A DNA stretch of 64,000 bases. Origin: Amphiscolops sp. MND2022 (Eukaryota). Within the stretch, counting starts at the first letter, position 1; the number at the start of each line of letters is the position of its first letter. The stretch spans positions 54,870,001-54,934,000 of the forward strand of contig OZ076411.1 of the NCBI GenBank assembly GCA_964187785.1, given 5' to 3'. This document shows, one piece after another, positions 1-64,000 of this stretch. The notes beneath the pieces are model-generated. The model was not told the origin of the DNA and made no database searches. It saw only the letters and a program-made list of their open reading frames with translations. The position numbers and the translations under genes are program-made.

Positions 1-880
1 TCAGCCGGCTGAAATCTTTTTTAAGGTATCAAAACAAATCATTCAGATGAGCTTCTACCGATAACCTGGTTGAAACTGCTTGAACGTTTTACATGTTTTT
101 CGTAGGTTACCAAGCTAATTTTTCCGAAATTTCAAAGAAATGTCCATACATTAAAACTTGACAACAATTAAAACTAAATTTGGCGGCAAATCTGTGCGAT
201 TCATTAAGATGCCGTTCCAATTTCGAAAGCAGCTGAGACCTTCATCAATTTTATATCGATTTTAATGCAAATAAACTTCAGTCACATTATGGGGTTTCAA
301 ATTAGCGTCACATTCAGCGCGCTATCTGACTAACGGTGATTACATAAGGCACCTACTGTACTTGAGAAACTTACGCGTGAAAACAAAGTGATAGCGGCGG
401 AGCAGTGGAAGTGTTTTCAGTTTCAATTCAAATAGTAGAGGCTGCATTGTAATCCTACAAAATGCTTCCATGCAGGCTCTCAGATCTTTCCATGTTTTGT
501 AAAAAAAATAGCCTGCATGTTTCCATATAAAAAGTTCAAACAACCGCAACTAGGGTAGTTTATCAGACAAACAATTTAATTGTTGAAAATTCTAGAAGAG
601 CGAATTGTCATTTGGTGCTTATTACTTGATAAATTTTGGTGACATTTCGACGGAATACGCTCTTTTTATTGAATTTCCAAGAACTATTATTGAATAACAG
701 GAATTATATTATGAACAGGAAAGGTATGTTTGGTAGCGAATTTTTCATTTTCAGCTCTATGGATATTCAAACTTCTAAAACATGCGAAGATTATCAAAAA
801 AGCATGAAACGTTTGATTTGAGATGAAGAGGCCATCACTGTTTTCGAACACTGTGATAATTATTACCCACCTGAAGATCT

Positions 881-1361
881 AAACAAGCCGAGACCGGCCC
901 AAGTCGGTGCCATGTCAAGGCTCAAAAATAGCAAAAAGACTTCCAAGTGTCAAGTATTCTCTTTTACAATACTCGAAAATCAAAAATTTTCGAAAAAAAA
1001 TGGACCGAGTGGCGCGCTAAAGTCTCACAATGCCAAAAAACTGAAAGGGGGGACCCTTTGAGGTTTTTCAACATTCATTCTGTCGCAAAACATCTTTTGG
1101 GGAAAAAAATTTTCCGGAAAAAAAGTCGCAGTACCGAAAAAAATTGAAAGGGGGGACCATTTGGTCTCCCCGGGTATGGTATGGTACGCGGGTAAACAGG
1201 AAAAACTTTTTTGGTTCAGTTCGCTAGACCAAATAGTGCAATTTGGTGCCATAATATTTTGTAGAACTTTTAAGAACTATTTTGGTCAGTTCGTGTGGAT
1301 TGAAAAAAAAGAAAAGCCACTATAATAGTCGCGTTTCACTTCATGAAGCGCCGACTAAAAA
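881..1361 (+). mobile_element. Dispersed ~450-bp non-autonomous repeat, near full-length copy (Helentron/DINE-like by inference)
   Basis: Starts aaacaagccg; ends tagtcg...ttcatgaa...cgactaaaaa hairpin; homologous copies at 3434, 19405, 21457 and 23079. Confidence 0.75.
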
Positions 1362-1722
1362 TGTACGCAAAAGGAATAGCGCTGATGGGTCTTTTCTGAA
1401 AACAAAACATTACCTTCCTATTATGAAAGCGTACAGAATAGTTTTTTTCTAGGCCGTTCATCTCGCTGAACATTCCAAACTTCGATAGCTAGTAAAAACT
1501 GAACAAAAATTAGAGCTAAAATGTAAATATATGCTTTTTTGAGGTCATTGTGACGTTTTCTAAGATTACGTTTCTGGTGTAAAAAAAATTGATACAATTC
1601 CATTCGCTTCAATTTTTTATCACTCATCAACATTTTTCAAAAATGTACAAAAATTGCCATTAACGTCAGAAAACGAAAAAACGCGTTTATAACTACTATA
1701 AGGAGTAATAAACTTCTGACTA

Positions 1723-2596
1723 CCCAGGTTTTCGATCTTTGCGAATCTGTGCAGATCTGCAGAATTTTTTCTGCAGGGTTCTGCAAAGGTCGTTGCACTG
1801 AATCTTGAAGATCCATAAAGATCTGCAAGATCTTTACTGAAGTGTGCAGATTTTCTTTAAAGATTTTTGCAGGAATATGTATTTCTGCAGCTTCTAAGGA
1901 ACCAATATACTGCATTTTTGGACTTCTTCAACTACTTTATCGAGTATTTTAGCTGACCTAGGGTCGGTCAGTTGAAACTGTCCTTCACTCAAAATTCTCG
2001 AAAAGGGAAATTTGTCCTCATCACAGTAATTTTGGTGACTGGAGAATGCGCCGTAATGGTTATACACCGTAATTTATCCATTTCACTTGAACTTTCCAGC
2101 AGTGGTTGTTGAACTTTGAGAAGCTCGTTTGCCATATTGACTTCGTTTTGACGGATGAAATTTGACACGTGGCAATCTTCTGGGTTGGTAGATGTGTTGA
2201 TAAAGTGTTGTTGTTGTAATATTTCGGGAACATGGTTTGTTGGAGTAATTTTAGTAATTTCTGGTAACTCGGAAAAAGTTATAGTAATTTATTGGTCATT
2301 GTTTGGATCTGTAAAGATCTGTAAAGATCTGCAATACTCTACAGATCTTTACAGATTGCTACAGAAAAATTTTGCATCATTTTGACATAAATGAGATTTC
2401 TCTCGAGTTTTAAACATTTTTATTATTCGTTTGACATTGCTGTGGGGTTTTTATTGTGTTTCTAAGTAGATCATTTTTCTTCGAATCTGCACATATCTGC
2501 AAAGATCTGCAAAAATCCTGCAGATCTGCACATACCTGCAAAGATCCGCAAAAATCCTGCAGATCTGCACAGATTCGCAAAGATCGAAAACCTGGG
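1723..2596. mobile_element. MITE with ~40-bp TIRs, TA target duplication and internal AGATCTGCA repeats
   Basis: 1721 TAcccaggttttcgatctttgcgaatctgtgcagatctgcag is the reverse complement of ...ctgcagatctgcacagattcgcaaagatcgaaaacctgggTA ending at 2598. Confidence 0.85.
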
Positions 2597-3433
2597 TATT
2601 TACTTGGGAAGTCTCTTAAAGCGAGGAATGTGTTTCTCAGGAGTGGAGAGAAGTAACTTGTACAAAAACTGCTTGAAACAGTCAAAATTTGGTTTCTTTT
2701 TTGGGAGGCACTATTGCAACTCACTGGGACTTTTAATCCTTGAAAACGTTCAGGAACAAAACCAAAACTGCTACATAATCGTTAGAAGGAAGGAAAAGTT
2801 GTTTTGTTGTCACGTTGAAGACTATTTTACATAACCACTGAATTGCTTGTCGTAAAAGCGTACCAGATGACTATTTGCTTCGTCTTTTAAATATTTGCGT
2901 GTTCATAAACGTATATCATTTCAGCGAAAATGGCTCAAAATAGTCAACAGTAAACTTTGAATATAACAAAGATAATTTTGGTGCAAACAAATATCAGACC
3001 ACTCTTGGTATCAGCGTGCGTGATAGCTATGTGGTTCGCAGTTGAGTTTTTTTTAGGAGTTCTAAGTTTTCGAATTGTACGGACTTTGATCAAACATTGC
3101 CTTTAAAATGTCAAAACATAGAACGTTTAGAGTCTTTCCGGAATTTTAGTGTCCTTTTTTCGTTCATGAGATACTTTCAGATTTCTCTTCAAAAAGCGCC
3201 CTGGATAGGTGATGTTTAAGGTTTGGATTTTTTATCCCACGAAAAAGTTGGCCACCTGTTCACGATTTTCGAGGTTTAATTTAAGGGTCATTTTGGTGTC
3301 AATCAAAAAGTGATAAGTCTCTACACATACAAATCGCACATAACTAAATTCATCTCAACTGAATTCTTTGAACGATCCCCTTCATTTTACGTATAACTTG
3401 GGAGCCTGGAAAAGTTTGGTAAAAACTAATATG

Positions 3434-3665
3434 AACAAGCCGGGAACGGCCCAAGTCAGCGCCAAATTTAAGGCTCAAAAACAGCAAAAGGAGCTCGAAG
3501 TGTCAAAGTATTCTCTTCTACAGCACGTGAAACACCCAAACATTGGACCGATTTGGCGCGCTAGGGAGATGCTTTTAGATTTTTCATCCATTCTGTCGGA
3601 AATTGTCAAATTGAAAGGGGGACCCTAGAGTGAAAAACAATTTTATTTGAAAGAGTCTTACAATC
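3434..3665 (+). mobile_element. 5' fragment of the same ~450-bp dispersed repeat
   Basis: aacaagccgggaacggcccaagtc...ttgaaagggggaccc matches 881-1100. Confidence 0.75.
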
Positions 3666-3877
3666 CCGGCCTACAATGTCGACATATAATATATAACACT
3701 CTATGTGCCACAGATGAAACAAAAATCGAGTACGAAGCCACTATTTGATTACCATGATATACATTTGAAAAAACTACTCGAAACAGGAATAGTATCTAAA
3801 ACCGTAAAATCCAAAAACAGGAAAACAGTTTCATTCATGTCAGTTTGAGTGGTTGGTTTAGATATTTGTTGAAGGCT

Positions 3878-4010
3878 AAACTCAATGCTAACTTCTATCT
3901 CTGGAATGATGTCTGACGACGGATCAAAAGATGATCGTTGACAAGAATTGTATTAACTGTTTTGCATCAAGACCTTGTGGCAAATGATGTTCTCTATTTT
4001 CTGTCTTGAT
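3878..4010. repeat. Partial LTR (left direct repeat of the gypsy element)
   Basis: taaactcaatgc...gtctgacgacggatcaaaaga...tttctgtcttgat is repeated with divergence at 9053-9183; a polypurine-like aagcagggga lies on the minus strand near 4082-4091. Confidence 0.7.
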
Positions 4011-7000
4011 AAATTTATGTTTGTCAATAATTGTTCTTTTTAATTAAGTCAAGGTCAGTTCAAGAGTCTAGCTCTCTCACATCCCCTGCTTTAAATAATG
4101 GAGGACACAAGGTTCTGATACGTACATTTACAACTAGTAAGTTCACAGATACTATAAAATATATTAATGTATAATGTATAATCGAAGTGTAATGATAATA
4201 AAATGTATAGATGTAGCCCATATAATTTATCTCGGGAGAGATGATTGTTTGTTTGGTTTCTGCGTTAGGCGTTGTAGTTTTTTAACTTTCTTCGAATCTT
4301 CATTCGTTGAGGCTTTCCTCCTCTCCACTTCTGCGGCTGGTGATTTGTGAGACCATAATGTTTTGCCCGTGGAAGATTCTTATCCTTCGTCTCGGTTGTG
4401 CGTCTGTTTCCGACGTTTCGATTCTTTCTGGCATTTCCAGTTGACCATCATTTTGGCTGTTGTCAGTTGATTCGATTACTATGGTAGACTTGATGTCTTG
4501 TTTTTGACACTGTATTTATGTTGTTTTGTGTTGTCTGCATAATCTGTTCTTCTTGTTCAATGATTCCACTTCGCAGATTGTCGGTTGTTTTGTCATTCTT
4601 TCTTCCCTCTTGTGCTTTTTTGCCTTTCTTCGTCAATTCTTTTATCGCTGGTGTTTTCTTTTGCTGCTTTGGCGGCGTTATTTGTTTGGCGGGTTTTCAT
4701 TGGTTGAAGTAAATGACGATTCGAATTCTATTGGCTGATCGTCCATGTCTGACTGTTCGCTTCGATTTGAAACTTCCTTCAATTGTCGCCAAACTTAGTT
4801 CGCTGCCTCTCTGGAACAACACATTTTTTTGTCAGTTCTGTGGGGTGTTTCTGATATGTCTTTTTGAGATAATTGTTCGCTGTTTCTTTCCAGCTGGTAG
4901 GAACGTAATAGTGTGGTTGGATTGCTCCAATAAGACACCCTTGCTCTTTTTGCATGCTCCTTCTAACTTCGTTCCTCTCGATCGTTCTCGAACTAGAAAT
5001 GTGGAGTGTTGTCCTGATTGTTGGGTCGTCCAGCTTCATTCTTTAGGGTTTTGAAAGAACCCAAGACGGGTTTATTGCCAGCTTGTTAATTGTATTCGGT
5101 TCCTTGCCCGTTTGTTTCTCGTATGCCGACTGTCCTCTTGCGGATGGGTACATTCTTTGTGAAAAAAAAAGATTTCTGAAAGGCCTGAATTATCCCATTT
5201 TACAATTATTTGTTTGTTTGCTTTCATGCGTTCGTTAATCGTTGTTAGTAAGCATTCCTTTTTTTCCGTTCCATCTATGATTTCTACTGGGCATTGAATG
5301 CGTTGTATTAGACGTTTTTGGCAAAATTCCTTAAATCGCTTACTACGGAGAATTGTTCCTGGGTCTGTCCTTATCACTTGTGGAGTTCCATGTCTCGCTG
5401 TATAAATCCGTAAGAACTCTAATACCTTTTCGGTGGTTGGTTTTATTAGGAATTTTGCCTCAGGCCAGCCCGAATTGAGACTAACTACTGTTTTTAGCGT
5501 TTATTGATATTGGAAAAGTCCTGCGAAATCTAATTCAATTTCTTGATTAATTTCAGTACACTTTGGTAAATTTCCTATTTGTTTTTGTTTCATTACAGTT
5601 TTATGGTCTTAACGGTCTGCTGGCATTGTGTACACGCCTCTGCTAGTGACACCACTTCTCTGTGTAATCTCGGCCACCAGACATAAGAGACTGTTGCCAG
5701 CATTGTATCCTGTCCGGGGTGTCCGAAGAGCAGTGATATGCTTATGACCTGTCGTAGCGCATTGGGGAGATGACGAGGCGTTCGTCCATATAGATAAAAT
5801 CGTTTGTGTCTCGGCTCAAACATTTAATATTTGCCTTCCACAGAGTAAGGAGGCAGCTTTTTTTTGTGGTGTCTGGCTTCTTTTTTAACCTTATGATCCT
5901 CTGAGTAATTTCGTTGCTCTTATTTGGGCGGCAAAAGTGAAATTCCGAAGCGTTTGGAGAACATCGATTTGATTTACCAAATAACAAATCGGGCTTTTTA
6001 TGGGCGGTTTTTTGCCGCTTCGATTATCACGTCCCTCATTTTTACACTATTCTCTCTTTCTTGCGTGATTTATGAGTTCTGATTTGAATTTCACTGCAAT
6101 TTGCTTTAGCGCTTGTTTGTTTCTTTTGGTCGCGTCCTCCAGCATTTGCCATATTCTCACTTTCGCTCGACCTGTTCGCGCCTTCTAGTTTCTCTCTGAT
6201 TGATTGCTTTGAGATATTCTGCAATTTCCTATTTGCTCAAACAAATTCATTTTTGGTTATTTCGTTTACTGTAAACCAGTTGTTCCATAATTCTTCTGCT
6301 TTAATTTTGTTTATGTTACTAATACTGTCTGAGGGTGCATGCACTACCTTGGGTTGAAAAGTCAGAAGAAGATCTACCCAACTGGTTAGTCTGGAGGAGA
6401 ATGTATTGTTGGCTATACTTTCTTTTAATATAGTCATTAATGCATTGTGGTCTGACACGACCTAAATTTCAGTTCCTTAGTAATAGTTGCTGAAATTATC
6501 TATCAACCACACTGAGGCCAATAACTCTAGTTTTTTTATTGAGTATTTCTTTTCAAGTTCCGTTAAGAACCTAAACGCGAAATTGATGGTTCCCCAATCT
6601 TTTTCGATTTCTGTTGCAAGACCGCACCTAATCCATCTTTGCTTGCGTCGCAACTGATTCGTAATTCTAAATTTCTTTTAGATTGTTCTGTCATTTTTTT
6701 TCAGCCTCTTTTATTGTTTTGAATGCTGTTTCATGTTCATCTTTCCAATTCTATTCTCGATCCCTTTTCAATAATGGTCTTGTGGGGCGCATAAATTCGC
6801 TAAATTTGAAAAGAATTTGACATTTAAGTTATTGCCCCCATGAAGGATCTTAAGTCCTTAAGGTTTTTAGGTCTTAGTTTTTCGGTTATTGCTTGCACTT
6901 TTTCCTCCACTGGTTCAATTACTTCCTTTGACAGTTTGTAGCCCCGCCACTCGGTATCTGGTTTTGCGATTTTGCACTTTTCTACTTTTAGTCGTATTCC

Positions 7001-9052
7001 CGCTTCGTCCATTGCTTTGATTGTCTCTGCCACTGTCAACATGTGTTCTTCTTTTGTCCCTTTTGTTACCACTAAAATGTTGTCAAAGAAAGAGAATGTA
7101 TTTTCCGTTTAATGCAGTATTTTGGGTATTATTTTCTGGAAGTCAGGTGGCAATGTTGCTGAGCCATAGTAACCTGTTTGAATGCAAAAGTGCTTGTTGT
7201 TTCTCCTCCGGTAATCTGAAAAATGCAGTGCTTCGCTGTTTCAGGGTGCAATACCGTCTGTCCATATGCATATACCATGTCTAGTGATGTGAACCACACT
7301 TCTCCTTCTTGTTTGCCATTGATAATTCTGCTATGATTTCTGTCAGATTCTCGAGATTCGGCATCTGATTCTTCTCTTTCAATATGGCATTGTTGAGCAA
7401 CCTGGTATCAAGTGCGAGCTTGACGCTTCGGTCCTTCCTGACTGTTATCACCGGTGGTTGGATAAACATCTCATCTGTTATTCTGTCAATACGCTCAATA
7501 TGACCTGCTGCCAGAAGATTTTTGATTCCTTCATCCACTGCTTTTTGTAGTTGCAGGGGCACTCTTCTTCGCTTCTGTTGTGTTACCTTCGCTCTTTCTT
7601 CGAATTAGATTTTTACCAACAATTTTTCCTTGTCTTTTTAAAATTTTAGGAAAATTGTTCTCCATTCGTTGTAGTTCTGGTGACTTTTCAGTTTTGTTTG
7701 TTTTAATGTCATTGTTGCTTATAATGTTGTTGTTAAACTCACTATTGTTACTTGACTCAGCTACTTTAAAGTTCAGCCTTGCTAGCCAGTCTCGACCAAT
7801 GATTGATTTCTTTCTCACGAGCAATCACAATCCATGCCTATTTCAATGTTTGTTTCCACACTTTTATGTCTACTGTGGTGACTCCCAGTAGATTTAATGG
7901 TCGTCCATTGTAATCTACGTTTTATTCGTTTTTCGGCAATGGCCTGGCAAACATCAAGTCCTGCTGTAGGATTTGTCTCAAATCTCTCGATATAAAGATT
8001 GTGATTGTGGAGCTTGAATCAAACATTGTCGAAAATAGGTGATTCTTTATCTTCCGCTTCAGAACGAATGGTGGCGCCCCGTCTCCACTCACGTGTAGTT
8101 CACGTTCTCCGCTTCTTCGCCCGTGCTGCATTCTGATTGGTCCGATTGTTGATCAATTAGGTTCACTCTTCTCATTCTGCCGGTAAGTGCTTTTCTGGTA
8201 GATCCTCTGAAATTGGAGGTTTTTGGCTTTTTACACATACGCGCAAAGTGGCCAATTCCTCCGCAGTTCGGACACTTTTCTGTTCTGGCTCTGCATAGTG
8301 ATGAGTAATTTAGCTAAAATTCCACACCGCATCGCGTACATGGTTTTTTGGTCTCTCATTTATCACACAGACTGGTTCCGTTTTCACTTCTGCTCCGCCC
8401 CCGAAGCTTCGCTGTTGACTTATTCCTTCTCTGTGCTTCTTCTGGTTCTTCTTTTGTCACCGTACATAGACGTTGTTGAACCGTCTTGCTGTTCATATTC
8501 TGAATGAACGCATCCAATTTTAGGCTACAATTCTGGTCTCCAAATTCGCATTGAGACGCTAGTCTCGTGAGTACGTTCCAAAATTGTCTCAGTGTTTCGT
8601 TGTTTTGTTGTTTCCTTTAAAAAATTTTATGTCAGCCAAGTGTCCGATTTCTTTGCTTTACGAACGTCTGCTCGCAATTCTCTTTCATTTCTCTCAAAGT
8701 AGCTGTCACTACCGCCATGTACGGTAACTTGTCAATGAGGTTCTTGCTTGCCGTTTATCCCAGGGATAGGAATAGAATGTTGATGGTTTTTCTCTCCGCC
8801 GCTTTTTTGTTTGTGTCGTTTAAAACTGCTGTTTGACGGTTGTTGTTCCGTTGGTACTCTTGTTAATTCTGGAACTGAGATTGAACATTTGGCGTTAACC
8901 GCCATCACAAACAAGTCCCACATTTTTCCCACTCTGCTTTAGGAGGACATTCCGCCACATCCGAATAACTTGGCAGCCCCGCCAATGCTGACGAGCCGAC
9001 AACTGTCATCTTCACGCCTGAGTCTGTTGCATCACGCAGCACAATCTTAAAG

Positions 9053-9183
9053 GGTAAACTCAATGCCTTCTATCATGGAATAATGTCTGACGACGGATCA
9101 AAAGACGATAGTTGACAAGTAGTGTATTGACTGTTTTGTAACAAGACCTTCAGGCAAATGATGTTTGTGTTTTCTGTCTTGAT
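9053..9183. repeat. Partial LTR (right direct repeat), ending at a (TA)n tract
   Basis: Homologous to 3878-4010. Confidence 0.7.
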
Positions 9184-9184
9184 C

Positions 9185-9209
9185 TATATATATATATATA
9201 TATATATAT
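9185..9209. repeat. (TA)n microsatellite
   Basis: Directly visible. Confidence 0.95.
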
Positions 9210-10458
9210 TACTCTAACGTACAAATAATCTAATTTGTAAGTAAGATGGATGCCACTATTTGCTGGCCATGATTTATAAATAAAGAATAATTTATTCAGC
9301 GCTTAAAAAGTAGTGGTTGTAAGTTTTTTTGAACCCCGAGTTTCGTTCTGTTCCTCTGTTCTCTTAGGGCCCGAGCTCACACCCCAGCCCGGTGAAACTC
9401 AGTCCGTTCCCTCCACAAAATGCTGGGGCCCTTTGATGAAAAAAACATGTTTCAATTTGAACGGACTTTTTTTTACGTTCCGAGGCGGACTTCTGTTTTT
9501 TTTCTTGTTGATCTTGCATATCGCATCATCATCAGCAATGTCATCAGTTCCATCGTTTCACTTCATGAAGTGACTTTTTGAAAATAGCAAGACAACATTT
9601 ACCTGATTAAAAATATAGTGTGTACATCAATATAAACATAGAAAATACTGACAGTTTTGTTTTGAAAAATTCGAAAATTGTTCTGCTTTTGTAGGTGATG
9701 AATAATTTTCAAATTTTCTCCATTGATATATTCAATAAAAACACAATTCCAATTGAATAACTTTGTGCCGTTGGATGACAATTTTGTTTCCAGCTTTCCG
9801 GGCTGACACGATGAAAAATCGCTTTTTCTCTGGAGAAGTCATGAAGTGATATTACGAAAAAATCATTTTTCAACCGAAAAATTGGGCTTAGAAAGGCTTT
9901 TTCGCATCATGGTGAATTTGTCTTTTTTTCGTATCAATGTGCTGCTGGTAAATTTCAGTGGAGTAAAAGGGCATTTTCTGGATTGTTCATTTCAGGTTCT
10001 TCCATGTAACGGCGTCTATCCATGGAGCCAAATTTAGGGAAATAAGTCTAAAGCTGTGTAATTTGAATTATTATTAGTGATTCCATTTTCGTCGGGGAGC
10101 GAGAATAACGTCTTGAGCCATGTCATGCTCGCTCCCAATCTTAATACATTATAGTTCGTTCTTGAATTTTTTTCTTTCAGTCGTGTAATTGTAAGATGTG
10201 AATTGATTTTCATTGATTATACATAATGTCGCCACTATATCAGTAAATCGCGTCTCTTGATGTTAGTGCTGTATCAGCTAGGGCGCAAATGACGTCTAAA
10301 GAATGACGTCTAAAAGAAGGGCTATTCATTGATTCGATAATTTTCAAAGTACTCAAATCCTCGAAAATTCTGCAACTTTTCATTGCGTCTAAAAATTATA
10401 TAGCTATTATTTTCAGGTTATCATTTGAAGGTTAGCATATTTGTTGTATGGCTCGGTC

Positions 10459-10633
10459 GGGGAGCAGGAATAACGTCTAAGGAATAACGTCTAAAGCCAA
10501 GTCATGCTCAGTCATGCTCAGCTCAGTCATGCTCATTCCCAATCTTAATACATTGAATTTAGACGTTATTCCTTTAGACGTTATTCCCGGAACACCTTTT
10601 AGACGTTATTCCTTTAGACGTTATTCGCGCCCC
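10459..10633. mobile_element. Small palindromic MITE (GGGG...GAATAACGTCTAAAG termini)
   Basis: ggggagcaggaataacgtctaa ... ttagacgttattcgcgcccc; the AATAACGTCTAA motif is reiterated in both orientations; partial copy at 10094. Confidence 0.7.
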
Positions 10634-10843
10634 TAGGCTCGGTCGCTTCGCCAAGTAGCAACATGGAGGCACGGCCATATGACACGTCGCTCCGCTTCGT
10701 TTCGCACCTGCATTTAGGGCGCTAGGGGAAGTGAGCATAGCTGATTACATTATCGGAAGTTGTTCACCGCTGTGTAGCACACAAATTCAACCAATTTATT
10801 CGAGATAGTTTGCAAGTTTTATTGCTCTGATGAAGTGTGTATA

Positions 10844-10999
10844 CACTCAACTGTTTATAACTATTACGTTCATAACGATATCCCGGTTACAGGGATTGAG
10901 TTTCACGGTCCCGACGACGATGCTAGTATATAACGATTTTCGCCTATAACGAATAAAAAACGCCGGTCCCCGTGCAATCGTTATAAGCGGAGTTGATTG
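10844..10999. mobile_element. Tc1/pogo-type MITE
   Basis: TA|cactcaactgtttataac ... gttataagcggagttgattg|TA, imperfect TIR with TA TSD. Confidence 0.7.
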
Positions 11000-12078
11000 T
11001 ATAAGTAACAAGAAAACAGGCAGTAAACTGCATTTTAGGAGTGAGTTCGGTAATCTTACTCAGTGTATATCCATATAGTTACTGTGGATTGAAAGCTTTC
11101 GAGTTTTATGAGATCTGGCTTGTTCGGAGATAATATAGCAGAACCATAAGTAAGTATCGGTCGAATATATTCGGTCGTGATAGATACATTCGCCGCTTTC
11201 ATAAGGTTATTCCTTAGACATATTTCTACTTCCCGACTTCAACCTGGACAAGACATGTCTCATCTGGTTCGCTCGGAAAAACAACCTTGATGAACAGCCG
11301 ATACTAGTTTTTGGTGGCAATGACTTGTCGTTCACTTTTCAACCTTTCACTTCTCTGTCGGAAGATTTCGTCTGATTATAATATATCTTTTGAAACGATT
11401 ATATCAGCACTGCTGATTCAGCAGTATGAATTGTCCATGTGAGGTTATGACAGCTTAATACCCAGATCAATCAAAGGTTGAATTTTCAGCCCAAGTGTGG
11501 ATTCTCAGTCTCACAAATTAGAATATTGAAGTAATTTCGTCCAAAAAAACCGAAATTCCGAAAAAAAAATTGGGCCAGTGCGTGGCCCAGGGTCTTACGG
11601 ATTTTTTTCACAGAAACCAAACCATACGTGAAATGCGATTGGTGATTCTTGCGATATATTTACAGCCGATGTTTTTTAAAATTATGATACGATGCCCTAA
11701 TTCATAAATCTCTCCTCCACTTGATGTTCTTGGTGCTTGTTTCATTCAGGGGACCGTTTTTGACACTGTATGGAGGCTCTGCAGCTTGCAGCGATCTGGC
11801 ACCTTGCCTATCTTTTTCTGACTGCCCATGCTTCAACTCGGGCTAATTCTATTTCGTAAAGACCCTTTTAAAATGGTTCCAGTTCGCACGGTCCTTATTT
11901 ATTATTTTCAGATAAAAAGAAAGAATGAAGTTAGAAGAAATAAAAAGAAGAATAAGAAAAAAACCATACGTGAAATAGGTTTGGGGAATAAGGCCTTCGA
12001 AATAAAAATATGGCAGATGTTACGAATGCCGCAAAGAAAATTTGTTAACGTCGCTTAAAGGCATCTGTATTTTAAGTC

Positions 12079-12188
12079 GGGGTTCGAATAACGTCTAAAG
12101 GAATACTACTATTAGATAACATCTATAAGTCATTGTTTTAATATAAGGAATGAGTATGACTTGGCTTTAGACGTTATTCCCGCTCCCC
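12079..12188. mobile_element. Second copy of the AATAACGTCTAA palindromic MITE
   Basis: ggggttcgaataacgtctaaag ... ctttagacgttattcccgctcccc. Confidence 0.7.
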
Positions 12189-12472
12189 TAGATTTGTACA
12201 TTTTTTTCAGATTATTTGATAATTTACGACTGCTGTTCAATGCGGATATGTCCAAATTACAGAAACAGTCGTCGTCCGAGCGAGAGGTGAAAAAGATACA
12301 GGGAACCTGAATATAATCAACGTTAGCGGAGTGACTAGTAGTGTTTCTTATCGAACTTTTTTTAAATGCGGGTTTTAAAAAAAAAATAAATTGACAGTCG
12401 GGGCTAATATACGCATTGATACGTGTTTTTATATCCGGAATCCACTATCACGATTGAAATTCGATGTATCGG

Positions 12473-13777
12473 CAGGGATGTTCAACAATTAATTGCAATT
12501 AATTGGTCTGAAGAAAAAACTACCAATGAATCATTGCAAAAAATCGACTTTTCCAATGAATAATTGCAATTATTGCAATGATTGGGAAAACAAAAAATCA
12601 GCAGAAAAATCAAATCAATTTTCCTTGTTTAAAACCTTAGAAACTGTATGTTCCACAATTAAGAATTAGCTTTCAGAAAAAGCTGTTGCTCCAAATGTTC
12701 AGGCGTCAAACGCTGTCTCAAATTGGTCAAAGCCAAGCCAGCAACGCTGAAAAATCTCTCCAGCAGATTAGATGTCGGCAGTAAAAAGTGCAAATCAAAA
12801 TAATCCGACGATGTCATTTTAGCTCTTTTTGAGTATCATCGAAGCAAAATCGTCATCATCAGAGTGAGTCTCAATCTCGAGCTCGCTTTCAATTTTTTTT
12901 CAGCCTTGCACAAGCTATCTTTTCACACATAACTAAATCATTCTCCCGTTGTTCCAGTATTTTTACAACACCTGATTCGAAATGTCTGCTTTTGATGACA
13001 CGCGCATTAGAACCAAGGTATTTGTTCTTATCTATATTTTTGAATTTTCGACAGGTTTCATCAAAGAGCGCACGAACAGATGACAAGTCATTATTTTCTC
13101 GCTGCAAGGCTTTCGTCACAGATCGAAGCACGATCATGTCTTTCACAAGCTCGTCGATTGCCGCATTTTCAACGGGTGACATCAAATACAAAAGGATGTT
13201 ATCGTCGCTGAAATGTTCAACCAAAACTGGCTTAAATTCAATATACCGGTTCAACAAGTGCGTATGCTGTCTAAGTTTGGCTGAAAGCTTGAGAGTCCGC
13301 AACTTTATCATTGAAGTTTGTACTTTGTTAATATTAAATCGACAAAACTAAACGGCATCAAGTCATTGCAAACCCAATCTAGCCAAGCGAAAACGTTTTG
13401 CGCCTTCTTGTTTATAAGGCCAAGTGATGGATCCGATAAAGTAGACTGTCCATTCTCTGGATTTTCTTCAAATTGTTTAGATGCATCTGGGTGTTGAGAT
13501 ATGATATGCATACGCAAGTTGGTCCACCCAGAACCCTCCTCTCTCCAATATTTTCCCGCATTGACATTTCCACAAGCCCTTCCCATCTGTATTCGGCATT
13601 TTCTGGAAAAATTTGAGGCAAACTTCCTCAGTTATTCGTTTTGACATGACGACCTGAAGAATTGGCAATAATTGGTAACCTGCCAATGATTATTGCTGAA
13701 AATAATTTTTACCAATCAATCATTGTTACCCAATTATTGCAATCATTGCATTTTCAATTATTGATTGAACATCCCTG
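12473..13777 (-). mobile_element. Internally deleted hAT DNA transposon with BED finger
   Basis: 13-bp TIR CAGGGATGTTCAA/TTGAACATCCCTG; 8-bp TSD tgtatcgg/tgtattgg; transposase remnants WKCQCGK...GWTNLRMHIISQH (BED) and LRSVTKALQ...FESGVVKI. Confidence 0.92.
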
Positions 13778-13861
13778 TGTATTGGTATAAATAAAATAGT
13801 CAAGATAGGGCGACAGTAATACCGACGGAGCGGGGTTATTATTATTATTAATATTATTATT

Positions 13862-16010
13862 ATTAGGGCTTCGTTTAAATGCCACAGAGAGAAACTCCCG
13901 TAGTTAAATCAAGGGGTTGGCACGACATGGTTCACATAGGCACACAAAAATCCTAGTGAACGGATTGTTGTCTGCCCAAAAATATTCAAGATACTTCCAC
14001 ATTAAAGTAAGCAGTCTCTTGTTCAGGTTCAGTTGGTTGAAAAAGTCAAGGTGCTTCTGTATTATATTGATTCTGAATCCAGTTCTGTACCAGAAGTTTT
14101 GACGTTGTGCTTCGTAAACGGTAGTCGGTAATATGATTCTCGTCTGTCTTCCTTCACGCTTGATTTCATAGTGCTCGGTAAGGTCAACTGTATAGAAGTC
14201 GTTAATGATGTTACTGTACAACAAGAAGTCTTAGAGAACCTTGTGATGAAGTGGTGGCAATGAGATCGTCGAAATTAGCGAGTCAATTAGCGAGCCTTTC
14301 TCAGTTCCCAGCATTCAGAACCAAACAACATTATCGGAATTATGATAGCTCTGTAAAGGTGTACCTTTGCCGTTATGGGAGTGATTGATGGGTGTTTCTC
14401 TTCAGAAGAAATGAACATTTAATGGCTTTTGAGATACGATACTCCACGTGTTCTTTCCAGCTTAGTTTTTCATTGATGATGAGTCCTATGTCCTTGGAGG
14501 ACGTTTTTTGCTCCATGATTTCATTTTTCTGTAGTAATGCAACGTTTGTTTATCTCTTGTTTTTCCAGGCACGAATTCGATCACGGAGCACTTCTTGGCA
14601 TTAAACAGGAAACAATTTTGGGTAGTCCAGGAGAGTAAATTATCAATGTCACTTTGCAGGCGTTTCAATTGCTCTGGACTACCACTATATAACTTCAAGT
14701 CATCCGCAAACAGTAGTGCCACTGGAAAAAACAACACTTGGTAGGTCGTTTATGTATATCAAGAAAAAGAGGTCCCAGAACTGAACCTTGAGGCACGCCC
14801 GAGGTGATGGACATCTTGTCTGAAAAACTGTTGATCTTTACCCTTTGAGTTGTGCCGGTTAGGTAGTCTCGGAGCTAGTGAGAAAATTTCTCAGAAACAC
14901 GGAGTTGTATCAACTCCTTGAGTACAATATCGTGCTTGATCTTATCAAATGCTTTCGAGAAGTCGAAGAGTGCTAGCAAGTTTACGTGGCCGGCAGTGTT
15001 CAAATTTCCATAAATTTTTGAGAGACTTGTAATTAGCTGAAGGACAACAGATTTCCTTGGGAGAAAACCGTACTGGAATTCGCTAACGAAGGTCAACGCA
15101 GGTACAATTGACCGAAACAAGATTTTTTAAAAATATTTTTGAAACTATGCTCAGAAGTGTCACAGGACGATAGTTTTTAACATTTACTCGTTCATTTTTG
15201 TGGATTCGCGAAACAATTCCTTCTTACCATTTAGTCGAAAACTTAGTCTTTTTATGTTCGAGTACAAGAGTTTCAGCGACCGCGTTATCTCTATTCTCGT
15301 CTCTTGTAGATCTTAGCTGATTTCAAGTTCATCGATATAGAAGGTTATGTCCCCAAACTCCATTTGCTTAATCAGGATCTGTTACGATAGAGACAAAATA
15401 CATATTGAAAAGCTTTGCTTTGTTGTAATCGCTAGTTGCAACTTTTGTTATTTACAGTCCTCGAGGGAAAGTTTTCTTTTTGCAAGCTGTTCAGGTACTT
15501 GAAAATTCTTTGGCCTTTTTTTCAGCAAAAAGGTTCGTTTCGTAGTCCTTTCTTGTAGTTCCATGCATTTGTCTCCAGAAGGATTACTTTGCTCGAAATC
15601 TAAGATTTCTTTCGTTGACTTCGTCTGGCAGTTGATAGTTTATTCAGCACGTGTGATGTTTCATTAGTTGCCCATGGGGGGTTTCTGTCTTCTTTCCGTT
15701 TTGGAGTATATTTATCTACCATTGAATAAATCCAATGGTACCATAGATTTACATTAACATCATAAGCTTCAGAATTACTTAACGGAAATAGAAAACAACA
15801 CCACATAAACGAAGTACTATTCGAAATGGACCGTGCGCATCGAAACCAAAAAGGGCAATGATTCAAATATGTAGCCCGTTTCAAAGGTGGCGGACCAATC
15901 CATTTAAAAAATCTAATCTTAAAGTATATGCTCGTCTGTAAATGAAGTATCGCAACTATGTTCGTCATCGAATTATTGAGTGTGAGGGCCTGGTCTCCTC
16001 TTCGGTAATT
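13862..16010 (-). mobile_element. Decayed L2/CR1-type LINE
   Basis: RT motifs QYGFLPRKS, LFDFSKAFDKI, GVPQGS (~14790), FADDLKLY; a (TAA)n-like tail at ~13838-13864 marks the 3' end. Confidence 0.88.
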
Positions 16011-16319
16011 CAACTACTGTTTGAAATACGGCTGAGGTGCGAACAGTTGTGATGTGTGACATAGAAACGAATATTTTTTTCACAAATTACTAATCGTTAA
16101 TTTGCCTAAAAGGGGCAATGCCCTGGTACTGCTCGTTCGCAAGTGGACCCCTCTCATTAGAACAGTGATGACGTATTTTCACGTTTTTTCATCTTGACTT
16201 CTCATTTCAGTTCGCTTTTACCTCAAAACGTACTGTGTATTTCTGTTTATAACACTATTTCTATACTTCGTATGTGGCACCCGATCATATAAATGTCAGG
16301 AACATAACCCTTTAGTAAA

Positions 16320-16643
16320 TTGACATTTTTTCTCCAAAAAGCATCGGACAAGCATTCAACTGATTTAGTGTTTTCAATTTCGCCAAAGAATGTTACTTTT
16401 CAATCTAAACAATCGAACCCAGAAAGTATTGTCTAGCCTGCTTCAAATATGAAGTGGATAATATTCAATTTTTGGTCTCTTCTTGTTTTGTTGACTTCAT
16501 ACAATGATCATTTTTTTTCAAAAAAAACGATTTCGTCCAATATTATGAGCAAAACAGTGGTTAAATGAATCATCGCAATACTCTGTTGAATCAATTTTTA
16601 CAAATCGGATAAAATCAAACTTTTTCACAGTAACGATGCTCCT
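16320..16643. repeat. Dispersed repeat shared with 19350-19400 and 19862-19983
   Basis: tgacattttttctccaaaaagcatcggacaag and aaaaaacgatttc...ctttttcacagtaacgatgctcct each occur twice. Confidence 0.7.
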
Positions 16644-17029
16644 CTGATGTTCTGTATCCTGCCCCCTTTCCCTGTTTCTTCATTGATCATTTCTAAAACT
16701 TCGCTGGGGTTTCAGTCAACTTGCCGTCAGTGAGTCAGAAAAACCTCGGGACTGAGAGAAAGAGAAAGACTTAATTCTCTTTCGAGACCAAAAATTTAAC
16801 ACACGCTTCTGCTATATTTGCATATATTGCATGAACAACAAATCGAGAGATAACACACATAATCCATTTGAAAATTTTCAGTCAAAAATATTTGTGACGG
16901 AAAAGATAATTGACCATTTCGGGATATCTTATGAAAGCTTTCTGATGTGATAAGGTCGAGTATCCACAATTCAGGACACTGGTTACTCCGGTTCTCATTC
17001 TCAGATTTTTTCGCAAACTGTTGTACGTT

Positions 17030-19150
17030 GAACAATCATATAGCGCCCGTTGATTAAATTAGTCAGCATAACGGATGTCAAAAGCTCTATATTTTACAGA
17101 TCGGCAAAAATTGGTTTTTATGTTGAACTTCATAGCTCTGCTGATGGCCAAAAACCCAGCGGAAACAAGATTTTCTGGAAACGCTCCATTTCTTTCAATC
17201 TTTGATGACAGGAAACCAAGCCGCAACACCATTAATACGGATGGAGAGCACCACTGCCCGATAGGGGTTTAATTTTGTACGCGAAGGGGTATTTAAGGGG
17301 ATTCTTGACTTGAAACGCTCTTCCCGCTTTGTTGACTTGAATTTCAACATGACTGACCCATTCAAGATCTTTGTTGTCACATTCTCCAACGGTTCTGTAG
17401 ATCCTAAAAACAATCGGTTGACCTTCAATTGCCAAGCATTTGGTTTTATCCAGATGAGCAATCATTCCATTAGCGATATTCCAATCCAAAAGTCTTGATA
17501 AATCGTTTCGAAAATTCGGTGATATAGAAAGTGCTTTGAGATCATCAGCAAGTAACCATTTCGATTTTTACGTATTGGATGCGATCACCAATTTCGATGC
17601 TTCGAAGTAGATCAACAAGATCACTTTCCAAACCAAATCTAAAGAGCTCAGACAAAAGATTTAAATGAGAAACTTTGTCTAATGCTTCTTCATAATCTAG
17701 GTGAATAGGGAGTACTGGAGAAATATCAACTTGAGTACTGAGCTTTTTCGACTGAAACTCAAACTGCTGAGGATGAAACTGTATGTAATGTTTTGTACAG
17801 GAAAGTAAAAATTATTCCTTCGAAGGTTAGGGATACTTTTGGTAACAACCTAATGGGACGGTAGTTATTGATTATATTCCCCGGGCCTCTTTTGTGTACT
17901 GGACGAACATATGCCACGTTCCAAACGTCAGGATAGACACGTGTGAGCAATATAGAAGCAAATAAAGGATAGAAGAGGTTCGCGAAAACTTCCGGACATA
18001 ATTTCAATGATTTTGGCGGTAAGCAATCGGCTTTTGTAATTGAGGAATCTTTCATCTCTAAAATCAGCTTTCGTATTTTGACAGTCTTAACGAATTCAGT
18101 ATGTCAGCCAACCCAACAATTGTTTTTTTTTGAAAGATAAACATTGAAGGCATTTGCTATTTGCTTACCCCCAGAATAGGAATATAAATTGTTTCATGAC
18201 TGGGGTAGGATGTTGTTCAGGCTGTTCAGCAAACGAAAACAATCTGAGATAATTCGTTCGAGCCCCATCAATGAACAATAGACGATCCAGTTCAGCAGAG
18301 GTGTCAGTCATGCTGTAGAATTTCGACGTTTAATTTTTCAGTTGTCTTTTTCACCAGTTTTCTTTTTGCAGTGTTCAGTTTATTTAGGCAGTGGATTGTA
18401 TGGGAAGAGTAATAGAAAAGATTACCAGAGCGTTTTTTACGCTTTTTCGAGAAAGACGATGCAATATTTGTCGAAACAAAATTGTAGAATTCGTTTACAT
18501 TGACAGAAGGATTAGACATGAAAGCGAAATGAATCCAGTTCTAAAATTTTAGTACTTCATGAGGTTCAGATTTTGAAAAATCACAAGAAATTGATTTAGG
18601 GCAAAGATATTCATCAAGTTTCAAAATTTTGGGATAATGATCACTGAAAATATTTTTCCTTATTTGTAAAAAAAAGATAGGATAACTATGGTCAATACAT
18701 AGAATATCGTCGAGTGTATTTCCATCACGATGAATACTTTCATCAAGAATTTGAGGTCGTAAGCCCCAGTTGGAAATGAGCTGTAGATAATCATTTTCTC
18801 TGCTGTAATTACTATACATTAGATGCCAAAAGGCATTTGGAAGGTTAAAATCGAACAATGAGAGTAAACACTCAAGGAATACTTTTGTTCCCATGAACGA
18901 GTAGCTGCTTCCAGTATGGTTGCCATACACTCTACAGACACTTCGTACGGACTATGATATGGCAGATAAACAAGTATAATTAGAGCTATCGTTTTTTCAC
19001 TGAGGCGAAGAGCTATAGCAACAAAGTCGAAATCATCCAGGTTTGAATTTCATCAGCTAAAAAACTTCGAGTAGTGCGAGAAAGAATAGCTACACCACTA
19101 GAAGGACCCTTTACTTTTTCTGCTTTGAACAGGTTTGAAGCATCCAAAGA
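17030..19150 (-). mobile_element. Decayed L2/CR1-type LINE (endonuclease + RT remnants)
   Basis: APE remnants FDFNLPNAFW and TLDDIL...SDHYP; RT VWNVAYVRPVHKRG...NYRPIRLLPKVS and FDKVSH. Confidence 0.85.
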
Positions 19151-19404
19151 GAGTATATTGTGCATAATCCTTCCGAGTTTTAGTAAGGAATAGAAAATTT
19201 ATCACTTTGAAGTTTAATTTCGCGTCAAAATCACAGCAAAAATCATATTAACTTGATCTGTATTGCAAAACTTACCTTTAATGTGATATGTCTGCTCACA
19301 ATATGATTGAATTACTTTCTAATCAAAATTTTGGAGAAAGTAGAGTAATTTGACATTTTTTTCTCCAAAAAGCATCGGACAAGAGCTTAATTGATCATTT
19401 TCGG

Positions 19405-19860
19405 AAAAGATTTACTTTTCAACAACCTGAACAATCGAACCCAGCGAACTGAACCAAAAGGGATTTCCTATCTTTCCGCGTATCAAACCATACCGTGAGA
19501 AAGTAAAGAGTCCCCCCTCAGTATTTTTCGGCAATGAGACATTTTTCGAATACAAAAATTTTTCCCAAATAGGCCCCCTTTTTGATGTTTTGCGACAGAA
19601 TGGATGTTGAAAAATCCCAAAGTGTCCGCCTTCCAGTTTTTTCGGCATTGACTTCGGAATTTTCTTTTCAAATTTTTTCACCCTTCAATTTTTTGACGTT
19701 TTGCAACAAAGGATGTTAAAAAATGCGAAAGAATCCCTCTTTCAGTTCCGTCATTCGAGTTTTTCGTGAATTTGATACTTTGGGTTTTTTGACACTTTCA
19801 TGTCCTTTTGCTATTTTTTAGCCTTGGATATGGCGCCGACTTATGCCGTTCTCTGCTTTT
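19405..19860 (-). mobile_element. Copy of the ~450-bp dispersed repeat
   Basis: Reverse-complement similarity to 881-1250. Confidence 0.7.
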
Positions 19861-21456
19861 CAAAAAACGATTTCATCCAAAATTATGAGGACAATGGTTA
19901 AATAAATCATCTCAATACTCTGTTGAATCAATTCTCTTACAAATCAGATAAAATCAAACTTTTTCACAGTAACGATGCTCCTTGTTAATTTGATTGTCTA
20001 GTTTTTGAAACTGGCCAATTGAAATCAAGATTGATAAAGCACGCTGGTATTGGATAATGAGTTTGAATGTCGTTTTGCAAATTTTCAAGGTCCTACACGG
20101 TTTTGTAGCCTGCAGTCGAAGTAATACCCACATGTGTCTTTTATTTCTGAGATAGCAGAAATATTATTGAAATCTCAACATTCTTCGCACTAATTCAGTA
20201 TTTTGTTCGGCAGTGACTATAAGCGTGAGAATTAAATTTCTTAAGCTGTCGACGACATTTCAATTCTCGTGTGATGGAACGAGCGAGTGGTAATTATGCA
20301 TTCATACGCTGACGTCATTGAGATGAAGCGAGTGAATGTTCGTAATTATGCGTTAATAATTCGTTCGTTGAGAGCTTCGCCTGCATTCAAATGCGAATGC
20401 GAAACTTCGTCTACGCTTAGTTGTTATATTTTCTTTAGTCCGAGAAGAATCGAAGGCGGTGTAAACTTGGATTACGTACCGAATAACATAAAACAACATT
20501 ATTTTCAAATAACAAAGATGGAATAAGTTTCAATAACATGAAAAAAAAACAAATACCCGGTTAAACAATCGAACTCACGAAATTTTATTTGTAATTTTCA
20601 TACTTTTTCCAGTGAATCTTTTGAATTGTGAATGATTTTGACCAGGAAAACTTTCGTAACAATTTGATTTTTATGTTTCGTGAAACGCATTTCTTTGTTA
20701 TTTGAAACTAATTTTGTTGTTATTTGCTCTTATGCTATTTGGGAATTCACCGTAAACTTGTACAGTGATTGATTGTGCGTTAAAAAAATATTAAACAGGA
20801 GTGTATTGGAATTTCCAGATATGATTCTATTATTAATTAAAGATTAAAGCAGAAATAATAACGTGCCCGGAGGGGCCAATTTTTATAAAAAAAATGATCA
20901 TAACTGGATTCATAAATGATCAAACCTGAGTCATTGAAGCTCTTTGGTCCGTACAATATGATATCAGTTCACTGATGGCTTGTTGCTTTTCAGAGTTGGA
21001 TGCTTTGATTTGGTGCTAAGACGTAACTAGAAACATGTGAGTATTCCCAATAAATTTTATTTTTGAGCTTCTTGATTTTATGAACTTACTATCATGATTA
21101 CGACTTCAATTTTTTGGACGATGAACTCATTTCCCAATACGCAAAGTTTCAGTATCACCATTCAGAGGAAAAAACTCTTCGCCGCCAGAGGAAAAAACTC
21201 TCTTGCCAGAAACTGGCCGATTGAGCTGAATTTATCTCGTTTCGTATATTGTTCAATATGGTTGGCATCTGATGTTTTCTCGTCATTTTGTGGTCATTCT
21301 GGAATAAGCTATGGAAGTGTTTCTTGAATTTCGGGAGTATGTAGATTGTCTAAACATGTCGATGTTTCCGAAACAACCCAAGCGAATGAAACTTTCGGGA
21401 CCTTTTCTTGGACAAAATACCGGGCAGATGCTTCTCCAGTACATTGCTGGTCGCTG

Positions 21457-21804
21457 TTTTTAGTCGGCCCTTCATGAAGTGAAACGCGACTATTATAGTG
21501 ACTCTTTTATTTCAATCCACGCGAACTGACCAAAATAGTTCTATGAAAGTTCTACGAAATTTTATGGTCCCAAATTGAATCATTTGACCTAGCTAACTGA
21601 ACTAAATAGGTTTTTCCACGTAACATACAATACCGGACTAAAACGTCCCCCCTTTCAGTTTTTTTCGGCATTGTGAGACCCCCGGCGTGCCAATTCGGTC
21701 CAATTTTCAGAGGTTTCAAGGTACTGTAGAAGAGAATACTTTGACACTGAAGTCCTTTTGGTATTTTTGATATGGCGCCGACTTGGGCCGGTCCCGGCTT
21801 GTTT
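21457..21804 (-). mobile_element. Internally deleted copy of the ~450-bp dispersed repeat
   Basis: tttttagtcggcccttcatgaagtgaaacgcgactatt ... gggccggtcccggcttgttt; both ends present. Confidence 0.8.
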
Positions 21805-21884
21805 ATTGTAATATTGTATAATTGTTTATATAATATTGTAATAGCAAGTGCAGTTTCATTTTACTTATCCCCTCTGTGGAAAGA

Positions 21885-22030
21885 CAATGGAAGCTGCTTA
21901 AATGGGACACTCGTATAAGAAACAACGCTTGATTGGCACGCATATTTTGGTCCACTGGCCTACCTGGCCCGGTCAATTGTACTACTGAATACCCGGTCCT
22001 GGGGCGTCACATAATAAGCGGCTTCCACTG
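21885..22030. mobile_element. Tc1/pogo-type MITE
   Basis: caatggaagctgctta ... taagcggcttccactg|TA. Confidence 0.65.
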
Positions 22031-22535
22031 TATAAAAAATCCTATAACAATCATAATGTGAATTTTACTTCAATCTTTCTCCCTGCTCGCTTCAAATTCA
22101 ATCTTCATATGTGAATATTGGACTGTCATGACGAATATGCATGCTTGCTGTAATGCATGACAAATTCAAGCAGACATGCATTCTAAAGTGAACGTTCTGT
22201 TCTGTGACTTGTAAATATATACGTAGAAATTTACAAAATTGAGCCGTTGCTACTAGCAACGGTTGCTAAGTGATGCATATATTGAACACAGCCAACCGAG
22301 TATAAATTTTATGCCTTATACGTGGCTGATATTCACTGCTGTATGCCATATTCAACCATATAATTGAACGATCTAGCGAGGCTTAGTAGCAGCTTGCGTC
22401 TCGCTGAAATATCTACGTGCTAGCTACTGGCCAAGTGGTACTATAGAAGAAATCTGTTGGAACGAAAATTTACGTTCATTCTCTCAAGCGTTTTCGTTGA
22501 TTCTATCATTTCATTGCTACTGTGCAAATCCTTAC

Positions 22536-22787
22536 ACGTCGGTTGTGACGCTGTGTTAGCGGGATAGCTGTAGTAGTAGTAACTCCATCAGTTACATTTC
22601 CTTTCATTCTACGTTGCAGTCGCTTTCTTGCCTTAGCTCTGCCATACTTGTTCAAAACAGTGTTGAACATATTTTTCCATACTGGCTTATCAGTGTGAAT
22701 ATTCTCATTTTGCAACTCAGACGCTCGTTTCTTCTCACTCCCAGAACTGCGAGAACTGCCAACAGTTTCCCAGATCTTTGAAGCCAC
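22536..22787 (-). CDS. Possible orphan exon of an unidentified minus-strand gene
   Basis: Stop-free, protein-like stretch (HTDKPVWKNMFNTVLNKYGRAKARKRLQRR) ending at a gtaagg donor at 22535; acceptor uncertain and no partner exons established. Confidence 0.25.
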
Positions 22788-23078
22788 CGTGCGAAAAGTG
22801 AGTGTTCATTTTTGCTCAAGATCTATACATTCGAGCAACATTTTCGTTCGAAAAGTAGAGAATATATATTTAGAAGCCAAGTAATATTATATTGTCAAAA
22901 TTTCCAAAAGGCGCTTACGTTCGACATTGACTACTAAAAGATTTCTGCTGGCATCTTACCATATAATTGCCCTGCTTAGGTAGAATTTTCTAACGACCAA
23001 CAAGTTATGTTTAAGTAAGGCAGCTGTTATAAAATGAGTAAAGCCACTGAGTGAGTCTAGTCGCATCCTGTGAACACA

Positions 23079-23526
23079 TTTTAGTCAGCACTTTTCTTGA
23101 GAAAAGAGTCGTCTATAATCATGGCTTTTCGTCAGTGTTTTTTTTTTCGATACACCTGAAGTGACCAAAAATTCTACAAAATTTCAAGGTGTCGGCAAAA
23201 TGTACATGTTGGCCCAGGGAACTGAACCAAAAACGTTTTTCCTTTTTTCGCGTAACATACAATACCTGGCGAGACAAAGGTCCCACCTTTGAGTTGTGCG
23301 ACTTTTTTATCGGAAAAAAATTCCTCCCAAAGGGTCTCCCCTCCAATTTTTTTGATGATTTGCGACAGAATGAATGAAAAACCTAAAAGCGTCTCCCTGG
23401 CGCGCCATTTCGGTCCAACTTCTGGGTTTTTCAGGTGCTGTAGAAGAGAATACTTTGACACTTTGAATTCCTTTTGCTATTTTTGAGCCTTTGATATGGC
23501 GGCGACTTGGGCCAGTCCCGGCTTGT
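23079..23526 (-). mobile_element. Copy of the ~450-bp dispersed repeat
   Basis: Ends gacttgggccagtcccggcttgt; the ORFs at 23119-23486 are by-products of this repeat. Confidence 0.75.
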
Positions 23527-25001
23527 GATAAAAGGGATACCTCAATGAAGCTCTAGAAAGTTCACACGGAAATAATGGGATACCAATATACGTGCTGCCA
23601 TTGCATTTCTAAAACCTACTGTATTGATATACGTACGATACCAGTACTGAAATTTTTGAGCTCCAACGCTGAAATTTCTCGAAAATTTTATGTATTTCGA
23701 TTAGAAACGCCATCTAACCAGATTCTTCAATTTTTTCCACCATGAATATAGGTAAATTCAGGATACATAGCAACTAATCAATTGAGCTGGCTATTGGCGT
23801 TTTTTCCAGAAAGAAACTTTACCGGAGAAAGAGTTTCCTAGTGCTCGTCACCATGACTAAACGCACGCGATAACCATTGGGCCAAGCTAAAAATACCAGC
23901 ATGCTCCTCGCTGGTATAGGGGCAAGGGGGGACCGTGTTGAGAGCGCTCTTTCTGCAAAATTTTTGAATTTATTCCGACAGGTTGAAGTGTTTTTCGCAT
24001 ATTTTCAAGTCATTTTCATTGTTTTGAGCGAAGCTAGCGTAGGGGTTCCTTTGGTGCCTGCAAAAATCATTGTAACACCTGAAAGTTTTATCCATTTCGA
24101 AGAAATAAAGTCAATCGTTACCTTCAACTCATGATTTGATTTTTCGTCGCTTTCGAATATAAGAACCATGATCAAGTTGTGAAATGTAAATTTTATCTGG
24201 GAAACTTTCATTGAAACTCGTATGTTTTGTTTGTCAAATCAATAAAGTCATATTGCTATTATTATGCCATATTACAACTGAGACGATTCGAATCAAAAGA
24301 TTTTCAATCAACCCCATTTTTCTTTGGGCTCCTGTCAATTACAGCCTTTGAAAAATGATGCGCCCAGAGAAAACAACCCTCTCGTCAAACTGATTGCTGA
24401 AAAACCCGAAGATAATTGTTCAATAGAAAAAAAATTCGAGATAGAAAAAATAATTTAAGAACATATCGTTCTCCCCTTTTTGGGATTATGGGAAAGACTT
24501 CGCAACCCTCCGGTTCTTGTGACTTTTGTGACTTCGACACCCTCATTTGCAAAAATTTCATAGATCAGAACTGTCTTGAGAGAAAAAAATTTGACTTGAA
24601 AATCAAAAATTTTACTGTGAGAAATTTTGGGAGAATCTTGAACCGAATTTGTGAAAAAAAACATTGCCTGAAGTCATAACAGGAGAAAAAGGCTCTTTTC
24701 TGTTTTCCCCTCACCATCAAAATTTTTTGAAGGAAAACTACAAAAAAAATCAAACTGGTTGAATTCGAAGTTTTTTCCATAACAGGAAGGTAACTGTGGA
24801 AAAATTCCATAACAGGAAGGTAATGTGGAAAATTACCTGTTTTTAATGACTCTAAAACAGAAAGCGGTTGAGTTTTCAACAAGAAAGCGTGACTTCATGA
24901 GGAAAAATGCGTGGACAGAGTTTTTCTCGAAATTTTTCTCAAAAAAAACAGCTGGTAGGGGGAAAACAGAAGAACCGAGAAAAATTGTCGGCTATTTCCA
25001 A

Positions 25002-28000
25002 TGTTGACTATCATTGACAGAATTTTTGAGCGAATCTAGATGCGAAACGATCGCACTAAGAAAAACTTGAATTCATTATATTCATTTCTCGAAGTGCTTG
25101 CTCAGGACTATCCTCGCTTGATTGTTAAAGTGTGTCAGTTTCGTGTGTTTCCTCTTGTGTGTTTGACTGTGTGTCTGTTGGTGTTTGTTCGAAGCTGTTT
25201 TCATTGTGTCAAGTGTCTAATAAACTTCTGTCTTTTTGTTAGGTGATGTTGGGAAGTGGATGCATGTTGTGTTTAGTGGAAGCGAAGAGGACTTTGTTCA
25301 TTTTCAAGAACAGTTCAAGGCGAGGATGCTTAAGACGTAGCTGTTGGAAGTGAGTGGGTCTGACTGTCGGGAAATAGAGAAAACGTTGAAAAAGGCAGAA
25401 AGCCATGAAGCTGAAGCGAAGGCCTAAGAACGAACCGCGAACTTGATCAATGATAGGAAGAGTGATATGACTCTTAATGATAGGAAGAGGATGATATCGT
25501 GCGAAATGGTACAGGCGTTGGCCTAGGAGAATGTCTTGTACTTGAGACCTTACAAAGGAGGAGGCCCCAGAGCGTGGAAGATTCTCTGAGATGTACAGAA
25601 GTTTTGAAAGGCCTATATTGCAGTGCCTGATAGGAAAGTTGACTGCGAAATGCAGGCCACAGTTAATAAAAAGCAAATTACCAAAAAAGCAAGCCCAGGT
25701 GCTGGAAACGTGCGTTGAAAGTGGGCTACTATTTGACTGCGCAGCCAGGCCCTGGTACATAAAGGAGATTAAAGCGCTTCAATCTTGGATTGACAAGAGG
25801 TACCGCCACATTTGGAGCAACAAAACGGGCCCGCCATTAGTCCAGATGGAAAGTCAAGGAAAAAACATGCAAGACATCAAAAACATCCTAAATATAAAAT
25901 CAATCAGGTGGAAAATAGAGAAGAGAACACTGGAACGAATTGGACATGTCCTAAGAATGAGCAACGAAAGAACAGCAAAAATAGCAGTCTTGAGGTGGCT
26001 AGGCAGCCTGGAAGATTTTCCAAAACGACCTGGGAAAAAGAGGAAAACCCTGTTCTACTGGAGGAAACTCCTTAAAGAAGCAGGCGTCAACTGGTCGGAC
26101 GCGGGTACCATAGCTCAAGACAGCAAAAAGTGGAAGGAGATAGTGACAAAGAGAATGACGCATTTGGAAACCTGGGAAAGGCAACAAGCACACAATCACC
26201 GATTACCGAAAACAGTGAAAGAAAGAAATTTTGAAACCGATGCACCCAGTCTTAAATGCCCTGAGGAAAGTGCGAATCAAAGGGCGGCCAAAAAATTCAT
26301 ATCAAACGAATGCACTCCAATCAAACCAAATCCTTTGAATGCCCGAAATGCCAAAGGAATTTCAGATCAAAAGGAACTATGAAAAACCACTTGAAGAAAT
26401 GTAATCCAGCTGACGAAAGAAGTAAAGCGAGGAAATACATGCCCAAGAGAATAATATGCCAATGGTGCGGAGAAGAAAAATCAGCGACTAACATGGCCCG
26501 ACATATGGATCGATGTAGCACCAGGGGAGAGGGTATGCCTCCCAGAGAGGAGGCGAACACCTAAAGAGAGAGAGAGAGGTACAGGCGTTGGCCAAGGAGA
26601 AGGTCTTGTTCTTGAGACCTTACAAAGGAGGAGGCCCCAGAGCGTGGAAGATTCTCTGAGAAGTACAGAAGTTTTGAAAGGCCTATATTGCAATGCCTGA
26701 TAGGAAAGTTGACTAGTTTGCAAAAAGATTATTCAGAAACAGTTGGTGAATGTGACAAGAGCAGAAGAATATCAGTACGACTTAAAGCAAGTAGAAGTAA
26801 CAGAGAATGTTAACGTCATTGATGATGAAAGGATTGCCGGAGGGATTCCATACTTAGGTTACACTTTTGAAGTTCAACAAAGATAAAGAGAGAGCATTGA
26901 GGAGCTGGAAAAGATCTAGTAAATTTTGAGAGCAACAGGAGCAGATCAGAACGGAACCATTCCGAATCGCCCTCTAATCCGGCGCGAGGCAGTCTGTTTC
27001 AAGTGTCATCAAATCGGTCACAAAATGTCTGATTGTAAGTGGGAAGAAAATGGTAGAGGCCCCAGGAGAGGTAATGTTAGGAATTCCAGGAAAAGGGACA
27101 TATGGTAAAAGATTGTGAAGATGAGAGAAACCTAGTGGATCAGAAACCAATGAGATTCAAAACTCAAAGGAAACGATTCCAGTGTATTTGTTGCAAGAGA
27201 ACCAGTCACATTGAAGTTTCGTTACCAGAAGAAACGTCGATAAAAGCTAACTTTGTTGTACAAGGACAAGCTGCAGATCAAACGTAGGTTAAATTCAGTT
27301 TCTCCACTTATGATATAATGGATTTTTAAGATCTGCGAGTGTTTGATTGATTCTGGTTGTACTAACTACATCATTAAAGACAAGGAATTATTCACCTCCT
27401 CTGATGAGACATACAACGGCGAATGAGTGTGCCAACAAGTGGAGCTTCGAAATAGAGGGTTTTTATACAGCTGAATTTTTCATCCAGCAGAAGGATGAAC
27501 TGAAAGCGAAGATAACGCTGCAGTATGCTCTTATCACTCCTGAAATTGGCCAGAATTTGCTATTATCCAAACAGTCAGTTGCAACTATGCAGTTTGCCTA
27601 TCCAGATGAACTTGTAACCAAGAGCGTAACACGCTTTGAATTGGAAAACAAGCAAAAATCCTTTCATCTGGCGAATGGTAACTAATGCTGATATAGAATA
27701 CAACAAAGCGAACATGTCAGCTGAGCCATGTTTCGCACCAAGTCTACAACGATGGTCTTTGAAGGCTAGGACATACCAACTTTCTAGATACTTCGCCATG
27801 TAGACGGGATGCTTGTGAAAGGAAAGATAGTTGGTTTGTGAGACATGTGGAACGACCGAAGCGAAGCGCATAGCTGTTCCTAAAGTTGAACCATGTCCAC
27901 AGAAGTAATGGATATAATGCACACCGATGTTCAATGTCCGATTGTTGAGTAGTCCATCGATGGGCATGAGTATACTATTGGATTTGCAGATAGCTGCTCG

Positions 28001-29750
28001 CGCTTCATCAGTGTGTACTTTTTGAGGAGTAGAGAGGAATGTTTGGAGAAGTTCCACGGATTTAGTACGGTCATTGGGACTCCAAGGTTGATAGTTTCGG
28101 TTGGAGCAAAGGAGTTCGTATCTTCTGACTTCGAATCGTTTTGCCGAAAGGAAGGTAGAAAACGTGATACTTCAGCACCATACACCCCCGAGGAAAATGG
28201 AAAGATTGGAAAAAACATGGCGAACTGTCATCGGCATGACAAGTCGCATGTTGGATCAGCCTTTTCTTGAAAATGAATACTGGTCATTTACCTCGAACTA
28301 TGCATTCTACCTGAAAAAGGACTATTTTCATCAGAAATAGAGGTGACCCCTCTTGAGAAAATGTACGGAGTCAAACCTGATATTTCGTTTCTCCGCACGT
28401 TTAGATGCAAAGTTTACGCCCCTGTGGAGAAACCGTACCGAAAGAAAATGGACAAAGCCGCAAAGAAAGGTGTCTCCCTCGGTTTTTCAAGAGACACAGC
28501 TGGATTTCCAGATGTGGGAAAACTGAAAGTCATTAGAACGAGGAGTGTAAAATTCAATGAAGAGTATGTATTTTGCCAGTAACCAAGCTAGCGATATAGC
28601 TGTACAACTACTAGGTGAAATTGATCAGAGAAAGTATGACGAAGATAATGCAACCAAGAGAGTATAATGGTGGTCAGCTAAGCAGTCTGTCATGACTCGA
28701 GCGGCGTAAGGCAAAGAATATTCAAGACTGAATTATGATCTAATCTGTTGTTTTGCACCCGATGTTGATGGGTGGACTTGATCAAGTGAATAATTCAAAC
28801 AAATTGATAGACAACAATTCAATCAAATAAAGGTATGAAACACAAATATCAAACTTAGTTACATAAGAGAAAGTTCCAAAACTTAGTTGCATAATAGAAA
28901 CTTCACAGCTTCACTATTGAAAATGTCAGAGAAACCTCAACGTCTTAGCAACCAAGGAACAACAGGAAATTACAGTACAAATTTGAAAATCGAACATGAA
29001 GCTGGACATACTAAACTCGACACTTGAGGCCTTATAGAAACAACGTTTGGATGTTGATTGGTCTAATAAAGGTGAGAACAATGGATTGTCGTTGGTCTTT
29101 CACAGTTAGGTATGACCCAGAGGTAGAAGGCAAAGGATTCAGCCAGAGAGAAGGGGTGGAATATAATGAAAGCTTTTCAGCTCGTCTTTCCACTGTGATG
29201 AAAGTTCTTTTACGTCTTGTAGCTCAGAATAACTGGTTTGAAACAATTACACCTTAATGAAGCGTGTTTGAATTCCGATGTTGAGGAGGAAATTGACATG
29301 AAGCATCCTGAATGATTTGAATTGTCGAGTAAAGCAGGAGATGAGGAAGTTCCAGAAGTACTGTATGGATTGAAGCAGTCTGGAAGAAACGTATTTCAAG
29401 TACCTTGAGAGCATAGTATTTCTTGCATGTGTGCATGATTGTTTGTCTGTGCGGAATTTTGATTGTGATTAGTCTGTTGTATGTGTGGGCGAATGACATC
29501 GTTTCCTGTGGTAAGGTTGGTTCCTTTCTGAGTTTGAACAGAAAGTGAGTGAGTGGTTAATGTTAGTTACTTCGGTTTCCAGGTATGGAGATTGGTAAAT
29601 AGGATGGTTCGATTGGTAACAGCTGAGAGAAGTACATCACGAACTCACTCGAAAAATGAGTGATTATAAGCCCACAGTAACACCCATTTTTCTCTGGGCT
29701 ACTCCCAATTATAACCTCCCGAAAGTTAGCTTTGTGTGAAGAATTAAAGA
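25002..29750 (+). mobile_element. Decayed Ty1/copia LTR retrotransposon, copy 1
   Basis: Candidate 5' LTR 25002-25241 (TGTTG start, AATAAA at 25219); gag FSGSEEDF and RAWKIL; CFKCHQIGHKMSDC knuckle; protease CLIDSGCT; integrase HTDV...SAPYTPEENG before RT (KGFSQREG, LYGLKQSGR), which is the copia domain order. Confidence 0.92.
25645..26577 (+). mobile_element. 5'-truncated RTE-like LINE inserted in copia gag, with C-terminal C2H2 fingers
   Basis: IEKRTLERIGHVLRMSNERTAK thumb/C-terminal motif; CPKCQRNF...HLKKC and CQWC...MARHMDRC; (AG)n tail; flanked by a 137-bp direct repeat absent from the uninterrupted copy at 30801-30937. Confidence 0.88.
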
Positions 29751-30294
29751 GTAATTTAAGAACATATCGTTTTCCCCTTTTTGGGATTATGGGAAAGACT
29801 TCGCAACCCTCCGGTTCTTGGGACGTTTGTGACATCGACACCCTCATTTGGAAAACATTCATAGATCAGAAGTCTGTCTTGAGAAAAAATTTATGACTTG
29901 AAAATCAAATATTTTACTGTGAGAAATTTTGGGAGAACATTGAACAGAATTTATAGAAAAATCATTGCCTGAAGTTATAACAGGAGAAGAGTCTGTTTTC
30001 CCCCCACCATCAAAATTTTTTAAAGGAAAACTACAAAAAAATCAAACTGGTTGAATTCGAAGTTTTTTCCATAAGAGGAAGGTAACTGTGGAAAAATTCC
30101 ATAACAGGAAGGTAATGTGGAAAATTACCTGTTTTTAATGACTCTAAAACAGAAAGCGGTTGAGTTTTCAACAAGAAAGCGTGACTTCATGAGGAAAAAT
30201 GCGTGGACAGAGTTTTTCTCGAAATTTTTCTCAAAAAAAACAGCTGGTAGGGGGGAAAACAGAAGAACCGAGAAAAATTGTCGGCTATTTCCAA

Positions 30295-33120
30295 TGTTGA
30301 CTATCATTGACAGAATTTTTGAGCGAATCTAGATGCGAAACGATCGCACTAAGAAAAACTTGAATTCATTATATTCATTTCTCGAAGTGCTTGCTCAGGA
30401 CTATCCTCGCTTGATTGTTAAAGTGTGTCAGTTTCGTGTGTTTCCTCTTGTGTGTTTGACTGTGTGTCTGTTGGTGTTTGTTCGAAGCTGTTTTCATTGT
30501 GTCAAGTGTCTAATAAACTTCTGTCTTTTTGTTAGGTGATGTTGGGAAGTGGATGCATGTTGTGTTTAGTGGAAGCGAAGAGGACTTTGTTCATTTTCAA
30601 GAACAGTTCAAGGCGAGGATGTTTGAGACGTAGCTGTTGGAAGTGAGTGGGTCTGACTATCGGGAAATAGAGAAAACGTTGAAAGAGGCAGAAAGCCATG
30701 AAGCTGAAGCGAAGGCCTAAGAACGAACCGCGAACTTAATGAATGATAGGAAGAGTGATACGACTCTTGATGATAGGAAGAGGATGATATCGTGCGAAAT
30801 GGTACAGGCGTTGGCCTAGGAGAATGTCTTGTTCTTGAGACCTTACAAAGGAGAAGGCCCCAGAGCGTGGAAGATTCTCTGAGAAGTACAGAAGTTTTGA
30901 AAGGCCTATATTGCAGTGCCTGATAGGAAAGTTGACTAGTTTGCAAAAAGAATATTCAGAAACAGTTGGTGAATGTGACAAGAGCAGAAAAATTTCAGTA
31001 CGAGTTAAAGCAAGTAGAAGTAACAGAGAATGTTAACGTCATTGATGATGAAAGGATTGCCGGAGGGATTCCATACTTAGGTTACACTTTTGAAGCTCAA
31101 CAAAGATAAAAAGAGCATATAGGAGCTGGAAAAGATCTAGTAAATTTTCAGAGCAACAGGAGCAGATCGGAACGGAACCATTCCGAATAGCCCTCTATTC
31201 CGGCGCGAGGCAGTCTGTTGTTTCAAGTGTCATCAAATCGGTCACAAAATGTCTGATTGTAAGTGGGAAGAAAATGGTAGGGGCCCCAGGAGAGGTAATG
31301 TTAGGAATTCCAGGAAAAGGGACATATGGCAAAAGATTGTGAAGATGAGAGAAACCTAGTGGATCAGGAACTTATGTGATTTAAAACTCAAAGGAAACGA
31401 TTTCAGTGTAGTTGTTGCAAGAGAACCAGTCACATTTAGGTTTCGTTACCAGAAGAAACGTCGATAAAAGCGAACTCTGTTGTACAAGGACAAGTTGAAG
31501 ATCAAACGTAGGTTAAATTCAGTTTCTCCACTTATGATATAATGGATTTTTAAGATCTGCGAGTGTTTGATTGATTCTGGTTGTACCAACTACATCATTA
31601 AAGACAATGAATTATTCACCTCCTCTGATGAGACATACAACGGCGAATGAGTGTGCCAACACGTGGAGCTTCAAAATAGAGGGGTATTTATACAGCTGAA
31701 TTTTTCATCCAGCAGAAGGATGAACGGAAAGCGAAGAAAACGCTGCAGTATGCTCTTATCACTCCTGAAATTGGCCAGAATTTGCTATTATCCAAACAGT
31801 CAGTTGCAACTATGCAGTTTGCCTATCCAGATAAACTTGTAACCAAGAGCGTAACACGCTTTGAATTGGAAAACAAGCAAAAATCATTCCATCTGGCGAA
31901 TGGGAACTAATCCTGATATAGAATACAACAAAGCGGACATGTCAGCTGAGCCAAGTCTACAACGATGGTCTTTGAAGGCTAGGACATACCAACTTTCTAG
32001 ATAGAGACTTCGCCATGTAGACGGGATGCTTGTGAAAGGAAAGATAGTTGGTTTGTGAGACATGTGAAACGACCAAAGCGAAGCGCATAGCTGTTCCTAA
32101 AGTTGAACCATGTCCACAGAAGTAATGGATATAGTGCACACCGATGTTCAATGTCCGATTGTTGAGTAGTCCATCGATGGGCATGAGTATACTATTGGAT
32201 TTGCAGATAGCGGCTCGCGCTTCATCACTGTACTTTTTGAGGAGTAGAGAGGAATGTTTGGAGAAGTTCCACGGATTTAGTACGGTCATTGGGAATCCAA
32301 GGTTGATAGTTTCGGTTGGAGCAAAGGAGTTCGTATCTTCTGACTTCGAATCGTTTTGCCGAAAGGAAGGTAGAAAACGTGATACTTCAGCACCATACAT
32401 CCCAGAGGAAAATGGAAAGATTGGAAAAAACATGGCGAACTGTCATCTGCATGACAAGTCGCATGTTGGATCAGCCTTTTCTTGAAAATGAATACTGGTC
32501 ATTTACCTCGAACTATGCATTTTACCTGAAAAAGGACTATTTTCATCAGAAATAGAGGTGACCCCTCTTGAGAAAATGTACGGAGTCAAACCTGATAATT
32601 CGTTTCTCCAAGTTTAGATGCAAAATTTACGCCCCTGTGGAGAAACCGCACCGGAAGAAAATGGACAAAGCCGCGAAGAAAGGTGTGTCCCCCGGTTATT
32701 CAAGAGACACAGCTGGATTTCCGGATGTGGGAAAACTGAAAGTCATTAGAACGAGGAGTGTAAAATTCAATGAAGAGTATGTATTTTGCCAGTAACCAAG
32801 CTAGTGATATAGCTGGACCACCACTAGGTGAGATTGATCAGAGAAAGCATGACGAAGATAATGCAACCAAGAGAGTATAATGGTGGTCAGCTAAGCAGTC
32901 TGTCATAACTCATGACTCCAGCGGCGTAAGGCAAAGAATTGTTTCAAGACTGAATTATGATCTAATTTGTTGTTTTGCACCCGATGTTGTTGGGTGGACT
33001 TGATCAAGCGAATAATTCAGAAACAAATTCATAGACAACAATTCAATCAAATAAAGGTGTGAAACACAAATATCAATCTTAGTTGCATAGTAGAAAGTTC
33101 CACAGCTTCGCTGTTGACAA
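30295..33120 (+). mobile_element. Decayed Ty1/copia, copy 2 (LTR-gag-PR-IN, no RT)
   Basis: High similarity to copy 1, including shared stops; lacks the RTE insertion. Confidence 0.9.
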
Positions 33121-33544
33121 TGTCAATGACATGACTGTGTCATCCTTTAAACTTCCCTTGAGGTTGAAAACTGGCCATTAGAATCTACCTGCCGAATGTT
33201 CCCACAACATGACTGACTGTTACTTGCCCACAGTTGCTTCAACTGTGTCGAGGGTTTCCCAGGTCCTCGTATAGATCTTTCGAGATTGACATGGCTGGGG
33301 TCGACACTTGAAATTAGAGGCCTCTGGATTATTTACCACCTGACTGCTTTCAATGCACTATTTATGTTCGCAGGAAATCCATCTGGTTTGGTCTCCGTGT
33401 CCTCTCAAAACAAAAGACCTAAGTCCAAAACAAAAGCTATTTGAAGTTTTCATTAACGGCGTAAATTCGGCAGGTAGTTCTCAAGATCCGTAGGTTCGTT
33501 TTTTGCGTCACGTAGGGCGATCCCCTTAAACTGGCACCGTGTCA

Positions 33545-33765
33545 TAGATCATGGCTCGAGCGGCGTAGGGCAAAGAATGGTTTCAAAGACTGAGTTATAA
33601 TCTGATTTGTTGTGTTGCACCCGGTGTTGATGGGTGGACCTGATCAAGTGAATAATTCAAACAAATTCATAGACAATTCAATCAAATAAAGGTATGAAAC
33701 ACAAATATCAAACTTAGTTACATAAGAGAAAGTTCCAAAACTTAGTTGCATAATAGAAACTTCAC
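33545..33765 (+). repeat. Third copy of the post-integrase segment of the copia
   Basis: catggctcgagcggcgtagggcaaagaat...cttagttgcataatagaaacttcaca matches 28690-28905. Confidence 0.8.
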
Positions 33766-34305
33766 AAAGTTTTCACAATTTTTGGTTTTATTGAGTTATT
33801 CTGCGAGGAAAGTTCTTGTCCCAGTCTTAAGGATGGCCCTCTTTGATCATTTTTCGGTTATGTGGAACCAGGGTCTTTTTGTTTTTTTAATCAAATAAAA
33901 CAAAGTTTTTTATGCAATCAAACATGTTTTGTTTTTCATTTTTTATAAATTTTCCACTTCAAACTGAGAAAACATTTTTGTTTAATTAAATTTCTCTAAA
34001 AAAATGTAATTTGAAGAAATTAATTCTTGTTTATTTATTGCCAATACAAAAAGCAAGAGTTGGCATCTCAGCTTTGAGCGAATTGAACATGAACGATATA
34101 TTACATCCAAAAAATAAGGGGGTGAAAACAATCGAAAATAAACACATCTTATTCAAATCTCAAAATGTTTCGAAACGTTTTTTGTTGATGTTTTAAAACG
34201 TTATTGGCGTGTGTGGAACTAATGTGAGTTCTCTCAATACCTGTGGAAAACCCCGCAGTTTCCTGTGAATTGTTTTTTTTCGGATTGTGTGGTTTTTTCG
34301 GAATA

Positions 34306-34478
34306 CAGTGGAATCCGCCTAATTCGTATCGCTAGGGACCGAATAAAATACTAGAATAACGAGAAATACGAATTAACAGGATGATTTTACTTTGGTCGTC
34401 CTTAAATGGGGGTCTCAAAGACGTACGAATTAAACGAAGATCCGAATTATCCGGATACGAATTAACCGGAGTTGACTG
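34306..34478. mobile_element. Tc1/pogo-type MITE
   Basis: TA|cagtggaatccgcctaattcgtatc ... gatacgaattaaccggagttgactg|TA. Confidence 0.8.
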
Positions 34479-35724
34479 TATATCCATTTTTTTCGTGAGG
34501 TTTACAGTTGAGAAAGGGCGGATTTCGATTCATATTGGTATCTTCCTGTCCTGTAAGGTTGATTAATTTTTGCTTATTCAATAAACTTTGGTTTTGAAGA
34601 TGAGCGGGGGTGGGCTTGGGCCGTTCCTTATCTGTAACTGGGGTTCCTGTCGAAAAATCTTTGGATTGATTCAACTGAAGCGGTTTTTGAGAATGTTCCG
34701 TAGCTGATATTTTTATCGAAAGTAGCAGGAAAGCGTCAGTGACGGATTCGGAAAAGGTTTTTCTCATTCATTCAAAAAGCTCAAAATCACTTTGAATTTC
34801 TCGAACTATCGTCGAAAACAGTCTCATCAGATGTTTGCAGAATCACATCACCTACAGTCCAGTTTTTCCTCTTGTTTTGGTTCTATTCTATGTGACCGAT
34901 TGTGATTGTTTTTTTTTCATTGGAAGTTGGTCGAAAGTAGCGGGGAATGTCAATTGTAGACATTTTTCTAGATCGTTTGTCTTAATCGTTTGATAAGTTT
35001 CTCGAAACTTTTTTGTGCTAATTTTGGTTGAATTTGCTTTGTCCACGCTACCTAAAAATTACCTCGAGCGTTTTCTTAGATGAATGGAGCTCATTGGATT
35101 TTTGTCGCGCCAAAATTGAATCATGTGCAAACAAAATACAATAATTTTCCTGAAAGTCGATCTTTCTGTATGACGACATCCTTTCGATTTTTGGAATGTC
35201 AAAAAATTTCTTTGAAGTCTAATATTGCAAGGAATTCCGTCATGAATCTTTCGTGTGCAAATGAAAGAAGCCTTGGAGATGTAAGCTGTTGAAGTCTGTG
35301 TAGTTAACCAATGGAAATTTTTTGGAGTTTTCATTGAGTAGAATTCTGAACGGGGATTCGTTTCGTCAATGCTACCCTGATACTACTGAACCAGAATTCA
35401 GAACCGAGCGATAGATAGATGACGAGTTTCATGTTTTGTAATTGAAAGGTACGTATTCTGAATTTGAAATACGTAGTAGGACAAGAGTAGCCTAGCAAAA
35501 TTGCGTCGCCAAAAAGCGGATGATTAATCTTAATACATTCTCTCAAATCTCTGTGTGGTTTTCTGTAATTTTTTTTAGCATGGAAGCATTGATGTGGAAA
35601 CATGAAATCATTTTCTCAGTTTTTTGCACATGACGAAGTCAATGTGCATTGCAGTCCAGCTAAGAAAGTTTTTTTTTCCACAATAGCCAACTTCATAATA
35701 AGCGCCTTTTAGAGAAAAGCCAAA

Positions 35725-35795
35725 ACCCCAGAGAGATTCCAACCTGCAGCCTCCCGATTGCGCGGCATAAGTGTTAACCACTGTGCCATAAGGAC
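35725..35795 (-). pseudogene. tRNA-derived SINE head or tRNA pseudogene
   Basis: Minus strand gtccttaTGGCACAGTGGttaacac...gcaGGTTGGAATCtctc has an A box and a degenerate B box; cloverleaf imperfect. Confidence 0.5.
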
Positions 35796-36574
35796 GTTAT
35801 TGAATAAAGTTGAACTGTTGAATATATACGCATGCGATTAAAATAATATATATACGCATATTAAAATAATCGTTGTCTTCGTCATGTGTTGCGAAGCACC
35901 GCTTCGCCTCTGTGTTTCAAAACGAGTCGGGAAAGTAAAGTCAGCATATCACTCAAGGCTCAAAACGCAAAAGTAATTTGAATTAGCGAATGAAATGTTT
36001 TTGATAAAACACTCAAAAACTATCATTGCCGAAAAGACGTTTATTCAATGTACGGTAAATATGCAACCTATTTTATGTCAAATAAAACATTCCATTGGTA
36101 TTGGAATTCGAACCTTCGACCTAATTTCAATTATTATCGTTTTGCAAAAAGCAACTAGACCCTCCTATTGGTAGCTTTTTACAAGTTTCCATCTATAATT
36201 AATTGAAACTTTCTCAATTTCGGGTCTATTAGAAAATGCCGATTGAAAATAGGGATGATAGAGGTTTTTTCACAATGCTGAGAAAAATGGACTGCCTTGT
36301 GAATAGTCGATATGGATTTTTTTGACGAAGAATCTCGGGTTTATAATATTCGACGTATAGTCGCGACTCAACGTTCGTCAAGTCAAAAACTTTTATTCTC
36401 GTGTTTTCTGTGTCTACAGCGGTGTACTTCGCGTTTGATTTAATTCGAATCCAATAGTTTTTAAGATTTCAATTCAATATAAGTATTTTTGCTATTCATA
36501 ATTCCGAACAACCCTGTTTTCATAAAATCGATGCATATTCACTTGCATAAATGTATATAATTTCTAATCCAACT

Positions 36575-36730
36575 GATATCAGTGATGTTAATCCGATTTT
36601 AATCCAGTTGTGTTGACCAAGTTTTTTGGAGGAAGCGAAGTTGACCGTTATGAGTGATATCAGTGGTGTTAATTCGATTTTAATCCGATTGGGTTAATTC
36701 ATTTTTTGACGCAAGCGAACTTGACCGTTT
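36575..36730. repeat. Two-copy ~81-bp tandem repeat
   Basis: gatatcagtg.tgttaat.cgattttaatcc...gcgaa.ttgaccgtt at 36575 and 36656. Confidence 0.75.
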
Positions 36731-38899
36731 CCATTTAAAAATTTGTCGTTTGTCTTCAGCTTTTAAATTCACGACGGTGAGGGAACTGGAATCAGGAGTT
36801 GAAACTTCGAAAAATATTTTTGTGTAAGATGTTGGTATCACTGCGCGTGTTGCGAAATGAAAGTTTTCTCACGTATGTTCCAACGCCTATCCAAACTTCT
36901 GCATTATTCAATCAAATGATTCCGAGTTTCATATAATTAGAGATTAATAAAGCAGAAATATTGTCAGTATGAGAATTTCGATTAATTCTATCAAACGAAT
37001 TTCCCCCGAATTCGAAATAAACTACGGTTTTAAATTTCCAAAAATATTGACACATAGTTGTGAAGCATCACTGGTAACAAGTAATTATAATTCCTGAATA
37101 TTAATATTACGTTTAACCAGAGTTTTGACATCGCTAATTTTTTACGCTGAACTGCTAATTTCAAAATCGATATTTTTAATTTTTGCAAAGAAAAACTGGA
37201 AATTTATATGCTGTGTGGGTTTCACATATGAAAAATATCCGAAATTCGTTTTGAAACTACCTAAATTTTCCAAGTTCTAGTTGCCGCTAATTTGAATCGC
37301 TGTAGAATTCGAAAGATTTGAATTTGATTAGTGTGTCAAAACTCGGTGTTTAACCGAAGTCTGCAGAGTCCGACTATCCTTTTTTTCTGTTAATCGATTA
37401 GGATTTTTCAGCAGGTTAAGAATTAATCAACCGGTAATTCGCTTACTATGTTTACTGGTCCGGCATCGCATTGCAGCGAAATACCAATTATTTTAGCAAT
37501 TTATTGCCTTTACAATGGCTTTTAATCAGTTGATTCATTGCCATTATTACAGTGAAATATTGTCAAAGAGTATAAAGGAGACTTCTGGAATTTCACAAGT
37601 TCTATCATAAAATGTGTGTACTCCATAATACCGAACGAACAAAATTTTTTGTCAATCTACACTTGCATCACACAGAACAATATGGAAGCTTTCATGAAGG
37701 TTGCGATGTTTTTTGAATCGTAGATTCTAATTTTTGAATTTTCTATGTTGCATTTGGTCATTTTTTGATTCATTCATCGAAAATTGCGTAATGGAAAGTT
37801 CCTTGGTCATAGAATGCGAAACCCTTTTTGATAAGAGCGTAAAAATTGTGACTATTGCCAGTTGACATGTTTGTCGCACCTGATTTTCACAGATACGCTT
37901 TCTAAAGTGGAGGAACTAGAGTTAACACCAGCTTGTCAAGATCCAAAGGTTGCGCCTGATGTGTAGCCTTGATGGGAGAACCACTGTCCTTTGTTTTTGT
38001 TGGATCTATCGCTACACAATGTTAACCGTCTTTCAACAAAACTAGATCCCTCTCGTTTCTCAATTTTCCTTATTTACGAGAAATCAATTCCATTGTTTTT
38101 GCAAACATGCTATTGGCAGCAAGCGTCCTTTCAATAGATCTTATTAGAAAATTGTTTGCGCTGACGCTCAGAACTTGACTGTAGCATGGATGCTTCAGCT
38201 TCGACAAGTATGAATGTCATATCTGTGGCCCATGTTAAGGACTCAAAGGTCGCGTTTCAGTGAGGTTTTTTTGAGTTTGAAAGGAACAGTGAAAACCACA
38301 ATGCTTCTGCTTCGTTAATTATTCACTGATACAGCATTTTAACGGTGAAAAAAGTTTGATTGGATTAATGAATCCTTGCTTTGGATCAGATGTTTAACTT
38401 GGTGTGTGATCCGGAAGCATTTTGCGTGACCCGAACGTCTTTCACTGTAAAACCGTTTTTTTCACGCCTATACATCCAACTGTTGATACACGTTATGAAA
38501 ACAATCATTTACAACGAAATCAAATTCGCTATTCTCTTCCTTATTTGATCCATTCAGTATGTTTTTAATAATGATGTAGCTTATTATATACAAATGCTAC
38601 TTAAGAATGCCGTAATCTTGACTTCGTCCCATGTTTTGTGATGTCTTCCTCTATAAAAGTTTCCTCGTGGAAACTGAGGGGCCAATCATCAGAACAGCTT
38701 TTTCTGCCGCTAATTTACATAATCCAAATAGCATCCCTTCAACGGTTTGGAACCTATATTGTTCCAGATCTTGTAGCCTGAAGTTTGTCTGAACACTATA
38801 TTGTTCCATTTCTTGCAGTTAATCACGTTTTTGAGATACCAGCATCGGTCAATAAGTATCTGCTTTCTAAGTAACAGCTGAATGCGTGTTTTAGAGGTC

Positions 38900-41800
38900 A
38901 TTTACTATACCCATTAGTTGACATGAGAAGCAAATGATCAACGATCATGACACCCAATGGAGACGTAGCCTGTGCAGTTTGATGGAAAATTAGTAAGTAT
39001 TATTGCTTGCTGTTCTTTGGACCTACTGCAAAAAAGTGGTCCTCCGCAGGGTTCTCTTGTAGACATCCGCAGGGTTTTCACGGACTTCCACAGTGTCCAG
39101 ATTTTTTTCTCCATAATCAACCTGGGTGAGTTGCCAATGGATTTCCAGCCATTCATGCTGTGTCCCCACCGATACAGTTTGATCATGAAATCCGTAATCG
39201 ACTGAAAGAATCAGAAGAATGTTTCGTTTCAAGATCTTTCATCTTTCGCAACTTCAATAGTGTAGTAGGTACAATTTGCGACCTTGGTAATATAATACAT
39301 TAAATTTATACTGGATACGTGTCAGTGACTCTTGCAACCTCACTGAAAACAGTCGGTATAGTTTGATCGAAATAAAGTTAGTAGCCTTGTCTTATGCATC
39401 CTCTTTTTGTGAAGCTAGAACTGGTCCTCCTCCCTGTCCGAAAGTTTTTCCCCTTTCATTCAGCATGAGGTATTCGCCCGAAGAATTACCAGCTATTCAT
39501 CAAGCCTATCGAGCAGTCCAGTTCTGATTGTGAAGTGCCATTGCAAAATTGCCTAATGCACTGAATGAATCAGTTGTCGTTTCGTCTCGATTCCATCTTC
39601 GGTTATGTAGAAGCCACAATTTGCTGACTTTATTACAATACATTGAACAATACTGGACCTGTGTTAGTATTTCGTGCGACCTTAATGACGTAACCTGTGC
39701 AGTTTGATTGTGAATAGTGATTTTGCTCATTGCTCGCCGTTGTTTAGACCTATGTGACAAATTGTTTTCCGTGGGTTTTTGAGGATATTCGCTGGTTTCT
39801 CATGGTGTTCCGCGGTGTCCTGAAATGTTTTCAAGTCTTTCCAGCCCTTCATCTTCCGTCCCCACCGATAATGTCTTGATCATGAAATGTGTAATGCACT
39901 GAATGAGTCAGTTTGACGTTTCGTTCTCGATCTTTCATCTTCGACTACTCCAATTGTGTAGTAGGTACAGTTCGCGACCTTCGTGAACAGAACTTGTACT
40001 GGATACGGGTCAGTGGTTCGTGTGACCCTACTGAAGGCGTAACCTGTGCAGTTTGATCCAAATACAGTTAGTAGCATTGTCTATTGCTTCCTCTTCTGTA
40101 GAGCTACCGCTAAATCTTGTTCTCCGTGGGATTCAATTATGTATATACGCGCAGTTCTCACTTAATTCCGTTGTATCCGGAAGTTTTTTTCATTTGTTTC
40201 AGCATGAGTGATTCACCCGAAGAAAAATACCAGGGATTCATCAAAGCTTTCGAGCAGTACGTTCCTAATGAAGTACCTAGAATGGATCAGTTGAGAGTCG
40301 TTTCGTCTCGAGATTCCATCTTCATCGATAGTGTAGGAGCTATAATTTGCTGAAGTACTTAAGTACTACAATACAATAAACATACTGGGTCCGTGTTAGT
40401 TATTCGTGCGTCCCTGATGACGTAGCTTGTGCAGTTTGATGGAAAGATGATTTTCCGTATTGTTTGCGCTGTTCGACCTACTGTGAAACTTGGTCTTCCG
40501 CAGGGTGTTCCTTTGAATGTCCGCGGGGTTCTCACGGAATTCCGCAGTGTCCTGTTTTTCCATGATTCAGCCTGAGTGAATTGCCCAAGGAATTCCAGCC
40601 ATTCATTTGCCCCACTGATACTGTCTGAATCATATAAGTGCGTAATGGACTGAGAACCTTAAAACGCTTCTGTAGATCCTTGAAGCTGGTCTGACAACTT
40701 TAAATCAATTGTTAGTGATAGATTTAACTCTGGTTAATCGTTCTCTTATCGTTACTTTTCTCTGTTGATGTTTTTTCTGCTCGAATTATCATTTAAATGG
40801 GTAATGTCGTTGAAGCTAGTGATTGTCAGAGATTTGGTCTTTGTTACGTGAAGCTCTTCAATCCTCTGAGAAACTACAGTTCAATGATTTTCTGCCGTTG
40901 CTTGATTCAGATATAGTCAAAATTTGCTTCTACAGTACTCGGACGTTTTGTTTTCGTATGTTTCAGCCTGTCATTTGCCCGCAGAGTATTCAGTTATTCA
41001 TCAGTTATATCAAGCAGTAGTCTCAATTATAAAGTGCCTAATGCACTGGATGAATCAGTTGAACATCGTTTGGCCTCGAAATCTTTCATCATAAATAGTG
41101 TAGAAGTTGAATTTCACTGCCTTCATTGTAATACATTAAACACCGAAAACCTGTCTGCCTTGTGCGACCGTAATGACATAATCTGTGCAGTTTGATCGAA
41201 TTATAGTTATTATTGCTTGCTGTTCTTGATAACTACTGTGAAAACTGGTCTTCCGCCAGGTGTCTATATAGATTTCCGCGGGTTTGTTACGGAATTCCGC
41301 AGTGTCCTGGAGTTTTTTCCATATGATTCATCCTGAATCAAGTTTCCAGCCTGAGTGAGAAATTCCAGCCAGTTCATCCTTTTTCTCCACTGATAGTCTT
41401 GATCAGAAAATGTGTTATGCACTGAATGAATCAGTGTAACGTTTCGTTCGAGATCTTTCACTCTGATTGTGTAGTAGGTACAGTTCGCGACCTTCGTGAA
41501 CAGAACTTGTACTGGATACGGGTCAGTGGTTCGTGCGATCCCACTGAAAACAACATGTGTAGTTTGATCAAATATCAGTTAGTAGCAGTTAGTATCCTTC
41601 TGTAGGACCTTGAAATTGGTCTAAGAACTTTGAATCAAACGTTAGTGATGAATCTAACTGGTTAATTTTTTATCGTTACTATTCTCTTTGTTCGACCATT
41701 TTTTTGCTCGAATAATGTTTTCGATGCTATTACTGTCCTTGGGGCTATAGTGGTCGTCAGATATTTGTTTTTTTTTCGGTTACGTCAAGCTATTCATGCC

Positions 41801-41900
41801 TCTGAGAAATTACAGTTAAATGTTTTTTTCCGTTGCTTGGTTCAAATTCGGTCAACTTTTGTCGCCGAAGTTTCATTTCTGAGTACTTACCAATCTTAGA
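38900..41900. repeat. Old, diverged tandem array (~370-bp subunits in a ~740-bp higher-order period)
   Basis: tgtgcagtttgat-like marker near 38971, 39357, 39696, 40045, 40428, 41184 and 41556; ccgcagggt...cgg..ttccgcagtgtcc block near 39042, 39770, 40497 and 41251. Confidence 0.8.
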
Positions 41901-42860
41901 ATTTTGTTCTTTGTATAATTGGTCGCAATAAATTTTCTATCTTTTTGCTTGAGCTACGAAGCAATTTCACGGGGAGCTCTACGGTCATTAATTAAAACTT
42001 TGCAATGGATTTTTTAAATCGACTGGGATGGTTAACCAACGAGATGATTCTAAGCCATTCGAGAGAATATCGACGTAGAAAAATAACGATGTGCTCCTCG
42101 AAGTATGTTCCTGTTTGCATGTGATACATTCTGCACATGGCTTGACTGCCCTGAATTTTGTCTTATGAAGAATCCTAGTCTAAATCCTGTTCAGATCGTG
42201 AAAAGTTAAATCTCGGAAGTATTTGGATTTCTTGTTGCTAACTAAATTAGACTGAGAACCCGCTCTTGTGTTTATGTTATTGTTCTTTGGTTATTCAAAC
42301 TTTTTTGAAGTTTGTATCATGACTCCGCATTTACAAGGAGACTAAAAGAAATCAGATCAATAAATACTGAATTAACTGATCTTATGAAGCATATGCCCCC
42401 CAAAGTGCATCTGAAGAACAGACCCCATAGAATTTGGTCCATAATTGTTAAATAGTACAAGACGCTACCGACGAATATTTCATGTATGTAAACATTCGTT
42501 CAATATTTCATGTTCTAACTTTTACGGTATTTCGTTACAAAAAAAGTGTGAATTGAGTATTATCAGTTTTTTTGGATGTTTCACACGATCCGAAATAACT
42601 AAGGACTTTCTGCTTTAATTGGTTTCCTATCTTTGGTACCACGAGCAAGTAAGTCTTAATGCTCATAGAGAACTCTCCAGTCTCGTTTATTGCCAAAACG
42701 TCGTTTTTCTAGAATATAAAGTTTCATTGTTCGACTTCCAGTGTTTCTGCATTAGTGTTTTCAAACCCAGTCGTTAAACCTCATGCTTGATATGAAACTC
42801 ATCGTTTAACCATGTTTGATATGCAATTAATATCCTCTTTAATCCAAATAGTTTGTTTAG

Positions 42861-42975
42861 GAGCGATGAAAGCCATGAGCCGTCGAGTGACAGTGCTTCA
42901 AGTGTTCCAAGCCCGCTGTCTGAAAATAATCAGGAGGTAGAGAAGAAAATCCCATCGAAACTTGGCGAGCGTGAG
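42861..42975 (+). CDS. CHD1: CHD1 exon, acidic/Ser-rich N-terminus (SDESHEPSSDSASS...LGERE)
   Basis: tttgtttag acceptor, gtatga donor, in frame with the next exon across a 68-nt intron. Confidence 0.7.
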
Positions 42976-43043
42976 GTATGAATTGGAATGCGCTTTTTTG
43001 ATTTGATTGTCTAGCCTCTCAACTTATCTTTCCTAACTTTTAG

Positions 43044-43121
43044 TGGGATGCTGAGCCTGATCTTTATGGTATTCGTCGATCAGGCAGAGCGCGAACTAAA
43101 ACGGCCCCTTTTCAAATTACA
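43044..43121 (+). CDS. CHD1: CHD1 exon (WDAEPDLYGIRRSGRARTK...)
   Basis: ttttag/gtaagt sites; conserved CHD1 N-terminal YGIRRSGR motif. Confidence 0.88.
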
Positions 43122-43185
43122 GTAAGTTTTCCTTCAATTTTTTTGGTTTCCCTTCCTTTCAAAACTATATCATGTCCCTTTTCAG

Positions 43186-43517
43186 GAGGATCAAAAAATC
43201 CAGAAGCATATGACAGAAGTACTATCCGGTTCTAAAAGGAAAGCCACTCCAGCTAAAAGTGGCTCCGAATTTGAAGAGAGTTCCGATGGAGAAAGTTTGG
43301 AAAAAACAGCCAGAAGAGAAAAATTAGCCAGAAAGTCTGCTAAGAAAAAGAAGTCGAAGCATAACAGAAGCAGCGAAAAGAAGAAACAACATAAAGTCAA
43401 AAAATCTAAAAGAAAGCGCAACTCGTTAAGCAGCGGAGATGGGCATGATAGCTCTGAAGACAACTCCAGTGATTGCGATAGACGTACTTCAAGTCGTAGG
43501 AGAGCAACAAAAGTGAA
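43186..43517 (+). CDS. CHD1: CHD1 exon, Lys/Ser-rich N-terminal region
   Basis: ttcag/gtaaga sites; same frame as ORF 43210..43521; phase 2 matches the next exon. Confidence 0.85.
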
Positions 43518-43581
43518 GTAAGATTTATTTCCTGATGGTTTACTTTTTCAAATCGAATATTTAGTAGAATAATTCTTTCAG

Positions 43582-43748
43582 AAGCTACCGTGAAGACGAT
43601 GCTTTCGATGATGAAATACTAACAGATAGTGACGATGAAGATAACCAACCTTTGGAAAGCGTCACGCAAGCTCACTCGAGTGTGGTTGATGATGAAAATG
43701 CCGATGGAATTGACAAAGTGCTTGACTACCGCGTCGGAAAAGTTGGAT
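43582..43748 (+). CDS. CHD1: CHD1 exon, acidic linker and start of chromodomain 1 (IDKVLDYRVGKVG)
   Basis: tttcag/gtaagt sites; SYRED...TDSDD and IDKVL motif typical of CHD1. Confidence 0.9.
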
Positions 43749-44006
43749 GTAAGTAATTTTTGAATTATTCTGCCTGTATTTGACCGTTTCCCGAAAATTG
43801 TTCCTATAATTTGAATATTCACTCCAGATCTCGAATGAGTGACTTTACTCGTTCGGTGAATTATCCGGCTTCAGATTTTCCTCAATTATCAATCCTTATT
43901 TTCTTGATGTAACATTGTCACGTATTTTTGTCAAATGAACAAATGAAGTTTCAATGTCTCTTCTGATTTTTCAACCTCAACTTGTGTGGAATGAATATAC
44001 TAAACT

Positions 44007-44443
44007 ATAAGTGTACCGTGTCATCTATTCCCCCCCCCCAACACGAAAGCACATTTTGTTCTTGAATAAAAATATTTCACAAATAAGAGAATATTACATG
44101 AATTTAAATACTTAAAGCATTGCCTCTACAACTGTTTGGACACTTCAGGCAAAAAAATTACCATAATTTTTTATCTTTTGTCTAGAATAGCAGAAATTCA
44201 CGTTTGGAACAAGCTAAAATCGTATAAAAAGGCCCCTACTTCAGAGGAAATTTTGTCGGCTATAAAATCTAATGAGCAACTTTTATCTGACAGTCAATAT
44301 AATGTATAGGATTATGTCGACATCAATTATTTTACTGGACCAAAATTTCAACGCAAATGATATCGACATAATGGTATTTGAACCTTCTGTCTTATTTTCC
44401 CTCCCCAGGTTTGGGGGGGGGGGATAGATGGCATGGTCCACTA
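44007..44443. mobile_element. MITE with ~28-bp imperfect TIR (intronic)
   Basis: agtgtaccgtgtcatctattccccccc versus the reverse complement of gggggggatagatggcatggtccact; TA flanks. Confidence 0.65.
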
Positions 44444-44704
44444 TAAGTAGATGATGTAATTGACAATTCTTTTTTGAGTTGAACAATTTATTAATAATTG
44501 ACTTTCTAAATGCCCTGAAACACTGAAGTAGTCAAATATCGTGAAGTATGGCCTCATCGAAGGCGATACTATTGTCAGCTTAAACATATCTTAATTTAGT
44601 CTTCGTTTTCATTGGGTGCTCTTCCAAAAAAAAAGCAGACAATCGCAGTGACTGTTTTTTTCAGCGTCACATCGAACGGTCCAATTATTTGTTAAAATCC
44701 GTTA

Positions 44705-44865
44705 GTCAGTCTAGACTACATTAACTAGCAGTGAACTTATTCAACCGTAACCAGTATTAGATGTCTGATTAAAAACAGAAGACTCATTGTTACAGTACGT
44801 TTGATAGAATCAGATTTGCTGAATTTAATTTTTATCAACTCTCTTTACCCTGTACATTTAGAATC
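44705..44865. repeat. Diverged repeat paired with 48851-49000
   Basis: gtca.tctagactacat...accgtaaccagt.tt.gatgtctgatt...atttagaat in both. Confidence 0.65.
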
Positions 44866-45523
44866 CCACATGGCGCAGTCAGCATTGCTGTAACAAAAAT
44901 AAAATTCATATTGAACACAAGAATAAAATTTATAATATTAAAAAAACAATCAGACCCATTCACCGAATACCCGAAGCTGCAGAACAAAAATCCTTGGCCA
45001 CACCGATCTTCAGTACCGCCGATACGAACCTTACCACCGCAGACGCGGAACTACGATGGCCAGGATTTATTTTGAACATAAACCAATCTTATACAAAATT
45101 TTCCAGAACGATACATAAAAGACATGAAAACGGAAACAGTTAAAATCAGAACCGATACAACGGATATACGACAAAACGTACGAAAAACAACAGCTAGTTC
45201 AAAAAACCAGAGTGTGAAAATAGCAGTAACAAGAACTCGGATTCGTCACATCTGCCCTGTCGAACAAATACTGAGCAGAAATTGTTAGAAAAAAACACTC
45301 CGAAAAAGTATGCAGATCGAAAGCATATCAATTTATTCTTAAACACGGTATCAGAATTCGAAGATACTTTAATAGCAATCCAATTCCTCAACACTGTAAA
45401 CCGTATCGAATCAAATACGGGATTCTTCACGGTGAATGCAACGCAACATTGAACGGGACAGACAGGGTTGTTAAGAAAAGTTACTTTTAAGAGCTAAAAA
45501 CGAAAAAAAACGAAGTTATACGA

Positions 45524-46150
45524 TTATTGAATGTTCAGTTGTCGATACAGAAAGGCAAGTTTTCCCGCCATCTCAACTCCCATCGAATTTCTGAGCTTTC
45601 CATAATTCACACCCAGTTTTGAAAAGCACCGCTCAAGGTCTGCGGAGGAACCTGCCACTGAAACCATTAAAATTGCTAAATATGCCAATGCAGGATCAAA
45701 CACCATTTTCACACCTGACTTCCAAGATACAGGATCAGCTTTGTAACAAGTAAGATTTTCGACCAGGGAAAACTGACTTCTAGTGCCAAGAACAAGTTTT
45801 GCAATAGTCATATCGGTGTCCTCCTGTTTGTTGCCCAGTAAACGATAATGATAGAAGATTGGCTAAGCCATCTAAACGGATATGCATTCTCAATTCGTTA
45901 GGATTAGCCACGTGATCGACAAGTCTGGACACAAGAAATGGAGAGGAAAACATCCGTCTCATTCAGATTTTTCATGGACCTGGAGCATCTGATAAAAACC
46001 CATAAACGACAAGGAGCTCTTGATGATTGAAGATGCCATCAATAAGAAAGACTTCGAAGAGCTGCCGTTGTCATGGTATCTTATGAAAGAGCACAACAAA
46101 CGTGCAAATCCAGGAAAACGCGAAGAAATGCAAATCTTGTTTGGCGGCAG
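45524..46150 (-). mobile_element. hAT transposase C-terminal remnant (intronic)
   Basis: AGSSADLERCFSKLG...KLRNSMGVEMAGKLAFLY is the hAT dimerization-domain pattern (S.A..ER.FS). Confidence 0.8.
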
Positions 46151-46249
46151 GCAGTTGAACCTAAATAGTCAGTCAAAAAAATTTTCAATCATTTGCCTGT
46201 CAGTTTTGAAGTTTTCGATAGGACTGAAGTCAAAAATGCACCCGAGTGG

Positions 46250-48375
46250 ACATTTAGTTATTGTAATTGCAATTTCTCTAGGCTAGAAAGCCTCATAATT
46301 GAAAATCCTTTCGAACCGCATTGTTACTCTGATATAAATGTTATGGTCGAATTATGGTATGAATGGATATTCTCTTATCGAAGAGTGCACACCAATAAAA
46401 AGTCAACACCGGCGTTGCCTGCCCCCATGGGTTTTCAGTGCAACCTCCAACCGCCTCAACCGTTTGGAAACACTTCGCCGTAATTACGCCAGGAAACCTA
46501 CTGAATCCTTGCGCAGCAAACTCGAGTCAGAAGAAAATGTTTGTAAAGGAAAGGAAGACATCGATTTGGCGAATTATGAAGCGCGTCTATTTTCAACTAG
46601 AAACACAAAAGACATTTATAAGTACTTCAAAAGCTTACGCGGCTCAGGTCTCCCGACAGTCTTGAGATGAAATGCAATTGAGGACTTCGAAGACTACGAT
46701 AAAGCGCAACTTCTGAATAGCTACTTTTGCAGTCCTCAATACTGAAGGAGCTCCTCACCGGAGGGATACCTGTGACACAGTTGAAAAGATTTTTCCCATT
46801 ACAACTGAGGAAATTATTGCAGCAATATCGTCCTTGAGTGTTTCTAAAAGTAGGGGTCCTGATTCAGTTCCCCCAATTGTTTTAATCAAGTTGAAGCATG
46901 TTTTGGCACCATCTTTTCGGAATATTTTCAGGAATATGTCCCGGCTAAGAAAATTTCCAGATGTTTGGAAGCAGGGCGTCATCAGTCCAATTTTCAAAGG
47001 CGAAGGTAGCAGAGATGTTGAGAACTATAGCCCTGTGACTTTGCTGAATATTGCACCTGAATTGTTTGGACGGCTACTTTCCAAGTACTTATTCGATATA
47101 TTCAAATCTCATTGTGCTCCTTGGAACATGGATTCCTACCCCGACGATCAACATGGCTGGATTTTGTATATAAGACATATTCTGACTCAGAAGCCACCAT
47201 TGGATTATCACCACTGACTTCTCTTAAAGCCTTCGATAAAATCGATCATGAGATCCTACTCATGAAAGTGTCTCGGTTGGGCGTATCTACCGCGTTTCTT
47301 GGACTTCTCGAAAGTTAGCATTCTTGGACGAATGCAGAGCGTCAAGGTGAACAGATCAGTTTTGGAACCCGTTACTTCTGGGGTTCCACAAGGATCCATT
47401 GTAGTCCCTTTGTTGTTTATTTATGCGAACGACCTATCTTATTCGGTCTTATTCAGTATCTGTTTTTCTTATGCAGACGAGTTTAAACATCTTCACAATG
47501 ATCCAGACCTTAGCCCTGGCAGGCTCCAGCAAGACCTAAAAAGATTAGAAAATTGGTGTTCCTTCAATAAATTGTTCTTCAGTGCAAAGAAATGTTTTTT
47601 CTTGAACGTTAGAAATTGCCCAAATAATCTCACCATCGGAGAGGAAGCAACGAAGTCCCCGGACTCAGTTGAAGATCTCGGACTCATTACTAAACGCAAA
47701 GTTGTCATGGACGAACCATGTCGAATACAGAATCGAAGAAAGATCATGGTTTTTATCAGTTTTGCCGGAGAAACGCCGAGAAACCTGTCAATGGTCAACA
47801 AACTTGATCTCTACAATTTTTCCTATTCTTTAAGCCAGTGAATGCTGGAACCCGTCAAAATCTGACTTGAGATTGTTAGAGAACTTCAATAAGAAATTGT
47901 TGGAATGGATTGTATCCCAGAAGTCGTATTCACAGGTCTTATGCTACTTGAACGTTCTCCCGATTCCTTACTTTCAAGTCCTTTAAGATCTACTTACCTT
48001 ATCCAGTATCCTGATCGGGAATTTTGATTCAGATCTCCGACTTCGTAAAAATCAATCCATCCAGTCGCGAGGGTCCCTTAATCTTTCCAAGTATTAGATA
48101 CGAGCTGCAACGGTCCAATTACTGGTATCGTGCCTGCCATCGTGCGAATGTGGTACGGAATAAAGTGTTTCTGGAAACCAGAATTACTAAAAGGAAGAAT
48201 TCTGAACCTCATGTGGATTCATTTCAATAACTTTCTTTACGACCATTCAACCTGCACCTGGACTTTCATTTGCCTTTGTATCTTTTCGACTTCGAAACCC
48301 CATCTCTGAACTCTAGACTGTGTCATATTGGGGGAAATCCATTCCCTTATGCGTAAATTCTTTATAATAATATCA
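46250..48375 (+). mobile_element. Decayed L2/CR1-type LINE (intronic)
   Basis: KSRGPDSVPP...VWKQGVISPIFKG...NYSPVTLL, HGFLPRRST, KAFDKIDH, SGVPQGS, SYADEFK. Confidence 0.88.
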
Positions 48376-49200
48376 ATTTAAATGAAAATGACTTACGGGG
48401 AAGCTATGAGGATTCAAACAAGAGACAGTGATCGAATTTTTGAAACACTATTTCACAAAGGTTTCTCGGAAATTATCAAAACATAAAACCTAACATCCAT
48501 CACAGGCAACTTTCAAACAGTTTTGCGAAAACTACGAAATCAAATTAGTACCTGGGCTACCAAATTGACAAAATGTCGATATTGTATGAGCCAAAAGAGA
48601 ACACCCGAAATTAGACAAAAATGCAATTGGTACTCAAATGAATGAAAACGCCAGTGCACACAAGTATTGGAAAATCACCGTTCGAACTCTACTGTATCGT
48701 AGAGTACCGAGAAATACGTAACATACTGGAAAACATCAAAAGCATTACAATACTTTCCAAAGATAAAAATAGTAAACGTCGATGTCGTTACTGGTAACCT
48801 CGCTGGATTACGTGGACAACAGCTTTTGGATTATATGGGGAATGAGCATAGTCACTCTAGACTACATGAACTTCTGTAACCGTAACCAGTGTTGGATGTC
48901 TGATTGGAAACAAATACTCATTCTTTCAACACGTTGGCACTAGATATACTGAATTGATCTTCATCGTCAACTTTTTACCCCGTAGATTTAGAATATCTCA
49001 GTGGTTTCATATCGTCGTGGAACAGATTCTTTCACACTCGCTATAATTTCGTCGAACTCGAATAGTTAGATATAGTGGTTTAAAAATCGAGCAACGGATT
49101 TTTGGATGGCTTCGACATATTCCTCGTCCATATTTAGGTTTAATCTGAAACTCTTTTCAACCCGATAAGCTAAAACTACCACTTGAGCATTTTGGTATGC

Positions 49201-49462
49201 GGAAAACTCGTCGAATTTGAAGGGCGGAAAATAGGTCGAAAATTAACTCGTCGAATAATAGAGTGCAAACTCGTCGAATCCCGAGCACTGGGAATATCCA
49301 GTGCTAATTTTGGATTATTTTTCTTTAATTGATGCGTGAATTTTTCAGTATTATTAATAACACAATTAAGTCAGCGCTATATTGGTCTGAGATTATTTTC
49401 TGTACTTGCAGCTAGTTTTTCGCCGGAGCATTTTCGGCGAGTTGCTTTTCGACGAGTTTTCC
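49201..49462. mobile_element. Small MITE with GGAAAACTCGTCGAA TIR
   Basis: ggaaaactcgtcgaa at 49201 and ttcgacgagttttcc ending 49462; aactcgtcgaa repeated internally. Confidence 0.6.
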
Positions 49463-49724
49463 TAGATTCGAGCATATTGATCATGAAAAAGCTATCACAG
49501 TGTCGGAAAAAGTGAATTTTGAGAAAAGTTCGACCCGAGATAATCTCTTATTGTGCCTTCCGCCTTGATTTTTTTCCGATCTCCAGTGACTGGAAGCTTT
49601 GTTCATCTCGAATTTTAGAGTCAAGTTTTTATCTACTAAATGTTGATGCTTATCAAAAGTGTCTCATTGAGGTATCCCTCCGAAGCTTGGCAGACCAAAG
49701 TAGCTTCACTGCATGTTTTTTCAG

Positions 49725-49932
49725 GCACCGGACACGTGACCACAATTTACTCGACAGACCAACCTGCTGTGAGTGAGGATGGAGATACAGAAGAGCAATA
49801 TTTGATCAAATGGCAGAACTGGTCTCATTTCCACAACACCTGGGAAAGTGTTGCCACTCTTGAAGCTCAGAGAGTTCGCGGCATGAAAAGGCTCGAGAAT
49901 TACTTGAAACAGAAAACTGAATACGAGGACTG
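49725..49932 (+). CDS. CHD1: CHD1 exon, chromodomain 1
   Basis: ttttcag/gtaatt sites; [19 protein letters not shown]...GMKRLENY. Confidence 0.95.
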
Positions 49933-50087
49933 GTAATTGTTTTTTTTAGTTTTGTAAGCTTTCGTCCATTTACTCAATTCACGATTTGAATTAGGTGTAG
50001 TACAGCCCAGCCTGAGTCATTGAAATTTTTTAAATTTTGATCATTTGTAAGCTGCCCTCCATTTACTCAATTCACGATTTGAATTAG

Positions 50088-50361
50088 GCGTAGTACGGCC
50101 CAGCCTGAGTCATTGGAAATTGCTGAGTATCAGTTGGATATGCAGAGGACATTGAATGAAGACTACAAAAAAGCAGAGAGAATCGTGGATAAGCGAAAAG
50201 ACAAGTCTGGTCAACTGGAGTATTTTGTGAAATGGAGAGGGCTTCCGTATGTCGAGTGTTCTTGGGAGGCAGCTGACTTGATGGAGCGGTACTTCATGAC
50301 GGAAATTTTGGCATTCGAGGAACGGCAATTGTCCAAGAAGTTGCCCATGTCAGTTCCATCG
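50088..50361 (+). CDS. CHD1: CHD1 exon, chromodomain 2
   Basis: gaattag acceptor, gtgtgt donor; AERIV...EYFVKWRGLPYVECSWE. Confidence 0.93.
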
Positions 50362-51074
50362 GTGTGTGTAATTTTCCATTTTGAGCTGGACTTACAAAAC
50401 GCTAATCAATAGTTTTTTCTTAATGGCAAAATACTGTCGATTTGGCGGTTTCATCATAGCTGCTAGAGCAATTGATTTTTTGACATAAACAGCAGGTTTT
50501 TACTGATCTAAACCATTTTCAGCTTCAACTAGCTCAAATTTATGAATGCAAAATGGAACTTGTAGTTTTGCAAATGCAGATGTTTTTCTCTGTCAAATTA
50601 CAAAACTTTTTGTCTTAGATATGGATGCTTCCGCTGAAACCTACTGAGATTGCTCTATTGCGAAATTCAGTTTTTGAGAAATCTGTCTGGAATTGTTGAA
50701 ATAGAAAATTGAAAATAGAAATTATAGAAGTTTTAATAAAAAATTTTCGTGGAAAAGTTGCAACTTCGTGAAATGAGAGCGTTTTTTGCAGTATCAAAAT
50801 ATTACTGCGTCTTGAAATGGCCTATTTTTGAGAAAAAAGCGGTAGATCTCATTTCTCGAATGGCTCTAAAGTACAGCTCGTAGTTCACTGACTAAAATCG
50901 AAAGAGATAACTGCCAGTATTACCAGATTAACCAACTTAGCTGGTATAAAAAATTGTGCACTAACTATTCATCTAATGAAAGAGTATTGGTTCTGAAACC
51001 AAAAAGTAGTCCTTTTTGTAAGCGAACCAGAAATTCAAGTATTTCGAATAATCAAGGTAGTTCTATCCTTTTAG

Positions 51075-51196
51075 AATCAGAGACCAAAGTTCCAACCTTA
51101 CACTAATCAGCCGGACTATCTCGGAGAGTCTTTGGGTTTACAACTTCGTGATTATCAAGTAACTGGTCTCAACTGGTTGGCCGCATCCTGGTGCAA
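51075..51196 (+). CDS. CHD1: CHD1 exon, Q motif (NQRPKF...[19 protein letters not shown])
   Basis: ttttag/gtaagt sites; not in the ORF track because it is short. Confidence 0.95.
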
Positions 51197-53818
51197 GTAA
51201 GTGTTTCGATCGATGATACATTTGGAAAACGATTGATAACGTTGTAGTGTTATTAGCCGCAAACTACGATTCAGTTACTCCCCCAACCACGTACTGAACG
51301 TGATTTGTTCACTTTACTATCACTAGTGAACCTTTACTATCATAGAGTAGCAACGAAAACTTTGTTTGAGGGAAATGTTCCGCAAAACCTTGAAAAAGTT
51401 CAGGCCCTCTGAAAGAAAAAGTGGGGGCAAAAAACTACCGATTATTTTCTGGACTGATTAATCGTTCCCTAAGAGCTTAGGCTGCATTCGGTCACACTTG
51501 CTATCTTTTTTATTCAAATCACAGCTTCATACTTTAGTTGAAGTAACAAAGCCTATATTCCAATTTCTTTGTTACACTCACTAGTTTTGCGCTTTTGCAA
51601 AGCTGAAAATTTAGGAGGATTTTTTGGGAATTTTTCAAAAAGTGTTAACTTAGGCACGTTTTGTTTTTAAACTTATTGCGGCAAAACTTCTGTGGTAATG
51701 ATATAGTTGTTGAAATTTGTTTGCAATTTTGAAAATTTTACGGATCCCCGCAGGGGTCGATTTGAAGTAATCCTCTTTTGGATGCATCAAAAATTGCTCT
51801 GTTCCCTCGCTACAAGAAAGTGAAGGTCAAATAGTCACTAAAAGACTGCGGTAGTCGAAAATGCAATGTGGTGTGGAAATACTTTGTCGCTGAAGCTGGG
51901 TGGGTACTGCAAATTACATTTCTCCCAATTTATTATTGGTCATCGTGAAAAACTTTTAAAGCCTTTTAATCTAAATAACCTGTAATACTTTGATTGCTCA
52001 TTTGGAAAGATGATAGTTGTTCTCAAAGTTTCCACGCTCCCTCTTCGGCTCAGCGCAATCGATTTTTGGACAAGAGCTGAATGTTTTAGCTGAACACAGC
52101 AATTTGGTTTTGCGTTGCGTTGTTTTTTCCAGTGTTTCTGCTATTCTAACTCTGCTTGTTTTACGCGATATTTCTGATTACGTTTGATAAACATACTGTC
52201 TTCGGGTTGCATTACGCCTAGCAATTGAATATTTTTGAATTGTTTTTTCTGCATGGGTTTTGCGCATTTGTTTCTTCTAAAACTTCGTGTAAAAGATCAG
52301 ATGAGAATGTATTTCTGATTGTTGACTCAGCTCATTCTCTCACGAAGCTCTGTCTTTTTGGAGCTGGAAGAAATAGGAGGCGTCTTGTATACGAACGAGT
52401 CAGAATTTGACGTGTCTTACTCTTCTGCCGCATGGTTTATAATTGGAGAAGTCTAGCGTAGTGAGCTTTTTTCCCATGTCAGCTAAATGCATAAGATTTG
52501 TCGCCTAGCTGTTAGACTTTTGACAAAAATTTCACCCTGTCCGAATGATGCTACTAGTTTTGGATGTTCATGAAAAGACGGAATAATAAATTTTTGCTCT
52601 CAAGCAACCTAATGCTTTGATGCCACTGAATTTACGCATGATCGCTGAGTAAAACGTTCTGGGAATCACTAAGAGTTGGCATATTGTAAGGCACGTAGAA
52701 TACGTTTTATAGTTGAGCCCTCTTGCTCGAAAACTACCAAGGATTCCACATTTCAAAACAGTTACACAGTACCAAATGAATCAAAAGGTGGATGAACCAT
52801 TTGGGCTTTTAAGTTTTTAAAGCACTGTTTTATTCAGAAAAAAATACATTCCGATCAAAGGTTTTTCATTTCATGTACATGTAATCAATGTAGACGGACA
52901 AGTAGGCGTGAAAATGAGCAATTTTACAAAATGTCAAGGGACAATGAAAGCCGATCCTGAGAATTATTGAAATAGGCACCCTAAATGGAACGTCCAGTGC
53001 CTAGTACCGGCGAATTGGATTTTTTTCAACAATGGTATTCATCCACTCTGATCTTCGCAACAGTTCCCAGAAGTTCAGAAAGTTGAAAAACTTACCTTTG
53101 TGATGCGATATTTGATATTTAAAAAATCATTTTCAAGCTTGTATTTCTGTCGAGGGAATGTCAAAATTAATTTGAAACAGAATGACCAGCCCTGATTTCA
53201 GTTTTGATTTTTTCAGCCAATTTTGATTCATTAGTTGCAATCCTTTAATTGTAGTTATCTTTTGTTCTAAATTTGAAAAAAGTGCTGCTATAATCAGGTA
53301 AAGAAGCTTAAAGTCCATTTGCATGCTTAGTGAAACTTGAGGCTTGCACTTCTGAAAAATTCAAGAATAACGATTGTCCAGAAAAATGAGCCTGGAAGTA
53401 CTACCAACTTTTTCAAATAAAAGTGTTTGCATAAATGAAGCCGAATGTTGACAAAAATCTGTGGTTCCATCCATTTCATTGCTTCTAAGTGAAAAATCGT
53501 TCCAGTGGGTTCTATCTTGCTCAGCAATGTCATCGGTAGACACCACCTCGAAGTTTTAAGTTCATTTCGAGGTATAAAATGATATTCTTAAAATGTGTTT
53601 TCTTCGAAGTCATCGAGAAGGGAATGGCTCAATGAGGGTTAATACCATCACTGGTCTTGGCGCCCACAAAGAAAAAAAAATCAAGTACGTTCTCGAGAGT
53701 CTTCTGTCTCATCACAGTGGTTTGTGTAATCAAGATTGAGACCCACTGAATTGACTGCCATTTGTTCAGAGTATATTATATTTAGGGAATCTTGTTCTTA
53801 GAACTTCTTTTTTTTCAG

Positions 53819-54035
53819 TGCCAGAAGTTGCATATTGGCCGATGAAATGGGACTGGGCAAAACCATACAAACGATCTCCTTCATTTCTTTCCTTTTTCAT
53901 GACCATAAAGTTTATGGTCCAAATCTTGTAGTAGTTCCACTTTCCACAATGGGTGCTTGGCTTAAAGAGTTTGACTTGTGGGCGAAAGAAATCAATGTGG
54001 TGCCTTATATCGGTGACATGAAAAGCCGTGAAATC
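53819..54035 (+). CDS. CHD1: CHD1 exon, Walker A / motif Ia
   Basis: ttttcag/gttagt sites; [16 protein letters not shown]...LVVVPLST. Confidence 0.96.
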
Positions 54036-54911
54036 GTTAGTATATTATGAACATTCGCTGATATTTTGGAGCCTAGTTTGGTCATCCCATTCAATTTTTC
54101 TCAATGCTTTTTCCGTCATGTCCAATGATCATTTTTTCTGAAATTTTTATTCAACATATCCATGGCTTTCGCAATTTGAAGGATAGAAATTGTTCCAACG
54201 AAGTGGGAAGTCATTCACCTAAGATAAAACTGTTTCGTTTTACCTTTTCAAAAAAACAATTCCGCAAAGCATTGGTGTTGCACTTGTTTGTTTACGTGGC
54301 CTATTTTCGATCAGAGTTTGAAAATTTTTACTATATGAAATGTACAAAAAATTTACTTTTGAAGGATTTCATAATAGTAATTTTGATTGATTGAATCGCT
54401 CAATCATGTTTCTTGGTATCATTTCAACGAAAGAGATTTTTATCAGTAGAAATGATCATCGTTGGCTGTAACGAATTCAAGAAAGCGGAACACAAAAAAT
54501 AGTTTTGATGAAAACTCGGTAGTTGTGGAAATTTTTATCCAGTGGTTTCTTCCTAATACCGAAAAAGCCTAAATATGTTCAAAAAGCAAAACTCGATAGT
54601 CGTGAAAAATTCTATCCAGTGGCTTCTTCACTGAATACAATATTGAAAAAGCCTAAACAATGTTCAAAAAGAACAAAACAGCAAAGTATATTACTTTCCT
54701 TCGTACTCCAGAATACTGCATTGCCGCAGAAAATCTATGAGTTTTTTGAGGAAAAACTGTAAAATTTAATCTGACTAATTCGAAATCCAAAGAAGCATTT
54801 TTGATCAGTTAAATACCAAAATACGTTTTCAGAAATTGAACCTCAAACCTACGAAAATAGAATATGATGAACCTTGTAGTGTCTTGTGTCATCGGCTAGT
54901 TTTTATTGCAG

Positions 54912-55189
54912 ATCAGGAATACGGAGTGGACACAGAAAAACAGAAGATTGAAGTTCAATGTCATTGTTACAACTTACGAAATTCTCATGAAAGATAGGGT
55001 CTTCCTGCACAACATTCAGTGGTCTGTGTTGATGGTAGACGAAGCACATCGTTTAAAGAATGATGATTCGCTTTTGTACAAAAGTTTGATAGAGTTCTCG
55101 ACACAACACCGACTCCTTATTACTGGAACACCTTTGCAAAATTCGCTTAGAGAACTCTGGGCACTTCTTCATTTCATTGAGCCATCAAA
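54912..55189 (+). CDS. CHD1: CHD1 exon, DEAH box and motif III
   Basis: ttgcag/gtaagt sites; TTYEI...[12 protein letters not shown]...[20 protein letters not shown]. Confidence 0.97.
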
Positions 55190-55415
55190 GTAAGTATGTT
55201 TCTATTTGTTCGAATAATGAGCTTTCAATCGTACATCGAGTTGAATTTTCTCAACTTTGGATGTTGACGTATTTCCAGATACTTTAATATTTTATTCAAG
55301 TTATTCTAGCGAAGACAAAGGCTCATGTATCAGTTCATTTTTCTGATCATCATACTAAATATTTAGATTCTCATTTGTAGAAAGTTAGTTTCGTGAAGTT
55401 AATTATGTTTTGAAG

Positions 55416-55610
55416 GTTTGATTCCTGGGAAGATTTCGAAGAAAACAATCAGCCAAGCAGAGGTGGTCTTGATGGGTACACTCGGCTGCACAGAACTATC
55501 AAACCTTTCTTTTTGCGCCGGTTGAAGAAAGAAGTCGAGAAAAGTTTACCAGCGAAAGTTGAACAAATTCTGCGCGTGGACATGTCTAAAATCCAGAAAC
55601 AATATTATAA
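55416..55610 (+). CDS. CHD1: CHD1 exon ([31 protein letters not shown])
   Basis: ttttgaag/gtgagt sites, phase-consistent. Confidence 0.95.
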
Positions 55611-55674
55611 GTGAGTTCAATTTTGTTAGCAGGGATATCGTGAAAGAAATCAAAGTGATGAATGTTTTTTTCAG

Positions 55675-55837
55675 ATGGATTTTAACGCGAAATTATGAAG
55701 CCTTAAACCGGGGTCTGAAGGGAAGCACAAACAGTTTGTTAAACATAATTGTCGAGTTGAAGAAATGTTGCAATCATCCTTGGTTGATACGCCCTCTTGA
55801 CCCAGACAACGAACCATCGGATCAGGATAAACTTCAA
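55675..55837 (+). CDS. CHD1: CHD1 exon (WILTRNY...[15 protein letters not shown])
   Basis: ttttcag/gtaata sites. Confidence 0.95.
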
Positions 55838-55910
55838 GTAATATTTCATAAATCAACATGAAGCTTCAATATTTTCATTCATACGTTTCATTGAGTGTAT
55901 TTTGTTTTAG

Positions 55911-56063
55911 CAAATTGTCCGCGGAGGAGGCAAACTGTGGTTGCTGGATAAACTGCTGGTGAGGTTGTTTGAAACGAAGCATCGTGTGCTAATTTTCTCG
56001 CAAATGGTTATGATGCTCGACATTCTTGCTGAATATTTAACTCTGCGAAATTTTACATTCCAG
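55911..56063 (+). CDS. CHD1: CHD1 exon, start of helicase C lobe ([10 protein letters not shown]...[20 protein letters not shown])
   Basis: ttttag/gtaatt sites; the expected next exon (RLDG...) is absent from 56064-64000. Confidence 0.95.
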
Positions 56064-56569
56064 GTAATTATTCTTCAAACTTTTCGTGTGAGTGAGCAAA
56101 TATCCACGTGATGAGGAAACCAACTGGACGTCTAACAACGCTACATGGTAAATACATTTAGGAGCATGGTTGTCAAATTGAAGTTCGGCATATATGCATG
56201 TCATCGTCCACCACAACGATAATGTGTATATTCTCGCAACCCTACAATTGATGATAACCATGTGATGCTTTTTCCTCAAGGACTGAATTCAATTTTGACG
56301 ACTTCCGCAGGGTTCTGCATGGTGTTCCTCAGGGTTCTGAGATCCATTTGCTAAAAACGTGAAATACTTCGGTGCGATATGAGATATTCAGATTGTTCCA
56401 CGTTTTTTCCGAATCCTCCAATGATTTCTTGGGAAGCATATCGTATCAACCCATCATGGATACCTCAAAAATTTCAGCACTTTTTTGTGCCCTTTGGACT
56501 TTTTTTGGGAGCATTTGTTTTCATTGACTCTATTTGATGATCAGCAGAGATTATCGAAAGCAATGGCTG

Positions 56570-59500
56570 ATCGAATGAAACATGCAGCTTCCTTTGAGCA
56601 CTTCTATTCGTTCCATCCGTTCGGTACCCAGAATGTCTCAAGATGGTTTCGGACTGTCAATCTCGAACTTCTGACTTGACTTTTTGGTATTACGTTTCTG
56701 TGTTTAGGGTTGTGATCAGAGTATGTTCCTGATCATATCATGTTGAGCCCTGATCCGCTGGAATTTTTGCCACCGATCGCGCCTAAATCGATCCAGTTTT
56801 TCGATCGTTTTGGAATGTCTGTTTCGGGATAACCATGGGGTATAAGGACGGCATTTCAATTGGCTGACACTCGTGAATTCAAGTGGGATAGTCAACATTT
56901 CCCTCGCTCTGGCGTTTTTGAGTTTTAATAGAAAAAAAATTGTTTAGAAAACGCCCTGTAGTGACTCTGGGTTGTAATCCACGTTTAATATTTCAACCTG
57001 GTTTCGAAGGCGTCTGCATGGAAATGAGCTTCTTGATGTTTTCTACGGTCGAGTTGGTAGCATTTGCAACTGCGATCAACTTGCGCCTGAAAAGCTTCTG
57101 ATGTGATAAGCCGAATTTGTCTCGAAGTGTTCTTTGATTCAGGTTTCTTTTGGGTCTTTCGATTGCCTGACATTGGAGCAAAGTTTCTTCTCGGCTTTCA
57201 TTGAAAAGTCAGCAATTGGCATAGTAAAATTTGGTCAATTCAATTAGCGTGTGATTGACTTGTGTGCAATACCTAGCGTCAGATCTGGAAGTCAATCTTT
57301 CGTAAACACGAAAGTTCGATTCGCTGAAATTGCAGTTTTCCAGTCACATTTGTGAACTGACAAGTATTGTAGGTAAACGATACCCACCAATCAATGTATT
57401 TTATGGTGAATTTTCTAGCGCGTAGTTTGCCCCCATAGACGCACAGCACCGTAGAAATTGAGTAGGACATGAGTTTTGCCATTTTGACGTGAAGTCGAAC
57501 AGGACTCAAGTTAAGCTGTCGGATTGATATCCCTTTGAATTTACCATTTTTAGCGCCAATTCTTAACCGATTCGTTTTGATTGTTGATGCTCTCTGTTTT
57601 GTCATCTTTGAGCTCAGCTAAGTTCAGTTCCTGATTGCATTTTTGAGTTGACTGACATTTGTAAATGATTCTAATCTCGATTGTCACGGTTTATATCTTT
57701 GTCGTTCAGTAGTCGGATTTCTGAAACGGCAACGTAGTAGGAGAGCAATTGAAACGTACAGCTTCCTTCGAGCACTTCTGTTCGTTCCATCCTTTCTGTA
57801 ACCAAAGTCTCGATCAGTGTTGTTTCGGACTGTCAATCTCGAACTTCTTACTTGACTTTTTGGTATTTCGATTCTGTGTTTAGGGTTGTGATCGGATCGT
57901 GTTCCGGATCATAGCATGTGTTGAGCCCTGATCTGCAATTTTTGCCACCGATCGCGCCTAAACCGATCCACTTTTTCGCTCGTTTTGGAATGTCTATTTC
58001 GGGATAACCATGGGATATAATGACGGCATTTCAATTGGCTGACACTCGTGAATTCAAGTGGGATAGTCAACATTTCCCTCGCTCTGGCGTTTTTGAGTTT
58101 TAATAGAAAAAAAATTGTTTAGAAAACGCCCTGTAGTGACTCTGGGTTGTAATTCACGTTTAATATTTCAACCTGGTTTCAAAGGCGTCTGCATGGATAT
58201 GAGCTTCTTGTTGTTTTCTACGGTCGAGCTGGTAGCATTTGCAACTGCGATCAACTTGCGCCTGAAAAGCTTCTGATGTGATGAGTCGAATTTGTCTCGG
58301 AAGTGTTATTCTTTGATTCAGGTTTCCTTTGGGTCTTTCGATTGCCTGACATTGGAGCAAATTTTCGTCTCAGGTTTCATTGAACAGTCAGCAATTGGCA
58401 TGGTGAAATTTGGTCAATTGAATTAGCGTGTGTGTGATTGACTCGTGTGCGATGCCTGACAGATCTGGAAGTCTCAGGTTTCATTGAACAGTCAGCAATT
58501 GGCATGGTGAAATTTGGTCAATTGAATTAGCGTGTGTGTGATTGACTCGTGTGCGATGCCTGACAGATCTGGAAGTCATTCGAAATTACAAAAATTCGAT
58601 TCATTGAAACTGCAGTTTCTAAGTCACCTTTGTGAACTGTCAAGTATTTAGGTAAACGATATCTCCACCGCTCTACGTTTTTACGGTAGTTTCCAGCGTG
58701 TAGTTTGGCCCATAGACGCACAGCACCATGGAAGTTGAGTAGGACGTAAGTTTTGTCATTTTGACGTGCGGTCGAACAGGACTCAGTTGAAGCTCGAGGA
58801 TTGATAGCTCTTTGAAACCTACGAACCCTGAGCTCCGGTTCTTGGCTATTTTGTTTTGATAGTTGATGCTCTCTGCTTTCTCATGTTTGAGCTCGGCTAA
58901 GTTTACTTCCTGGTTGCATGTTTGAGTTAACTGACGTTTGTAAATGACTCGATATTGTCACGGTCACTAGCTTTGTCGCTGATTAGTCAGATTTCGAAAA
59001 CAACATCGTAGCAGTGCGAGAGCGATTGAAACGTACAGCATCCTCCGAGCACTTCTATTCGTTCTGTCTTTTCTGTAACCGAATTGTCTCGGTCAATATT
59101 GTTTCGGACTGTCAATCTCGAACTTCTGACTTGACTTTTTGGTATTACGCTTCTGTGTTTAGGGTTGTGATCGGAGTTTGTTCCGTATCATATCATTGTT
59201 GAACCCTGATCCGCGGCAATTTTTGCCACCGATCGCTCCTAAATCGATCCAATTTTTCGATCGTATTGGAATGTCTCTATTTCGGGATAACCATGGGATG
59301 TGAGGGCGGCATTTGAATTGGCTGACACTCGTGAATTCAAGTGGGATAGTCAACACTTCCCTCGCTCTGGCGTTTTTGGGTTTTCATTTAGGAAAATTTT
59401 AGAAAACGTTCTGTAGTGACTCTGGGTTGTAATCCACATTTAATCTTTCAACCTGGTTTCAAAGGCGTCTGCATGGATATAAGCTTCTTGTTTTCTACGG

Positions 59501-62500
59501 TCGAGCCGGTAGCATTTGCAACTGCGATCAACTTGCGCCTGAAAAGCTTCTGATGTGATAAGTCGAATTTGTCTCGAAGTGTTATTCTTTGATTCAGGTT
59601 TCCTTCGGGTCTTTCGATTGCCTGACATTGGAGCAAAATTTCGTCTCGGCTTCCATTGAGCAGTCAGCAATTGGCATGGTGAAATTTGGTCAATTGAATT
59701 AGCGTGTGTGTGATTGACTCGTATGCGATACCTGACATCAGATCTGGAAGTCATTCGAAATTACAAAAATTCGATTGCTTGAAACTGCAGTTTCTAAGTC
59801 CTTTGTGAACTGTCAAGTATTTAGGTAAACGATATCTCCACCGCTCCATGTTTTTACGGTAGTTTTCAGCGTGTAGTTTGGCCCATAGACGCACAGCACC
59901 ATGGAAGTTGAGTAGGACGTAAGTTTTGTCATTTTGACGTGCGGTCGAACAGAACTCAGGTGAAGCTCGGGGATTGATAGCCCTTTGAAACCTACGAACC
60001 CTGAGCGCCGGTTCTTGGCTATTTTGTTTTGATCGTTGATGCTCTCTGCTTTTTCATGTTTGAGCTCGGCTAAGTTTACTTCCTGGTTGCATGTTTGAGT
60101 TAACTGACGTTTGTAAATGACTCGATATTGTCACGGTCACTAGCTTTGTCGCTGATTAGTCAGATTTCGGAAACAACATCGTAGCAGTGCGAGAGCGATT
60201 AAAACGTACAGCATCCTTCGAGCACTTCTGTTCGTTCTATCCTTTCTGTAACCAAATTGTCTCGGTCAATATTGTTTCGGACTGTCAATCTCGAACTTCT
60301 GACTTGACTTTTTGGTATTACGCTTCTGTGTTTAGGGTTGTGATCGGAGTTTGTTCCGTATCATATCATTGTTGAACCCTGATCCGCGGCAATTTTTGCC
60401 ACCGATCGCGACTAAATCGATCCAATTTTTCGATCGTATTGGAATGTCTCTATTTCGGGATAACCATGGGATGTAAGGGCGGCATTTGAATTGGCTGACA
60501 ATCGTGAATTCAAGTGGGATAGTCAACACTTCCCTCGCTCTGGCGTTTTTGGGTTTTCATTTAAGAAAAATTTTAGAAAACGTTCTGTAGTGACTCTAAG
60601 TTGTAATCCACATTTAATATTTCAACCTGGTTTCAAAGGCGTCTGCATGGATAAAAGCTTCTTGTTTTCTACGGTCGAGCTGGTAGCATTTGCAACTGCG
60701 ATCAACTTGCGCCTGAAAAGCTTCTGATGTGATAAGTCGAATTTGTCTCGAAGTGTTATTCTTTGATTCAGGTTTCCTTTGAGTCTTTCGATTACCTGAC
60801 ATTGGAGCAAAATTTCGTCTCGGCTTCCATTGAACAGTCAGCAATTGGCATGGTGAAATTTGGTCAATTGAATTAGCGTGCGTGTGATTGACTCGTGTGC
60901 GATACCTGACATCAAATCTAGTAGTCATTCGAAATTACAAAAATTCGATTCCTTGAAACTGCAGTTTCTAAGTCACCTTTGTGAACTGTCAAGTATTTAG
61001 GTAAACGATATCTCCAGCGCTCTATGTTTTCACGGTAGTTTCCAGCGTGTAGTTTGGCCCATAGACGCACAGCACCATGGAAGTTGAGTTGGACGTAAGT
61101 TTTGTCATTTTGACTTGCGGTCGAACAGGACTCAGTTGAAGCTCGAGGATTGATAGCCCTTTGAAACCTACGAACCCTGGGCGCCTGTTCTTGGCTATTT
61201 TGTTTTGATCGTTGATGCTCTCTGCTTTGTCATGTATGAGCTCGGCTAAGTTTACTTCCTGGTTGCATGTTTGAGTTAACTGACGTTTGTAAATGACTCG
61301 ATATTGTCACGGTCACTAGCTTTGTCGCTGATTAGTCAGATTTCGAAAACAACATCGTAGCAGTGCGAGAGCGATTAAAACGTACAGCATCCTTCGAGCA
61401 CTTCTGTTCGTTCTATCCTTTCTGTAACCAAATTGTCTCGGTCAATATTGTTTCGGACTGTCAATCTCGAACTTCTGACTTGACTTTTTGGTATTACGCT
61501 TCTGTGTTTAGGGTTGTGATCGGAGTTTGTTCCGTATCATATCATTGTTGAACCCTGATCCGCGGCAATTTTTGCCACCGATCGCGACTAAATCGGTCCA
61601 ATTTTTCGATCGTATTGGAATGTCTCTATTTCGGGATAACCATGGGATGTAAGGGCGGCATTTGAATTGGCTGACAATCGTGAATTCAAGTGGGATAGTC
61701 AACACTTCCCTCGCTCTGGCGTTTTTGGGTTTTCATTTAAGAAAAATTTTAGAAAACGTTCTGTAGTGACTCTAAGTTGTAATCCACATTTAATATTTCA
61801 ACCTGGTTTCAAAGGCGTCTGCATGGATAAAAGCTTCTTGTTTTCTACGGTCGAGCTGGTAGCATTTGCAACTGCGATCAACTTGCGCCTGAAAAGCTTC
61901 TGATGTGATAAGTCGAATTTGTCTCGAAGTGTTATTCTTTGATTCAGGTTTCCTTTGGGTCTTTCGATTACCTGACATTGGAGCAAAATTTCGTCTCGGC
62001 TTCCATTGAACAGTCAGCAATTGGCATGGTGAAATTTGGTCAATTGAATTAGCGTGTGTGTGATTGACTCGTGTGCGATACCTGACATCAAATCTAGTAG
62101 TCATTCGAAATTACAAAAATTCGATTCCTTGAAACTGCAGTTTCTAAGTCACCTTTGTGAACTGTCAAGTATTTAGGTAAACGATATCTCCAGCGCTCTA
62201 TGTTTTCACGGTAGTTTCCAGCGTGTAGTTTGGCCCATAGACGCACAGCACCATGGAAGTTGAGTTGGACGTAAGTTTTGTCATTTTGACTTGCGGTCGA
62301 ACAGGACTCAGTTGAAGCTCGAGGATTGATAGCCCTTTGAAACCTACGAACCCTGGGCGCCTGTTCTTGGCTATTTTGTTTTGATCGTTGATGCTCTCTG
62401 CTTTGTCATGTTTGAGCTCGGCTAAGTTTACTTCCTGGTTGCATGTTTGAGTTAACTGACGTTTGTAAATGACTCGATATTGTCACGGTCACTAGCTTTG

Positions 62501-64000
62501 TCGCTGATTAGTCAGATTTCGAAAACAACATCGTAGCAGTGCGAGAGCGATTAAAACGTACAGCATCCTTCGAGCACTTCTGTTCGTTCTATCCTTTCTG
62601 TAACCAAATTGTCTCGGTCAATATTGTTTCGGACTGTCAATCTCGAACTTCTGACTTGACTTTTTGGTATTACGCTTCTGTGTTTAGGGTTGTGATCGGA
62701 GTTTGTTCCGTATCATATCATTGTTGAACCCTGATCCGCGGCAGTTTTTGCCACCGATCGCGCCTAAATCGATCCAATTTTTCGATCGTATTGGAATGTC
62801 TCTATTTCGGGATAACCATGGGATGTAAGGGCGGCATTTGATTTGGCTGACACTCGTGAATTCAAGTGGGATAGTCAACACTTCCCTCGCTCTGGCGTTT
62901 TTGGGTTTTCATTTAGGAAAATTTTAGAAAACGTTCTGTAGTGACTCTGGGTTGTAATCCACATTTAATATTTCAACCTGGTTTCAAAGGCGTCTGCATG
63001 GATATAAGCTTCTTGTTTTCTACGGTCGAGCTGGTAGCATTTGCAACTGCGATCAACTTGCGCCTGAAAAGCTTCTGATGTGATAAGTCGAATTTGTCTC
63101 GAAGTGTTATTCTTTGATTCAGGTTTCCTTTGGGTCTTTCGATTGCCTGACATTGGAGCAAAGTTTCGTCTCGGCTTTCATTGAACAGTCAGCAATTGGC
63201 ATGGTGAAGTTTGGTCAATTGAATTAGCGTGTGTGTGATTGACTCGTGTGCGATACCTGGTATCAGATCTGGAAGTCAATCTTTCGAAAATACGAAAGTT
63301 CGATTCGCTGAAATTGCAGTTTTCCAGTCACTTTTGTGAACTGACAAGTATTGTAGGTAAATGATACCCACCAATCATTGTATTTTGTGGTGAATTTTCT
63401 AGCGTGTAGCTTGCCCCCATAGACGCACAGCACCATGGAAATTGAGTAGGACACGAGTTTTGCCATTTTGACGTGAAGTCGAACAGGACTCAGGTTAAGC
63501 TGTAGGATTGATATGCTTTTTAAATTACCAATTTTGAGTGCCAATTCTCAACTGATTTGCTTTGATTGTTGATGCTCTCTGGTTTGTCATCTTTGAGCTC
63601 AGCTAAGTGCAGTTTCTGATCGCATGTTTGAGTTACCTGACTTTTGTAAATGATTCCAATCTCGATATTGTCACGTTAATAGCTTTGTCGTTCCTTGGTC
63701 GGATTTCCAAAACGGCATCGTAGCAGCTGGAGAGCGATTGAAACACACAGCTTCCTTCGAGCACTTCTATTCATTCCATTTCGGTACCCAAATAGTCTCG
63801 ATCAGTATTGTTCGGACTGTCAATCTCGAACTTCTGACTTGACTTTTTGGTATTACGCTTCTGTGTTTAGGGTTGTGATCGGAGTATGTTCCGGATCATA
63901 TCATGTAATGAGCCCTGATCCGCTGCAATTTTTGCCACCGATCGCGCCTGAATCGATCCAATTTTTCGATCGTTTTGGAATGTCTTATTTCGGGATAACC
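56570..64000. repeat. Intronic tandem array of ~1176-bp units, >=6 copies, continuing past the window end
   Basis: gagcacttct marker at 56596, 57770, 59047, 60220, 61396, 62572 and 63759; recurring ORFs in the track with 1173-1277 bp spacing. Confidence 0.97.

What the first reader, a model, noticed from the sequence alone, without database searches (positions are those of the whole stretch)
56570..64000. Kilobase-unit tandem array inside an intron of CHD1
Seen: at least 6.3 head-to-tail units of ~1176 bp begin ~500 bp after the donor at 56064, and the next CHD1 exon (expected RLDG... motif) is absent from the rest of the window. The unit is complex, non-low-complexity sequence and matches no RNA gene or transposon I recognise. 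Inference: an undescribed macrosatellite, or a rolling-circle or unequal-crossover-amplified element, in a core chromatin-remodeler gene, where it could affect CHD1 splicing or chromatin or produce small RNAs.
Basis: partly seen in the sequence, partly recalled or inferred. Interest (0 to 1): 0.72.

Follow-up and report, generated by a model that had tools for sequence, protein, structure and literature searches.

The report
Kilobase tandem repeat in CHD1 intron
One intron of the chromatin-remodeller gene CHD1 is almost filled by about seven head-to-tail copies of a unique, non-coding 1.2-kb sequence, an ordinary kind of locally amplified repeat, except that two very distant relatives have their own, unrelated repeat arrays in the same intron.

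Summary
A head-to-tail array of 6.76 units of about 1176 bp runs from window 56560 to 511 nt past the window end. It fills 89% of the 8,964-nt CHD1 intron that splits ...FTFQ|RLDG.... The next exon lies 1,028 nt beyond the window.

The unit occurs nowhere else in the 1.07-Gb assembly. It has no ORF with a Pfam match, no Rfam match, no tRNA, no terminal repeats and no excess RNA structure. Central units are nearly identical, edge units are 86-92% alike, and one unit is a mosaic. This is the signature of unequal crossing-over. A second assembly and k-mer contigs of four runs reproduce the array.

The unexpected result is comparative. Two relatives whose synonymous sites are saturated against this genome carry kilobase-unit arrays in the orthologous intron: 20.9 kb of a 24.3-kb intron, and about 6 kb of a 7.2-kb intron. 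I found no sequence similarity between the three arrays.

In this genome and the nearer relative, conserved intron-end blocks flank the array together with short unique spacers. Each block carries a rare doublet motif on its array-facing side.

Best reading: a non-coding, single-locus macrosatellite that is spliced out with the intron and has persisted by turnover since the common ancestor. No function is shown and no RNA data were available.

The parts
55911..56063 (+). CHD1 exon ending ...LRNFTFQ, the last exon before the array intron
   Evidence: Translation and tblastn of exon peptides. The donor GT is at 56064-56065.
56064..56338 (+). Conserved 5' block of the intron. It contains TATCCACGTGA (56101-56111) and ends with the motif doublet TCCGCAGGGTTCT / TCCTCAGGGTTCT (56304-56338).
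   Evidence: The block aligns with relative sp2 at 68-75% although 4-fold sites are saturated. The doublet pattern occurs only 5 times in the genome.
56339..56559 (+). Unique spacer between the conserved block and the array
   Evidence: No similarity to array units beyond shuffled controls. No alignment to sp2.
56560..57734 (+). Unit U1 (1175 bp), an old edge unit with a tail of type A
   Evidence: 86-92% identical to the other units. Its tail is 90% identical to the U6 tail and 78% to the U2-U5 tails.
57735..59015 (+). Unit U2 (1281 bp), with an internal exact 104-bp tandem duplication at 58367-58577
   Evidence: TRF reports period 104, 2.0 copies, 100% identity. Unit alignment.
59016..60188 (+). 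Unit U3 (1173 bp)
   Evidence: 97% identical to U4 and U5.
60189..61364 (+). Unit U4 (1176 bp), one of the youngest pair with U5
   Evidence: About 99.7-100% identical to U5.
61365..62540 (+). Unit U5 (1176 bp)
62541..63724 (+). Unit U6 (1184 bp), a mosaic with a head like U3-U5 (98%) and a tail like U1 (90%)
   Evidence: Region-wise identities.
63725..64000 (+). Unit U7, truncated after about 787 bp. It continues to window coordinate 64511 (L010:511). A unique spacer follows (64512-64815), then a conserved 3' intron block with a second motif doublet (64817-64853), then the RLDG exon from 65028.
38950..41600 (+). Older, decayed tandem array further upstream in the CHD1 locus. Periods are about 350 and 750 bp and copies are 60-85% alike. 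Each long unit carries two or three copies of the same TCCGCAGGGTTCT-like motif.

Best explanation
The feature is a non-coding, single-locus macrosatellite. A stretch of about 1.2 kb of intronic DNA was duplicated in tandem. Since then it has been expanded, partly homogenised and reshuffled by unequal crossing-over and gene conversion between misaligned units. It encodes no protein and no recognisable RNA gene, and it is not a copy of a transposon. It is transcribed as part of the CHD1 pre-mRNA and removed with the 9-kb intron (inferred). An array has probably occupied the core of this intron since before the three sampled lineages split. Its sequence has been replaced completely by neutral turnover, while the short intron-end blocks flanking the array region stayed under constraint (inferred from comparison).
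For: 1. Structure. There are 6.76 head-to-tail units with sharp ends. The centre units are about 100% identical, the next layer 95-98%, and the edge units 86-92%. U6 is a head/tail mosaic, and two tail types are only 78-80% alike. U2 carries an internal 104-bp duplication. The same pattern of a young centre and old edges is seen in the 20.9-kb array of relative sp2.

2. No gene content. No ORF exceeds 108 aa and none has a Pfam hit. There is no Rfam hit at E<=1 and no tRNA. The mean folding z-score is about 0 on both strands. No inverted repeats were found.

3. Not a dispersed repeat. The whole unit, its type-A tail, two conserved 31- and 45-mers (up to 3 mismatches allowed) and the right spacer match only this locus in 1.07 Gb.

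4. Real DNA. A second assembler gives the same array. Unitig depth and the unit-to-unit joint are seen in four runs.

5. Persistence. The orthologous FQ|RLDG intron of sp2 (24,345 nt) and sp3 (6.5-7.2 kb) is also 77-86% tandem array, with units of about 2.0-2.3 kb and about 1.48 kb. By contrast, 0 of 20 random 10-kb samples of this genome hold a kilobase-unit array.

6. Dynamics. The three sp3 contigs differ in array structure: intron lengths are 7188, 7124 and 6509 nt, and one contig has a 99.9% identical 812-bp duplication.
Against: Neutrality is assumed, not shown. No RNA, small-RNA or chromatin data exist for this organism in the tools. The head of the unit (about 720 bp) is clearly better conserved between old units (about 91%) than the tail (about 78%). 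Variable sites in the head are also over-dispersed (variance/mean 2.6; the three longest invariant runs have P about 0.01). That could reflect constraint rather than conversion tracts. Three lineages with an array in one intron, and conserved motif doublets on both sides of it in two of them, is more order than a purely neutral model predicts. The oldest detectable duplications in each lineage (65-78% identity) are much younger than the lineage splits, so common descent of the arrays cannot be demonstrated.
Confidence: 0.68

Rival explanations
1. The array is a positionally conserved, functional macrosatellite. What is selected is the presence of a repeat array in this intron, not its sequence. 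Possible roles are as a chromatin or architectural element, as a regulator of CHD1 transcription or splicing kinetics, or as a buffer against the antisense nested gene. This would be analogous to DXZ4 or Firre in mammals, which keep their position but not their sequence.
For: Arrays sit in the orthologous intron in three lineages whose 4-fold sites are saturated (0.67-0.76 different), with nested-gene identity down to 26%. Each array has been renewed after the splits. The arrays of this genome and sp2 share an unusual composition (A 0.23, T 0.35-0.37, AT skew about -0.2) that other CHD1 introns lack. Conserved intron-end blocks, each carrying a rare motif doublet on its array-facing side, lie a few hundred nt to about 2.4 kb outside the array on both sides in both species. 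Kilobase arrays are rare in random samples. The DXZ4 precedent is described in PMC3491370.
Against: No k-mer of 10 nt or more, and no excess of 8- or 9-mers over reversed controls, is shared by the units of the three arrays. Profile HMMs find nothing either. So there is no conserved per-unit binding site, which is the feature that defines the DXZ4-like cases. The sp3 array lacks the composition skew and the motif doublets. Array length varies 3.5-fold between lineages. This genome is rich in tandem arrays according to earlier notes. A neutral array can persist by turnover alone.
Confidence: 0.15
2. The array is a tandem set of small-RNA or non-coding RNA genes (snoRNA, miRNA, piRNA precursors or a lncRNA), one per unit, processed from the CHD1 intron or from an antisense transcript.
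For: The head of the unit is better conserved than the tail, and invariant runs of 22-31 nt exist in all seven units. One 100-nt stretch (60315-60414, minus strand) folds with z = -4.0. Other tandem RNA-gene arrays (vault RNA, snoRNA, tRNA) are noted elsewhere in this genome.
Against: No Rfam hit at E<=1 in this array or in the relatives' arrays. The mean folding z is about 0. The one low-z stretch consists of short GATC-rich palindromes, not a miRNA-like stem, and it is one of about 100 windows tested. No sequence or motif is shared between lineages. No run on record as RNA holds the region.
Confidence: 0.07
3. The array is an inserted concatemer. Candidates are a rolling-circle product (Helitron-type), a re-integrated extrachromosomal circle, or the internal repeat region of a decayed transposon.
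For: The unit count is not an integer, the ends are sharp, and unique spacers lie on both sides. A 35- to 39-nt direct repeat (the motif doublets) brackets the whole block, which superficially resembles a duplicated target.
Against: No other copy of the unit or the right spacer exists in the genome. There is no transposase, Rep or RT similarity, no terminal inverted repeats and no hairpin end. The bracketing doublets are orthologous and already duplicated in sp2, so the bracket predates the present array. Three independent insertions into one intron are unlikely.
Confidence: 0.07
4. The array is an assembly artefact, either a collapsed or expanded repeat or a chimeric join.
For: U4 and U5 are nearly identical, so their exact number could be mis-assembled. 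All read data come from one sample.
Against: Units differ by 3-14%, which is enough to order them. A second assembler gives the same 6.76 units. The flank-to-array and U1-to-U2 junctions and the 4-5-fold depth are present in the k-mer contigs of four runs. Relatives show the same architecture.
Confidence: 0.03

Closest known systems
Macrosatellites (kilobase-unit, single-locus tandem repeats such as DXZ4, D4Z4 and RNU2 in mammals)
   Same: The unit is over 1 kb and of complex sequence, arranged head to tail at a single locus. It shows layered homogenisation by unequal exchange. Structural variation between haplotypes or individuals was seen in relative sp3.
   Different: The array is small (about 7 units, 8 kb) and entirely intronic. 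Its GC is ordinary (42%) and it is not a CpG island. It has no embedded gene (D4Z4 has DUX4, RNU2 has U2). The organism is an invertebrate, not a mammal.
DXZ4 / Dxz4 and Firre: tandem arrays that keep their position but not their sequence (PMC3491370, PMC6985041)
   Same: The array sits at an orthologous position in deeply diverged lineages with no alignable unit sequence. The neighbouring genes and exons are conserved.
   Different: The mammalian cases retain a CTCF motif in every unit. Here no motif is shared between the arrays. The only conserved motifs lie outside the array, in the intron-end blocks. No binding or 3D-contact data exist.
Satellite DNA born from an intron (CapA, about 1.5-kb monomers, derived from an intronic sequence; bioRxiv 10.1101/213868)
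   Same: An intronic sequence of about 1-1.5 kb is amplified in tandem.
   Different: CapA spread to become an abundant, multi-locus satellite. This unit has stayed at its birthplace, and its single-copy progenitor is not identifiable.
Tandem arrays derived from mobile elements, as noted elsewhere in this genome
   Same: Same genome, similar unit size (about 1 kb), single locus, head to tail.
   Different: No parent element lies beside this array. It has no similarity to any other genomic sequence and no captured exon.

Membership tests
Macrosatellite / kilobase-unit single-locus tandem repeat | Head-to-tail copies of a complex unit of about 1 kb or more | tested here: met
   6.76 units of 1173-1281 bp, 86-100% identical.
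Macrosatellite / kilobase-unit single-locus tandem repeat | Confined to one locus or a few loci, not dispersed | tested here: met
   Only this locus matches in 1.07 Gb, by BLAST and by patterns with up to 3 mismatches.
Macrosatellite / kilobase-unit single-locus tandem repeat | Copy-number or structural polymorphism between alleles | tested here: inconclusive
   In this species, U1-specific unitigs have about half the flank depth and a variant unitig exists, which suggests differing haplotypes, but contigs cannot count copies. In relative sp3 the three contigs differ in array structure.
Dispersed satellite DNA family | Many arrays or a large genomic share of the same monomer | tested here: not met
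   Single locus of 8 kb.
Transposable element or Helitron-derived array | Other copies of the unit or a parent element; coding remnants (transposase, Rep, RT); characteristic termini or target duplications | tested here: not met
   No other copies. No Pfam hit in any unit ORF. No inverted repeats. No similarity to neighbouring sequence. No dedicated transposon library such as Dfam or Repbase was available.
Tandem RNA-gene array (tRNA, snoRNA, vault, 5S, SL RNA, miRNA cluster) | Each unit holds a match to an RNA family or a conserved, stable structure | tested here: not met
   Rfam at E<=1 gave 0 hits in this array and in both relatives. ARAGORN found 0 genes. Mean z about 0. Novel RNA families cannot be excluded without RNA data.
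DXZ4/Firre-like architectural repeat | Orthologous position kept while the sequence diverges | tested here: met
   Same FQ|RLDG intron in three lineages. No blastn or nhmmer similarity between the arrays.
DXZ4/Firre-like architectural repeat | A conserved factor-binding motif in every unit across species | tested here: not met
   No unit-conserved k-mers are shared above reversed or reverse-complement controls.
DXZ4/Firre-like architectural repeat | Bound by an architectural protein, or forms a contact boundary | not testable with these tools
   No ChIP, ATAC or Hi-C data are accessible.

The most novel reading that the evidence does not exclude
A repeat array in the FQ|RLDG intron of CHD1 is itself a conserved trait of this animal clade. 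It is continually renewed by local amplification inside a cassette whose ends are fixed by conserved intron blocks, each carrying a rare, sense-oriented TCCGCAGGGTTCT doublet. On this reading the array acts through its repetitiveness rather than its sequence, on chromatin, on transcription or splicing kinetics of CHD1, or on the antisense nested gene. The motif, which also marks an older array upstream in the same gene, may be the site of a factor that promotes or delimits the amplification.
Probability: 0.15. Interest if true: 0.7.

Novelty: new member of a known kind. Interest (0 to 1): 0.42.

Why it matters
Taken alone, the array is one more locally amplified intronic repeat in a genome that has many, and it needs no special explanation. 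The comparison makes it worth a note. Lineages so diverged that synonymous sites are saturated all have a kilobase-unit array in the same intron of a core chromatin remodeller. In two of them, conserved intron-end blocks carrying a rare motif doublet flank the array. If the persistence is selected, this would be an invertebrate, intragenic counterpart of the mammalian arrays that keep position but not sequence (DXZ4, Firre), in animals where no such case is described to my knowledge. If it is neutral, it is a clean natural example of how long a small array can survive by turnover. Either way, anyone annotating CHD1 in this clade should expect a repeat-filled, length-variable intron here.

Tried and rejected
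1. TRF on the region found only a 104-bp internal duplication, because its period limit is 500. The array was defined with the repeat finder and anchors instead.

2. Coding potential. All ORFs of 60 aa or more were listed. Seven from this array and four from the sp2 array were scanned against Pfam, with nothing below the curated cut-offs.

3. RNA genes. Rfam in E-value mode, ARAGORN, and a sliding-window fold scan on both strands. One z = -4 window is made of short palindromes and was judged unconvincing.

4. Transposon or satellite origin. Whole-genome DNA and pattern searches with the unit, the type-A tail, conserved words and the right spacer found this locus only. Unit against the rest of the 74 kb found nothing.

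5. Homology between the arrays of the three lineages. blastn with word size 7, relaxed scoring, nhmmer --max with unit profiles in all directions, and shared conserved k-mers were all negative.

6. Decayed outer units in the spacers. Local alignment against shuffles gave z about 0.

7. Derivation of the unit from exon B or the adjacent intron, prompted by the pseudo-exon duplication in sp2. Negative.

8. RNA bridging of the intron ends. Duplex energies of the first and last 300 nt are not better than shuffles (z -1 to -1.9). An 11-nt inverted repeat containing CACGTG exists but carries no covariation.

9. Depletion of sense-strand poly(A) signals in the arrays. None beyond base composition.

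10. More relatives. The nested-gene searches found only the three lineages.

11. Organism identity was not resolved. Earlier notes disagree (stony coral, acoel). The nested gene resembles B-box/NHL proteins that are commonest in molluscs.

Exons were searched one by one.
Full report
**1. The observation**

Direct-repeat families with start-to-start spacings of 1173-1187 bp tile window 56559-64000. TRF missed them because its period limit is 500. It reported only an exact 104-bp duplication at 58367-58577.

Exact anchors of 17 and 27 nt recur seven times. The next 10 kb of the chromosome (L010 = window 64001-74000) shows the last, truncated unit ending at about L010:511. The array is therefore window 56560-64511: 7,952 bp, 6.76 units. 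Starts are U1 56560, U2 57735, U3 59016, U4 60189, U5 61365, U6 62541 and U7 63725.

The CHD1 exon ends at 56063 (...LRNFTFQ) and the intron opens with GT at 56064. The next exon (RLDGSITG...) starts at L010:1028 after an AG. The array fills 89% of an 8,964-nt intron. I searched CHD1 exon by exon and did not build a joined spliced model.

**2. Is it real DNA?**

An independent metaMDBG contig of the same species (L026, ENA ERZ25074608) has the same units in the same order.

Logan contigs of four runs of one sample (X1-X4) cover the exon, the intron and the left junction in one contig. All four show the U1-to-U2 head-to-tail joint. A unitig shared by the central units has 4.0 times (X1) and 4.8 times (X3) the depth of the single-copy flank. 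U1-specific unitigs have roughly half the flank depth and a variant unitig exists, which suggests that the two haplotypes differ in the array.

These data are probably from the same animal as the assembly. They exclude an assembler artefact but are not independent biology.

**3. What the unit is not**

- It has no ORF longer than 108 aa. Seven ORFs gave no Pfam match above cut-off.
- There is no Rfam match at E<=1 and no tRNA.
- No inverted repeats were found.
- Folding z-scores average 0 on both strands. One stretch (60315-60414, minus strand, z = -4.0) consists of short GATC-rich palindromes.
- The unit, its divergent type-A tail, two conserved words (up to 3 mismatches allowed) and the right-hand spacer match nothing else in the 1.07-Gb assembly.
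- Nothing else in the surrounding 74 kb matches either.

It is therefore not a dispersed satellite and not a recognisable transposon or RNA-gene array. No transposon library was available.

**4. Internal history**

U4 and U5 are about 100% identical. U3-U6 heads are 97-98% identical. U2 is about 95% identical to the centre. U1 and U7 are 86-92% identical to the others.

The first roughly 720 bp of the unit is about 91% identical between old units. The last roughly 440 bp exists in two types (A in U1 and U6, B in U2-U5) that are only 78-80% alike. U6 is a mosaic of a B-type head and an A-type tail.

A young, homogenised centre, older edges and mosaic units are the textbook outcome of unequal crossing-over and conversion. 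Variable sites in the head are moderately clumped (variance/mean 2.6; the three longest invariant runs have P about 0.01). This can be explained by conversion tracts and is not strong evidence of constraint.

The array ends are sharp. The 221-nt and 305-nt spacers outside it show no decayed units.

**5. Relatives**

The antisense nested gene downstream (L010:1856-3316, a B-box/NHL-like protein) and the RLDG exon served as handles to fetch orthologous loci from public assemblies.

| Lineage | Loci | Exon B aa identity | Nested-gene aa identity | Intron length | Array |
|---|---|---|---|---|---|
| This genome | window + L010 | - | - | 8,964 nt | 7.95 kb, units about 1176 bp |
| sp2 | L025/L054/L055 | 99% | 68% | 24,345 nt | about 20.9 kb |
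| sp3 | L027/L028/L029 | 95% | 26% | 7188 / 7124 / 6509 nt | about 6 kb, four units of about 1.48 kb |

- In sp2 the repeats are higher-order: 2251-2265 bp at 98-99% identity, 1975 bp at 96%, and edge units at 74-91%.
- In sp3 the units are only 76-78% alike. One contig has a 99.9% identical 812-bp duplication, so the array is structurally polymorphic.
- A more distant group (L030-L033, exon B 87%) has a split exon, an intron of about 1 kb, no array and no nested gene.
- Four-fold degenerate sites of exon B differ at 0.67-0.76 between the three lineages, which is saturation.

Neutral sequence cannot be expected to align at that divergence, and the arrays show no similarity by blastn, by unit-profile nhmmer or by shared conserved k-mers. 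Within each array the oldest detectable duplications (65-78% identity) are far younger than the splits. Each array has therefore been renewed since the lineages separated.

None of 20 random 10-kb samples of this chromosome, and none of the other roughly 56 kb of the window, holds a comparable young kilobase-unit array. Three of the 20 samples hold short-period satellites. Coincidence is therefore unlikely, though the baseline is small and earlier notes show that the genome has many arrays.

**6. The frame around the array**

Between this genome and sp2, intron sequence aligns only near the intron ends:
- the first roughly 275 nt, at 68-75% identity;
- the last roughly 210 nt, at 75% overall, with the 3' 75 nt near 95%.

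The array-facing end of each block, where alignment with sp2 stops, is a doublet of the motif TCCGCAGGGTTCT, 22-26 nt apart on the sense strand (56304-56338 and 64817-64853). The second left copy shares the same G-to-T change in both species, so the left and right doublets were already separate in the common ancestor.

Genome-wide counts:
- the exact 15-mer: 29 times;
- the 13-mer: 91 times;
- the doublet pattern: 5 times, two of which are these.

The same motif occurs in twos and threes in each long unit of an older, decayed array at window 38950-41600. The CHD1 locus has 11 sense hits with up to 2 mismatches in 74 kb, against 2 in 200 kb of random sequence.

Both blocks also carry the same 11-mer containing CACGTG, in opposite orientation. 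Intron-end duplex energies are not better than shuffles. In sp2 the right block and part of exon B were themselves duplicated 793 bp upstream. sp3 lacks clear copies of the motif.

**7. Reading**

The simplest account (confidence about 0.68) is a neutral, single-locus macrosatellite that arose in the core of this intron before the three lineages split. It has been kept alive by unequal exchange, while the splice-proximal blocks stayed under selection.

The main rival (about 0.15) is that the array's presence is itself selected, as for DXZ4 or Firre in mammals (PMC3491370, PMC6985041). In its favour are the triple positional conservation, the shared T-rich composition of this array and the sp2 array and the conserved bracketing motifs. 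Against it are the lack of any per-unit conserved motif, the 3.5-fold length range and the absence of the skew and the motif in sp3.

The RNA-gene, inserted-concatemer and artefact readings are each weakly supported, at 0.07 or less.

**8. Limits**

No run on record as RNA holds the region. Expression, small RNAs and splicing therefore remain untested.

The organism was not identified. Earlier notes guess a stony coral or an acoel worm, and I did not test either guess.

Noticed in passing
window 56304-56338 and L010:817-853 (= window 64817-64853); also window 39043-41308: A rare sense-strand motif, TCCGCAGGGTTCT, occurs as doublets 22-26 nt apart on both sides of the array, conserved in relative sp2. 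It occurs as doublets or triplets in the units of an older array upstream. The doublet pattern occurs only 5 times in 1.07 Gb. Other doublets lie at C2:1095055, C6:23337946, C7:71165230, C8:60471253, C9:62033665 and C12:6621150. Its function is unknown. It may be a protein-binding site linked to local amplification.
   Followed up: partly
window 56064-56338 and L010:816-1027: The two ends of the intron are as conserved between this genome and sp2 (68-75%; the 3' 75 nt about 95%) as coding exons, although synonymous sites are saturated. Both carry the 11-mer TATCCACGTGA / TCACGTGGATA in opposite orientation (an E-box-like CACGTG). The 3' block is full of stop codons and could be a regulatory element or a poison exon.
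   Followed up: partly
window 38950-41600: A second, older tandem array lies in the CHD1 locus, upstream of the exon at 43210. Periods are about 350 and 750 bp and copies are 60-85% alike.
   Followed up: partly
L010:1856-3316 (-) and L010:3520-3675 (-): An intact gene is nested antisense in the CHD1 introns just downstream of the array: a 486-aa ORF with B-box/NHL-like features, plus a RING-like C3HC4 exon. It is conserved in sp2 (68% aa) and sp3 (26% aa) and absent from the array-free outgroup loci.
   Followed up: partly
L025:12860-13024 and L025:13151-13226: In relative sp2 the conserved 3' intron block and the first half of exon B were duplicated 793 bp upstream, leaving a decayed pseudo-exon (50% aa identity) inside the intron.
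   Followed up: partly
window 46834-47841: A fragment of a non-LTR retrotransposon reverse transcriptase (ORFs with a ...GVPQGS...LLF...ANDL... motif) lies in another CHD1 intron.
   Followed up: no
L034 (C3:2007493-2010000), L037 (C3:15500001-15510000), L042 (C3:38000536-38001895): Three of 20 random 10-kb samples of this chromosome are partly or wholly short-period satellite, with base periods of roughly 108, 180 and 84 bp. This confirms that the genome is rich in tandem repeats.
   Followed up: no
L030-L033: In the more distant group, the exon homologous to the RLDG exon is split by an extra intron after about 24 codons. Two distinct CHD1 loci occur per sample, which could be haplotypes or paralogues.
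   Followed up: no
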